A stretch of 64,000 nucleotides of DNA from positions 620,001-684,000 of the forward strand of contig OZ287084.1 of assembly GCA_965645245.1 (NCBI GenBank). Direction: 5' to 3'. The position numbers were made by a program, and so were the translations under genes. The number at the start of each line of letters is the position of its first letter. Positions within the stretch are counted from its first letter, which is position 1. The stretch is from Massalongia carnosa. Taxonomy: Eukaryota. A model generated the notes under the pieces. That model was not told the origin of the DNA, did no database searches, and saw only the letters and a list, made by a program, of their open reading frames with translations. Shown piece by piece: positions 1 to 64,000 of this stretch.

Positions 1-3000
1 CAGTAAGATGCCACTGTGATTGAGAAGTATTTCTTAAGCTGCAAGGTAAACCTCATGACGCAAATCATTGTCTGCACTGCTCCTGTACGTCTCCTATCCT
101 TGGGCTACGGATAACTAAGAATTTTCTTGATGGCGCTTTGGACGCTAACATGAATCATGATGATCTCGCATTAAGCACAAGACACCTATCTCAACAATGG
201 ATAGGAACTCTGTATGGACGCTAACTTCTTGCATGTCAATTGAATCGTCCATCTGCTTGTCCTGCTAAGCTTGGGGTTGATCGAAGATCTGGCAGCTCTC
301 TCAGGATATTGCATGCTTGGCTTTCCTTTCCCCTGGCCATGTAAGACTCCATGCATCCCATACATGTTAACTAAACTACTTTGGTTTTCCCAACAACCAG
401 GTCTAGGCCTCGATCCTACTCTAGGTCTTTCGTTAAGACCAACCGACTAACTTTCGAGTTTGAACAGGTGCTGCAACAACACGATTTTTGAGTGATTTCC
501 CCGTTCATGGGTGATAGCTTTGAGTTTGGTATCTGCATTCAGTGATCTCTTTTGATCGACCTTGCATGAGGATGCATCTTACCCCTTTCTCCGCGCTTCT
601 CTTTTCCATCCCTTCGAAATCCTTCCTTGGCTTGTCTTTCCCCGCTCTCCTTCTTATATATGACATCTGCACATTTTGTTTGCACCAGCTCATTGCATAT
701 AGGAACCACTCCAATGTGAGGACTTAACTGCATCACTGCCTGAAAAGTTATCGCTTGCAATTATCAATGGTCAAAGCGCAAGCGTGCTCACTATCACAAG
801 TGCATTGTGAGAACTAGGTAAGTGACGAAACCGCATGGTTAACAGGTACTCTACATGACAAATCTCATTTCGGTAGTGCGTATCGGGTTGACCTGGAGGA
901 ACAACGCGTAAGAAGGATAGAGTTGAGCAAGATTAGAAATCGACAGGTCATGCAGAAAGGGTGGTTAGCCATTGGTCTTCTTCCTAGCTGATTCTCAAGG
1001 TGCGAAACAAGCAATCTTTGTCGAAACTGATATTAAAAATTGATTGCGGTGGACGAACCCTGGGCGATTGGTTTAGCCATTGGTGTTTATGGGCACGTTG
1101 CAGAGAAGGTAAGTCAGCTTCTCCATGGTGCCAATCTGAGTCTGCAGCTTCGTTCGTATACCCCCAGATAGAATAGACTATATTGAGCTCTTGGATCTAC
1201 CACGGTCTTCTCTTCTCGAGCTTTGGACAGCCTTACAGCTCAACAAAATGGTGACCGCCTTGATTTAAGAAAATCTCTGTCCAGAAGCGTCTGGATGGAG
1301 GCTGTAGAGAAGATGGACCCTGTCTCCAACCCCTTCCGCGATCTTGGTACGAGATTCTGCTTTTTCATATAGCGAGGGATTATGAAAAGAAAAAGCGCAC
1401 AAATGTTCATGCCAAAAAATTCTGCTTTTGCTTCATTAAGAGTACCAAACGGCAAACCTTACTACATTTCACTCTATCAAGGAGGTCTTCTTTTCATTCA
1501 ACTTTAACAAGCCCAACACCCATAACTACAAATTCTACAATATGCAACCGTAACAGAAAAAATCTTTAATGTCTGCGCCCTTTACCGGACCTTTTCACCA
1601 CTGCTTCTTCCTCAAGCCGCACAACGCAAAACCTCCCAAATTTCCTACGAAATAAGAAGTCCAGGCCCCCGTCCCTTTCCGCTTAAACAGAACACCAACT
1701 GGTCCCGTCACCGCCAATCCTTTTTGAATAATCTTTTGAAGCGTGAGACCTCATCCCACCCTTAACAACATCCCAAAAACTCCACACACGACTCGAGCAT
1801 CGACAAAACCTCTAATACAATCTCCTTAATTCAATCAATCCGCATTTCCTTTCCAAACACCGCAAGCGCTCTCTTCTCTCCGCATTCTAGCGCACCTTTC
1901 GATGAAGAATGAAATGATCCTCGCATATAACTGCCTAACACGCTCAATACTATTCTACCTAGTCCATGCATACTCTTATCATACACGACCCACTCCACCC
2001 CTCCAAAAACGCACAAACGCTTTCAACGACAACTCCGTCTTCCAGGAAAAGCTACCATAATAACACGGAAGAAAGGAACAGGAAATGAAAGAGGAATAAA
2101 CATACGCACAGGGCGGGAGACAGTCTTGGAAGAGTGGCTCAAACGGAGAGAAGAACAAACGGATGAACGAACGAGACCAGCGCTTTTATTTCCTTTGGTT
2201 CATTGCTTCCTATTCTGCTCTATTCAGTCCTACTACCTAAGATCTACTAGCTGCTACCTACTATTTACTACTTATTATCTATATTATTTACTACTCACTA
2301 TCAACCATCTATCACTGTCAATTATCACTCAGCGCTACTTATCACCATTATCAACTACCACCAGCTATCCACTACCTATCTACGTACTTACTACTAAATC
2401 GAATACTTCAATCATCGTAGTGATAAGGAGAGAAAGCGAATATGAGCTATAGCGGTGAGAGGAAAGAGGTAGATCGATAAGGATGACACATAGAAGGAGG
2501 AGGAGGGTTGAATGATCGAACGAATGCGAACTGATTGTTTAGATACGTAATGCTTACTCTATCCCCTCTATTTATTCTATTTCACTTATCTCACTTGTTT
2601 TATCTATCCGATCTATCCGGTCTAGAACAATATTTATCAGCCAGCATCTTTTTCTCTCATTTACTTCCTCTCTCCCTTCTCCCCTCTCCACTTTCTTCTC
2701 TTCCTTCCTCCTCTATCCGTTTCCCCAAATATTCCCCTCCCTTTTCCTTCCTTCCAATCTGCCTTACGATTCACCATTCGCTGCTTTACTCCTTTTTTTT
2801 ATGCTGTTTATCCTGTTCTCTCTCTCTCTCTCTCTCTCTCCCCACCTTTGGCCTATACGTATACTTGACTAATAAACAAGTACCCTTGTTATCATATCAT
2901 ACCATCCTACATAGCCGTGCCCATAAGCTTACTACGTGCTACATACTACTTATCATATCATATCGTACTCTACCTTTACCCAATTACTCACCTAAGCCAC

Positions 3001-3456
3001 CTTACCCCCCCCCCAAAACCCCAGGAACCCACTGATCGAGCTCTCCACTCTCCACCCCCACCCCCCCTCCCGGTGTTGGCAAATGGATGAATGAATAAAC
3101 AGCTTGATGTGATAGATATGTAGGATATGATATCTTGAGATTGAGCCGGGGATGGGAAGCGTTTGGTGTGAGCTGGGGGGGTGTTGTTATAGATGGAATG
3201 GAGGAGGTAGATCCAGGAAGGAGAAGGAAGTGAAGAGTAGCGCCCGCGGGCAATGACAGCGTCACAATATATATTAAATATATTTTTTTATTTATTGAAA
3301 AAAGCTTAACCACCATGCACTTCCTTCACTCTAAACTCCCGCACGAGCCTCTTAATTCCACGTCGACCGACCGACCAACCGACCGTGCTAAGGGTCTACA
3401 TACAAACATACAAACAAATGCAGCTCTACGAAAAAAAATGAAACCACAGCCAAACC

Positions 3457-4835
3457 CTACAGCTCGTCCCGATCTTTCGGTTCTGGCCTGGCCGCATCGG
3501 CCGCCAAGTCGACCCCCGCCTTCCGTCGCCATTTCTCCCACAGGGCCCAAAAGTCCTTCTCCATCGGACGCTGGAGTCGGTCCGGCAGCACGACCAAATA
3601 CTCGACCAGCAAATCACCATGCTCGCCGTGGCGATGGGCCTCATCGGCGAACACCGGCATGCCTTCGCCCTTAACGAGCTCGACCTGACCCGGCTGCACT
3701 ACGGCGCCGCGAGAGCGGGCCAGGCGCACCGCGTGTCCGTCCAGGTGCGTCAGGTTGCGGGTCCAGTCGCCCATCCAGGCTTCCCGTAAGCTGAGCACCT
3801 CCTTCCAGAACAGATCGTGGCCTTTGCGCCGGAAAAAGGTGCCGTCCGTGCGCTCGGCTTCGCTGGCGTCGACGCCGCCGAGCTCAGGTTCCTGCTCCGC
3901 TAGTACGACTACCAGGTCGCCGGCAACCCAGTCCGGGCTCTCGTCCGCCTCGTTCTCGTACACGATCTTGTGCCCACGCGGCACGCCTTTTTCTACGTGC
4001 AACGTGTGTGTCGCCACTTTGCGCACCACGCGCGAGCCATGGCATACCTTGCACGGGTGCTTAATCGTCTTGCCTTTGCCGCCACACTTATCGCAGCCGA
4101 CTTGCACCTGCTGAAAGATACCGGGGGCGAGCATGTGCTTCTGCACCACGACCCCTCGGCCCCCGCATTGCGAGCATGTGTCCACAGCACCGTCCGCGCT
4201 GCCGCTGCCTTCGCATTCCTCGCAAATGTGCTGCTTCTCTAAGCTGAACTCATGCTCCTGTCCGTTGTAGAAATCGCGCAGCGGTACGCTGACGCGCACC
4301 TCCATGTCTGGTCCCCGCCGCTGGCCACCGCCTTGCCCGAAGTGGCCCGAGCCGCCGAAGAAGCGCGAGAAGAGGTCAAACGGGTCGTGCGAGTGACCAC
4401 CGCCTGAGGAGCCTTGGCGATGCTGTGCTAGGCCTTCATGGCCGTACTGATCGTAGATACGCCGTGTTTCGGGGGTGGAAAGGGCGTCGTAGGCGTCGGC
4501 GATTTGAACGAATTTTTCATGAGCCGAGTCATTACCGCTGGGAGATGTTTTTAGAATGATGGTGATAGATAAGATTTTAGAGAATTCGGGTAAATGGAGT
4601 TTAGGTGGGAACAATGGATGGGAGCGAAATGAGAGAAAGAGGGCTGGATCTAAGAAGAGGGCAGGGGCACTTACGGATTTTTGTCAGGATGGTATTTCTT
4701 GCTTAATGTACGGTATGCTTTCTTTATATCCCGCTCCGAAGCAGACTTGTCAATATCGAGGAGCTTATAGTAGTCTTCGACACAGAGGATCCTGTGGACA
4801 AGGCAGAAGAAAAGGAGGGCATAGAGGTACAGCAT
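3457..4835 (-). CDS. SCJ1: ER-lumen type I DnaJ co-chaperone (Scj1-like), ~413 aa; exons 4835-4675, 4537-3457
   Basis: Exon 1 encodes a signal peptide ([18 protein letters not shown]) and the J-domain start EDYYKLL...[15 protein letters not shown]...CAG intron joins it in frame to a G/F-rich linker, four CxxCxGxG-type zinc motifs, the DnaJ C-terminal domain and a C-terminal RDEL ER-retention signal. Confidence 0.93.
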
Positions 4836-6191
4836 CTTGAATACGTTGCACGAGGGGAGAAGCGAAGCGAACCCTCGACGGGGTAGGCTTTAAAGGGAGG
4901 CTTTGTCTCGAATACAGGAGCATATAATACTAAATACATGGCCTGCAGAGGGAAGGTTGGGCCATGCTCGTTGTAGATTTCGGATGACTCGTACAGAGAG
5001 CAATCGCAAGGAATGGGGTTTCTGTTTTGAAAGTTGAAGCAACGGTGGCTCCTTCGCGGGCGGGAAATTCCGAAGTTCTGTGCCTATTATCTTATCTTAT
5101 CTTATCTTTCTGCGAACGCCAAGGTATTGGACACATGGAAAAACTCCCAATGCGAAATCAGATATCGCATAATAATACTTAGTTACAGCGTTTAAGTCAA
5201 GGCATACGCGAGTAAAAATATCTCAGCCTCTCACTGGAGCCAGATCTAAGAAACACTCCAGTTCTGCAGTCCCAACCTGAACATCCCACCACCAGCTGAA
5301 TGGCGTCGATGTTAACACTACCATCGATAAACGAAGCACCAAAATCCGAAAGCAAATTCGGGGCCTAGTAGTTGCCCGAATTCATTTATGATCATAATAG
5401 GTTCGATTTCTGTTAGCGCTGGTCTAGTGGTAGGGTGGTAGTTTTGTTTTCTCTAGTCACCGATTTGTCCCACCTGTGACCTGCGCGAAATTCTAGCGTA
5501 AGCAATCCTTTTCCTGGTTCAGCATCTCCGTGACCAGTCATCACACTATGTCAAAATATCAAATATCCTCAAAGCATCGTTGTGGACGCCTTGTTTGGCA
5601 GTGTTTGGCAGTGGCATTGGTCTTTTGCCACTGCTTTTTTTCTTGACGGTTCTAACGGGAATTTTACCTCGATTGCCAATCTCGATCTGCTGCTTTAATG
5701 ACTCGTTATTCTATTTCCATGTCAGATCACAGTTTATGGCTGAACGAGCTTGAGTTATTAAATTGAAAATTTTTTCGGGATCTTGCATCCCCTCGTAAGT
5801 TTTTTTCTTCCATCTAGGAAAGGCTAGTAGCCTCTTCCCCATTATCAACCCTAAGTTTCTTCTCTCCCCTCTCCTTAACGAAATAAAAGGAAAAGATAAA
5901 GATCAAAATCAAAACCAAAATCACCCCCCCCCCAAAAATATATAGACAGCTAGAGAAAATGCATATATGGGGATCGTGAGGTTTTTGGATTTCTTTTACT
6001 TTTCTCGGGAGAGAGAAGAAAAGGGAAGGGATAGGGGGGTTTTTTGCTTTCGTGCCTAGTTGAGGAAGAGCAATTAATGGAAAGGCAGGAAAGAACGGAT
6101 ACCCGAACGAATCAAGCAAGACGCATTATTGTACAATAGGACGCTGATAAGAAAATAATCACCTTTGGCAAAGCCTCCACCAATTAACAAA

Positions 6192-8555
6192 TCACAACTT
6201 CGCCCTCCTCCCCTCCGTAGCCCGATGCGCCTCCCTCCTCCCCTCCCCCTCGAAGTACTCCCTCACCTTTCGCCGTGCCACCTCGACTACGCTAGCATCC
6301 TCCACCGTGGCCGGAACTTGCACCTCTGCGGCGAACTCTCCGTGCACCGCATTCTCAAGCAGTTCCCGGAGCACACGGCGTAGGGTTTTGCCACTACGAG
6401 TTTTAGGGATCATGCCTCTTCCCTGGATGAGGCCGCCCAGGGCGGCGACGGGGCCGATCTGGGAACGGATGAGGGCTTGAATTTCGGGCTGGAGAGTGGT
6501 GAGGAAGGGGTTTGGGGCGGTGGAGGAAATAGTAATGAAGGCGAAGGGGAGGTGGCCTTTAAGGGCGTCGGGGATGCCGACGACGCAGCATTCAGCAACG
6601 GCAGGGTGCGAGAATATGACTTGTTCGATGGACCCTAGGGAGAGAGTGACTTTTGTTAGCGGCTTTCTACGATTCTACGTGCCGAGTTTGCTTTAACTGA
6701 CCGGTGCTAAACCGATGGGCTGCAACGTTGATGATGTCATCTGATCGCGACATGATGTGCACGTAACCATCCATATCGATCATTCCAGCATCGCCAGTGT
6801 CGATCCACTTGCCGTCAAAACGTTTCATGTAGCCTTTGTAAAATCTTTCCTCGTCATTAAATAGTGTGGTAAAGCCAGTAGGAGCAAGCGGTATGCCTAG
6901 AACAATGTTTCCCATCTTGCCGTTTTCCACTTCTTCGCCGTTATCATCGAGGATTCGGACGTCAAAGCCAGGCATTGGTTTGCCGGCTGATCCAGGTCGA
7001 ATGGGAAGCGGCTTACAGGACTCATCTCCTGCCAAAGCTTTCGATCCTACTGCTGCACTGAGAGCAATGCCAGAAATAGGAGAACCGGATTCGGATGACC
7101 ACCAATTGTCCACAACTTGCGCTCCTGGAGCACAATAACGTTCAAGTAGCTCCTGATACATGCAGATTATGCTTGGCTCGCTCCTTTCGCCTGCAACGAA
7201 CAGCCCGCGGAGATGTCGGAGGCCTTGACGCTGGCCAGCTGCAATGAAAAATCTGCTGTCTGGATCATCCCGTTTAATGGCTCTCAGGGCCGTTGGCGCA
7301 GTAAACAGGACGTTAACGGTATACTCCTCTAATATTCTCCAGAATGTTCCTGCATCTGGCGTGCCAACAGGCTTTCCTTCAAAAAGTACGGTTGTTGCTC
7401 CGACTAATAAGGGTGCGTACAGGATATAAGAGTGGCCTACCACCCATCCAATATCGGACGCGCAGAATATGACATCCCCTGGACCATGAACGCCAAAGAG
7501 ATACCTGATCGAAAGGTTCAGACCGACCGCGTGTCCGCCAGCTTCTCGTAGTACACCTTTGGGTAGACCTGTCGTGCCTGGCGTGAGAATTCTGTCAGCT
7601 GAAGAGCTCATCTAAAAGCGTTACAATCCGGCGGGTTATGGTCTGCATATGCCTCAACCCGAACAGTTATAGAAATGGAAAAGGCTTGTTGCACATAATG
7701 ATTCCATCTGCATCCTATCGATGTAACTCACCACTTGTATATATAATATATAACCCTTCGTTGCTCTTTACGGGGACTGAAGCAGCTTTAAGACCTCTTA
7801 TTTTAGCGCTCTTTATAAGCTGCTGCCAATCCCGTTCCCCAACCTCGTTGTTGATGGGATCCCATCTCGCTTGATCTCGCTGCCATACAACAATTTTCTC
7901 AGGTTTGAACGTACATTGCCCTAAGGCTTCATTTATGAATGGCTTATAGTCTGCGGGCCCCTTTGTACCTTGGATACCACAGGACGCTGTCATTACGACT
8001 TTGGGATTTGATGCGTCGATCCTTTGCGCCAGCGAAGCCGAAGCAAAACCCCCAAACACCACCGCATGAATTGCTCCAAGGCGTGAAACGGCGAGGATGG
8101 CGAAAAGAGCAGCAGGAATCATCGGCACTGCAGCCTGTCAGCCCCAACAAAGATGACAAAGCTCTTTCCTACACACTGTACACCAGAACAACATCGCCCT
8201 TCCTTACCCCTTCCTCTTGCAGTACTCCGGCCAGGGTTTCAACCTCGATAAGAAGTTGATTATAAGTATAGCTTTCCTTGCTCCCCGTGACTGGCGAGTC
8301 CCATATGATCGCTATTGCTCCGCCATTACCTTTCTCAACATGTCGGTCAACACAGTTATAAGCCGTTGAGATCTCTCCGTCCGGAAACCATGTAAAGCTT
8401 GAATGCTGAACACCGCTGTTCAGCTTCTTCTTGAACCGCTTCAACGTAGATGATGGCTTTTGGTGCCAATGCAATTGGGCTGCATGGTATGCCCAGAAAG
8501 CTTCTGGGTTACGGAGGGACTGCGACTGAACCTGATCCTGCGCATGAGGTGCCAT
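6192..8555 (-). CDS. pcsA: Propionyl-CoA synthetase / acetate-CoA ligase family AMP-binding enzyme, ~697 aa; exons 8555-8177, 8127-7732, 7577-6702, 6634-6192
   Basis: The spliced model gives WFPDGEISTAYNCVDRH, YIIYTSGTTGLPKG (AMP-binding loop), SDIGWVVGHSYILYAPL, DNWWSSESG, DTGD, RSDDIINVAAHR and PKTRSGK. Three GT-AG introns keep the frame. The protein ends in AKL. Confidence 0.9.
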
Positions 8556-8576
8556 CGATATCTCGTTTTACGCACA

Positions 8577-8614
8577 GTTTTGAGAAAAGACAATGGTTTT
8601 GAGAAAACACAATG
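8577..8614. repeat. 19-bp tandem duplication just upstream of the acyl-CoA ligase ATG
   Basis: gttttgagaaaagacaatg followed by gttttgagaaaacacaatg (one mismatch). Confidence 0.85.
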
Positions 8615-11600
8615 GTTTGCCATAACACTGGGTGTGCCTAGACATCTTGGCTGATCAGAGTCTGTACAATATGAAAGGGCTATTGTGTAAGGTAGACACC
8701 AGCTCAGCTTGAATCAACGAACAATCGATGAAAGCCTAGTCAGAAAATTGGAATCTAACAATTACGACGTCACTTCTATCGGCAAAAGCGAAATCTTTTG
8801 TGCAAGGGAAAAGGAGTCTTGTAACAGGGCACATACACATCCAACAGCCAACTGAAAACCTTCGCCGGATTCAGAAAACTCAAACTCAACATTTCAAATT
8901 TCCACCAACGCATAACATACCTTTATGCAAGACCTATTCTCGCGCTAAATTCTACTTTATGCATTTGACTCGAAGCATCGAACGTGTTTGGCTCCCATGC
9001 TTGATAATCATGAAGGTCGTGGTATACAAATCGATTACTGGGGGAATCGCTCGGAACAGTCGATGCATGAGTCGTGCTGATTGCATTTAAGCGAATCTCG
9101 GTTGATTTGATTGGGCACTAGGCGCCTTGATGTGGATGTGGATTTTAGGTTAAATTTCCTCGACTTACGCTTGCACCTTTTTGATACTTCGACTGCTGAC
9201 TGAGATGGTGAAAGCCTGAAAGGAGTCTGGACGAGGCTTTGCAATTGCGACACTCGGTACTCGGTACAGAGTATTGAGTATTCTTTCCTCCATACGGAAT
9301 AATACAAATACGATTCTTCTACTCTGTATGGAGTGCGGAGTACAGAGTACATAAAACTAAACATGAAAGAGCTTCCGTCTTTCGGCCCGTCATCCTATGA
9401 GCATGTGGTTATGTAAGTTCTTTAGAGGGGTAGCGCCCTGTACCAAACACATGATCGGGTTTCAATGCGAGCCGCCTCTTAGCTTGATCAACGTTCATAG
9501 TCCCAAGCGCATTAAAAATCTACCGCTCGGTATCTCATATCACGGAGCAGGCTGACACACGTTTTTCCTACATAAAAATAAACGGCATCGGAGAGGTATC
9601 TAGCTGCCAGGTGAGCCTTAGACAACCCCCCACGATCTGCACAAAGGCCCGTCAACGGGGAGGGCCGACGGGGTTACCGTTACGCTAGCCGACCAGGCCG
9701 CGACCGTTTGCTGCAACAATCCTCCGAGATGCCAGTCCGCGGTGGCTTGAAGACACCTTTCAGTTTTCATCGTCTCAGACTCGTTGGTCATCATGAGCCA
9801 TGTGGGACTGAAAGTAATGAACAAAAACGAATCCATGGAAACGGTCAAGATTCCACGCAGGTGTCTCCACCAAGTTGAGATGGCCAGTATCTACGCCGTG
9901 TTGGTTCTCAGATTCGTCCCTTGACCCCTTGACGCACGTCAATGGGATCTTAACGTGACGAGGGTTGCATAAGTGTTAGGTCTGCTGCATTTCAACGCTC
10001 GCTTCTCCAACCCGAAACAGAACCTACAGTCCGTACTCTGTACCGTCCACACTTTCTCGTAAACGACTCTTACGAAAGCGATTCATCTGCAAGGGATGGC
10101 TTAGAATTAGTGACCCATCTTCGGTTTTCAGGCCGTAATGAACTGATAACAATGCGTTATGGAATCGTCTAAAAAGGAAGCTGCTCATCCTTGCTGGCCA
10201 TGTGCAAATAAACAATCATGCACCATTGGGATCAGGTTGACAACGCGGCTTCCTGCTTTGCAATGGATGTCCGTGGGTATTTGCATGGTTTGTAGCAACT
10301 TCTAGGCACATTACTGGCAGCTCCAATTGCGCTTGATGACGAAGGAAACAAGGGCATGAGATGCTGGTTGGAGGTCTTCGCCGGGTGTTTCTGATGAACA
10401 TTGCCGAATCATATAGGCATTCTGAAGTCCCGCAACAATGAAACTTTTGACAAATAATGACCTGAGTCAAAATGAAGTCACGTGCTTATTATCTGGTGTG
10501 GAACACCTCAGTATAATCTCTTTCTGGACATGGGGGTTTCTTAACGATTATTCTATGAGGCTTTTTGCATCATTCAAGATTCTTCTGGATATACAGAGTA
10601 TAGTAGTCTAAGTCTCACATAGTCACATCCGTCCTTTTATCGTTTGACCCGCCGCTGTTGCTTTTGTATCTGAGACCGGAGGCCCAACCCTCACCAAAAG
10701 GCGTTGCCATGTTGCGACACGAGCGCAGGCAGGGCAGCGGCAGTAGATTAATTTGCCTCGAGGCTCCAAGCACGGAATCTTCGCTTTCCAGAGCCCTTAG
10801 GTAAGAAGGTAGGTAGGTTAGGGTTGGAGCATCGTGCGCTTGTGATGTAATAACACGTTACACATACTCTGTATCAGTATTCCGTGTATTCCGTAGAGGA
10901 GTAAGTTTTGTGGGCTGGACCCAGCACACTTTTTAGAGTGTAGGGCCCTATGCCTGACCGACATTAGTTTACTCTACACAGTGCACGCCGGCTGCATTTT
11001 AACGCCGTTTACAATTCCGGGGCTTTGTATCTGGGTGAACCGTGAACCCCGCCAAGATTAAAAATTTAAAAGATGATTCAGATAATTTGATACCAAATTC
11101 TAGATGATAATTCCACTAAACCCGTGAATGCTGTTATTTACACTGGTGTTAACCTTACCTTTCAAGCCGTATCAATACGCCGTTTCTAACACTTCTCGTC
11201 TCCCAATTACATCACACCTTCTCGTCCTCGATAAAGATAATCGCATCGAGACGGGAACAATTCATATAGCAGCCCGGTTACATGGTGTTGGTATATCTCC
11301 TCTCGATGCTACCGCCCTCCTCCACGTTCTCTCATGCTTCAGGAGCTATTTATTAGTTCACTCCCTTCTCCCTCTCCTCCTGCCTTACTCATCCCCGGAC
11401 TCGATCGATGATTTAGCACTTCGAAGAGCTCTTCTGGCATAGCTGACACGCCCCAAGCGTGAGCGGGCAGTACCATCTCCAGAGCTAGGACCATAATATA
11501 CCATCGACATACACGCGTGCGTTTATCAAATTGTAACGAACCAACCCAGCATATCTCTAGTCACCCTGCACCTATCTTCTTCCATCCACTAGTCCGAAGA

Positions 11601-12225
11601 GGAGAGTTCTCATAACAGATATACTTCCGTACTTTCCCACCGGCCTGCTCACCAGCACTCCGAGTATCTTCGTTCCATATTGTCTTTGGCTGTTGCTTTG
11701 TTGAGCTCGCCATTTTCTTCGGGCATTCAATCATCAAATCGACGGACTCCACCCTACTTGCAGTGAGTACGACGTCGTGGAACGAAGCAGATCTTCTCTT
11801 TTCGTAGCCTACTAATATTGGCAAACACACCTGCATCGCTTTGCCCTTCTCCGCATCCCGTTCTCAATCAAGTCACCTGCTCTGTGATTAGCTGCAGGCC
11901 TCCTCGCTGCATCTTATCATTCAACGGATTCATTGAATTCCAATCGTCCAGAAGGTCTACCCATTCATTCAGTGGGAAATCTCCAATACAACCTCGACCT
12001 CATCTGCTTTATAAATTTATCTTTGGGGTGGTTTCGTTTCAAAGGATTCAAGTTACATACTCCAATCCGCGGAATATAGATATATTGAAGACTCTGGTGC
12101 AACGGGGCTTTATACTATTGCTGTACGCTCTGAATAGGAGTTATACGGTGATACAACATACCTTGGTGCATCTTAACCTTACTACATTGCAAGCGGTCCC
12201 ATAAGGCATTCCTGAATTTTCCAAA

Positions 12226-13007
12226 ATGGCAGGCAAAATGACACTTTACAAGTTGGTAGTGCTGGGGGATGGAGGTGTGGGGAAGACGGCTTTGACTATC
12301 CAGGTAAGGTATGTAACCGAACTTGGACCAGTAATTGTGGCTTATATCCTCAGTTGTGCCTGAACCACTTTGTGGAAACTTACGACCCTACCATTGAAGA
12401 TTCCTATCGAAAACAAGTTGTTATCGACACCCAGTCATGCATGTTGGAAGTCTTAGATACTGCCGGTCAAGAAGAATACACCGCTTTGAGAGATCAATGG
12501 ATCCGAGAGGGAGAAGGCTTTGTCCTCGTGTATAGCATCACCTCTCGGTCTTCATTCAACCGAATACAGAAGTTCTATAGCTTAATTCAACGGGTTAAAG
12601 AATCTTCAAGTGCAACCTCCCCAACCAGTGTTGCTTACCTCGGATCACAGGTTTCCCCAACCATGGTTAATCACGGGCAAGTACCGGTAATGCTTGTGGG
12701 AAACAAAAGCGATCGAGTGTTGGAACGAGAGATTTCAACACAGGAAGGAAACGCGCTAGCAAAGGACATGGGTTGTGATTTTGTTGAAGCGTCGGCCAAG
12801 AACTGCATCAATGTGGAAAAGGCATTTTACGACGTGGTCCGATCATTAAGAAAGCAGCGGCAAGAACAAACACAACTAGTGAAGCGTGTCACCACTCACG
12901 GGGGAGGCATGGGCGCTGCCAGCATGATGGATTCAAGCGGTCGCAAACCACCCAGGGTCCGAGGCGAGCAAAAAGGACCACACCGGATAAAATGTGTCAT
13001 TCTGTGA
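12226..13007 (+). CDS. ras2: Ras2/RasB small GTPase, ~243 aa; exons 12226-12303, 12354-13007
   Basis: MAGKMTLYKLVVLGDGGVGKTALTIQ|LCLNHFVETYDPTIEDSY, DTAGQEEY, NKSD, EASAK and a C-terminal CAAX box (CVIL). One GTAAGG...CAG intron. Confidence 0.96.
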
Positions 13008-14904
13008 TGTTCTTTTCAACCGAAACCAACGCACGTGCCAGCAAATGAGTTTCAACGCTTACAACTTGTATCGGCATCCGAAACGCTTGGGCTATTTTGA
13101 GAATCACATGCAGGTGAAAGGGGAAAATCGTACCATCTTCTTGAAACACGATACTTGCTTTGAAGAGAAACACAGAATCTTTGACGTTGTCGCGGGATCA
13201 TATTCCATTTCCTTCTTTATATATCCTCGATCGGCAGCTGCGCCAGTTTCATTCTATCTCAAGGTAATTCATTCAGGAGGGCCAGAGAGATGCCTAGCCA
13301 GCGCAAAGAACATATTTCGGCAAAACGCCAACCATGCAGTTATGGGACAATGCCCTGGGATATCTGAAAGGTTTTGATAGATGAGCAACCGGCGCATTCG
13401 GAGTCCAGGCATAGTTTTCCATGGCCCGAGTGGAGGCTGAATCACAGGATAGATGGACAAGGCCTTGAAACCTGGTATGGAGGGAGGCATTCAATATCTA
13501 CAAAGGTATAAGGCGTTATTTATGTCTTGCTTTTCGACCAAGCTTTCTTTTCTTGCTAGTGGCTTAGCATTCTTCTAAGCAAATGGGTTTTGGGGGTGTT
13601 TCAGAACGGATGGCTAAAAGGAGAGGAGGAATCGTTGCTCAATGGGAGAATGGAATACCCCTCTAAGCCACCTTTTAAAAACAAAAATCCAATCATCTAG
13701 ATATTTTCTCAGTCAACACTATGATTTCCCATTCGTTCTGGCCTTTCTGTCTCATGCTGGATTTTACGTCTTCTTGGTTCATCGCTTTAGCAACCTTAAT
13801 AATCTAAGTGAATGCGGTGAAGCTTTAAGAAATAGAACTCTATGTCCTATATTCCTCGAATTCCGAACTTGCCATTTCCATAATCTTCTTTCGTTATGTT
13901 CGTATTCGGCTTTCGATTCGAGCTTGAATACTCTGACCTCTTGCTCCTTACGACACGAAGGTCCAGTTAGCAAACGGTGCGTTGTTCTTCGTTTGTTCGT
14001 TTGTTCGTTTCTCGAGTTGCCTTGCGTGATAAGTATGACAAATGGAGGAAGAGACGAAGGAAGAAAGGGAAGGGTAATGGATATCCATGTAAGCCATGAA
14101 GAGAGATAGTGACAGGAGGGGGGGGGGAGGGAGGATATGAGAGGGAAGAGGGGAGATTCGCATGCAGAGATCTCTTCCTTCCTCTCTCTATCTACTTCGT
14201 TGCTTACAATTTAGTTACTTATCTGAAACCGATTATCCTAGGTATCTATACAAATAGTTTCCTCATTATCTAGGTCTTCTTCAGTCTTTCTGTTCATTGC
14301 ATCGTCTCCATTCCACCAATTCTTATTCATATTTCCTTTTTCTTTCCTTTTTCTTTCCTTTTTCTTTCATTTTTTTCCTCCGTCTTTTCCCCCTTCTTCT
14401 TCTTCTTCGTCCCCCACTCTCTCCTCACTCACATCTTCTTTCTTTCATTTCCATTCATTCGTTCGTTCGTTCCTCAATCTCGTGAACTCGTTCTTCCAAA
14501 ACTCCCAAGTAAAAAAACACAAATGCGCTCCGATTTCAAGTTTCAGGGACAAGAAACGGGAAACGGCGAGAGAGAAAAAAAAAGACGATGTTGGTTGATA
14601 AGAAGAGAAATAGTGGAATGCGGGAAAGAAGAAGCCGGCGGGAAAAGAAAAGGGAGTGGAGATGAAATAAAATAGTAAAGAAGAGAGAAAGAGCGAAAAG
14701 AAGAAGAAAAAGTAGCGTCAAAAGCGTCCAAAAAAATAATAAACAAACATCAAAATCATTCATCCACTTGATCCTCGACTGCACGAGCGAATGAATAACA
14801 GAGGAGGGGGGGGGGGAAAGGCACAACAGAAATCTAGATAAAGATCAGACCCCCCTTACCTCTATTTATCTTTATTCCCTCGCTTTATCCCCTCTCCACC
14901 ACAG

Positions 14905-15810
14905 GTCAGACATCGACTCAGAGCCGGAGGTCAATCGAAGGTCATTTCTTTCGCATGCAGCAGATTACTTAACAAACTCCGAGGCAAGGCAGATCGCAAA
15001 CGCCTTCCAAATTCCATCCCGGGCGAGCTGAAGCACACATGTGCCAAAAACCTATTGATCGACGCAAAAACCATTCAACCACTCAAACCACACCCATCAT
15101 GACTCGAATCCTTTCCAACGCATCTCCGCGAAGTCTTCATAGCAACGTCAACTCGTCAAAAACAAATGCAGACACTTAAAGCACGACAGCTGAAAGTCTG
15201 AAAAGACTCGTGACGTGCATATCAAAATCGCGACATCGAATTCTTCATAGCTCAGTCAGTCCCATTGAGTAAAAAACGTCTGAAAATACACACGCTGCTG
15301 AAAAAGACAGAACGCGTTTTGACGACACAGATCCGCATCGATAGGATCGATTTAGCTGACTTTCTCTATCAGCAACGGATTCCCGCCGTCATCTCATCGA
15401 TCTGCTCATGCACCTGACACAGACAAACTTCAGAACACGTAATAATGTTATGTTCTATAAACCTATTGACAATAGAGAACAGATGTTTCGCATCGTTGAC
15501 ACGAACAACTATCAACAGCTAATCAAAACATCAAAAAATTTTAAAGATATGAACTGCTTGACTAATGAAAACAGATTTTATTGATTCAATTCTCACTGAC
15601 ATTCACACACTGTTGTACAATCAACAGTAATTCCACTTATCTTTTTCTTCTCGTCTTACAATGCGTCACAATCCTCGTTCTGCGTCAGCGTCGACCCGAT
15701 GTCACATCGGACATGTATCAAGGAATATATGATTTAACTTTAGATAGCTTTGCCCGCATGAGCCGGCCTACGGACGGTGACATATTGGAGTATGAATACA
15801 TCATCATCCC
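14905..15810 (+). mobile_element. Degenerate, 5'-truncated non-LTR retrotransposon (fungal Tad1-like LINE, ORF2 C-terminus)
   Basis: The frame from 14908 reads ...KIHTLLKKTERVLTTQIRIDRIDLADFLYQQRIPAVISSICSCT*HRQTSEHVIMLC... then REQMFRIVDTNNYQQLI...*LMKTDLLIQFSL. This resembles the Q(I/L)RTGxIGL...CxC...HxxxxC zinc-knuckle tail of fungal LINE ORF2. It carries several stops and frameshifts. Boundaries are approximate. Confidence 0.8.
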
Positions 15811-16066
15811 CCGTCCACTCTGCATCCTGAATTCCCTGACACAATGACCATCAAACTCCCCCCCACCCACAACCACCCAATCCTCCCTCCCCGCCACTGC
15901 ACCCCCGGTCAGTTTCCCAGAATATGCCAATAGCCTAAAGAGGAAAGAAGAAAGAAGAGATCTTTTCGCGTATAAAAGGAGTGTGAAGCAGAATGACAAT
16001 AAGCGAGGAGTGGGAAGCGGGGAGGTGGGAAAGAACGGAAAGCAAAGGGGAAATGGAGATTGGGAT

Positions 16067-16125
16067 CGGGACGGGGACGGGGACGGGGACGGGGACGGGG
16101 ACGAGGACGAGGACGAGGACGAGGA
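16067..16125. repeat. Compound hexamer microsatellite (GGGACG)n(AGGACG)n
   Basis: Directly visible tandem hexamers. Confidence 0.9.
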
Positions 16126-16333
16126 TAGGTCGGTCATGTTGGGAGGGGGAGGGAGGGAGGAGTGAGGAGGAGATGAGGAGAGGATGAAGAACGAGGCTTC
16201 TTTTTTTTAACGAAAAGGGGGGATTGCAAATGGAGGGAGAGAAGTGTTAGGAGTCGATATTGTTAGAATTGAATCCTGCGGCGATATATACTTCTTCCGC
16301 TGACAGCATCTATCCAGCCCCTTGCCTCTCTTC

Positions 16334-17212
16334 TCATGCCGGCTCTATGCCAATCCCAAACCTCCTCGCCACCTCCAGGAACCCCCCCTCCCCCAGCCCC
16401 AGCCCCACCCACATATCAACCCATTTCTCCTTCTTCGCTTGATCCGCCGCCTCCTGCGGCCACCGCTCCTGGTCCTCGCGTTCCACATACACGGTCTGAA
16501 ACCCGCACGCTCTTGCGCCCTTCAGATCCCCCAGATGTGCCGCCACCAGCGCGCATTCATTCGCACGGAACCCCAGCTCCCGGGCCGCCCCGTCATACAC
16601 CAAGGGGGAGGGCTTGTAAGCATGGAAGTGTTCGGCGGAGAAGATGCGGGTCCAGGGGAGGTGGGCATGGCCAGCCATGTCACTCAGGAGACTAATGTTC
16701 CCGTTTGAAAGGGCACAAATGGAGAATCTCGTCTTGAGCGCGGTGAGCCCTTGCACGGCGTCGGGCCAGGGGTCCAGGAAGTGCCAGATGCGCACCAAGC
16801 TGCGGATTTCGTCGGGCGTCCAGAGGCCGGTGAGCTGGTGCCTTTCGAGCAGTTCGGCGAGAGAGGTGGGCAGGAAATCGTCAACTGTTACAAAGGGAGT
16901 GGTGGGGCTGTAGGTTTTGGCAAGGTGGGTGTAAGCTTGGTTCCATTCTTCTGCGATGGTAGACCAGGAGGTATTGGATGCTTGAAGGCGAACGGCAGAG
17001 GCAATAGAGGCGGAAGGAGAGTTGAGAGCCTGTGACGCGGCGGTGGAGAGGGCATCGGTTATAGTTTGCTGGTCGTTGACGACTGTGCCAAAGACCTAGG
17101 TGGGAGCGTGGAGATGGTTAGTTTTTGGGGGGGGCGGGGGAGGGGGGTCGATGGAAGCAAGAGCGGGGCTTACGTCGAAGAGAAGAGCCTTTGGCGGGTT
17201 TGAAGTGCACAT
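16334..17212 (-). CDS. Haloacid dehalogenase type II (HAD-like hydrolase), ~266 aa; exons 17212-17174, 17095-16334
   Basis: Splicing gives KALLFD|VFGTVV (HAD motif I), WHFLDPWPD, LSNGN, SAEHFHAYKPSP and VAAHLGDLKGARACGFQTVYVER. One GTAAGC...TAG intron with a CTAAC branch site. Confidence 0.9.
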
Positions 17213-17990
17213 TGTGAGAGTATGAAGTCGATGATTCCTTTCAGGCGCACAGACTATGCGTCTTTCACCTCGTTTTCCATGTGTTCGATGGTGAGGAGCT
17301 CCAACGTCGACAGACCCTGAACCATTGATGTCACCAAGGTAGGTGCAGTGGCGAGCGAGACGACATGCCCCGCACTTTGGGGTTTCCCTTGGCGCTCGGC
17401 CTCCTGGAGACTTGAAGTTACATCCTTCGTTGAAGTCATGATGAATAGAGGCGGTAGTCTTCTGAAAGCTGCTCTACTCCCATGTTTCGAGAGACTGTTG
17501 GCTTTGATTTTTGGGGATAATGTCACTTGAGTACAAAGCGCTCTCCGTGCAGCCATCAGAGTCAGCCATGTTCTTGACTAACTAGATTGAATGGGTCCTG
17601 AGCAACTGCGTCGACAAGACACCGCTAAAGCCGGGCAATATCACCGGCGTCAAGTACGAAGCATGCAGTCGTTCCATGCAGCGGCATTGTCTGTGTTGTC
17701 AGGCACGATCACCAACTAAATCATGCATCTAGGCTTGGCCACCTTTCCGCCCATGCGTGTGAGTGGGAGGGTGTGACGGAGGTGCATGGAAAGTGCCGAC
17801 AAGTCCCTGATTTAGGCATTGACTTTATGCTTAGGATTGATAAACCACTGAAGACGTCGTCGATTCCAGAGTGTCATGACGATGCTGGAGTTGCGAGAGT
17901 TGCGAGAGTTGAGACTTCGTGTTTCAACTCCGTCGGGCATCCACATACTGTTGATACTGTTGGGCAATGTGCTGCCATTTGACATCTCAC

Positions 17991-18034
17991 GCCATGCCAT
18001 GCCCTGCCCTGCCCTGCCATGCCATGCCATGCCA
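17991..18034. repeat. Pentamer microsatellite (GCCAT/GCCCT)n
   Basis: gccatgccatgccctgccctgccctgccatgccatgccatgcca. Confidence 0.9.
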
Positions 18035-18044
18035 CTGCCAGGTC

Positions 18045-18170
18045 GTACAGAGTACAGAGTACAGCGTACAGCGTACAGCGTACAGCGTACAGAGTACGGT
18101 GTACAGCGATCAGCGTACAGCGTACAGTGTACAGCGTACAGCGTACAGCGTATAGCTTACAATGTACAGC
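18045..18170. repeat. Heptamer tandem array (TACAG[C/A]G)n, about 17 degenerate units
   Basis: gtacagagtacagagtacagcgtacagcgtacagcg... with no unique spacers. Confidence 0.9.
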
Positions 18171-20384
18171 GACACTGTACTCCGTTCTCTCCCGAGTACT
18201 CTACTCTGTACTCGTTCGTACCTGCCTGTCACTCATCACTCGTCACTCATCCTCATGTCCGTTACGCTAACTACACGTATACGGATACCTCAACGGGCAA
18301 AGAGGAGATTAAATAGTGATCCTACGGCAAAATCTATTGGTTTTCCCCTCCGGCTTCCGAGACGCCCCCCGGATTGCAGGGCTTTTTTTTTTTTTAGTCG
18401 TGGAGGCGGTGATTTGTGATGAACTGATTGTCATTTGCCCCTCCTCGATCCTCTCTCGCCTAGCGTATCCCACCGGTCGAAGGGACTCTTCTCCTTCTCG
18501 CTTCTTCAATGTTCGAAATCCCCCTTTGGCTTCCCCTGCGTGAGCCATTCCTCCACTCTCCTGCTTCACTCTCGAGGGAGTACGCTGTGCGATGGTTGTA
18601 GTTGAGGCCGTGAAACGCCGTCACCCAATGTGAGGAATACTAACATTTGTCGTAAAGCCAGATGAGCGAGTACAACTAGACCGGGAATCACCAACCGGGA
18701 TCAAGATTACTCCGGTTTAGGAATGGTCTGAAACATGGCGATGGGCTAGCTCAGGAACTTGACCTTATTTTACCTGATCAAACCCGCGATTCGTCGAGCG
18801 ACTTCGGACAAGCTCACGTTACAGGTGGAAACCATGGTCCTCGCTGCCGCTAACCTAAAACCCCTCCTCCTCCACCCCCAACCTGGCGCTACACCTTTAC
18901 TCCGTACACACCTTACTCTTTACTCCGTACTCCGTACTCCGTACTCTGTACTCTGTACTCGGTAAAACTCCCCTTCCTCCAGAGCCCATTCCCGGTCTAA
19001 CTGTCTTCGTGCTGGTGATATTATCCAAGAGCTCGGGACGGTTGCCTTTCCTCCTCCCTCCCACTCGCCCTTTGGCCAGCTGCTGATGATCGCCCGGCCC
19101 CTTCGTCCCTCACGAACGCCACCCGATGCTCGATGGTAAATGCTCGTCCAGGATGTTCATGGATGCTATCAATTGTTTGGATGGACCATCGACATGAATC
19201 CACGCTTGCACATACCAACGGAAATTGGACACCACCGTAATTCAGAAAACCCCCTTGGCTTCCCATTCTCCTAGTGACCAAGGCTCATCCCATTCGTCAA
19301 TCACTTCAAACTTTTCGCTTCCATTCATACCCGCGCTGTTTGAGCCCAACATTCCTCCCCCCCTGGTCACAAATTATAATCCATTTGCTGTGAATCGTCG
19401 GTTCTGCTAAGTTTACCCGCTCTTGGCTTGAGGCAAAAAACTTATGCTCGTTCCGAGACATGGATGGTAGAGAATGAAGGACTGGATGCACTTGAACTTT
19501 CCCCCACCCCCCACCCCCAAACAGCTGCCTATCTAACTCATTCCTCCCAATCTTGACTTCATACTGTACGGAGACGGATCTTCTTAGTGGTACTCGGTGT
19601 GCTGATGTGGATTGTTGTCGGATGGACTAAGAAGTCTGCTCTTTGCTTAGGGTGTGAGTAAAACGGTTAGGAAAAGATCTCGGCCCGCAAGGTCAATCTT
19701 ACCATCAACGTTGACTGTCCCGCTCCGTTGCGGTGTGGATCTTCGTTGCAGCTTTGCGAACCCGCGAAATCCAATGCGTTAACGAAGCGTGTTGTTTCAA
19801 AGTATTTACAGGCTGAATCGGAGCGCGGCCACCATGTGGGTTGCTCTGAAGTCTTCATGAATGAGACTGACAAATGGGCGGTAGATTATTATAATCAAAT
19901 GATAATTCATAACCTGCCTGTTGTTCACCCATTGACTTCGGCTTTTGCTGCACATAGATTGCGGAGGCAACGGTGAGAGATCACCCAGACGTAAGTTAGA
20001 CCGCGTCAGTATCGATAAACCCAGAACTGCGTCACCCCCAGAGGACCGTGAATCGCGCTCTCTCCGTCGACACAACCACGATCAACATCAATTCTTTGAC
20101 AGGACCGCGCACAAGATATATCCAAGGAACGGGAAGGGTTAGCACTCGTCGAATGAAAGGGTATGGGTCATATTGCCAGCGGCATTGCTCATGCACTCTT
20201 GTTGTCGCATACGGTGCTGACCTTCAACAGGCCCGAGAGCCAAAATTCCCACTCCATTCGAGGCATCTGCGCACCGGCAGCTAGGTGAGGAGAAGGCAAT
20301 TGTCGAGAATCGGGGAGGTTTCGACCATCTGCATGCACACTGAACGGCGGATTTGAGTCGGTAAAGTGTAAAAGCTTGGATATT

Positions 20385-23300
20385 ATGGCACTCCAAGTGG
20401 ACTTCGCCGCCCCGGCGCAAGCACTGCCAAACTCAGGAGGTCTTTTGTTCCAAACACCCGAGGCCGCTTCATGGCAGTCATCACCTCACGGATCATCGTC
20501 ACCATTCGCATCTCCGTCACCCGCACCTGGATACCCGGGGGAGAGAGCATACTCCCGAGATAAAGACATCTGCAACGACGAAAACGTCTTTGCGTTAGAC
20601 CCAAGAAGGTTCACCCCCAACCTGCACGCTTCGCTGGTGTCGGAGATTCTTTCCCTACGACGGGAAGTCGAGAGTAAGAACACGGCCCTGGAACGTTTGG
20701 AGGAAAACCTGCACGATTCCAGGGCAGAGAATGGACAGCTGAACGAAAGCTTGCGAACTCAAACGGCAGAGGCACGCTCGGTCAAGAGGCAAATCCAGTT
20801 GCTTGAAACCGGAACGCTATCAGCCCTTGGCGAACTGGCAAAGGAAAGGGATGAGGCGGTGGAAAACCTAAGCGATACACAGAAGCGATTGGAGGCGACC
20901 AAATACAAAGCGCGTGCCCATGAGGACGAGGCTGGAAGAACCCATGGGCTCTGGGAGCGAGATCGACAGGCCTGGGACGATGAAAAACGAAATCTGGAAC
21001 GCAAAGTGCATGTGGTGGAAGGCCGTCTAAAGACGGTGCTGACGGAAGTCGCAGCTGCACAAGCCAATGCGGCACAGCAGCCCTCAAGTAATGAGCTCGA
21101 CCATGGGATGCGAGAAACTTGGTTCACCAATTCAAGCGATTCAACTAGCAATCAATTAAACAGCCTCAGAGGTCGCTCTCGGTTTAGCGGCCTGAGCAAC
21201 AACACCCAGGACGGCAGTGACGTCCCAAATTCGCGGATTTCAACCCTGAGCGAGTTAAACGAGGTTGATGCAACAAAGCTGAATGGCTTGAGTTTGGCTG
21301 AAGAACTAGAGTTTGACGATAATGAAGAGGACAATCTGGAAGACTTCGACATAGATGGTGGCCTTGCATCGCCAGACGCGTTGCCTGAGGAGGCTCAGAT
21401 GAGACATCGACGCAACTCCTCAGTCCAATCGCAGTCACAAGATCAGAAGGCGCGAAAAATCCTAGGCCTTCTAACGGGGAGCAATGAGCGTTTGATGCAG
21501 GAGGAGAGCACGACGGAAAAGTACATGAAACGGATTGACGAGAAGACTTATTATCCACCCAACGAACCGGCTCCTGAATACAAGGACACCGGAACACAGT
21601 TTTCTCCACCGCTCTCGCCCAAATCCTCTATGCAAGATGCCGATACTCTTGTAGAAAAGAACGTGGAGCAAACAGAAAACACCGCCAATCAACGGCGAAA
21701 GCGTGTGTCGATAGCGTCAATCACATTGGAACAGCCAACTTTTATGAAACCTGGAACGTCAGCAATTCCGCCAATGGTCTCCATAGCTTCTCAAACTTTG
21801 GAACCACTGAGCCCTCCGTTAACACCATTGAGTACTAATGCGCCGTCGATTCCAACTGCTATCCTTACGAATCGCGTGGTAGAAATGAAATCGTCAGCGA
21901 CGCAAACAAATGAGGATATAATAAAAGTGTCTACTAGTACCCATGAATGCGCCTTGATCATGGTGCCGACCATAGCAATCCACCCTCCGGCATCAAGACC
22001 GACCTCCTCTCATACCAGTGTCGTCCTCCCTCCGCGCACAAAGAGTGTCGCTTGCCAAGTATCAAAAGATTTTCCAGGTGCTTCAAGGTCGGTAGCGGTC
22101 CAGACGGAACAGATTCGCGCAGATAGACGACCACTTAAAATACCACCAAGATTAACTGCCACGACTGTTCCTTCCAAACCATCAAATTGGCGTCATGATG
22201 ATTTGAAGGACTCTGCAAGAAATCAAGTTGGCCTCCGTCAAAGTTCAAGGAAGAATTTCTATCACCCTTCAGAGAATCCTCCACTACCACGTGCAGGAGG
22301 GTCTACCGAGGAAACGGTAGACTCATACCCTGGAAACAATGACAACGGCCCCCTGAACAAGCTGCAATCTTCGGATCTGAGACGGCCAATCAGGAAAGAG
22401 AGTCTATTTGCAGGCTTCGAGAGCGCAAGCGATGAAGAAGCTCCTGCGATCCCGGATACTGGGTTTAGCGACGATGATTTCGCTACTGCAGCACCGATCC
22501 GCAAAACGTTGTCCAAAGTTCAAAACTCATGGAAGCTGGTTCCACGTGCGAAAATCTTAGACATGGGTTTACTGCGGTCGGACAAGGACGGGGATGGAAG
22601 TAGAAAGCTATCCGAAAATATACCCCCTCCGCGAGAGTCATCCTTAAATAAAAGGCAGCTTCCTGCGAAAACGGCTTCTACCAAACCATCCGTGAGGCCT
22701 CCAATTCCCTTCCATGCTGCCAAGGAACCTAGCATTCGACGAACCGCCCTCATATCCAGTGGAGCCGCTGCTCACACAACGCGAGCCAGAAGCCCCAGCG
22801 TTCCTGCTGCCTCCAACAAAGGTCCCTCCGCCGTGGCTCCCCCATTTCCTGTGCCGACGCGATCAAGCTCGCGTCGAATTCCTATCAGCGCCAGCGATGG
22901 AGCACGTAGCCCAACCCCGTATGCTACAAGTTTCTTCGGTGCCGCTCGAGAGCACAGGGCGGGAGGGCCTCCAAGCAGGAGCGCCATTCTTCGGAAGGTC
23001 CGATCCGCCACAGCCGTGCCAAAATTTGGTCGCAGTAATGGCAGGCAGAGTCGCAGCCGATCGCCTCCTCCCTCTACGTCAACCCTAGAGACAGAAAGCC
23101 CACGACTTCCTCGTCTGCCTCAGCATGAGACCTTCCCTCGACCCGAACGCCAGGACCAGAAGCCTCCCGACATGTCTTCTTTGTCTTCTGTTACTCCTCC
23201 CGTTACCGAAGAGCCGAGCGAATTTCCCAATCAATCGAGTCGCGTAGTTGATGCCATTGCCCAAACCATGGTAGGCGGGTGGATGTGGAAGTATGTACGA

Positions 23301-24432
23301 AGACGGAAATCCTTTGGCATCTCCGAATCCCCACAAGTCGAGTTTGATAGTAGTCGAAGCAACGGCGAGATTGGGGCGGGTAGCGGCATCAGGCACAAAC
23401 GATGGGTTTGGTTGGCTCCCTATGAGCGGGCCATTATGTGGAGTAGCAAGCAACCCACATCGGGATCTGCCTTGCTGGGCAAGGGTGGACGGAAACGTAC
23501 GTAGCATCCGACTTTCTGGATGTAACTTGCTAACAGGCTGTTAAGTCGCTATTCAATCCGTGCTCGACGTCAAAGACGACACCCCAATGCCCAAGAACTC
23601 TGATTCCCCGTCCCCGTTTAACCGGTCTATTCTAATTTTAACACCTCAACGAGCTCTTAAATTTACGGCTACCAGTAGCGAGCGGCATCTCGTTTGGCTT
23701 ACAGCTTTATCGTTTCTCAGCCAGTCCACCCTAGGGATAAACGATCTCACTGACATCCCCTCAGTACCCCGACAGGACTATCTTCCTCCGTTGTCGCGTG
23801 ATTCGAACGGGTTCCCTCGTCGCACCCCTTTCTTCGACTCCATTCGAACCGCCAAACCCAAAGGACGCCCTTTGTTGGACGGCAATCGCGCGTTCACCTC
23901 TCCACTAGTGCTTTCGCACACAGGAATCGACGAAGAGAGGGCGATGCTCCCGGACGATGACATCAACCTGGGAGCCGCAGAAGCTCCTCACGTTCCTCGA
24001 GTCTCCTCGCACAGTCGCAAGCGTAGCAGCACAGGACCACGATCCGGACCGCCAAGCATTTCACATACCTTTACGAATAAAGCTACCATGTCGTCCAGCA
24101 ACATCAATCTTCAAGCCAGCATTTCTCGAGAGGCTTTCTCAGCCTTCCAGCGAGGAAATCCGGGTATTGCAGATAGTAATACAGGCGGTTCGCATGTTAT
24201 TCGGAACAACTTCTTCGACGCCGTCGGGACCGTGCGGATGGAGGCGTTCATCGACGAAGGAGAAAAGCGGACCCCGCCGAGGAAGAAAGAATCCAGAGCC
24301 CATCGTGCCAAGCAATGCCGGAAGAAGGACCTAAGTTATTGGGGGGTTGGCGGGCCGATTGGGCCAGACCAGATGGTGCAGCCGGGAGATGCATCGCGGT
24401 GGAGAGGGGACGATCCTTTCAAGGGATTCTGA
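20385..24432 (+). CDS. Num1/ApsA/Mcp5-type cortical protein with N-terminal coiled coil and C-terminal PH domain, ~1332 aa; exons 20385-23496, 23546-24432
   Basis: Coiled-coil region after DPRRFTPNLHASLVSEILSLRRE. PH domain VVDAIAQTMVGGWMWKYVRRRK...RHKRWVWLAPYERAIMWS...GGRK|LAIQSVLDVKDD...FNRSILILTPQRALKFTA...WLTALSFL. One GTACGT...GCTAAC...AAG intron. The 5' end is uncertain. Confidence 0.85.
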
Positions 24433-24823
24433 TTTCCTGCATGGCTCTATCAGCGGTTTCGTAGGGGTCCCGGCTCGGCTTGTTGGGTATCGAGAGGTAG
24501 GGACGATAAGCACAGGGAATCCGGGTGGATGAGTGGGGCCAGGTCCATGGGAGTTGGGAGTAGAGGATGCAGACTGGAAAAGAAAGTGAAAGGACTGGCG
24601 CGAAACCTTGTATACCCTGGCTTAATTGTCCAACGACATATTCCGTAAGCACTGAGTCCTTATACGAGGTGCCAGTACCACATCGTTGTTTTTTTTCCCC
24701 TTGAGCGCAAGCTTGACTAGACGATGGGAAAACACATAGCCTATTATTATCACCACATCGTATCTCGAAGGAGGAAGATGACAGGAATTCTTTATTTAGT
24801 AGCCCAGCCCGGCTTTTTTTCAG

Positions 24824-24888
24824 TACTATCCTCCCCCGGTCCTATCTTGAAAACATGGGTTTTTTCAAGATACGACCGGGGGATAGTA
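24824..24888. repeat. 65-bp near-perfect inverted repeat flanked by TA (possible minimal MITE or TIR remnant)
   Basis: Left arm tactatcctcccccggtcctatcttgaaaa versus reverse complement of the right arm tactatcccccggtcgtatcttgaaaa. Confidence 0.75.
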
Positions 24889-26436
24889 GTAATTAGCACC
24901 TAGCCATTCTAGTAAGGAAAAAGCTGGTGTTCCTTCCCAGGAACTGGACACGTCCACGAGCACACCAGTGCAGGACTATCGCCTATTCGGCATGAGTCCA
25001 AGCCTCGCTCGCAGCCTGATCGACCAGTGATCGCCTCCCTCCTTCGTAGCCTCGCCCCCAATCCAGTATTACCCTTCCCAAACGGAGCTCGCTTGTAGGA
25101 TGGTAGCGGGCGATCGCTCTTCATGGCGAGCTAGCTGCGGATATCTGTCATCCACTCACCACCTGCGTACCTACTCGAGATGTTTCCCCCTCCTTCCCGG
25201 GGTCCCTGATAGATTTTCTGACTGCAGGCTTCGGAAACCGGATGAACTCGCACGATGATGCAGTGCCCCAAACGCATTCGATAGATAACGAAAATCCGGC
25301 AGCAAGAAAGGAGAAAAAAACGCATCAAATCCAAACCCATCCACTTGGTACACCCCGGGACCTGCCAAGCGCTGCGGACACGTCGGACCCGTCAGAGCGA
25401 TGGCGCTGGCAGCCTGAAAACAGGGAACTTTGCACGGCTTCACGATCAACAAACATGATAGGTAACCAACCCCACAAGCCTGTCCGTCTCCACCGACTCT
25501 TTGCCGGGAACGTTTCCTTTTTTTCTATTCTCTCTTTTTCTCTCTCTCACTCTCTCTCCTTTTCTTTCTCTATCTCGGCATTTGTAGAAGCTTGCGTGGC
25601 AGTTGACGCTATACCGGAATCGTCCATGTACCTTTGTGGCTGTCCATCAATCCATTCCAGTCAGAACCATTCATCTCGAAAATTCTCCACTCTTTTTTCT
25701 CACAGCTTCCCTCAGCCTGAATCACTCAACGAATCACATGTTTGGCAGCCCTCGTATGCTGAGTCCCCAATGCTGAATGCTTGACGCAGGGACAGGTGCC
25801 CAAGGAGGAGGTAATTCATGTCTCAATGGAGTAATCGCCCGTCTTTGTCCAGAGGGGGAAGGGCCTTTGGTTTCTATGGAGCATGGACATTCCTGTACAG
25901 CTCTGCAAGCTCCGCGCTATCAACGGACCCTCGCATGCATGTTTTGTTTTCTTTGTTTACCCAGAGGAGCGTTTACGCGCGTGGACAACGATGGCATTGT
26001 TTCTTATCGGTAGTTAGGGTACTTCGATCATGCAGCCATCTATGTACCTACCTGATACCGGTGAAACGCATGGCTTCATCGGTCCGTGTGGATGCTGAAT
26101 GATGGTGCCATCCTGGGCAGATTTCCTTGATATCAAATCACTTCGACAGCACCTCACCAAGGTACTTTTTGTTCCTTGATCCGCTAATCCACCGCTGACT
26201 TGTCAACTACTATTTGTACTTCCGCCTTCCCCCCCTTTCTCATTCTGACTTTTCTCTTCAACCTTCAGCACCAGCCTTCGACAATCTCTCAATCGCTACC
26301 CAGGAACGTCCCCAGCCAGTCCATTCGCTCCCTCGCCCTTGTCCCACATTCGTTGTTCTGCCCATCTATCAGATATATAATATCCCACCCCCAATAATCA
26401 TCAACAACACCACTTAATTCCCTTCCCAACGCAGAA

Positions 26437-26769
26437 ATGCAGTTCCTCTTCACCCTCCTTACCGCCTTCCTCCTCCCCCTCACCATCCTCGCGTCCACCG
26501 GTACGGCCGTCTCCTCCGGCTTCGCCCCGATCTCCACCCATAGCAGCAGCCCTTACCCCATCAAGAACGGCACAGTCCACATCTATGACGTCCCCGTTGG
26601 CACCGGCAAGCCCTTTCCCGTACACAGCCCCCACACCTACTCCATCCATCCTGGGCCCACCAAGACCGCTCCCGCCGGCCCCGTAGGCACCGCTCCCGCC
26701 GGCACTGCATCCGCCAGCACCGCTGCCCCGAGCGCCTCCGGCAAGCGAGCGCACCCGAGGATGTTCTAG
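26437..26769 (+). CDS. Small secreted P/T/A/G-rich protein, 110 aa, unknown function
   Basis: Signal-peptide-like N-terminus MQFLFTLLTAFLLPLTILA, strong C-ending codon bias, TATATAA about 60 bp upstream and GTAP repeats. Confidence 0.7.
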   Translation: MQFLFTLLTAFLLPLTILASTGTAVSSGFAPISTHSSSPYPIKNGTVHIYDVPVGTGKPFPVHSPHTYSIHPGPTKTAPAGPVGTAPAGTASASTAAPSASGKRAHPRMF

Positions 26770-29160
26770 ATGGTGATATTATGTTGAGTGGTAGGGGTGG
26801 TTTTTTCCCGTGAGCGGGAACGGGACGGACTAGCATTTTTTGGAGGGGTTTGCAACGCCAGATCGACCGGAATCCCTTTTTTTTTCCGGAAGACATTTTC
26901 CACGGCCACGGATAAGATTTTGCAGGAAGCGAGGGGGGGAATGATCGACAACGACAACGATCTTCTCCTGTCCCTCTTCTCTCTCTCTATCACACTTTCT
27001 TACGCAGACGACATTTCACGATTCCACGGAAGCCAATAACACACACATTCTAATCTATAGACGATGCACAACTCGGGTGACCACAGTAATATACACGCAC
27101 GCATGCAACGGAACCCTGGATGGACGGGATGGATTGATCATGACCCCGGATCTTCCCCTTTTTTTCGATCTTCTTCCAATTCTCACGGCCAGGTATGAAT
27201 AGATGGACGGGATGGATGGATTGAATGAGCGAAACGAGCCATGTATGTATGGGGATTGGCCGGGGAGGGGGAGGGGCTGGGTGAGGGTCGATTGGGCACT
27301 GTCAGCGTGCCTCTCTCTTTCTGTTCGAAAACGTTAAACCCCAATTCAACGTTTTGTTTTGGACGTGTGGAGATGCTTCTTTTTTTGGGAGCAATATTAT
27401 CTTCATCATCATATAGACTTTTTAGGCCCCTATTCTATCTACCCACTCATCCTTCATCCCCCCAAAAAATTCGGATCTTTAATAGATGGAGATGAAAGGA
27501 AATACGAATCTGCCATGTAGCTCTCTAGACTTTTTTTTTGGGTTTGGTTGGTTTACTATGGACCGTCATCGATCCCAAATGAAGAACACCTTACCTCCTC
27601 TCTAGCTACAGCAATCAAACCTACGTAATCGTACAGAATAGATAGCTATCTGAATACCGAGTACATAGTTACCTGCCGACCTACTAAATTCCCAGCAATC
27701 CATGCGTGGCGCTTGCTCGCTCGCTCGTTCGCTCGCGTGCGTGCATGCATGCAGCGTATATACATCGTCAGGGTTGATTATCCGGTTATCTTTCCCCACT
27801 TGCTTGTACTAGGGGGGGGTTTTGCTTCTTTTCCTTTCCTTGTTTGATTAGGTAGATTCCCCATTTCTGTACGGAGTACGGAGTGCCTCTGTGTATCAAT
27901 CAGTCATCATGACCCAAGATCAGCAGATCGTAACCAGGCTTCTAGGATCAGAACCCAAAAATACTCTAGGTTCTCTAGTTGACTACGGAGTAGTTAGGTA
28001 GGTAAGTAGGTAGGTGGGGAGGTGAGTGGCTTGAGTGATGGCTGCGCCAATACAGAGTACTTTCTATACACTAGAGAGATAATGGGGCGTTCCATCTCAT
28101 CAATCTCTCAGCCCCCACCAGCCACCCCGGCTGTTCGTTGTTCGCCACATCACAGCTAAAGATCTGCCTACCTATGACGTTGGTGTCTAGGTAGCTGGCT
28201 AGCTGGCTAGATGGCTGGCTAAATGGCTGGCTATATTTGGGGCTGGATGGGGGAAATACGAGATGCTAGTTAGCTTGATAGTTACATAGTACATAGCTAA
28301 CTGCCTAGGTAGGTAAGGAGAGGATGAACCGTGAGCGAAAGATGGGGTGGGATGTGGATGGTTCGTGGTAGCGAGATCCCGGAAGTACCTACGGAGTACC
28401 TAGTTAAGGGAGGAGGTGATTAGGTCGGTTAGGGGCAATTTTCGGTAGCTGGGAGAGTGATTAGTGACAGGTGGCAAGTGGCAGGTGGCCGGTGGCCGGC
28501 AAGTGATGAACAAAAAACAAATAGTGGGAAGGGAACCGATTTTCCCATCAATAAGTCCATCAGTCAGTAATCCGAATCTCCAATATTAATGCAGTTTTCG
28601 TCAATGCGCGGTAGACCGGTAGGTCGGTAAGCAATAAGAGAATATGTTCAAGAGACCGAGCGAGGCCGAGGACGGCCGTAGAGCCGCAAAGTGTAAAGTG
28701 TTTAATATATTGTTAGGTATGCCGGTAGGTAGGTGCGCCAGCAGGCGAGGATAGCCGGGAAAGTTAAGAAAAAGATGGAGTATACGTTTTAGGATTGGGT
28801 GCTGGAGGATGCTGGGGTGGCTTTCCTGGGCGGGGAAGAGTGCGGAGGATGTGGAGGAGGCTAAGGGCGGAAGAACAGGTTGAGGTGTGTACTGGGGATT
28901 AAGGGCGGAGTGGGGTATACTAAGCGAGCGGAGGTGGGGTGAGATATTCGAAATTTGATGAGATGGGCGTGAAATAGTTTAGTTATGTTGAAGATCGCGT
29001 TAGGTTAGTTACTTGAAATGTGTACGTCTGTGACAGAAGTAAAGATGAGGAGAATCGTTTCGGTGGAGACAGACCTCGCGAGATATCTTTCTTCATCAAC
29101 TCTTCAGACTTTTCTTGGTGCCATACAGACATATTGATCTGCAACCTACTGCTTGGCGTA

Positions 29161-30132
29161 ATGGAAACATCGTCAGGTGCAGCAAATATGTCATTTCCAT
29201 TCCTTCGTCTCCCGTTTGAGATCCGCTATATGATCTACAGCCTACTGCTCAAATCCGAACATGAAGACAAAATCATCACACCTGACCTCAATGGCTCGCG
29301 TCGCCGCCAGTTTCTCACCAACCGGATAGTCTGCATGAGTGACACGATGCCCTTGCTCAGGACCTGCACAGCCATTCATGACGAGGGCGCCAACGTGCTC
29401 TACGGAAGCCATATCTTCCTGTTCACCGACGAACCCCATAGCCAAAAGGAAGCACTGGTACCGGAGTTGAATCTAACGATACCTCAGTGCGACATGCCAA
29501 AGATGCACCGTTTCTTCAAGGCCATTGGGACGCGGAATGTGACGCGGATCCGTCATCTTCAGCTTCAATTTTATTCCGCTCGGTTCCTGTTCCTACCAGA
29601 CAGAAATCATGATACCGCATATCTCCCGCAAACCCATGCCAACGGAAAGTACCTTCAGAAAACCTTGGAGCTTTTGGCATCTCATCACCGTCTTCAGACT
29701 TTTACCATCGTGCTCACTCCGCTCAACTGGTACTCGTACCAGTATTTTCATTTATCCAGGCTGGGCGAGCGGACTTTCCTCCGCTACCTTCGAAAGATCA
29801 AAGGTGTGCGCATAAAATGCAAGCTTCAGAATGATTTCTATGCTCAATCTCCGTCGGAGCAAAAACTGTACGCGAGCACTCGAAGAGCCTTTGAGATGAT
29901 ATCGTCTGAAATCGAGGCATGGCAGACCGAGGAAAGCAACAGCAATCGTTTCCAGCCGGAGAACAGAGTTAACCCGAGCTTGGTTGTTGCAGCGCCGCAA
30001 AATCCTAAGAAAATCAGAATGGAAAATCACCAAACGTTTCTCGAAGATGCGAAGAAACCCGAGGAAACCACATGTAGCAACTGCAAGGCTTTGCAACAAA
30101 AGGCAGGTCGCCCACGGCGGAACAGTGTTTGA
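29161..30132 (+). CDS. Hypothetical protein with N-terminal F-box-like FLRLPFEIRxMIY motif (DUF7730-like), ~323 aa
   Basis: FPFLRLPFEIRYMIYSLLL...LLRTCTAIHDEGANVLYGSHIFLF...FFKAIGTRNVTRIRHLQL is typical of this expanded fungal family. First ATG of the frame is at 29161. Confidence 0.8.
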   Translation: METSSGAANMSFPFLRLPFEIRYMIYSLLLKSEHEDKIITPDLNGSRRRQFLTNRIVCMSDTMPLLRTCTAIHDEGANVLYGSHIFLFTDEPHSQKEALVPELNLTIPQCDMPKMHRFFKAIGTRNVTRIRHLQLQFYSARFLFLPDRNHDTAYLPQTHANGKYLQKTLELLASHHRLQTFTIVLTPLNWYSYQYFHLSRLGERTFLRYLRKIKGVRIKCKLQNDFYAQSPSEQKLYASTRRAFEMISSEIEAWQTEESNSNRFQPENRVNPSLVVAAPQNPKKIRMENHQTFLEDAKKPEETTCSNCKALQQKAGRPRRNSV

Positions 30133-31069
30133 GCCGCCATTGGAGAAAAACCTCATGCTGTCAGCCATGGATGTAAGGAAATTTTCACATCCAGATATAT
30201 TTTTGAGCTACGCACCTTTCTACCATTTCTGGAACTCTTAAGCGACCTGGCAATTAGGTTTATCTTCGAGTTTTTCTTTAGCCACGACCTGTTCCACCCT
30301 TCGTTGTCCTATTGTCTCATCGAGGCATTTCAATAAGTCAAGAAAGGCAGCTCAATTAGTCTCATATTTTTGTTGTCTGGCGCTAGAGATCATTTACTGT
30401 CTTTGAGAAGCGGTCTATTTCGTTCAAACCTTATAGCTCATATCTCAACAGTGATCAAGGGATTCTGAATACCAATACTAGCTGATTTATATAGCCTCTT
30501 CAAATCCAAAGAATCTTGGTTTTTCTATCTCCTTTGGTATCAAATGCACACGCAAGCTTGAACGGCAAGCTTTGGAGAAAGTCTCCCCTCCCGTGGAATT
30601 CTAGAAATCCTCCTTTTCAGACTCAACTCTGAAACTGGAGCATGTGCGATCAACCATCTCGTCTAGATCCGCTAAGAACATCCCTGCGAAGAGATGCCGC
30701 TCTTGCACTGGAAAGGAAAGGAAATAGAAGAAAAAAAAACTTCATGTACACACCGATCATATATATAGCTAAATCCCACGCCTAAACCCATTCTATCCAA
30801 TCCGTATCCGCATCCTTTCGCGCATCCATCCACCAGTTGACTTAGTCAAGCAGCTTGTCCCATTTCGATATTTGTCTGCATATTCGCTCATCCTTTCAAC
30901 TCCGCATCTGGCCACCCAGCCATGAAATCGCTGATCTAACGTATCATTCAATCTTCACCTTCCCTAATCTCCCCACCCTTCTACCTGACAAACTTTCCTT
31001 CTAGGTCTTTTCCTTTCTAGATCTTCCGTCAAACTCTTACTTGGTTGACGGAGCGGGTGACTGATCCAG

Positions 31070-31270
31070 ATGACCTGGCCGAGAGTCAGTACGATAGATG
31101 GGAAGGTGGAATGTACGGGGTGTATGAACGCCCCGCGTGTATGCGACTTCGGGTTATCTCCAGTTGAAACACCACTCAGTCGAGAATATATTGTCTTGTC
31201 TCCCTGCCGCGTATGCTGGCAAGAGGCGCCTACCAAACTTCCTGGAAATTGCATTTGGGTAGGTGCGTAG
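31070..31270 (+). CDS. Candidate 66-aa Cys-rich peptide
   Basis: CTGC...C...CRVC...C, a G-rich downstream tract like other small genes here, and upstream acceptor-like tracts. No recognisable family. Confidence 0.3.
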   Translation: MTWPRVSTIDGKVECTGCMNAPRVCDFGLSPVETPLSREYIVLSPCRVCWQEAPTKLPGNCIWVGA

Positions 31271-32268
31271 GTAGGTAGTCCGGTCTGGGAAATGAACACT
31301 CTTTCCCGTCCTTTTTATCTCTTTGGGGTTGGAGAGGAAAGGAGCGGGGGGGGAGCGATGAGGGGGAAGGGGGGGTTGAGGGCCCCCCTTCTTACTTGAG
31401 GTTGTTCCACCATTTTCATCATCACAGTTCTTTTCTAGTGATGTACTTGTACCAAAGCGATAGAAATACATACATACAGAAACCAACTCCCTCATCTTTT
31501 CACCTACTCATATCATATCATCTCCTTCATTTTGTTTTCCTCGCTTTTGTGCAAATTCTTTCGCTCTTTCATTCAAAAAAAAGAAAAATGAGACCAAAAA
31601 AACCCCCCCCGTTTGATAAATACCGATTCACTCAAGTCTTTTCAATCTATTAGACATGTAATATTATCAAGATACGGAAATCGGGTTTCATCCGGCGTTT
31701 TTTTGGGGATTTGGAATGGGGAGAAGATGACGGAAACAAGAACACGAAGAGGAACGACAGGTTTTAAATACCTCAACAAAAACGAAAGATTGCGATTTCT
31801 TTAATATATGTATATTATTAATTTACGTACTCATTTCCTCACTTTGCCTGTCTAGACAACAAACAAACGAAGTGAAGGAGAGATGTATGAAAGAAAGGAA
31901 GGAAGGAAGGAGAAAAGGAAAAGACAAAGTCATACGCAGAGATTGTAAGAGATAGGAAATGTGAAAAAGAGACAGGGTCCCTATGTAATGCCTCACCTCA
32001 CCTCCCTCCGTTCATTTTTTCTACATATTTGATTCCCGTCTCCCTTTCTCTCTTTCCACAATTCTTCGAAAAATAAACCGAAGTGGACTTTCCTGTCGAG
32101 CCAGTCGATTCCTGATCAGTAACTTGCGTTGATAGAAGTCATCGTCATCATCAAAAAAAGAAAGAAAAAAAAGCTTCGGGAAGAATAAGAAAAAGGAAAG
32201 ATATGTCTAGGATAAGAAAGGGAGAATATGAAAGATAAAGAAATATATGAGATATGCGGTTGCTTGCA

Positions 32269-32320
32269 GATGATGATGATGGTGATGGTGATGGTGATGG
32301 TGATGGTGATGGTGATGGTG
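32269..32320. repeat. (GAT)n(GATGGT)n microsatellite
   Basis: Directly visible. Confidence 0.9.
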
Positions 32321-33624
32321 TTGGTGTTTGTTTAAATCGATAGAGAGAGAGGAACTGTTCGAGAAGGAGGACTAATGGACGAGCGAGAAAATGAACGGAC
32401 AAACGAACGAAACGAAACCGTTGAGATGGATTGGGATGGAGTGAACCAAACAGAGTAAAAGTAATAACGAGAACAACGTTAATCAAAGAACGCTGTTGAG
32501 AAGCCAAACATGTCGAGAGAAATCCGTCTTTGTCTGTCCTGTCTGTATATGTCCAGGCACCCAACATAACTATCGATAAAAGTATCTCGAGTACTTTATA
32601 TATCTATATAACGTTGACAAGCGCCTTCGAACGCTCCGTTTTGCGGAAGCGTGTGTATATTAGTTTGTATTTGTAGCTGTGTTTGTGCTTGATCGTAACG
32701 AAATGATGAAGCGGTCAAGATTCACATAGACGGATAATCAGATAAACAGATAGACAAAGTCAGTTCCGGCTCTAGGTCTAGATCTAGATCTAAATCAGGG
32801 GAGCTCCAGCTTCAGTTTCAAACCCTTCCCCCCCACTTACCACAAAGCTCAAGGCCCCTTTCCCCAAACTCTCAGACCTCGACCATTCCTCAACCCCACG
32901 TTCCTTAGCCTGATTGTTTATTCCATTCGGAACCTTTGTTTACTAGCGGTATGTAAGGAACTATCATCCCGTTGGGGGGGAAAAAAAACAGAACGCGAAA
33001 GGCGAGAAAGGAGATTGTACAAAATACTTGAGTGAACGCACATGAGGTGAAGTCGGCCGAAATGAGAGAGATACTGGGAGAGGGGGTAAAAGATATGTAA
33101 AATTAGGAGGGATCCATTGTTCTTTCTTTTCTTCTTTTAAAAAAATACAATTGGTAGAAAATCCAAGGTAAAGGAAATCCACTCGTCAACAAATCCCACC
33201 CAAAACGAAACGGGACCAGGACAGGCTCACGGGCTAAGAGCGCTCTGTATCATTCATTCCCCCCTTCCTCCTTCGCGCCCTCTGCGGTAGATTTATTAAT
33301 CATATGTGGGGAAAAAACCAAGTTTCGACAATACGGAATACCCATGTATGCCTACACAGAGTCGATGATTCGTCAAATCGATGCCGTAAACGGTGAACGC
33401 CGGGTGGGGCGGTAGAGAAGTAATAAAAAAGCCCCACTTGACTTGTCTCTCAAAAGAAAAAGAACAAAGTTACCACGTAACAGAAAAGAAAAGAGAAAAC
33501 AGAGCCGCCGCCTAAGGCGAGCGAAAAGCAGGAGCACCGACGCGAAAACTCAAAAGCTCACACACCTCGCAATAAGAAAAGAAGGAATCTGATATTGGGA
33601 AGGGAGGAGGGGTCCGGGTGGGAG

Positions 33625-33672
33625 GAAGAAGAAGAAGGAGAAGAAGAAGAAGAAGAAGAAGAAGAAGAAGAA
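33625..33672. repeat. (GAA)n trinucleotide microsatellite
   Basis: About 16 units with one GGA interruption. Confidence 0.92.
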
Positions 33673-35746
33673 AATCAAGCAAGAACGAGCTTCGAGAAAA
33701 GGAAAGGCGATGGTTCATTTTGCCCCAAACACATACATACATTGCAATGGGAAAACTCCCCTCAATTGGAGCTAGGAACAAGCGACTAGCGCCCTTCTGT
33801 CAACAGAAAATTTCGGAGACAATCAAGAGAGTAAGTCAGAGAAACCCTTCTAGATTTTGTTGGGCATAGAGGGAGATTTTTTGATAAAGCAGTAAGAGAA
33901 GAGGAGCTGAATGAAATAGGGAAAAAAAACCAAACTTTTAAGTCTTTAATCCATACATATTTTTCCTTCCTTTCCGCGAACACAGCTCAGAACGAAAGGC
34001 ATCCTCGCGTAATTCTATCAACGCCATCATAAACTCCTCATACTTTCGAAGACGTTCTTAAAACTCCCTCTCCATAGATTTCGAGCTTCACCATCCCAAC
34101 TCTCAACCACAAAATCAAAACAACTCTCATCAGATAGGATAGCTCGAGGGTTTTCTTCTGCTTTTGTCACTGCCAGTTCTCTTTTTCCCCGATCGCCATT
34201 CCCGTTCCTAATCCCTTTTTTTTTCTTTCCAAATCCGGATATATACCAGAAAACCAAGGTGTTCTATAGCTGTATCTTATCTCTACTTCGTATTTATCTA
34301 GTTCTCCTCTTTCTAATGTAGAAAGAGGAAGATGAAGAAGGAGAGGAAGAGGGAAAAAAGGACACCCTCCATATGACTAAAATAAGGCAGAAAAACTAAA
34401 AATCCGATAGGCTAAACTAGGTTATTCAAACCATATACAACGAACGAAGATGAATTAGATATGTCCATCTGTTCAGACCACTTTCTCCAGAACACTCTTT
34501 ACACTAGCAGCCAACGTAACAACATACTCTCAAGCCAACCAACCAACATTTCTCGTTTCTCGTTTCTTATTTCTCAATTAGGCTGCCGCTACATATGCAT
34601 GTAACTACCTAATGCATGCATTTATGTACATATTCATGCACAACACCCATTACCACCAGATGCTCCCGTAACCCACAATTTCCACGAATAAGAACAATAA
34701 CAAAAGCAAGATCGACAACAACACCAACAATACCAAAAACAACTCATCATCAAATCTCAATTAAAAAAACCAGAAAGACAAGAAAGAAGACCAGCAACAA
34801 CAACTTACTCCCTTCCCTCTACCAACTCAACAAAACCTAAAATCCTATTCTCTTCTTCTCTCTTTTCAATCACCAACATTAAAAATTTTTCAATGTTAGT
34901 TGTTCAGTAAACTGGAGCTTTAACGGGCAGTAGGGTAATGGAATTAATGGGAAGTTGTTAATCAATGTTATTGTTGTTAATTGGCACTTAACCAAAAAGA
35001 GCAATTTCCAATAGCTACCTTTGTAGTTCCATGTTACCTCATGTGCTCACTCACTCACCTATTCCAATCCCTCCTAAAAGCAGCAATGACAAACCAACCC
35101 CACCCAGCTAGCAGGCTATGTAGCTAGTGCCCACCCGCCCTCCAGAAAAAAGCCACCCAATAAACGCTACTGCAGGTACGGGAGAAAGACTAAAACGTTG
35201 ACAGACTTACCTGACTAACCTGCAACCTTACAGTCGAATAATAATGCAGGGGGTGGGTGGTTGCTATGCCTTGCATTGGATTGTAGGTAATCCGTAATTT
35301 CGGGTAGAGGGGGAATTGATTCTGTGTCACGCGACGGGAAAGGATATTGGGAGAGAGGGGAAGTGGAACAGGGGAAAGGCGTGAAAACGGGTCGGTTTTT
35401 GATCATTAGATAGGTACCTAGCTAGGTACAGGCGTTTCAAAGCATAGTCTGCGCCTCTCTATTATCGTGACATGTTTCCAATTCGCCAAAACGAACCCAT
35501 CTACCGCCGGTCCACCCTATGCAGAATCCCATCGTTATCACATTGGGGATGACAAAGCTCCAATGAGAAAATCATGGATTTGTCTTTGTCAAGAAAAATT
35601 ATTACATCCACGCTCCGAATATAACATCCCCGTCTGCCAACCCCAAAGGACTAGTCCCGTATCCAAATGGCAAGATGATCGCCCAGCTAGTAGGTTTCCG
35701 AAGGAGAAAAACACCAGGTTAGGATTCGATTTCGAACAGCAACCGT

Positions 35747-36513
35747 TTACAATAGAAGAGCGGCCAGACCGAGCAGGCTAGCAAGGCTTGCGGCGGATGC
35801 GGCATAGGCCTTGTTAGCAGCACCCTGGAAAGCGGCGGGCTTGGTGGTTCCTGGAACACTGCCGCTAGGGGCGGGGACTCTAGTGCTAATTGGTGCCGGC
35901 ACAGTAGAGTTGACAAAAATGGGGGTGGTGACGGGCCCGTTGGGGACTGGTACACCAGTCGTGGGAACGGGAACAACTGGCGCAGAAGATGCAACTGGCG
36001 CAGAGGATGGGAGTTCGGTTCCTGTTGGAACCGGAACAGTGACCACGGGAATGGTGGTCTCAATTTGGTAGTTACTGGTTTTGACTGGGACGCTTGATGC
36101 AACGGCGGAGGTAGACACGACGGGGGTGATGACCGGGACAATAGGCGTGCTAGACGCGCTGGTGAAATGTTAGTGGGAGATTGGGAAGAGCTGCGAGCGC
36201 AGTGGGGGTACCAGGTGGGACAGTACACGACGGGAGAAGTGAAGACAGGCTTGGTCACAGTGCAGGGACAGTTGGTGATAGTCAAAGTGGTTGCCTGTGA
36301 AAGTGGAGTTAGCAAGTGCTGGTTGAGCTGCTGAATCCTTGTTTTGCTTACCTCCGTCACAGTGTATGTGTGAGTTCCATGGGAAATGACCGTTGCTGAT
36401 GGGCAGTACGTGGTGTAGGCAGTCACAATCTCCGTGGTGTAGGTGACATTGTCCCAGGCGTTCGCGCCAGCCACAAGGGCAGCGGAAGCAGCGATGGCAG
36501 ATGAGTAACGCAT
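35747..36513 (-). CDS. ccg-6: Ccg-6/Sed1-like GPI-anchored cell wall protein, ~218 aa; exons 36513-36352, 36294-36212, 36158-35747
   Basis: Signal peptide, [19 protein letters not shown]...[23 protein letters not shown] motif, S/T/P/V-rich body and a GPI signal (FQGAANK...[12 protein letters not shown]). Two introns with CTAAC branch sites. Confidence 0.85.
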
Positions 36514-39500
36514 TTTGAGGTAGATATTAGTTTACTTTGGCTGATAAATCTGATGGATGGAATTAAAGCGCGAGAGAGTGATGGCGATGTTTGCGAAGAT
36601 GGAGTATTAAAGAGCGTAAGAGGGTTGATAAAAACGAGTGTAATCGGTGAAGACCGGGTTAATCTGGAACAAAAGTAATGTTGCTGATTTGAAGAAGGAA
36701 TTAATGAGGAGGGGAAGTGGTGAGCTTCTTATGCGAGATGCGAGATGCGAGATTTGCTCCCCTGAATTAAACGAAATCATGGAAATGCGGTCAGCATCAG
36801 ATGGCGCTAGGTACGGAGAGTGGCAAGCTAGGAGAAATCATTTTACTTCTCTTCTTCACCTTGTCGCCATATCACCAATGAGCGATATCTTCGTTACATT
36901 CACGGTACAGCGGTTGATGCGAATAGAACCCTTCCATGGCTCAGAGGAGAACCAATCTCCCCCGCATGGGCCTTTAATGCACTTATTCCACGGAGATCAT
37001 TTATTTTGTGGATGTGTACGGAGTACAGAGTGTACAGAGTACCGAGGATAGAGGAGGTACCAGGCAGTAGCTTCGTATATCGTATAAAGTAGGTTCTCGG
37101 TAGCTGACTGAGACGCTACTTGAAAATAGCTGGAAGAGGAGGGTAAAGCAGCGCCGGATTCATATTAACCCTAGCCTAAGTCGCACCAACCACAAGCTTC
37201 CTGCTGCATGTAATTTGTGCAGGCGCAAGCTTAAGCATACCGTTACTTAACAACTCATCCAGTCAAGCGCTGAGACACGAATGAGGGAAACAAATTATTT
37301 GGTCAACGGCGAATGGTGGCATAGATTGCGCTGAAGATGAATGGAGACCGATTCGGTCTCATTGGTTCAAGTAACTTCACGATACATGCATGACATATTT
37401 AGATACCCTCGCCAGTTCGTCCGCTGACCAATTGTTCCAAAGCGAACGTCCCTGATCACGAGGCATCCTCCTAGACTGTCCAAAGCTTCCAAATGACCAC
37501 CTTTCCGACTGGCCCAAGGACTGGCGCTTAGGAATAGGAAGACCATAGGTGGCAACTTGGAACGAGCGTGGCGTTCACAACAACTCAAATTCAAGCAAGG
37601 TTGCTCCTTACCTTTTTTCAAAGCAGCAATTTTACGCATGATCAAATCGGTCGTCTGAGTTTCCTACGGTAATTATGACAATCAAAGGGTGCTAGAAAGG
37701 GATCTTCAACTACAGCTTTAAAAAAGCCAGCACATCATTCCATTATCCTATTATCGTGCTCGTGTGCCTAATCTGACTTCCTCGTGATGATTCATACTTT
37801 TGGATCAACTCCATCAGTACTACCTCTGTACAGAGGTTACCAATCTGGGAAGTCTCCTATTTCAAGCTAGACCCACTGAGCCGCTACGTTTAATCATTTC
37901 TTACTTGTTTGTCGAGGCTGCTTTTGTGTCCCGAAATTACACGCTTTTGGAGCAGAGATGCCGGGTAATCTGCAGCTGTCCGGTTCAAGTTCGGTAAAGT
38001 GTACGGAGTACAGAGTACTCCATACATAAAGCTCGCTGGGCGGGCGCATGAAGCAGTGCAGAAGCTGTAAGAACCACGAGAGACCAGACTTAAGAGATGG
38101 CATGTCCCTAATCCTTTCGACTCGCCACCTGGAGTGGGCGACGTTCATGGAGGGTTCTTTGACATCGTCAGCCTCTTGGGCTTTGAGCCGAGCATTTTCA
38201 GTACCACGTAGCCAGGATTGGAGATGAATCGCAAATCTTCATCCTCTCACTTTCATGATCAGACGCCGTCGTTCCCGTCATGACAAAACATATCCGTGTC
38301 GCCAGTTCTTATTTGACTGTCGAGACTCCACTCTTGGCATCTTCTAGCTTCTCATCACATCACAGCTCCCTTTTATCTTAACACTCATAGCCCATGTCGT
38401 ATCGGTGACCTCATAAAGCAGGTAGTAATGCAAATCTCTTTTGGTCATAACAAGCCCTGTCAGTGCTGGAGTTGCTTTGCATCTAAAGCCGTTTTTTAGG
38501 TTCTGGAAGTCCGAAAGTCCGTTCAACCTGCGACTTTGACGCTCCTTGCCTGGCTCATCTTCATTTCTGCTTGTTACATGTTTTTCCAGACGAAAGTAAC
38601 TGCCTTGCTTCCAGTCAACCCTTGGCGCTCTGCTCCATTTTCGTCCTCTACCTCGCTGCTTTCTCAGGCCTTGACGCTCTCACGCCGTTCCTTACAAGTT
38701 TCAAGCTGAAAGGCTTGCATTGCGTTGACTAACTCAACTTCTATTGACGTTTCCTAGGCTCTCGCTAGGTTTACTTCTAACGCTCTCTACCCTCTTGCTC
38801 CCGTTTTTAAGGATGGCACGGGTACCTCGCAGTCCCCAGTGGTTCTATAGGGAGACCTACTCACAACGCTCATGTCACCAGGATACACCTCGTGTCATCC
38901 CCGACACAACTTCTCTAACCCAATACCCTCCTAGCTAACTCTTTCCTTTGGAAACGCTTCATCCAACCCCTTCCTCATGCCACCATTTCACGATTCCCCT
39001 CTCTCCATGCCCAGTCCCGACTTCCACATCTTACAAACAGGTTCGATTGACCCTTAACCTTTCGTCGCTTTTCCCAAGGCAAGAGCTCAAACCCCTTCCG
39101 CATCCATGTTTCATACTCTGCACACAGATCCAATTTTTGTCTCAGTAATAAGAACCCTTCTCCTCCCATTGCGAGCAGCAGCACATATCCGCCTTATTCT
39201 CTTGAAGGGTGGTTCATGGCTAGTTTCTTCCTGGCATGAGAATTGTGTATTTAATGCGACTCACTAGTCGCTAGTTACAATAGTTATCGTTGCCAGCACC
39301 TTGATCTCGACGATCTATTTTCGTCCCTTTAGCCTCACTGCTTTCATTATTTACATCTTGCTCCTCAAACCCTTCTCTGCATTCTCTCATCTTCAGCATC
39401 CCTCCTTTCCTCAACCTCGTTCATCATTCATCCTTCCCCTACCTGACCTCCCCGTTATTCCCCCTACCACCCGGTCCCTACGTCCTCCCTAGGCCCATAC

Positions 39501-40748
39501 CTCTATCCATCAACCAAACATAACAAATGAACAGGCGAGGCCTTAAGACCCAAATCTTAAATCATGTGCATACTATTTAAAGTATGCTTGATGGTTACAC
39601 AGCCAGAGTTTGTATGTCGGATCTGGCGACCATGAGATACTGTTGACGGATATGGGAAACAAACTCCGGTAGATACTCAATATCCATGCTAGCTCGAATC
39701 GGCTCAAACAGGCAATTCCGTCGTCAACGCAGTACTAACTATGTTCAGCTGAGCCTGCTCTGTTGATTGCTAGAAGATAAAATGGCACGGGCATATACCC
39801 AGCTATGAGACATGAAAACAACAAATGACACATTAGCCAGTATGATTTAGGATAGTTGATGATGTTACCAACAGACCGTTAGTCTAAAATCCGGTGCACA
39901 GGCTACTTCTAGGTGAAGCTGGCGTAATCAAGATTACGACTTCTAACTTTCTGTCATGGGATTTGGCTGCTTACTAAACCCAAAGCTGTAAAGTTGATGC
40001 AGTTACTACAGCTGGGTCAATATGTGAATCCAAGTTTTGCTCATTGATATTTTCTAAGCACAAGTTAAACCATCATTGTACAAGGAATAACTATAATGGG
40101 TGTGTGTAAGGATATTGATAGAAGCAAACCGAAAGGTTCCGCTAGCTAATGAAACAGACACAACCACATGGCTAAGAGTAAACGTTTCGTGACATAATTT
40201 AGACGTAAAGTGTCAGAATTGTTCAACACAATTGAGTTAGAAAACGGAAAAATTTGAGATGCAGGAGTTGAAAAAGATTTGATGAGATGTTGCTAAGTGA
40301 GCACCAATGAACTGAACATCGATCCGTTTTTGCTAACTAAACTAACAATACCATGTCTAAGAAGGTCATCAGCATTTGTGGAAAATTCACCAAGATCCAA
40401 TATCTTTGCGCGTTACACAAACACATCCAATCAGAAAGTCTCAGATTGTCCCTCTAAAGGTGGTGAATTGGACTCGGAACATGTCAGCATCGTCCACGTT
40501 GAAAGGCTGACGCCAAGCAAGTGAGAGCTGCGGATGTCGTAGAAGTCATCTCATCATCTTGGATTTAGTTTGTGTGAGGAGAGAAGGTTGGTCGTCCGGC
40601 CACAATGGAAGTGAAGTTATTACAACTAGCGCCACGGCTTAATTAGCCGAGAGCCGGGGGTCGGGGCATCAGAATGACGTACGGAAAAATGGGATATCAA
40701 TGATACAAATTCAAAGGCGTTTAGCTCCTATTTACCTACTCAGTCGAG

Positions 40749-42560
40749 ATGAATCTCTCTCGATGTCTTCAATCTACTCCTCGGAGACATTTAATTCAGA
40801 CGATACAATATCCCAAATTTCCTAGAAGCCGAACTACTTCTCTACCGCGATGGCATATCCAACGGATGATGGCGTCTACGAGCGCCGAGAATCAGCACAA
40901 GGTACGGCTAGCTATCATGATGAGAGACTGAGTAAGAAACTATAATTAAGATCGTTCTAGCTTCTTGCAGCCGACCTGGAGGAAGCGGATCCCGCCGTTT
41001 ATGATATCATCCAAAAAGTAATTAGGCAATAGTCTCATCCTCCTTCCACATCATGCGCGAAGAGGTGCTAAGACTTTGGGAATAGGAAAAAAGGCGACAA
41101 AAGCATTTTATCAATCTCATTCCATCAGAGAATTTCACCTCCCAAGCGGTACTTGATGCTTTGGGGAGTGTGATGCAAAGTATGCATAACCTCGCGCCAA
41201 ATATCATCTTATCAGGCTCATTCGTCTTCAGATAAATATTCTGAAGGATATCCGGGTGCACGATATTATGGAGGAAATGAGCATATTGATGAGGCAGAAC
41301 GTCTTTGTCAGAAACGAGCATTGGAGGTGTTTGGATTGAAGGAGAGCGAATGGGGTGTAAATGTACAGCGTGTGTAAAAACATTCAGAAGGCCCTTGATA
41401 AAGGCTGATATGACGTTATAGCTCTTTCTGGATCGCCCGCAAATCTTTACGCCTATTCTGCTCTTCTTAACTGCCATGATCGCATTATGGGACTGGACCT
41501 CCCCCATGGCGGGCATTTATCTCACGGCTACCAAACGCCAAGCAAGAAGATATCAGCGATTTCGAAATATTTTGAGACTTTGCCATATCGACTGGATGAG
41601 AAGACAGGTCTGATAGATTACCTGAAGCTCCAAGATCTAGCGACACTCTACCGCCCAAAGATTATCATTGCTGGAACATCTGCGTACAGCAGGCTGATCG
41701 ACTACGAACGCATGCGAGAGATTGCCAATAAAGTAGGAGCCTATCTTTTGAGCGATATGGCGCATATTTCGGGGCTCGTTGCTGCCGGGGTTATTCCATC
41801 GCCTTTTGCCCACTCAGATGTCGTTACAACCACAACCCACAAGTCATTACGAGGTCCTCGTGGTGCCATGATCTTTTTCAGAAAGGGAATTCGAAGGGTC
41901 GATAAAAAAGGTGTTGAAGAGATGTATGATCTGGAAGGTCTAATCAACTCTTCTGTATTCCCGGGCCACCAGGGTGGGCCTCATAATCACACTATCACTG
42001 CGCTTGCTGTAGCACTCCATCAAGCTCAGAGTCGAGAGTTTAAAGAGTATCAGAAAACAGTGCTTTTGAATGCCAAAGCCTTGGCTGAGCGCCTGGGAAA
42101 ACCCAAGGACAAAGGCGGTTTGGGTTACACCATTGTTGGAGGGGGTACCGATAATCACCTAGTGCTTATTGATCTCAAAAATCGTGGTATCGACGGCGCC
42201 CGTGTAGAGCGTGTTCTTGAACTCGTTAGTGTTGCAAGTAATAAGAACACGGTTCCTGGGGATATATCAGCTATGAAGCCTGGTGGCCTACGGATGGGCT
42301 CACCTGCTATGACTACCCGAGGCTTGCTACCCGAAGATTTTGTTCGAGTCGCTGATGTTGTCGATCGTGCAGTTACTATTGCGCAAAACCTAGATAAAAA
42401 GGCCAAGGACGAGTCCGCGGCACAAGGGAGGAAGAATCCGGGAAGCGTGAAGGCCTTCTTGGACTTTATCGGTGATGGTAACGACTTTCGAGAGATTGTG
42501 GAGCTGAGACGAGAGGTGGAAGAGTGGATTGGAACCTTCAGTCTTCCATGGATTAAATGA
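40749..42560 (+). CDS. SHM1: Serine hydroxymethyltransferase with mitochondrial presequence, ~526 aa; exons 40749-40901, 40961-41017, 41086-41179, 41232-41369, 41422-42560
   Basis: [63 protein letters not shown] (PLP lysine) and GGTDNH. Arg/Ser-rich N-terminus without acidic residues. Four in-frame GT-AG introns. Confidence 0.96.
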
Positions 42561-44231
42561 TTATACTAGCCACTATCGATTTCTGATGGTTTTCAAGTGA
42601 ACGTGGCATTGTCTCTGGTTTAGGAACTTCATCGAAAGGCGCTAGTCTGGCGCTCGATTCTGCATACTTATCATCAGTTATTTGCTAGTTTCTAATCGTG
42701 AAATGGCATGTACAGGAGGGCGGAAATTTCATATAGGTGCCGGTCAGTGTCAACGCTTGGATCTTTCATCAGATCTATTGTTAGCATAAATACCTCTATC
42801 CTCCTCTTCCAAACCAGATTCTCTTTTTTCGAATTTTACACATCTTGCTCCCCTAACTAAAAAATACCCACCACTTTTCCTTATACACTCGTCCCTCTTT
42901 ACTATACCCGCAACTCGACTCCTGGAATCTAAAGGCTTACAGTGTAGCGCCTGCAGTTACGTTGATGGGCAAACACTACCAACCCCCAAACCATACTTCT
43001 TAGCTAACCCTACGAGGGAAGAGTGGACTTTTGGCGGAACTTCTGATGTGGCAAGAATTCTCTTTGGTATAATACGCTCGATTCGACTTGCTAGAATACT
43101 CGCAACTCCGTTGATAGGTTTACTCTGAGTGAGGTGCAATCTCTAAGATTGCTATATGCTAGATGCTCCTTTTCTTGTTCTGCTAGATTTTCTAGATCAG
43201 TATTACAGGATTGAGTATAGGCAGAGAAATTTAGCTCGAAAGGAAGTTGCTGCTCATGCTTGAAGGAAGGTTGCTGCTCAGAAGAAAAGAAGAGGCCAGA
43301 AGTTACGGCTAAAATCAAGAGACACTATATTTATAATAAATGGTTAAGCGCGAGGCTAAAAACCGCCAGCGGGAGAAAATGCGCACTGAAGCATTAAGCC
43401 CCTTTCTCAGCCATAGGAGTTACTGTTAAGGGTATCAGCTATTGAAGACTTCATTTTTATTTATATATTACATTGAATAAAACTCCCCTTTGCTCATTAG
43501 CCATAAAATGGCTCCAGTCTATCTGGGGCTACTGCTATTTAAGTTAGCTTCGGCACGGCCCGTTCCTAAGCCGTTAGATCCAATTAAGTACCTGGGACTA
43601 CGACTCTCCATAAATCCTAATCAATACCCTAATCCTCAGAAGCCATCATAAAAAGACCAGGTAAATGAAAGGGTAGGAAGAACGAAAAATGTTTGGCAAC
43701 TTAACGGCTTTCAGTAGGTAGATGAACGTTTTGTTACGTTTAGTTCGTTTTTCGTATATTATATAATCCATTAAGAGCGAGTATTTTCTTGAAAGTATAT
43801 TTCATCAGGGCAAAAAAACTGTCTAGGAACTTCAATTCTCTTCACAATAATATCCTCGTTAGCTTTCATCTTCGTTAACTATGGAGGATTTGGATCCTTC
43901 TCCTGGAGCGGTCTCACCCATCGTCGAGGCACCTCCATCTCGAAGGCATGGCATGATTTGCTTTCTATAGTTGGCGCTACCGTGGTCGACGGCTTCCTTA
44001 AAATCTACAAGGGCAGATATCATTTGTGTGAAAGAGTTTACACATTGTCGGAGTAATTCTCTTCTAGAAACGTCGAATCACCTATCCCGGCTAATGCCCC
44101 CTAAGCGCATTTAAACACGCTAGGTTGTGAATTCATCATCGTCTTTCTATATCACTACACAAACTATCAAAACATACTGAGCTACGCCTTTCAAAAGACT
44201 TGCGAAACGACTCAGGAAAGAATTTTAGTAG

Positions 44232-45977
44232 ATGCTAACATCTTTCACTACAGAGCCTCAAGGGGACGAGCGCAAGCCTCGGGTAGCTCCGGCACCTCCA
44301 ACGCCAGTTCAGCTTCCTCTGGTCCCATCACCTAGTGCGCTGAGCCCAGCAAACCACACGGTTAGCGAGATCTCCCAGCTCTTCCTAAAGATTCATAAGA
44401 CTGGGCCCTCCATAGAACACATTAAGGCTCTGAACATTGGCTCCGTCACCGAGATCAGCCTTGAGCAACTGCTGCCAGAGGGTCACCTCCCACCGAGAGC
44501 ATGGCAAGCTGATCATGACACGGCTGATGGCTCCATCATCGTCCCCGCTCCACCGCCATCTACCAGAACGCTCAGCAATGGCACGCCACAACCCAGCCAC
44601 GATATATTTTCTTCCCGTTCAAAAGAGCTGTTGGTGGACAATGAAGATGCGTTTCGGCTTATAGAGAGGAAGCCGGCTTTGGAGGGCAAGCCATCGGTTC
44701 GACTGGCATACTTTCGCAAGTTCTGGGACGGGCTTTCACAGATTGCGGATTACTGGGACACTACCTTAGAAGAATATACGAACAATGCGACTAATATAAA
44801 TCAAGATACTATGGAAATTGACCAACCGCAACCAAAGGCCAAGGCAGCCAAAGATGAAAACAATATACTTGCTGAAAACGAAAAGCAGGAATACACAGGT
44901 CGCCGCATCGGTACCGGGAAAGACATGCCGTCAAAACACCGTGAAGATACTGTCTACTCATTCGTCGAGGCTATCGCATTCGCGTTTCGCTGCCGAGTTG
45001 AGAAGCCTCGGATGGAGCCAAAGGTGAAACTGCACAATCTATTCATCCCTCTTCTTCAGACAGGAACTGTCTATCGCTACCCTAAAGATGCCCAGCAAGC
45101 TCGACGTGGGGTTTTGGAAGGTCCGGTAATGGCCATTCAGTGCAGCAATCAAACAATCTTCAACCGACCTGGAGAATTTGAGGGCATAGGTCAAAGCGAA
45201 GTTGCGAATCTACTGCGCGAAGTAGGATTGATGTTGAGCATAGCCCAGAAACGATTTAGGGACGGGGACAAGGAGCCTAGCGCGGATGAGGCATCGTGGT
45301 GGATCAGCAAACCCAGGTGGGGAGGCGGGGCAGGGGGAGAAATCGGCCTTTCGGAAGAGAACACTGCAAGTAAAGAAGTGGAATACAAATTGCCTTTCAT
45401 GCATGACTCACACAGCGGAGGGAAAAGCAAACCTGATAGTATGGACCTAAATAAGCCAAGCGTTGGGAGTGATAGATCATCGAGAAAGCAAGATTCGACG
45501 TCCACAAGAGAGGACTCGGAAGGCTCGGCCAAAGGCCGAAAGCGCACGAAACGCTCTAGTGCCGTTGCTAACTGGCGAAGCCTCCAGCCAGCACCATCTA
45601 CATGGGAGAAAAATATCCTCTACAAACCAGTTGGCAAGCCCAAAACCGCCCCGTTCGATGATGTAAGTTCCTACCAACCTGCCCTCTTGTGGTGGAAACA
45701 CGCTGAAAGTTCGAAACCCCAGATCTACCTTGTCTCTTCCCTTAACCACCACATCTCCCTCGTCCACCTGCGCGTGCATTCTCAGTACATCGAGCACCTC
45801 AACGCCACCACCCCTCCCAGCGGTGTCATCCCCGCGCTGCAGCCGTCGTGGATTCTAGATGTCCGACGTTCGCGGTGGTTCGATTTTTTGAACAAGGAGG
45901 ATCGGGTGCAGGCTATGAGGGGGGTATGGGGCGCGATGTCTTATTTGATGCGAGATTTGGGGGAGGAGGGTGTTTGA
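44232..45977 (+). CDS. Conserved fungal hypothetical protein (~560-580 aa); probable intron 45663-45722 and probable upstream exon
   Basis: A 581-codon ORF with family-like motifs (FRKFWDGL...YWDT, GRRIGTG, WWISKPRWGGG, DD|IYLVSSLNHHISL, RRSRWFDF). GCTAAC...CAG at 44234-44253 suggests the true start lies in an upstream exon. Confidence 0.8.
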   Translation: MLTSFTTEPQGDERKPRVAPAPPTPVQLPLVPSPSALSPANHTVSEISQLFLKIHKTGPSIEHIKALNIGSVTEISLEQLLPEGHLPPRAWQADHDTADGSIIVPAPPPSTRTLSNGTPQPSHDIFSSRSKELLVDNEDAFRLIERKPALEGKPSVRLAYFRKFWDGLSQIADYWDTTLEEYTNNATNINQDTMEIDQPQPKAKAAKDENNILAENEKQEYTGRRIGTGKDMPSKHREDTVYSFVEAIAFAFRCRVEKPRMEPKVKLHNLFIPLLQTGTVYRYPKDAQQARRGVLEGPVMAIQCSNQTIFNRPGEFEGIGQSEVANLLREVGLMLSIAQKRFRDGDKEPSADEASWWISKPRWGGGAGGEIGLSEENTASKEVEYKLPFMHDSHSGGKSKPDSMDLNKPSVGSDRSSRKQDSTSTREDSEGSAKGRKRTKRSSAVANWRSLQPAPSTWEKNILYKPVGKPKTAPFDDVSSYQPALLWWKHAESSKPQIYLVSSLNHHISLVHLRVHSQYIEHLNATTPPSGVIPALQPSWILDVRRSRWFDFLNKEDRVQAMRGVWGAMSYLMRDLGEEGV

Positions 45978-47250
45978 TGGGAGTGCATTTCAGACAATAT
46001 AGTTACGGTGCAGGTTGGCTTAGGGTGACCGAGAAGGATGTTTTCGGTACAAATGATCTGACCTGCTGCGGATAGTCGGTCTTTAGGCTTTGGTAGGACT
46101 TGACGCAAGAGGGCGTTGTTCTTTACGCGGGACAGCCACTTGATTGTTAGCCTTTTCGATCTGCCCTCTCCATCCAGTTTATAGGAGGAGATTCACATGT
46201 CGTTTCGGATTTCGGGGACTTTCCCTTCTTAACAGCCGTGCTGGGTTAACTGCAGCTTTTGGAAATCATCATGAGGAGGATATTCAATAATAATAGTAAT
46301 TTCCTTTTGTGCTCCCGTCCAAAAAGCCGCGTCATACTCGGCTACGGCCATTGCCATCATGCTTCTATCCCTTCCCATCTCTTTCTTTCGTTCGCTATCT
46401 CTGTAAGTTCTCTTCATCATCATCTACCCCTTCTTCTCTCTCCTATCTATCTACCTATGTACCTTACCCATCGAGTAATAAGTAGGAAAAGAAAAAAAAG
46501 GAAGAAAGGATATGAGAACATATACAAAACACGATAGGGATCGAGGAGATATGGAAGAAACGGAGAGTGTGGAGATAGGGGTGAGTGGGTGTATTGGTAT
46601 GTAATGGGAAAGTGGCCGAAGTGGTTATTTGTTTTGTTTCTTTTTCTTTTTGATCGTTGTTTGAGCATTGATATTCATTAATCCATCTTCTCTTCTTGAT
46701 TTCCCTTCCTAGACTTTTCTTCTTTCTTTTCAATTCCTTCTCTTCCCTTCCCTTCTCACATAATCTTTCTCCCCCCCCCACCCAACTCTTTACTTTTTTT
46801 CCATCAGCTATATTCAGTCCATCTATCCTATCTCCTCATATCATATCACATCAATCTTTCCCGAGAACGAGAAATATACGGGAAAGATGAAAGTAGGAGA
46901 GTTACCTATTAGATTGAAGAATAGAAGACGAAGGAAGGAACTCCTGAAGAAAATATACAACCCTCTCGAAATCTTCCCTCTTGGAGAATCGGAAAAAAGG
47001 ATGGATGTATGAACGAGAAGAGAAAAGTTAAACCAATACTCGAAGAAACCCCCCATCCAATAAATCCATGAATCACAACCAAAAAACAAAACAAAACAAA
47101 ACTCGGTTCCTCGCCAAACGAATATTAGATGCTAGATATACTATATATACTAGCCAACGTGCACATAAAATCAACCAAACTTATCAACCAACCAAACCCC
47201 CTCTATATATCTCGTACCCTCTTTCCCATCTCATATACCCCCTCCCCCTC

Positions 47251-47547
47251 CTAACTCCCCCAATACTTAACCCCCCATTCCCACTCCTCCTCCTCCCTCT
47301 CGTTTCCAGTACCACCTTCCTCACCATAGCCACCACCGTAACCCTCACTCTCACCCTCACCACCACCACCATCATAATCACCATAACAGTCATTTCCCGC
47401 CCCGTCCAAGTCCAGCCGGCAAGCGCTGCAGCTGTGGCCGATCATGCAGTCGGCATATTCAAGGTAGCACGGTTCCGTGGTGCAGAAGACGGTGAGGTCG
47501 TTGTCGGTGCAGCCGCAGGTGTAGGAGAGCGTGGTTGTTAGGCACAT
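47251..47547 (-). CDS. Small Cys-rich protein with acidic/Gly tail, 98 aa
   Basis: MC-x8-CGC-x8-C-x2-EPC-x12-CxxC, good start context (aaaacaATG) and a paralogue at 63112. Confidence 0.65.
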   Translation of the reverse strand: MCLTTTLSYTCGCTDNDLTVFCTTEPCYLEYADCMIGHSCSACRLDLDGAGNDCYGDYDGGGGEGESEGYGGGYGEEGGTGNEREEEEWEWGVKYWGS

Positions 47548-48160
47548 TGTTTTTTGTTTTTTTTTTTTTGGAAGGGGGAGTTTGGTTTTGGGGGGGGGGG
47601 GAAGATTTTGGAAGGGAGTTGGAATAACTATGGGATGTGGTATGAATGGGTGAACGGATGGGAGTGTGAAGAGTTGGGGATATATGATAAGGTACGGGTA
47701 TTTATAAGCATGGATATTTTTGGAATTTTATTGTTATTTTTAGTGCGTGAGAGAGAGACATAGAAGGAAAGAAAGAGCGGGAAACAAAAGCATTCATCTC
47801 GAACAAAGAATCTGGCAAAACCTTCCTCCGGTCCCTCCTCACCGGCCGAACAAAGACCATTCGTCGCGCGGTATTGAAAAGAGAGGGGTTTCGATTAGGA
47901 AAACAAATGTTATTCTGTCGCGAGGGGTTTTTCTTTCGATCAAGTTTCTTCAAGAGATGTTGATCTCTAGATCAGACAGAAATCCCCTCAGACCAAAGCG
48001 ATAGGAATCCAAGGAGGAAATCGGTATCAGTCCCTTTGCAGAAACCGCTCCCCCATTGCCTTTGTTGATTCTCCGCAACATTAAATCCTGCGAATGAACC
48101 CCGAACCATGACGTTGAAACTGGGGTTTAAAGTAGAAAGAGAAAGAGGGGGATAAAAAGA

Positions 48161-48884
48161 GGGTTGCGCTATCCGTACACCCTCTTTTACAGTTCGTACA
48201 CCCCTCCTCTTTACAATTCATGCATCCCTCCCCGCGAATACTCGAAGCTCAGACCTCGATCAGAACTTTAGAAATTGGTAAAATATTTCACGAAGTTTGT
48301 CACTCCCATCATCATTTTAATTTATTACCATCTCCATAAATTTTGATCATGAATTTTTGTCCTTCTAATGATCAGTTCTATTCTTCACTTGATAATCTTG
48401 TTGCGAACGTCAATCTACATGCCCGCTTCTGAGAGACAAAATGAGAGATGAAATGATTTCTCAATCGACATCAATCCACTTCTAAAGATTGATAATTCGA
48501 CAGTTATAAAGACGAAAAGTCGTTCATCTGATGCAAAGAACAAACGCATTCGTCATGAAGCTGTCTTTGAGGATTAGCGGAACGAAAGTGATGCAAGAGC
48601 AAGAAAAAAATATGAACGAGGTGGAAGAGACGAAAGAAGTGAAAAAAGAAGTAGAGGTGAACGAAATGATAGAGATGAACAAGATGATAGAAATAATGAG
48701 CGATGATAGAAATAATGAGCGACAAGAAGAAAATGATCCGAGACCCTGCATTTTAAGACGAAAACGATTTCTGAAATTCTGATTGATGGAGGTCTTAGCT
48801 CCGAGTACACGAGAAGAAAAGAAGTGTACGAATTGTAAAGGGGTGGTACGAACTGTAAAAAGGGGTGTATGGATAGCGGGACCC
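48161..48884 (+). mobile_element. Non-autonomous DNA transposon (Mutator-like deletion derivative), 724 bp, ~120-bp imperfect TIRs, 8-bp TSD TAAAAAGA
   Basis: The left end gggttgcgctatccgtacaccctcttttacagttcgtac... matches the reverse complement of the right end gggtcccgctatccatacacccctttttacagttcgtac.... TAAAAAGA lies at 48153-48160 and 48885-48892. An internal remnant VIKTKSRSSDAKNKR resembles the KGRPxGxKNK tail of fungal MULE transposases. Confidence 0.85.
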
Positions 48885-49525
48885 TAAAAAGAAGAAAAAG
48901 AAGAAAAAGAAGAAGAAGAAGAAGAAAAGAGGGAAGACATTTGTGTGGATATTGTGGAGTGTGCTACGTATGCGTGTTTGTGTCTGCGTATGTACGTGTA
49001 TGTACGTTTGCGTGATGTGGCATGACATGGCATGACATGGCGCGTCGTGCCGTGGCGGAATGAATGGAATGATAACGAACACAGAACGAACACAGAATAC
49101 GAAGAGATATTGGACAACGCATAGAATAGGGAACCGAGAACAAGGAGAAATAGATGCTACGACATAAGACACGCGCCTGTTGGCTTGCGAGTGAGTTCTG
49201 TTTCTCATAGCAAGGTGCGACGTAGAGAGTACACACGGCAAGAGGACAACACAGTACTCCCCGTGTACTCTATATGTACAATAAACTTGCTGCATCCACC
49301 TAGTAACCTTGGGGAATTCATTTCCTAGCCTAAGCGCCTCCTTCTCCCACCTAAATTGATGAAATCCTCAATTCCACCCCTTTCATGCAAATGTAGGTTT
49401 CTTCCGTGTCTTTGTTAGTTAGATGATGATCATTTCCGGTTTCATACGTTGTCTCTGTGTCCAAAAAATCATTTCGTTAATAGTGCATAGCCATTCGTTC
49501 ATCGATAATACCCTTCCTGCATTTT

Positions 49526-50632
49526 CTATGCCGAATTGTTCCCCACAGGAGTGCAGTCCCGTGCTTCGGAACAATCGTTGTCCGGGCTTTCCCCTGGTGT
49601 TGCTTCCGTAAGGTTCATCTGCTGCTGCTGCGGCGGGTGCGGCGGGGGCGGCGGCGGGGGCGGTCGGAAGGCCTCATAAACGCTTTTCTGACCCTTGGCC
49701 GCGGTGGACAGGTTGGAAAAGCGGGTTTCTGGGAGCCGTTTACCGGCCTTGATGCTTTCAAGGACCCTGCCGGTTTGGGGTTTAGAACGAAAGAGCATAA
49801 AAATAACGCTCCAGTTCGAACCGATATGGATTTTTCCTTTTTCGTAAAAAAAAAAAAAAAAAAAAAAAAAACTCTTTTCACAGGTTAAAATGCCGTTGCA
49901 TTGGTTCCCTCCCGTAAAAGAAAACCCCACTCACCATTCCACACCTACATATTTCACCCCACACCCGCCAACACGCTTAATCTCCTTCTGGATCTTGCTC
50001 GCAGACAGGCCTCCGCCTGCCCCATGCCCGCCCCCGTGAGCGCCGTTCGGGGTTCCTAGTATTACGTGCGTGACGCTTCGTCGTCCCAAAGCAATGCTGA
50101 TGCCGGCGCCGTGCTGAGCAAGGAGTTGCTTGAGCCGGTGATCGCTCACCATGGGCGTGGTAGATCCGTTGATGTAGACGCGAAGGTTTTGGAAGATCGG
50201 TCTTCGCTCGGGGGTAGGGTAGGGGGCTGCTTCTATCGACTCCTGTGCCCTATCTTTTCCCTGCACGTCCCCGTCACTTTGCTCACCCTCCTTCGTATGC
50301 CCCTCTCCGGACAATAGCCTCCGCACATCTTCCCATCCCTTTTCCCTCTCCCTCCGCCCTGGGTCGCCGTCTTCCAACCCTCCATTCTCCAATTTGCTAA
50401 CCATTCCGAAATCCTGTGACCCCGTGCCCACGGCACCGTAGATCCTTTTGCCCCCTCCGGGCCCTGCCACGAACTGTTCCCCTAACTTCAGCGATCGGCT
50501 AGCGCGCCAAGATGTACTGCCAGAGAGGCGACTTTCGGCGCGCTGATGACCCATTGCGGAAGAGTTGCAGGGATCAAAGATCTGACGAGAAGGGTGCGCT
50601 GCAAGGGGAACACTGTTTTGGCGGGGGGCCAT
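49526..50632 (-). CDS. BRCT-domain protein (Rev1-type BRCT, no polymerase domain), ~312 aa; exons 50632-49935, 49766-49526
   Basis: FDPCNSSAMGHQRAE...WRASRSLKL, IFQNLRVYINGST...HGA...VTHVIL...KYVGVEW|VLESIKAGKRLPETRF. The GTGAGT...CAG intron contains a 26-nt homopolymer (49846-49871). Confidence 0.88.
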
Positions 50633-51518
50633 GTTCGTCAAGAAAGGGGTAATTGAGAGGCTTTCGTGTTTAACGGACGAAGGAACACTAGCGATCCTGG
50701 ATTTCCGAACGATTGGCTTAGGTGTGATCTGAGAGGAATGAAAAAGCACGGCGAGCCAATGTAGGCTTATCGATTTCGTCGCATATGAAGGCAATACGAA
50801 AAGTTAATCTCTTACCAAGCAGACCAGGGAGGAAGGCGAGATGCATGTAGCGCCGCAGAAGAGATGACGTTGATGAAGCATGCTTCCTCCCTACTTATTG
50901 TCGCTAGGAGTATGTGGGGATATGCAGCAGCAGCAGCAGTAGTAGCAGAATGAGGAGGAGAGCAAAGAGTGGATGGATGGATTTGGGGAAGGGGGAAATG
51001 GAAAATGGAACGAAAAATGAAAAGGAACCGAAATTGCGAAAATGTCATGACCGAATGTGGACGAGGAGCGGGGCGCAATTGCGCATTGCATTATGACTAT
51101 TGCGGAATTGCGGGTAACAATGGGTAACAGTTGGGTAACAATTCGATCCATTCGATACGAGAATACCGCTAAGCCAGGAATGGAAAAGCGAAAAGAAAAC
51201 AAAAACAAAAACCCCCAAAAACGTAGAAAACACCAGAAAAGAACGCGTCCGTTCTCGACCCGTCTTAAACGACAGCCAGACGAGTCAGGCGAACAGAAAA
51301 AATCAACCTAGAGACGCACAACACTGCTGCAGAACTATTTCATGCAGGCAGATGCCTCACATATGCATACATATATACGCTGCACACAAACACGTCCCTG
51401 CCGTTTTGGTCCGTGGAGGTCCCGACATGTACGTATGTACAGCCCTCGTTTGATTCGATGCATTAGCTCTGTCTGCACGTCGGCACTTGTGGCAAAAGGT
51501 GGGTTCATCAAGCACAAT

Positions 51519-51596
51519 CTGCATTTGCATTTGCATCTGCATCGGTGCATCTGCATCTCCATCTGCATCGGTGCATCTGCATCTCCATCTGCATTG
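51519..51596. repeat. Degenerate (TGCATC)n hexamer array
   Basis: ctgcatttgcatttgcatctgcatcggtgcatctgcatctccatctgcatc... Confidence 0.85.
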
Positions 51597-52494
51597 CGAG
51601 CGAGATCTACAAAGCTTGGAAGCTATTCGTTCAGGGAAAGAACGTCCGTAGCTGATGCGTTCATGATTCCCATTGACAGCCCCTTGCCTCGTCCTGAGGA
51701 TGGGAGACGACGGCAAAGGCATGCCATGGCAAACGGCTACAGAGACATGCATCTGATTGGATGGCTAATCCAGGGAGGAAAACCACCCCAAGTCGCCGAG
51801 ATTAACCATCCATGATCTCATTCACTTGCAAAAGAAACATGCTGTTGGTGCACGCTCGCCTTCGCTTGTGGCCTTTTGGGAAAATGCCGTGGGAACGCAT
51901 TTGACATTGCTGCTACTCTCTACAGCAGTAGCTATTGTGAGGCTGCGCTAAGACCTCAAATCCTTTCGTCTTCCCCTATCCAGATAATCCCAACCGCCTC
52001 GTCACTTTGCCCCCCCCGGCCTTAGGTCGTTAAAGGCTTTTTTAGCTCGATTAGATAACGCGCTTCCCTCGTGCACACCCTCGTTCCAAACCATCATATT
52101 CCCAAGAAATCATCATCGTCACCCCTCTCGTGCCAAAAATGTTGAGGGTGGAGTCGTTGAAAATAGGACTGTCATGTCGTCAATCGTAATGATATGATGC
52201 TAATAAATGTAATAAGAACAATATCGTGATTTTGGTTTGCCAATGTAGCATTAAAATGAATAACTCCAGGCATTTCCTCATGGGAAAATATCCGTAAAAT
52301 CCACAAACCGACGACCCAAGACAAAGAGCTTGCGGAATCGTTGTGGCTTAAGTCGCTCCCATGCTGCACCATTAGAGGTCATCATTGTAATGTCGAGAAA
52401 ATTGCATACAAAGGCGGTGTCGCGGGACATTCAGGCAGCTTTCCCTTCCCCCCCCCCAAGAACGATTACATCTGTGGAGGTAGATACATGAAGT

Positions 52495-54697
52495 CTATCG
52501 CCGCGCGCGTTGGGGGACTGGATTTCGAGCTCGGTTCAAAGGCCGAGCGTCTCTTTCGAAGGTGTTGGCTACAATAGGCCCGCTCACGCTCCCTTCACGA
52601 CCCAATTTTCGGCGCTTCAGGCTGTCTATATCCTCGCCACGGCTTGCAGGACGAGATTGATGCTCTGGATCATCCTCTTCACGCAAACGCTTGTTGGACG
52701 AGGCTGTACCATTGACATGCAATGGCGCGTAACTGGCTGGCAAAGGCCCTGACGCATAGGTATCAGTTGCTGAAGTTCCGTTGGAAACGCTGGCACGAGT
52801 ATCGCTTATTGAGTTGTATTGATTGCTCGACGGTGGGGCGCGGGGTGGGGTGTGGTATCCAGGCGTCCACTGGCTTTGTCCCCCTGTGGCGGTGCGGGGA
52901 GTTGCTCTGCCGGATCCATTTTGATGTGATGGGGATCCATTCATCTCAGGGGAAAGGTGAGGATGTTCCCCTTGCAATGATCCAAGGTTGGGAGCGGAAT
53001 TGTAGTTGGCATATGAGCCACGACTGGCACTGTAAGCAGTATTGCTGTCGTGTGGATATTCCGAATCATGTTCATGCTCCGCTTCTTCGTCACCTGCTCC
53101 GTGACCCACAGGGTCAGACGCTGGCCCATGGGCATAAGCTTCTGGCTTGTGATCACCATGCTCAATTTCTGGTCCCGATCCAGGCGCACGTGACGATGGA
53201 GGACCCATCTCATGTTTCAAATATTGGTTTGGTACTACGGGTCCACTGAGCCGCCCCATTCCCTGTGGCTGGACACCTTGTTGAGGCGCATATTGGGCCT
53301 GTTGCGTTGTAGCTGACGAGTACATTGGTCTCGAGCTGTCATAGGGTTGCTGGCTGGGGTATGGTTGCATGCTTTGCATGGCAGGACCCGGGGGTGTGGT
53401 TGCAGGTGTGTTCGGTGTGGAGTGGGCATGAGTATCGATTGCAAGAGGTTGTGTGCTTTGGACCCCGCCACCGATGTTCTGACCCCAAGTATCATACGAG
53501 CTTCCTTGGCTGTTCATACCAACACCGCTCGAGGCACTGGTGGGGGGGGTGGGGAAGGTATGTGCCCTGTCGAGGGTCGGTCTGGCTCCAGGGTGAGGCG
53601 CAATAGAATGAGGTGGTTGAGAGACGTGAGAGCCAACGGGCGTAGTCATCGAGTGATGATGGTGAAGCGACGGAGTCTGCGAGCCAGGACCTATCATCCC
53701 TTGCTGCTGCTGCTTGTTATCAAATTTACGACGTTCGGCCGCTGCCATGACAGCATTCGTCCGGTTTGAATTCGTGGGGTGATAGAGCAGCGCGCCGATG
53801 TTGTGCACAAACAGCGGATATAAAAGTTCCGTTATTTTCTCCTTATTTGCAAAGTCCAGCGCCCGATCAAAGGGTATCCTGACATAGAGTTAACGCCTGC
53901 ATCATCAATTATCCGTCAATTACATGCTTGCTTACCAAACCCCTTTAAGATGCATAGGACCTATTTTCACAACATGACGCAGCTTTTCGCTTTTCAATAT
54001 ACCATCCCGACGTCCTCTTGTCATCCCTGCAACATTAAGAAGTTTTGTGCCATTGATCATATGATTATCTGTCATTAAGTTAGTGATTAATCATTCCCCG
54101 TAAATGGGATGAGGCGAAGACTAATGGGCTAAATGAAAGTTCATGCCAAAGCTTACCATCTCGTCTTGCAACACATACACCCTTCGCCTCAACCTGAAAG
54201 CACATGCTCCCTTCATCTTCCCATAATGTGGCGGTTACTCGAGGTTTCATCCCCGGAGGAGCTATCTGACCGGTTGTGTCGTAGTTCTGTTGTGGATAAC
54301 CAGCTGCTGGACCTCCGGGTCCACCCATATAAGTGTGTTGTGGTTGCCCGCCCGGAGGCATTGCTTTCATCAGAAGATGTCAGTTCAATGTTCGGCAAAA
54401 TCATCTGGACTTGAAAGTACCTGGAAGGGGCAGCAGGCCAGAATTCATCTGGGGTCCCATGGACGAAGAAACAGGTTGTCCGCCGCCTTGCGGGGAGGTT
54501 ACGCCATTGGTATAAGCATACGGACCATACGTACTTGGCGATGGTGCATAACTGCCAGGTCCGGGTTGCAAGACGGAAGGTTGTTGTTGATAATGAGGAT
54601 AATGAGACATGCTACCAGCGGTGGTAGGTTGGGGCGCGTAAGACTGCGCAGCCGACATATGTGGCTGATGCGAGTCAATGTATTGTGGTTGGTTCAT
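52495..54697 (-). CDS. stuA: APSES transcription factor StuA/Asm-1, ~666 aa from the first AUG; exons 54697-54421, 54363-54157, 54068-53936, 53878-52495; frame stays open upstream to 55231
   Basis: [59 protein letters not shown]...[52 protein letters not shown] and [10 protein letters not shown]. Confidence 0.96.
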
Positions 54698-55231
54698 CGT
54701 ATTGCTGTATGGCTCAGCAATCGGAGCGTACTGGGAGATGCTCGAAGTTTGATGAGAATAGTCGGTGTGCTCCGTGGGTTCGTCCGGCAAACCTTGTGCC
54801 TGAGAGACTATAGTTTGGGAGGTGGGAGAGGGCGAAGGGGTTCTTAACCCAATTCCGGTTTGGGTATTGGAGTAAGAGGATGAGCTGGTCTGCGAGGATG
54901 GATACTGGTTACCAGGAGCGCTAGGGCTTGCCTCTATTATTCCGGCTCTTGATGAATTTGGGCCGTAGGAGGCGCTTGCAGCGTAAGATTGTGGTAAGGG
55001 CAGATTCGGGAGCCGATCACCAGAAAATAACGGTCGCTGAGAATAATGAGGATTGAACCAGGGAACGTCAATAGGACCTCGGGTGTGAACCTGGGAGATC
55101 GAAGGGAGCTCCAGCTTTTCGGTATTGGCGAGAACTGGCCTTGAGTGACCTGAACGAGAGAGGGCGCGAGAAAACACCAAATTTGACACAGGACTCTGAT
55201 TCTGCTGCTTCTCAACCAGACAAGCGGTTTC

Positions 55232-55958
55232 TCAGTCGTCCACGTTCTGCAACCGATTAATGACTGATTGCTCCGTAAACTTTGCTCGTAGCTTCAACGT
55301 GACTTTGGATCAAATGGAATCTCCACTCATGAAAATTGACTTTCAGAACCTAAGCAACACGGACTGCTAGATTCCGCCTGCCAGTAGCAACTCAAAGATC
55401 AAAAGTTCGATATGACGAGGTGTGGCGCGTGCTGGCACAGCTGGTGATTGAGCTTCGAAATGGATGTAGAGACACGTTAATCAGGCGATTGTACAAATAG
55501 TTGCCGCCGATGGTGCAACGCTTGGACTCTATAGGATTGCCGAATGCGCCGCGATGATGAAGATCGAAAAGTGCAACAGCGTGTGGCTCGTTTCCGGTCG
55601 TTAATGGGACAACTTCCAAAGCGGTTTGCTTTCGTGATGCAGGTGGATTGCAATGGATATACGCTTCTTTACAGCGCTTTGTCGGGATAGGCAAGTGTGC
55701 GAACTTCAAAGGTAATAATCGCTCAAGGGCGCGTCTATCGGGTACTGGCGTTTTTGAATGAAGAAAGATCGTGGATAGTCGTTAGTATCGTTTGCGTCTT
55801 GTTAACTTGTAGCCTTGGAGAAAACTTGGGCTCGTTAATTCTGCAGCAGATTTTTAGTCAGGCGCAAGCGGAATGCAGGTCTTCCGATAAGATAGGCAAG
55901 GTGAAGGCGAAGAATGTCGGGATGCGTACCTCGCTGCTGCTCATGGAGAAGAGGTCAT
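55232..55958 (-). promoter_or_regulatory. Putative stuA 5' leader: uORF1 (55958-55941, MTSSP*), intron 55929-55247, spliced uORF2 (55944-55930 + 55246-55232, MSSSENVDD*)
   Basis: GAG|GTACGC donor at 55929, TTAAT...TTGCAG acceptor ending at 55247, AUGA overlap of the two uORFs, and a pyrimidine-rich TSS-like tract near 56005-56055. The splice pairing is inferred. Confidence 0.5.
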
Positions 55959-58900
55959 GCAAAATGATTGCGCTCGACTTCAGTCGGAAACGCTCACTGG
56001 TGGACGAGGAGAGGGGGGGGGAGGGGGAAAGGATTTGGCAGTCGAGGAGGGAGGTTGGGCGATTTGTTGGTGATGGTGATCTGCTAGCGCGAAAACTTGG
56101 CGCGAACAGAACCGGCTTCCTGATATGATAGTGGATCTATTGGGTCTGATAGGAGATACGAGTCGGTGATAATCAATCCTTTTGCAATTTCCACTTTATC
56201 GGATGAGATGATGGAGTTGAAGCTGAAGTTGAAGATTTTTCAGATATTGATATCTGAACAGAGGCCGCCGTTCACGAAGTTGGTTTCAATTGGCCCAAAA
56301 CAACGAGCGGTGCAACGTCAATCTTCCCACCAAGTACTTTTACTGCTTTTTTGGGGTAAGTAATAAAAGATCCATACAGTGCCGTGAAAGCACAGACAGG
56401 CAGGGTCGAAGGTGACCGACAGCGCTGCAATGCGATGCGCTGCGGGAGAACGGGCCCTTTTTACATCGAATGCAGAATGCGGGACGGCGCGCCAGGTGCG
56501 CAGGGTAAGAATGGAAGGGAAAGGCAGTTAGTTGTCAATTTGACAACGATGAATAAAACGAGGTAACGAGTAAGGAGTGTCTAGACGCTTTTTAGGTTGT
56601 AGTAGAGGTTCGTCTAGAATGTGTACTCTGTACGGCCGATATGACCAGTTTACCTTTTTGACTGGGACTTTTCGCTCCACTTCTCCTTCTGTCTCTCTTA
56701 CGCTATCCTCCAACCGTTTCACTGATTCTCTAGACTATCGCTTGCTCTCTGTATCTGCCTCCCTTCGTTACTGAATTGCCATTTCATTATTAATTACGCA
56801 CTTTTTTTCTTTTGACTACGTTTCTCTATTTCGAGCGTCATGACTATGGGCGGGAAGGAAATTGTAGCTAGAAGGGCGGTGGTTTGTGTCAGGTGGAAGG
56901 CTTCGTTGACAAGCCAAGGCTTAAGCTACGGTATCTGTCTTACAAGCGTCGGCTTGCGTCTGGGCTGCAGCGGAATTGAGGTATTAGTAGGATGCAACCT
57001 GCAGGCAAGCGAAGAAACGACCCACTGTCGAATCAACTTGCAGGGACAAGCTTCTCAGGGAACCTTGTCGTCGTTCCTATAGGCGTGCAATCACGCCGTA
57101 AGAGAGCCAATCAGTCGCAGACGTTACATCAGTCCAATGGGAACGTGAGGCTGCCACCCCGGGCGCGGTTGTGGACGGTAGAAAAAAAGTTGGGTCAAGC
57201 TGATCCAAAATTCGGAAGGGTGTGTATGGGCGACTCGTGGTAGTGAAGGTTAAATTAGGGCAGTCGGACGTACAGAGTAGTAGGGGCAGAGTACGGAGAG
57301 CGGGAATTCCAAAAAATTCGATCTATACACGGGCGAAGCGAGTGTAAAAAGCTATGGGGTTTAAGATTGCCGGTGAGCATAATCGACACCAGCAATAAAT
57401 TAATCAATAACATTCTGATAGTCCCAAGACGATGGGATGCATGGAGGCACGAAAGGGTGAATAGTCCCCATGTTTCGACCGAAGCGGAAACAAAAGCAAA
57501 AGGATCATCTGTACTACTTCTGTACGGTACTTTGAACGTGGCATGAGAGGTGGAGATGGTGTTTTTGCTTTTCGTTTTTTTTCGTAACTAGTCTACAATC
57601 TGGCTGGCTAGAGAGAGTCCAGCGAGGGAAGGGACGGGACGCGATTTGAGGGCTTTCACGTTAGGATGACTCAGTCAGCGGTCATCTGAAGGAAGGGCCA
57701 TAATGATCAAATTCGTTCCCTTTCGTGATGATGATGATGCTCTTCTTCGAGAGGATAAATTTTAGCTGCTTGTCGACAAAGTTTGGATGAATTTCAATAT
57801 GAGCCCTGTTATTGCCTTAGATCTTTCAACTGACCCATTCAAAACCAGGTGTTAACGTAGTACAGTGTACTCTATTCAATACCGCCCTCGAATTCCGAGT
57901 CTCAACTCCTCGCTCCAACGCTCAACACCTAACACACCTCACGATATCTTCATATCGATTGAAACATCACTCAAGGCCGATCCCGGTTGGAACAGCCGGC
58001 CAGACTGATCGACCGCTGTCGTCGGCTGGGGCGTCGGCTGCCAAGGCTCAATTTAATTGACACGAAAAAGGGTGGCGCGGCGCTTGTACGCTGAAAAGAA
58101 AAGCCACCGATAAGGGAGTCCAGGAGCGACAACAAGTAAAGTATCAGTATCCACGCTGATGTTCGATGATGACCAAGACGATCACGATGACAAAGATTCA
58201 CCTTCAATTGCGAACAGTTGCCGTTTGGCCGTTTGGGCAAAGCGCCAACAATGCTGAGAATTTAGAGCTGTGAAACTAGAGCCGAGAGGGAAAAGCGAGT
58301 TATCGAATTGCCGCCAGTGGTGTAGAGAAGCGAGCAATGATTGGTTTCCTGGGAGCAAGGTGGATTCGATGCGTTGTTCAAACGAACCCTAGAACCCTTG
58401 AACCCTAGCAACGTTATCCTGGGTTGCGCCCTAGCACCGTCGAACCCCAGCCCTTGAAAGTCCCGGGGGACACGACGAAAACCACGGGCACAAAAAGGAA
58501 AGAAAACACGAAAACAAGAAAGAAAAGCTACAAGCGCCGCTTTTTCGGTGGAATGTTTGACTAGGTATGCTCTCTCCGGTCCAGATGTGGTCATGATTAC
58601 TCTATGTCGATATCGGATGCTGGATTGAACCCACCTGACAGAATTACCTCAAAGCTAAGACCAAAGACTGACGAGATTGCGAGTGACAGGAGCTACGTTT
58701 GGTAACGTGGCACAAGGACGTTGCATTTCGCTATTCCCCACCCCAATCATCACGACACGTCATAACCTCGTCCACTGTGCCAGGATCATGGTTTAAGGCG
58801 AGAGGCGTATGGGGAGGAGGTGATTTGGGAGGGGTTTGGAGGTGGAAGGAGGAATGATGAAGACTATCATCATCAATTTCAAGTAAGTAATCGGCGTGAT

Positions 58901-61900
58901 ATTGTTCACTATACCTCCCCCGATGAAAGAATGCGATTTTCCTGATAACCCAGATGCTGCCATGCTGTCTTGGGGGTTGATACTTCAAGCACCATGGACA
59001 TAAAGCTACGGTAGTGGCACGTTCAAGCATTCAGAAAACCGCTGCGATCGAGCAGAAGTCCCATCTGCAGCATTCTAGCTCCCGATCGGTTCATCTAGAT
59101 CCCATCCTTACCCTTACTAACTGTTTTCAAGGGGAAAAGATGATCCGAAAGGAGCGGCGCGTCGAGGAAGCAACCGGAGATATGATTCCGGATAATTTCG
59201 ATCAAATAGGAAATACTTCACTAGATCTTCAACCGGTGACGCAGCACGCAAGGACGAGCACTCACATGGAATGCCGCTCCACGTTTAAGCTCGCACCGCA
59301 TCTGCAACGCCGACTTGGGTGGTTTCGAGTTGACTTGGAGACGATCTTATTGCACCGTGGCTGAGGCATGAAACGATGAGATGATGGAGGGAATGGGGGT
59401 TCATCATGTGAATGGTGAGACGGGTCATGCCCTCATCTCCACAAGAAAGCACGTGAATGGGTATGTAGAGTGAGAAGGCATCATTCCCGAGGATAGAACT
59501 TTGTAGGACAGGCTACGAGTGACACGCTCCCGAGATCATGTGGGTTGCTGAGGCAGATTTGAATTCTGGATTGCCACAATGGGGAAGAGTGGATTTAGTC
59601 GTTTCAAAAATGATGGGAACCATGGCTCGCCAGCTCTTCACGCATTATTACGCATCATGATAACACAGTACCTACATGATCGACATCCGTGCAGCCCCAA
59701 GTGGGTGCCGACTGCGGAATCCCTGGTGCAACAGTTAATTTGTGTCATACGAGCTGCAGCCTTCCAAGGGAATGGTGCCAAATCGAGAATCGATTCACAA
59801 TTTGGGTGGATGGGGGTGGTGTGGAATGCAAGCAAGAAGAGCCGTGCTGAAAGGATGGGATGGTACGAGTATCGACAAAACACAAAACATGATCAACACT
59901 GTCAGCGAGTCAGCGAGGCAGCTAGTCAGCCAGGGGGGGATTGGTTTGATTCGGCCATCCACCCCTCTCGGCCTTGTAAAATCACTCACTAGTTGTACTC
60001 TTTTGGACTCGGAGAGTGGTCGACAGGTCGATACGATAGCATGCTGTAGATTGCTTTTTCCTCCACGGCGTTCATCATTTTAGAAAGTCGAACGATCCGG
60101 ATGTACACTAGTCGCAACTCCTCCACCGAGCACGACTGCGATAGGATTGGCCGGGTTTTAGCTGCACCGAGCCGCTGCTGCATATGCGAGTGTTTTGGAC
60201 GGGCCTTCGCCGCCGCTCTCTCTTCCCTCGCCGAATGGAAAGAGGCGTTGTAGTTAAAAGCAAAAAGTCAAACTTGGTCCAACTCTCCCCATTTTCCCAC
60301 AGTCCATCCTCAGCCTATTACCCCAAAGTCAATCAGGCAATCAGGCTTCGGTCAATCTCTCGTTTCCCCAATCTGCTATGTACATTCTGATGTCGCTTGT
60401 AACCATCCCCAGAGCTGGTTTGCACCTGGAGCTAGCTCGGCATTGGGCGACTTCGCTACTCCGTATTGGCGCGTAACTCAGCATCCTTTGGTGTTTTTCC
60501 ATTCTTCCTTTTTCCCCAGATCCCGCTAACCCCGTCAGCACCGCACGTCCGATGAAGTCCGAATTCATTCAAACGAGTCACAATCCTAGTTCCTTTGTGG
60601 TTTCCGGGATAACTCGATCAGGCCAGCCACTCACCCTTGCGAACCTGGCGAAAATCATCGCCATTTTGTTCCCACTATTTCTCCAATGGGGTGGAGGAGC
60701 AAAGCCATCCAATGAGAGCCAACCACGTCGATCCACTTTACCCCTCGTGTCCCCCCTTACCCCTCTAACGACCCAGTCACGAGCGTGCTTCGTACGTCCC
60801 AGCCTCAAGGAACCTCTCTGCCTTGAATCAATTCCCAATTCGTCACCACCTCCTCTATCAGTTTCTGTCACCCCCAGCCTAACCGTAATCTGATTTGATA
60901 TTCCTTCGAGGCACCACAGCCAATGATCCGCAGCCAACGCAACGGAGACAGGGACCAGGTTCAGAGGGAAACGGCGTTGCAGCCGATGAAAACCCAAATC
61001 TCATCCAGATCAGGTAACCCCAAATTACACGGATTTACAGAGTATGGGGGAATGTAGAGGAGAAGGGGGACCACCTTATGGACCACCTTATGCACAGATC
61101 AGTCCTTGCTTTGTTCCATGACGGATTGAACAAAAAAGCCGAGTATGGTTGGTGCGTATGTGTCACGTGCCTTGAGACCCCTCCCCATTCTCCGCTCGCT
61201 GTACTCTGTAAGTTACTCCGTACTCCATTTCCCATCCCGAAGCTCATCGCTTTCTCACCCTTCCCTGCGTGGGGAAAAAGGGGGTGTTGGGAATTGCTGG
61301 CTCATCGACGGTTCACCTCCCGGGAGGTGTCCCCTAAGGTAATGTACCATGGACCATTACCCATGGACCATGTACCTTGTATCATGCAGCGCAAGTATGT
61401 CGTACAGATAGATGGGGTGGGAGAAACATTATGCAAGCAATAGTCAGACAACGTTACTATGTAGTTAGTGATGCCGCAGGCGGCAAGCTTCTCGACTCCC
61501 GTGAAAAGCTTGACCTTCAGATGATCTGCTTCCACGGAGTACTCTGTACTAGGTACTCTACGAGACAGGAAGAGATGATGATGATGGAACGCTCTGTCCA
61601 GGTTGTCAGTATTTATTGCGACGGCCCCCATCAAGGATATTTGAGCGATTTTCTTGTTCTGGCGGGACGCTGATCGGACTTGGTCACTCCTAGAATCTAC
61701 GCTAGACGAATCGAGGGTCATGGTGAATTGAGATATTTTCCTACGAGGCAGATTGAAGACCTATCCCTTTCTTTGACTAGGGAGGCATTTCGACTCCAAA
61801 GCCTAATGATTCCAACGGTCACACAGACAGAAAAAAATGAGGAATTTCATCGTTCACGGCTTCTTTTTGTTCTTTCTTTTCTTCATTTGCTACCTTCCAA

Positions 61901-63111
61901 ATCCTTCGTATTTTGGACTTTCACATTTGTCTTCTTACCAACTAAACGGTGTGTGTGTATATACCAAGTACGGGCAGGAACGTCACAATCCCTCCCTTCT
62001 ATAGTCTCTCTTTATCCACTCAATGCCGCTCTCGACCTCCCCGTGCCCCTTTTTCGCGACACTAGGAAGACTCGCGTTTCTCATGGTATTTTGATTGAAA
62101 CCTTCTCCAGCCTTCCTCTACGTTATGCATATGCTATATCTATAATTGAGTTCCTTCCCAGCCTTCTTCCACGTTTTACAAACATTATATTTATAGTTAA
62201 CCCTATTTCGTCTGCCTCAATTCCTTTCGTTCCGATACCATCGATGACTTTTTCGCTCCCATCCAAACAATCTCTTCTAACCTCTTCCTCTCCTAGTCTC
62301 TCATCACCATTTTCACTTGCACTTTCCCCCTCTTGTCTCCAGTGGTATACAATCCTCGCTTGCCAGTCATTCTTAGGAATATATTATGATTCGCCCTCTA
62401 TCGAAACCCATTGTGAACCGTTACACCATACTTTTTTTCGCTTGTGGATTTTTCCTTCATCTCCAGGCGCTTTTCATCCCTGCTACAAAACTATCTCCAC
62501 TGCATACCTCCTATCCTCAGCCTCCCGTCCCACCATCAAATATTCATTACTACAAATTAGAGCGCTTATTCTTGGTCTAACACGTAGAACTCTATCACTT
62601 TCAAATCGGGAAATACCAAGGTACCACCTTCCTGGGCTATTCGTTAGCTACAGGCACATCAACGATAAGTTCCCTAGGACGTTTGACCACTTCGAAGTCA
62701 CATTTAATCAGTTAAGTGCTATTACATTCAGGTTGATGCGGGAGATTTGCCTAAGAACTTCGTGGTTGGACCTCGGTATATTGTATTGGAGCTTTCTATT
62801 TTGTGACGTATTCCGGTATTTTTTCCGAGATGAGAAAGGAATGAATGAACATTCTTTGTTCGTTTGTGATGTTCGACCTGGCCAGTTTCTTTGTTGTTTG
62901 AGATGTATTGCACCGTTTCTTCGAGACTGTACCTTGTAACTTTCGAAGCCTAAAAAACCGGAAGATGTAAATATTAGCATCACTAATTATCTCCACAAAC
63001 CAAACCATTCATAAACAACCCATTTCAATTGTCCTATCTCTCCCCCAACTAAACCTCTCCAAAAATCCACACGAAAAACCCCTTTATTTCCCCAAGAATC
63101 CTTAACCAACC

Positions 63112-63564
63112 ATGTGCACCGGTACCTATAGCCACCACGCCTGCAACTGCTTCATCGGCTACTCGATCGATCACTGCCGCCTCTTCCGCAACAACGAGCC
63201 CTGCACCACCCGTGACGACAACTTGATCGTGGGCGAGTGGTGCCAGATGTGTCAGATCGGCGACGGCGACTTTGGTGAGTTTTTCGAGGGGTTCGAGGGG
63301 TTTATCACGGAGGCGGACCTCGTGTATGGGGACGAGAAGAATAGGGGAAAGGATCGTAGGGAAGAAGAAGAAGGAGGAGGGGTTGAGAGAGCAGAGCATG
63401 TCTACAGTGAGCGCGGTGAGAGGTTTACGAGATGGATGGAGGGCGAAGGGGACGAGGAAGGGGAACGTTCCATTAGCGAAGAGACCTTCACGAGGTGGGC
63501 TGAGGAGGAGGTGGCACAGGGGGCAAATTTTGCCAGGGTGGAGGACGAGGACGAGAACAGTTAG
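63112..63564 (+). CDS. Small Cys-rich protein with acidic tail, 150 aa
   Basis: MC-x8-CNC-x8-C-x6-EPC-x12-CxxC, good start context (aaccATG), an acidic tail with a repeated ExFTRWxE motif and a paralogue at 47251. Confidence 0.7.
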   Translation: MCTGTYSHHACNCFIGYSIDHCRLFRNNEPCTTRDDNLIVGEWCQMCQIGDGDFGEFFEGFEGFITEADLVYGDEKNRGKDRREEEEGGGVERAEHVYSERGERFTRWMEGEGDEEGERSISEETFTRWAEEEVAQGANFARVEDEDENS

Positions 63565-64000
63565 CACATTCAGTCTGATTCTTTGACGTATGGGAAGCTG
63601 TCATTTTCCTTGTTGGAGGAGGAGAGAGAGGGAGAGGTGCATTATTAGATGGCAAGTCCGGTCTGCCGGAGGAGCAGTCGACCCCGGATTTCTTTTCTTT
63701 TCCATCCCATTCTACCTTGTCGTCTTGTTCCCGAGTCTCCGGGTAGATGAGAGGGGGCTTTGTGGGGGGGGTGGGGGGTTTTTTCTTAGCCATGTCTGGT
63801 ATATATGAAGTGTATCCGATCTTCGAGATTTTCGTTCTTCCCCCCCGGGGGGTGCAGACGGAACTAGAGGAGCCCCATCCCTTCTTAAATCTCGTCAAAT
63901 CCCAAGTTTTTCTCCTTTTCTGTTTCCTGGGAGGAGGGGAGGGGAACGCTTCGCGAGTTCCCCTCCCCTCCTCCCCCCACCTTCTTCAATTTAGGGAACA

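Follow-up and report, generated by a model that had tools for sequence, protein, structure and literature searches.

The StuA gene of Massalongia carnosa

The window analysed here, a stretch of 64,000 nucleotides from contig OZ287084.1 of Massalongia carnosa (positions are counted from its first letter), contains on its minus strand a gene whose spliced model, read from the annotated AUG, encodes 666 amino acids without an internal stop in four coding exons separated by three short introns. The parts of the gene model are the following.

54695-54697, minus strand: annotated AUG (Met-Asn-Gln) with the A at 54697, the proposed second start
54421-54697, minus strand: remainder of coding exon 1, beginning at the AUG and followed by the donor GTACTT at 54420
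54157-54363, minus strand: coding exon 2, after an intron of 57 nt (54420-54364)
53936-54068, minus strand: coding exon 3 with the core of the APSES/KilA-N domain, after an intron of 88 nt (54156-54069)
52495-53878, minus strand: coding exon 4 with the stop TAG at 52497-52495, after an intron of 57 nt (53935-53879)

The donors of the three coding introns are GTACTT, GTAAGC and GTAAGC. When the model is started at a CUG upstream of the AUG (see below), the predicted protein has 805 amino acids; in an alignment with its 832-amino acid homolog P0001, 658 of 837 columns are identical. P0001 matches the Pfam family KilA-N (PF04383) with an E value of 8e-9 and 35.8 bits (cut-off 23.8 bits). Exon 3 of the window alone scores 20.5 bits (E 4.5e-4), which is under the cut-off because the exon comprises part of the domain only. 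In an alignment of full-length homologs, residues of the KilA-N domain are invariant in all 22 sequences, and the matches carry the name cell pattern formation-associated protein StuA in several genera, including Aspergillus, Penicillium, Trichophyton and Lasiodiplodia. Both by its domain and by orthology the window gene is identified as a StuA/APSES gene.

Sequences and searches

A scan of metagenome contigs yielded 30 loci with DNA and from these 16 distinct extension sequences, the window included; one locus (L025) was excluded because its contig starts inside the extension. For pN/pS, periodicity, ATG counts and codon usage a set of 14 sequences was used, consisting of the window and 13 related loci, from which L016 and L020 had been dropped as near-copies of L015 and L011. 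Judged by the best match to named proteins, 8 of the 14 are lecanoromycete-like and 6 are closest to Aspergillus or Penicillium. The compared sequences are relatives, and counts such as 16 of 16 do not represent independent events. The alignment underlying pN/pS was protein-guided and is thus biased toward low pN; an ungapped block is free of that bias. Proteins were searched by a word-based method with the 178 residues of the open frame, and by profile searches of 1.84 billion representatives and of a collection of 5.8 billion.

The four sequence runs that were checked consist of contigs, three of them near-identical to the window, without joints; they carry no information on transcripts, and the assembly may have been built from them.

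An open frame without AUG

Upstream of the AUG the StuA frame remains open into a region with the following features.

54698-55111, minus strand: conserved coding extension, as judged from periodicity, pN/pS and homologs; 139 codons if the CTG is counted and 138 if it is not
55112-55114, minus strand: proposed non-AUG start codon CTG, Leu of the conserved block, CTG in 16 of 16 sequences
55115-55123, minus strand: putative conserved initiation context ACC GAA AAG (consensus ACC GRA AAR), near-invariant in its nucleotides and without third-position wobble
55115-55231, minus strand: 39 further in-frame open codons without conservation or periodicity, probably untranslated leader
55137-55150, minus strand: conserved nucleotide block GGTCACTCAAGGCC (consensus GGTCAYTCARGRCC), found in 8 of 8 lecanoromycete-like sequences
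55232-55234, minus strand: in-frame TGA, the upstream end of the open StuA frame
55310-55330, minus strand: short uORF of 6 codons and a stop, 216 nt above the CTG

The open frame was first pointed out in an earlier note on this DNA, which had described its extent back to the TGA, an AUG-less stretch from 54698 to 55327, and an in-frame CTG at 55219 and GTG at 55189 as candidate starts. As an observation this was right in all particulars. The sequence bears out 178 sense codons (55231-54698), and on the minus strand there is no ATG in any frame from 54698 to 55329, the next one upstream of the StuA AUG being at 55330. Within 54698-56500 the minus strand has 5 ATGs in all (55330, 55944, 55958, 56375 and 56466). 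The chance of finding 178 open codons is about 2e-4 (our own arithmetic, with 3 stops per 64 codons), and the 417 nt of the window that turned out to be conserved contain 0 ATGs versus 4.1 predicted from base composition. The open, ATG-less frame exceeds chance expectation.

The related loci are arranged likewise. In 15 of the 16 distinct sequences the frame is open up to an in-frame stop located 6-92 codons above the CTG (the remaining one, L027, runs off its contig), and in all 15 with such a stop no in-frame ATG is found between stop and CTG. Short uORFs 193-221 nt above the CTG are also present in L009, L010, L011 and L013; their peptides differ.

Conservation of the extension as protein

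The word-based search retrieved nine StuA-type proteins of 546-832 amino acids, five of them named as from lichen-forming fungi, all of which align over the extension (E 1.9e-68 to 2e-4). In an alignment of 10 sequences conservation begins at the block headed by the Leu codon and continues through RGPxDxPW, a stretch LPxLxLPQ and GLKTPSPSP; the extension is about as conserved as the region after the AUG, and the approximately 35 residues above the block are not conserved among the homologs.

The profile searches gave 119 matches among the 1.84 billion representatives and 96 in the 5.8-billion collection. The conserved block is present in 61 of these 96 StuA models. Among them are models with the name StuA from Eurotiales and Onygenales (Aspergillus, Penicillium, Paracoccidioides and Polytolypa), from Dothideomycetes (Phyllosticta, Didymella and Pyrenophora), from the Leotiomycete Monilinia, from Diplogelasinospora of the Sordariales, and from several classes of lichens; another set of matches adds Trichophyton to the first of these groups and Lasiodiplodia to the second. 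A segment ELPSISQV, which the earlier note expected in some Aspergillus StuA models, is indeed found there, for example in A. udagawae (P0024) and A. lentulus (P0139 and P0140), and in numerous further models.

At the level of codons, the whole extension has a mean pN of 0.38 and a mean pS of 0.71 in the 14 sequences; downstream of the AUG, exon 1 has 0.24 and 0.78, respectively. In the ungapped block of 21 codons that follows the CTG, first, second and third positions are variable in 6, 5 and 19 of the 21 codons, respectively. There are 24 columns with an invariant residue and at least 3-fold degeneracy, and 22 of them vary synonymously among the 14 sequences. The three measures together point to purifying selection on amino acids in the main frame. 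The codon-level conservation by which the earlier note wanted its proposal checked was found over the 139 codons next to the AUG (55114-54698), and of the 178 open codons only these look coding.

A gene on the opposite strand was considered as the cause of the conservation and rejected: a single plus-strand ORF of at least 80 amino acids (54227-54847) reaches into the extension, where it covers no more than the final 150 nt and leaves the conserved block at 54990-55114 free, and the periodicity fits the minus frame.

Pfam returned 0 families for the 139 residues of the extension at E values up to 1, and the top feature score in the ESM Atlas was 0.75, which is below a meaningful level. The structure predicted for the long form (P0001, with 22 aligned sequences) had a mean pLDDT of 38.2 and a pTM of 0.23, the DNA-binding domain being poor too; a prediction of this quality is uninformative as to whether the extension is ordered.

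The comparisons show that the extension is under protein-level constraint. The arrangement also reaches beyond this genome: lecanoromycete-like and Eurotiales-like loci have it in their DNA, and protein models with it come from most classes of Pezizomycotina.

The CTG at 55114

All 16 distinct extension sequences have CTG as the Leu codon at the head of the conserved block, each time with A at -3 and G at +4. This near-cognate codon in good context lies at the 5′ edge of the coding part: in the 12 codons of the ungapped block that precede it, first, second and third positions are variable in 9, 10 and 10 of 12 codons, without periodicity. As judged from these alignments, coding constraint begins at CTG 55114-55112.

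The two columns among the 24 mentioned above that are held to a single codon are this Leu CTG and a Thr ACC at -9 to -7. In these regions the share of CTG among Leu codons is 0.35, and the Thr codon of the start context is ACC in 14 of 14 sequences while other Thr codons vary. The second codon of the context switches between Glu and Gly, which argues for a constraint on the nucleotides rather than on the amino acids. The string ACC GRA AAR CTG GAG is therefore constrained at the nucleotide level, which is the behaviour of an initiation context and not of a peptide. The StuA extension most likely begins at the invariant CUG 55114.

P0001, the closest homolog, carries a Met in place of the window's CGC codon 18 residues above the Leu, and in P0004, P0005 and P0008 a Met is found 6-14 residues above the Leu. 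The Met in P0001 indicates that an AUG start exists in at least some close relatives. An AUG just above the block that some lineages use, or could use, fits a translated region, and it shows that reliance on the CUG as the only start is not universal.

From the CTG to the AUG

Between CTG and AUG the frame is open for 111-139 codons (333-417 nt) in 16 of 16 distinct sequences. None of the 16 spacers contains an out-of-frame ATG, and an in-frame ATG occurs only in L027 and L029, 8 codons before the AUG; in the other 14 the AUG is the first ATG after the CTG. In the 14-sequence set 2 ATGs are found in 5,406 nt of extension versus 75 in 3,360 nt after the AUG (the first 240 nt per sequence). By resampling of synonymous codons approximately 27.5 ATGs would be expected in the extensions, of which 2 are observed; P for single sequences ranges from 0.005 to 0.71, and the depletion is therefore a collective signal. 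In each of the 14 sequences the AUG itself is preceded by a purine at -3 and followed by A at +4. Its Met-Asn is invariant in 10 of 10 sequences and in 22 of 22 full-length homologs, and in the alignment of the latter it is the only invariant pair within the first 189 residues of P0001. A weak start from which an AUG-free stretch leads to a conserved AUG is the classical signature of leaky scanning.

These findings bear on whether one or two proteins are made. If the CUG-started 805-amino acid protein were the only functional StuA, AUG 54697 would specify an internal methionine and there would be one isoform. This would agree with the conservation of the extension in most Pezizomycotina classes, with the proper AUG just above the block in some lineages, from which little leaky scanning is to be expected, and with some Sordariomycete models that start inside the extension region (P0257, P0258). 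It would not account for the avoidance of ATGs of all frames over 333-417 nt and their frequency thereafter, for the singular invariance of Met-Asn, or for the purine at -3 of the AUG throughout; moreover, near-cognate codons are normally leaky. A single long form seems unlikely to us, and we favor initiation at both the CUG and the AUG.

Transcript-like contigs and annotated N-termini

In three contigs from an Aspergillus-like relative (L027-L029) a frame of 792-855 codons runs on without a break. These contigs lack the three introns present in the coding sequence of the window, and because of the missing introns they are read as assembled transcripts, although no poly(A) was seen at their ends. 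They contain the same extension, have no in-frame AUG above the block, and show a leader of up to 1,068 nt with several uORFs.

The models in the databases disagree on where StuA begins. The 61 block-bearing models have 1-586 residues above the Leu, with 45 different values, and 8 are without a start Met, some of these being flagged "partial" by the source. For A. lentulus there are two models with two different N-termini, and several Penicillium models start with the peptide of an upstream uORF. The AUG is the start of 22 of the 96 models (21 recognized by pattern match plus P0212, which the pattern missed), and the remaining 13 start elsewhere. Many species probably have an incorrect or incomplete StuA N-terminus in their annotation.

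An AUG could also be joined to the extension by splicing. The one candidate for this in the window is the ATG at 55330, which is in frame 0, and an intron of 177 nt with the donor GTGGAG and the acceptor CAG 55152-55150, where a pyrimidine-rich tract ends in CAG just before 55149, would keep the frame; many gene predictors build such introns, and the stuA leaders of Aspergillus nidulans are said, from the work of Miller and co-workers, to contain introns. The donor GTGGAG, however, is unlike the real donors of the gene (GTACTT, GTAAGC, GTAAGC), and no CTRAC branch site is seen in the last 50 nt. An ATG is missing from the corresponding position in L001 and L009, the closest of the relatives compared as DNA; their nearest one is 538 nt upstream in L001 and 221 nt upstream and out of frame in L009. 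Above the CTG no AG is common to one position across the loci. No in-frame AUG is present above the block in the intron-less contigs L027-L029, the predicted N-terminus occurs in 45 lengths in the 61 models, and the invariance of the CTG and of the ACC would be left unexplained. We consider a spliced-on AUG exon very unlikely and keep to initiation at CUG 55114.

The leader above the CTG

Over the 45 codons above the CTG the entropy by codon position is 1.46, 1.62 and 1.68 bits, which indicates no periodicity. The conserved block GGTCAYTCARGRCC lies in L013 in a frame other than that of the CTG owing to an indel of 1 nt, and an in-frame TGA then follows; the block is therefore taken as not coding. 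Three loci, L010, L015 and L021, have an upstream ATG whose out-of-frame uORF extends over the CTG; ribosomes would be diverted past the CTG if these ATGs are in the mature leader.

The two codons named in the earlier note as starts, CTG 55219 and GTG 55189, lie in this leader. Both are in frame, the frame is open, CTG 55219 has G at +4, and initiation there would give an extension of 170-178 residues and a protein of about 840 amino acids. Neither has a purine at -3 (T for CTG 55219, C for GTG 55189), the 39 codons between the TGA and CTG 55114 show neither conservation nor periodicity, the sole conserved piece among them is out of frame in L013, and in relatives in-frame stops occur 6-27 codons above the block, among them at 6 codons in L013, 16 in L015 and 19 in L001. 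We dropped both codons as starts; that either of them serves as such is highly improbable.

That the whole extension is an untranslated leader conserved as an RNA or DNA element, and that only the 666-amino acid protein exists, would suit the lack of an AUG in the extension, the curated StuA entries that start at the AUG (22 of 96 models) and the long and regulatory nature of stuA leaders, but has next to no chance of being right, since it is already contradicted by the three-base periodicity (6, 5 and 19 of 21) and since synonymous sites are near saturation (pS 0.71) with the amino acids kept, the frame is open over 111-139 codons in 16 of 16 sequences, and no conserved RNA structure was found around or after the CTG (consensus fold of -4.77 kcal/mol, 0 of 8 pairs with compensatory change).

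Two proposed StuA proteins from one mRNA

We propose that the stuA mRNA encodes two proteins from one frame, a CUG-started one of 805 and an AUG-started one of 666 amino acids, and consider this likely. Ribosomes would pass the uORFs of the leader and then meet CUG 55114-55112, whose context, with A at -3 and G at +4, is strong; a fraction would initiate there with the initiator Met and synthesize the 805-amino acid StuA, whose first 139 residues would bear the deeply conserved motifs LELPSISQV, RGPxDxPW and GLKTPSPSP. The other ribosomes would scan through 417 AUG-free nt and start at 54697, yielding the 666-amino acid form that databases usually annotate. In initiation a CUG is usually less efficient than an AUG, and the long form could therefore be the minor one.

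StuA is thus probably longer than annotated and present in two forms. The comparisons show that the extension is coding, where its 5′ edge lies, that the CUG and its context do not vary, that no AUG leads into the frame and that the spacer is AUG-free; the use of the CUG, the coexistence of both forms and any functional difference between them are what we infer. The core of the earlier proposal, an AUG-less coding extension with a near-cognate start and leaky scanning to two isoforms, has gained comparative support; its starts had to be replaced and its sizes revised in part, the short isoform remaining at 666 amino acids and the long one shrinking from about 840 to 805, with an extension of 139 rather than 178 codons. 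The extra motifs foreseen in the long form exist as conserved sequence blocks, for which a role in interaction is putative.

A wider reading goes further: StuA/Asm-1 would be primarily CUG-initiated across the Pezizomycotina, with an N-terminus that has been missed for three decades, and the choice of start would be a developmental switch resembling that of C/EBP LAP/LIP, operated via start-codon stringency and uORFs and producing forms of differing activity (e.g., in partner binding through the N-terminal motif). We put it forward tentatively, as a possibility that we would not call probable.

Significance and relation to known systems

Few regulators of fungal development, secondary metabolism and virulence have been studied as much as StuA, with work on Aspergillus, Trichophyton, Alternaria, Fusarium, Penicillium, Sclerotinia and Metarhizium. 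If translation does start at a CUG 111-139 codons above the AUG, then expression, tag or promoter constructs based on the AUG would remove or disrupt a conserved N-terminal region, and the inconsistent annotations (22 AUG-start and 61 block-bearing models of 96) could be corrected by one rule. StuA would then follow CPC1 as the second clear case in filamentous fungi of a master transcription factor that gains extra coding capacity and a further layer of control through near-cognate initiation.

Wu and Miller are said to have found in 1997 that stuA of A. nidulans is translationally controlled by a micro-ORF in the stuA-alpha leader; a single StuA protein starting at the AUG was reportedly assumed, with no conserved CUG-started extension. 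The system reported there and the present one belong to one gene family; both have a long leader and short uORFs and are regulated, in the present case as a proposal, through translation. The study of start-codon stringency in Neurospora by Wei et al. in 2013 (JBC) is reported to list further candidate extensions.

In the accessible literature that was searched, no link between StuA and non-AUG initiation was found. The terms stuA, asm-1, NCU01414 and APSES are absent from the text and 10 supplementary files of the CPC1 study as available (Ivanov et al., 2017; PMC5487733), and a study of Candida Efg1 that names StuA and CUG has no start-codon link in its title and abstract. The phrase "N-terminal extension" beside StuA refers, in the accessible part of a review (PMC3563288), to brlA; other papers with the phrase were assessed by title and abstract. 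As far as searched, the StuA extension is new; near-cognate-initiated extensions of the CPC1 type are already known.

The brlA gene of A. nidulans, a regulator in the same conidiation pathway as StuA, has an alpha and a beta unit with a uORF and a form with an N-terminal extension of 23 amino acids, according to the portion of the review that was available (PMC3563288). A uORF and an N-terminally extended form are thus common to brlA and, as proposed, StuA. In brlA, unlike in StuA, the extension is described there as coming from a second transcript and starting at an AUG, without non-AUG initiation.

Among animal regulators, c-Myc is known as a CUG/AUG isoform pair. For C/EBP, the isoforms LAP and LIP arise by leaky scanning (as cited in the available text of PMC5487733). 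The proposed long and short forms of StuA are analogous to both in that one mRNA would be read in one frame from a weak upstream start and a downstream AUG, and in that the ratio of long to short form, which in c-Myc and C/EBP can respond to start-codon stringency, might do so likewise. c-Myc and C/EBP are proteins unrelated to StuA, with documented functional differences between their long and short forms, and C/EBP uses AUGs only.

Closest to StuA is CPC1, the product of cpc-1 and homolog of GCN4, for which a near-cognate-initiated N-terminal extension was described in Neurospora crassa and other Pezizomycotina and initiation was demonstrated in vitro (Ivanov et al., 2017, mBio; PMC5487733; here and below as far as its accessible text goes). 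There a signature of this kind was taken as evidence of near-cognate initiation, with positions -3 and +4 being crucial. The StuA case, as read from sequence comparison, resembles that of CPC1 in many respects. Both concern a transcription factor of the Pezizomycotina with a long, uORF-bearing leader and an AUG-less in-frame extension of more than 100 codons; in both the main frame is under purifying selection and a conserved near-cognate codon is flanked by A at -3 and G at +4; and in both automated annotations include the extension with an unsettled start (PMC5487733). They differ in that CPC1 has several candidate codons (ACG, AUU and CUG) and StuA a single invariant CUG, and in that the extension of CPC1 spans, and thereby bypasses, an inhibitory uORF (PMC5487733). 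In StuA, unlike in CPC1, conservation is strongest at the proposed new N-terminus, and the spacer down to the AUG is AUG-free in every frame (compare PMC5487733).

The leader above the CTG

Above the CTG, the proposed non-AUG start of StuA, one short stretch of the leader is conserved:

55137-55150, minus strand, 14-nt block GGTCAYTCARGRCC, 22-36 nt above the CTG

The block is kept at the matching place in all eight lecanoromycete-like sequences (the window and the related metagenome loci L001, L009, L010, L011, L013, L015 and L018), and in L013 it lies out of frame; the leader outside it is not conserved. The block may be a binding site or another leader element.

The approximately 1.7 kb above stuA in the window are poor in ATG, apart from three AUG-started upstream open reading frames (uORFs):

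55310-55330, minus strand, uORF of 6 codons
55858-55944, minus strand, uORF of 28 codons
55941-55958, minus strand, uORF of 5 codons

Short uORFs are also found in relatives, 193-221 nt above the CTG, with different peptides. In L010, L015 and L021 an upstream ATG opens an out-of-frame uORF of 62-141 codons that spans the CTG and terminates 47-115 nt beyond it; if present in the mRNA, such a uORF would compete with initiation at the CUG.

A uORF beginning with Met-Arg-Leu-Leu-His is common to two Penicillium-like loci:

L021, 608 nt above the CTG
L024, 364 nt above the CTG

In five StuA models from Penicillium (P0187-P0189, P0191 and P0192) the AUG of this uORF has been joined to the extension, the AUG-less coding stretch between the CTG and the annotated AUG, by the splicing of the gene predictor. 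The Met-Arg-Leu-Leu-His uORF may be a regulatory element conserved in the leader of Eurotiales.

The extension and other StuA models

Opposite exon 1 of stuA there is a further open frame. Its overlap with the extension is confined to the final 150 nt, and it probably arises as a side effect of the low-complexity coding sequence on the other strand:

54227-54847, plus strand, stop-free frame of 206 codons

The cluster of the Aspergillus udagawae StuA model (P0024) also includes Aspergillus proteins of 295-299 amino acids labelled NPP1 domain protein; the one such member examined (P0131) does not resemble StuA. Either an artefact of the clustering or a fused gene model among the members seems to account for this.

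Parts of the extension are also present in StuA/Asm-1 models of Sordariomycetes, from Purpureocillium (P0257 and P0258), Diplogelasinospora (P0234) and Seiridium (P0249). Since both Purpureocillium models begin at a Met within the extension, directly ahead of the LPSLPLP stretch, the sequences suggest that different starts have been fixed in different lineages.

Follow-up and report, generated by a model that had tools for sequence, protein, structure and literature searches.

A conserved CUG codon as the putative start of a long form of StuA in filamentous ascomycetes

Comparative evidence strongly supports a long form of the transcription factor StuA that would be initiated at a conserved CUG codon, 139 codons ahead of the annotated AUG in the lichen fungus Massalongia carnosa. 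The codon and its nucleotide context are shared by sequences assigned to five fungal classes, the frame that it opens is under purifying selection, and we infer initiation at this codon with high confidence. StuA, a widely studied regulator, governs conidiation and sexual development as well as secondary metabolism across filamentous fungi. The gene analyzed here lies on the minus strand of a 64,000-nt stretch of M. carnosa DNA (GCA_965645245.1, contig OZ287084.1, positions 620,001 to 684,000; hereafter the window), and all coordinates refer to that stretch.

Once spliced, the coding sequence translates continuously across the ATLWEDE...KGVW (APSES) domain, and the named homologs of the window protein are StuA. 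The closest database protein (P0001, 83% identical over 242 aa), which clusters with Lobaria immixta, exceeds the Pfam cut-off for KilA-N; the single exons of the window give no KilA-N match on their own. The internal introns are 57 to 88 nt long. One sequencing run also held a second, low-depth fungal stuA, which matches the APSES exons and the CUG region (55077-55123), with the rest of the extension unmatched. The features of the locus are collected in Table 1.

Table 1. Features of the stuA locus in the window.
Feature	Position	Strand	Basis or remark
stuA coding region from the AUG	52495..54697	-	Introns 54420-54364, 54156-54069, 53935-53879; APSES/KilA-N domain
StuA exons, 805-codon frame	55114-54421, 54363-54157, 54068-53936, 53878-52495	-	Spliced translation
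First in-frame AUG (MNQPQ), start of the 666-aa form	54695..54697	-	Residue 140 of the 805-codon frame
139-codon N-terminal extension (LELPSISQVHTRGP..., RP...D[RK]LP.L.LP, [KR][TS]P.P)	54698..55114	-	Mostly disordered (predicted)
Conserved CUG, proposed start of long StuA	55112..55114	-	72/73 scan loci; 39/39 non-redundant sequences
Conserved initiation context ACCGAAAAG (apparent "TEK")	55115..55123	-	-9, -7, -6, -3, and -2 invariant in 39/39
5' leader exon 2, 726 nt; holds the acceptors of the earlier note and the TGA at 55234-55232	55115..55840	-	Transcripts of relatives
uORF3 MSGDSI*, weak context, not conserved	55310..55330	-	Sequence
Conserved leader block	about 55898-55580	-	Alignment with relatives
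5'-leader intron, 89 nt (GTACGC ... CTGAC ... CAG)	55841..55929	-	Splice consensus and relatives
uORF2, exon-1 part (MSSSE), weak context	55930..55944	-	Ends N* at 55840-55835 after splicing
uORF1 MTSSP*, weak AUG context (T at -3)	55941..55958	-	Sequence

We scanned metagenome contigs with a pattern that begins one codon past the first Leu, so that the CTG codon itself was left free. CTG occupied this codon in 72 of the 73 loci found; the 73rd, L032, was a chance match and was removed before all counts. Collapsing near-duplicates gave 38 loci, which with the window make 39 non-redundant sequences. All 39 carry CTG at the first position, whereas the Leu two codons on is encoded by CTG in 7 of 39 and the other extension Leu codons are CTG in 24% of cases (88/365); these counts come from sequences that are related to one another, not independent, and from a scan that finds only genes keeping the motif and is blind to loci that have lost the extension. 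The best hits of the 39 fall in Leotiomycetes (14), Lecanoromycetes (9), Eurotiomycetes (8), Sordariomycetes (5), and Dothideomycetes (3), and none of the named hits belongs to yeasts, Pezizomycetes, or Orbiliomycetes.

Throughout these five classes, the context A[CA]C-G-N-[AT]-AA-[AG]-CTG-GA is shared by all 39 sequences. The A residues at -9, -3, and -2 are invariant, as is the G at +4, which was fixed by the search pattern, and conservation drops off before -9. Because the C at -7, a wobble position, is also invariant, conservation upstream of the CTG is at the level of nucleotides, and the apparent peptide TEK is therefore a nucleotide context rather than protein sequence. Among the 56 homologous proteins, most share the sequence from TEK|LELPSISQVHTRGP on but diverge ahead of it, and many of the underlying models are marked partial or have unrelated first segments. 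One such partial model from L. immixta (P0121, MCJ1271491.1) starts exactly at the Leu encoded by the CTG.

A hairpin downstream of the codon often aids non-AUG starts. Near this CUG, no such hairpin was found, with a mean folding z of +0.55 across the 39 sequences and no consensus structure across 36. Upstream, a small hairpin at about -36 to -22 has z < -1 in 19 of 39 sequences, with no consensus across classes. In the window, the candidate, located ~22 to 36 nt upstream of the CUG, is GGTC-ACTCAA-GGCC (55150-55137, minus strand); L011 and L053 show GACC, and similar stems are GTCCT/AGGAC in Leotiomycete-like loci and GGAC/GTCC in Dothideomycete-like loci.

Conservation of the protein begins at the CTG. 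From there to an MN-type AUG the frame is open for 109 to 139 codons in all 36 loci that are long enough (the remaining three of the 39, L003, L019, and L041, end before the AUG), and every length change within the extension keeps the frame. Values of dN/dS were 0.07 to 0.26 in 17 of 18 hand-picked pairs, the other pair being saturated. The extension has no Pfam family and no PDB match, and its predicted structure is of low confidence (mean pLDDT 52). A profile search of 1.84 billion representatives returned 52 matches, nearly all of them StuA N-terminal pieces. Pieces resembling the start of the extension also occur inside four non-StuA predictions, perhaps as captured copies or because the predictions are chimeric: P0093 and P0081, both with Met where StuA has the CUG, P0205, in which the piece is joined to an Ndt80-type domain, and P0100. 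The N-terminal motif presumably resembles Tup1-binding peptides, and we take [KR][TS]P.P to resemble a kinase site. A literature search pairing Tup1 with LPSI found nothing; docking of a Tup1-type corepressor or another coregulator by this motif is a speculative analogy.

On sequence comparison, we consider it highly probable that leaky scanning past weak upstream AUGs and initiation at the CUG would yield an 805-aa StuA, and that reading past the CUG would yield a 666-aa form. In this model, a single short intron interrupts the long leader of stuA. Most scanning ribosomes would bypass the few short uORFs, whose AUGs lie in poor context, or would reinitiate downstream of them, and would next reach the CUG in a strong, evolutionarily fixed context, 109 to 139 codons before the annotated AUG. 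The fraction initiating there would make long StuA (805 aa, ~86 kDa here), beginning with the ELPSISQV motif, and the remaining ribosomes would continue to the MNQ AUG, yielding the shorter form of ~71 kDa. A purine occupies -3 in only 10 of 63 leader uAUGs, against a base composition of 44% purine, versus 35 of 36 main AUGs; weak upstream contexts combined with a strong main context are the pattern expected for leaky scanning.

It is also possible, but unlikely, that the CUG is the only or dominant start, with the MNQ Met internal to the protein and the 666-aa form rare, in which case StuA would be misannotated everywhere. The very strong conservation of the CUG context would fit such dominance, as would the weak out-of-frame AUGs that lie between the CUG and the AUG in many loci. 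However, the MN-type AUG is retained in 36 of 36 loci with the purine noted above, and the 4465 extension codons ahead of it include no in-frame Met, compared with 4% Met in the next 60 codons. Retention of this AUG and absence of Met before it fit selection for a defined second start, and the keeping of both starts, uninterrupted by any in-frame AUG, suggests a pair of defined isoforms. As for the out-of-frame AUGs, Leotiomycete- and Sordariomycete-like loci have one or two within the extension, at fixed positions +88 and +94 from the CTG in L002, L005, L008, L009, L033, and others, and these could tune or lower the short form. We infer the two isoforms and their ratio, as well as any coupling of that ratio to the uORFs or to start-codon stringency. 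A broader proposal, that at least five classes of filamentous ascomycetes make two StuA proteins per mRNA, that only the CUG form carries a coregulator-docking motif, and that stringency and weak uORFs set the ratio of these functionally different isoforms of a master developmental regulator, is tentative, and we lean slightly against it as a whole.

An earlier note on this DNA had proposed a different route to a long StuA, in which uORF2 and alternative distal 3' splice sites toggle between a short peptide, MSSSENVDD*, and an AUG-initiated long StuA, or in which a UGA is read through or edited. The required motifs and frames do exist in this genome. The AUG of uORF2 at 55944 overlaps uORF1 (55958-55941), the GTACGC donor is present at 55929, splicing from it to the CAG ending at 55247 yields MSSSENVDD*, the TGA at 55234-55232 caps the StuA frame, and the CAGs at 55205, 55202, and 55196 give open fusions of 266, 265, and 263 aa as far as the next intron. 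The coincidence of the uORF2 and StuA frames is not beyond chance, because 6 of the 19 [CTA]AG sites within 55420-55050 fit equally, each giving an open fusion in the uORF2 frame.

What that proposal overlooked is a near acceptor, a CTGAC branch site followed by the CAG ending at 55841, with which the 55929 donor is most likely paired instead of with the distal sites. The resulting leader intron is near in size to the other introns of the gene, and the spliced uORF2 reads MSSSEN*. In an alignment of the window with 10 relatives, the donor followed by a near branch site and YAG recurs in 9/9 lichen-like loci that reach that far, and typical short counterparts of 79 to 127 nt were called in 14 loci, lying 815-978 to 754 nt before the CTG. 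Compared with the genomic loci L033 and L034, the transcript contigs L037 and L064 are missing precisely this intron, yet keep the following 745 to 762 nt; these transcript/genome pairs are Leotiomycete-like, and in the window the intron is called from the splice consensus and the relatives. Among the sequences searched there was no transcript of this species or of another lichen, and contigs from three sequencing runs gave no usable junction. Transcript contigs of relatives are colinear with genomic DNA across the last 525 to 762 nt before the CTG. With only this intron spliced out and the remainder of the leader retained, the TGA and the distal CAGs would be ordinary leader, and their region does not align among relatives.

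Other parts of the splice switch fare no better. No CTRAY branch site was found ahead of the in-frame CAGs of the window. An exon-1 AUG that stays open through the donor is present in 5 of 14 loci and absent from 9; only 3 of the 14 combine it with an in-frame distal YAG that would permit a fusion, at differing places, and all three lack a CTRAY site before that YAG. Nor is there a fixed capping UGA, since the nearest in-frame stop varies from 3 to 85 codons upstream in intron-less contigs. The CTG 12 nt downstream of the stop (55219), suggested for reinitiation, differs from the conserved CTG at 55114 and falls in a segment that fails to align among relatives. By these comparisons the splice switch is not supported: its donor is conserved but paired with the near acceptor, its distal acceptors and its frame relation to the uORF are not conserved, and we regard it as very improbable; distal splicing could at most produce a rare minor isoform in this species. 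The expectation that a long StuA reaches beyond the annotated AUG did stand, together with a non-AUG start, which had been listed as an option.

Transcript contigs bear on a further alternative, an upstream coding exon spliced to AAG|CTG or a nearby AG, so that the extension would be AUG initiated, as the models P0033, P0034, and P0053 assume. An AG directly precedes the CTG in 33 of 39 sequences, and several database models join an exon here. Nevertheless, the other six have AAA rather than AAG, and the upstream parts of the models are dissimilar to one another. Twelve contigs lack the APSES-domain intron, and all 12 keep the upstream context joined to the CTG; not all are proven mRNAs, as several lack a genomic counterpart and L052 is intron-less only in part. 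No in-frame AUG follows the last stop in any of the 12 (L007 ends before a stop) or in any of the 39 loci. One of them, L008, is an mRNA copy of L068: between -525 and +831 the two are 99.7% identical apart from two introns that L008 lacks, and its in-frame stop lies 8 codons ahead of the CTG. For L009 and L025 this distance is 3 codons, and L009 has no ATG in the 560 nt before the CTG. These close stops, and the absence of ATG from L009, leave no room there for an upstream exon, for readthrough, or for a frameshift from a uORF, and we find an upstream coding exon, which the comparison of L008 with L068 already contradicts, hardly credible.

Just as hard to credit is an untranslated role for the conserved stretch, as an element of RNA or DNA. 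A degree of synonymous bias in codons shortly behind the CTG (CCG in 30/39 and TCG in 34/39) would suit it, but third positions vary freely downstream, the low dN/dS extends across the whole extension, the frame is never broken, and there is neither a consensus fold nor an Rfam match. Least likely of all, to the point of being negligible, is a +1 ribosomal frameshift at uORF1 (CCA-UGA) that enters the StuA frame once the donor has been joined to the CAG at 55150. The window has frames that would allow it, but of 10 aligned relatives 4 lack the AG at 55151-55150, the donor pairs with 55841, and L009 lacks an upstream ATG in 560 nt; in addition, an antizyme-like frameshift would call for a conserved first ORF, and uORF1 is not conserved.

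The leader itself is variable in its short reading frames. Among the 39 sequences, uORFs differ in number, place, and frame, and 15 have no ATG in the leader available before the CTG (up to 600 nt), 6 of them over the full 600 nt. Five of 14 loci have an exon-1 uAUG no more than 150 nt from the donor, the uORFs differing in length and frame, and in L001 a single 9-codon uORF spans the same leader intron. A uORF of 7 to 9 codons starting with MH or MY, in weak context at about -300 to -330 from the CTG, recurs in Leotiomycete-like loci and was seen in L008, L019, L025, L033, L037, L047, and L064. On the sense strand of the leader in the 39 non-redundant loci, TAACGA is enriched (38 observed versus 3.6 expected), as is ACGA (238 versus 101), with no enrichment of TCGT or CGTT; these are candidate sites for RNA-binding proteins. 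Nothing within 54600-57200 matched Rfam. Conserved ACGCG and TCGCGC boxes lie at 55740-55729 and 56106-56083 (minus strand) and resemble what we take to be the consensus of MCB/StuA response elements, which would fit autoregulation of stuA. Farther upstream, a block at 56505-56421 (minus strand) that is 87 to 89% identical in lichen relatives is a probable promoter or transcription start region.

If the CUG start is real, then current stuA gene models, many of them partial or fitted with unrelated first exons, are incomplete, and the most conserved N-terminal motif of StuA has been overlooked. Tagged or complementing constructs may then miss an isoform, as those built from the annotated AUG would express the short form only. 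An APSES factor would join the short list of fungal transcription factors that have conserved non-AUG starts, and the two-isoform reading would offer a mechanism behind the translational control of stuA that was described in the 1990s, turning that question into a one-codon experiment.

Wu and Miller are said to have found in 1997 that the alpha and beta transcripts of stuA give the same protein. In Aspergillus nidulans, stuA alpha and beta have a large 5' UTR with a small uORF linked to translational control (PMC3730340), and the exon-1 uORFs described here may be its counterpart. The part of that account on which we draw makes no mention of a non-AUG start or an extended protein. Across the main texts covered by our literature search, with primary stuA papers and supplements outside its scope, there was no report of a StuA started at CUG or another non-AUG codon.

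Near-cognate starts are known in Cryptococcus (PMC7049704). Mammalian C/EBP offers a likeness in principle, as long and short isoforms arise from one mRNA by leaky scanning and a uORF (PMC5487733); it belongs to an unrelated protein family, and differing activities of StuA isoforms would be hypothetical. Nearer is IDI-4 of Podospora anserina, a Pezizomycotina transcription factor for which a CUG has been proposed as the start and is conserved in Neurospora crassa (PMC5487733). IDI-4 is a bZIP protein in which the CUG is proposed to replace the AUG, whereas stuA keeps a conserved downstream AUG.

The closest known case is cpc-1 of N. crassa, the CPC1 of Pezizomycotina, which has a near-cognate-initiated N-terminal extension (PMC5487733); the main text of that paper mentions neither stuA nor asm-1. 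Both genes encode fungal transcription factors, have long uORF-bearing leaders and conserved non-AUG codons with A at -3 and G at +4, and carry extensions that are under purifying selection and appear in annotations with the start unresolved (PMC5487733). They differ in that cpc-1 encodes a bZIP protein and has three conserved near-cognates (ACG in 98/100, AUU in 74, and CUG in 77) that bypass an inhibitory uORF2 (PMC5487733), whereas stuA encodes an APSES protein and has one CUG, downstream of short uORFs that are not conserved; among the 39 sequences, we found no conserved inhibitory uORF that this CUG would bypass. In the features that define the cpc-1 extension otherwise, namely, a conserved near-cognate codon in favorable context, an open frame under purifying selection, and no upstream in-frame AUG, stuA agrees, and its extension, unlike that of cpc-1, starts with a strongly conserved motif.
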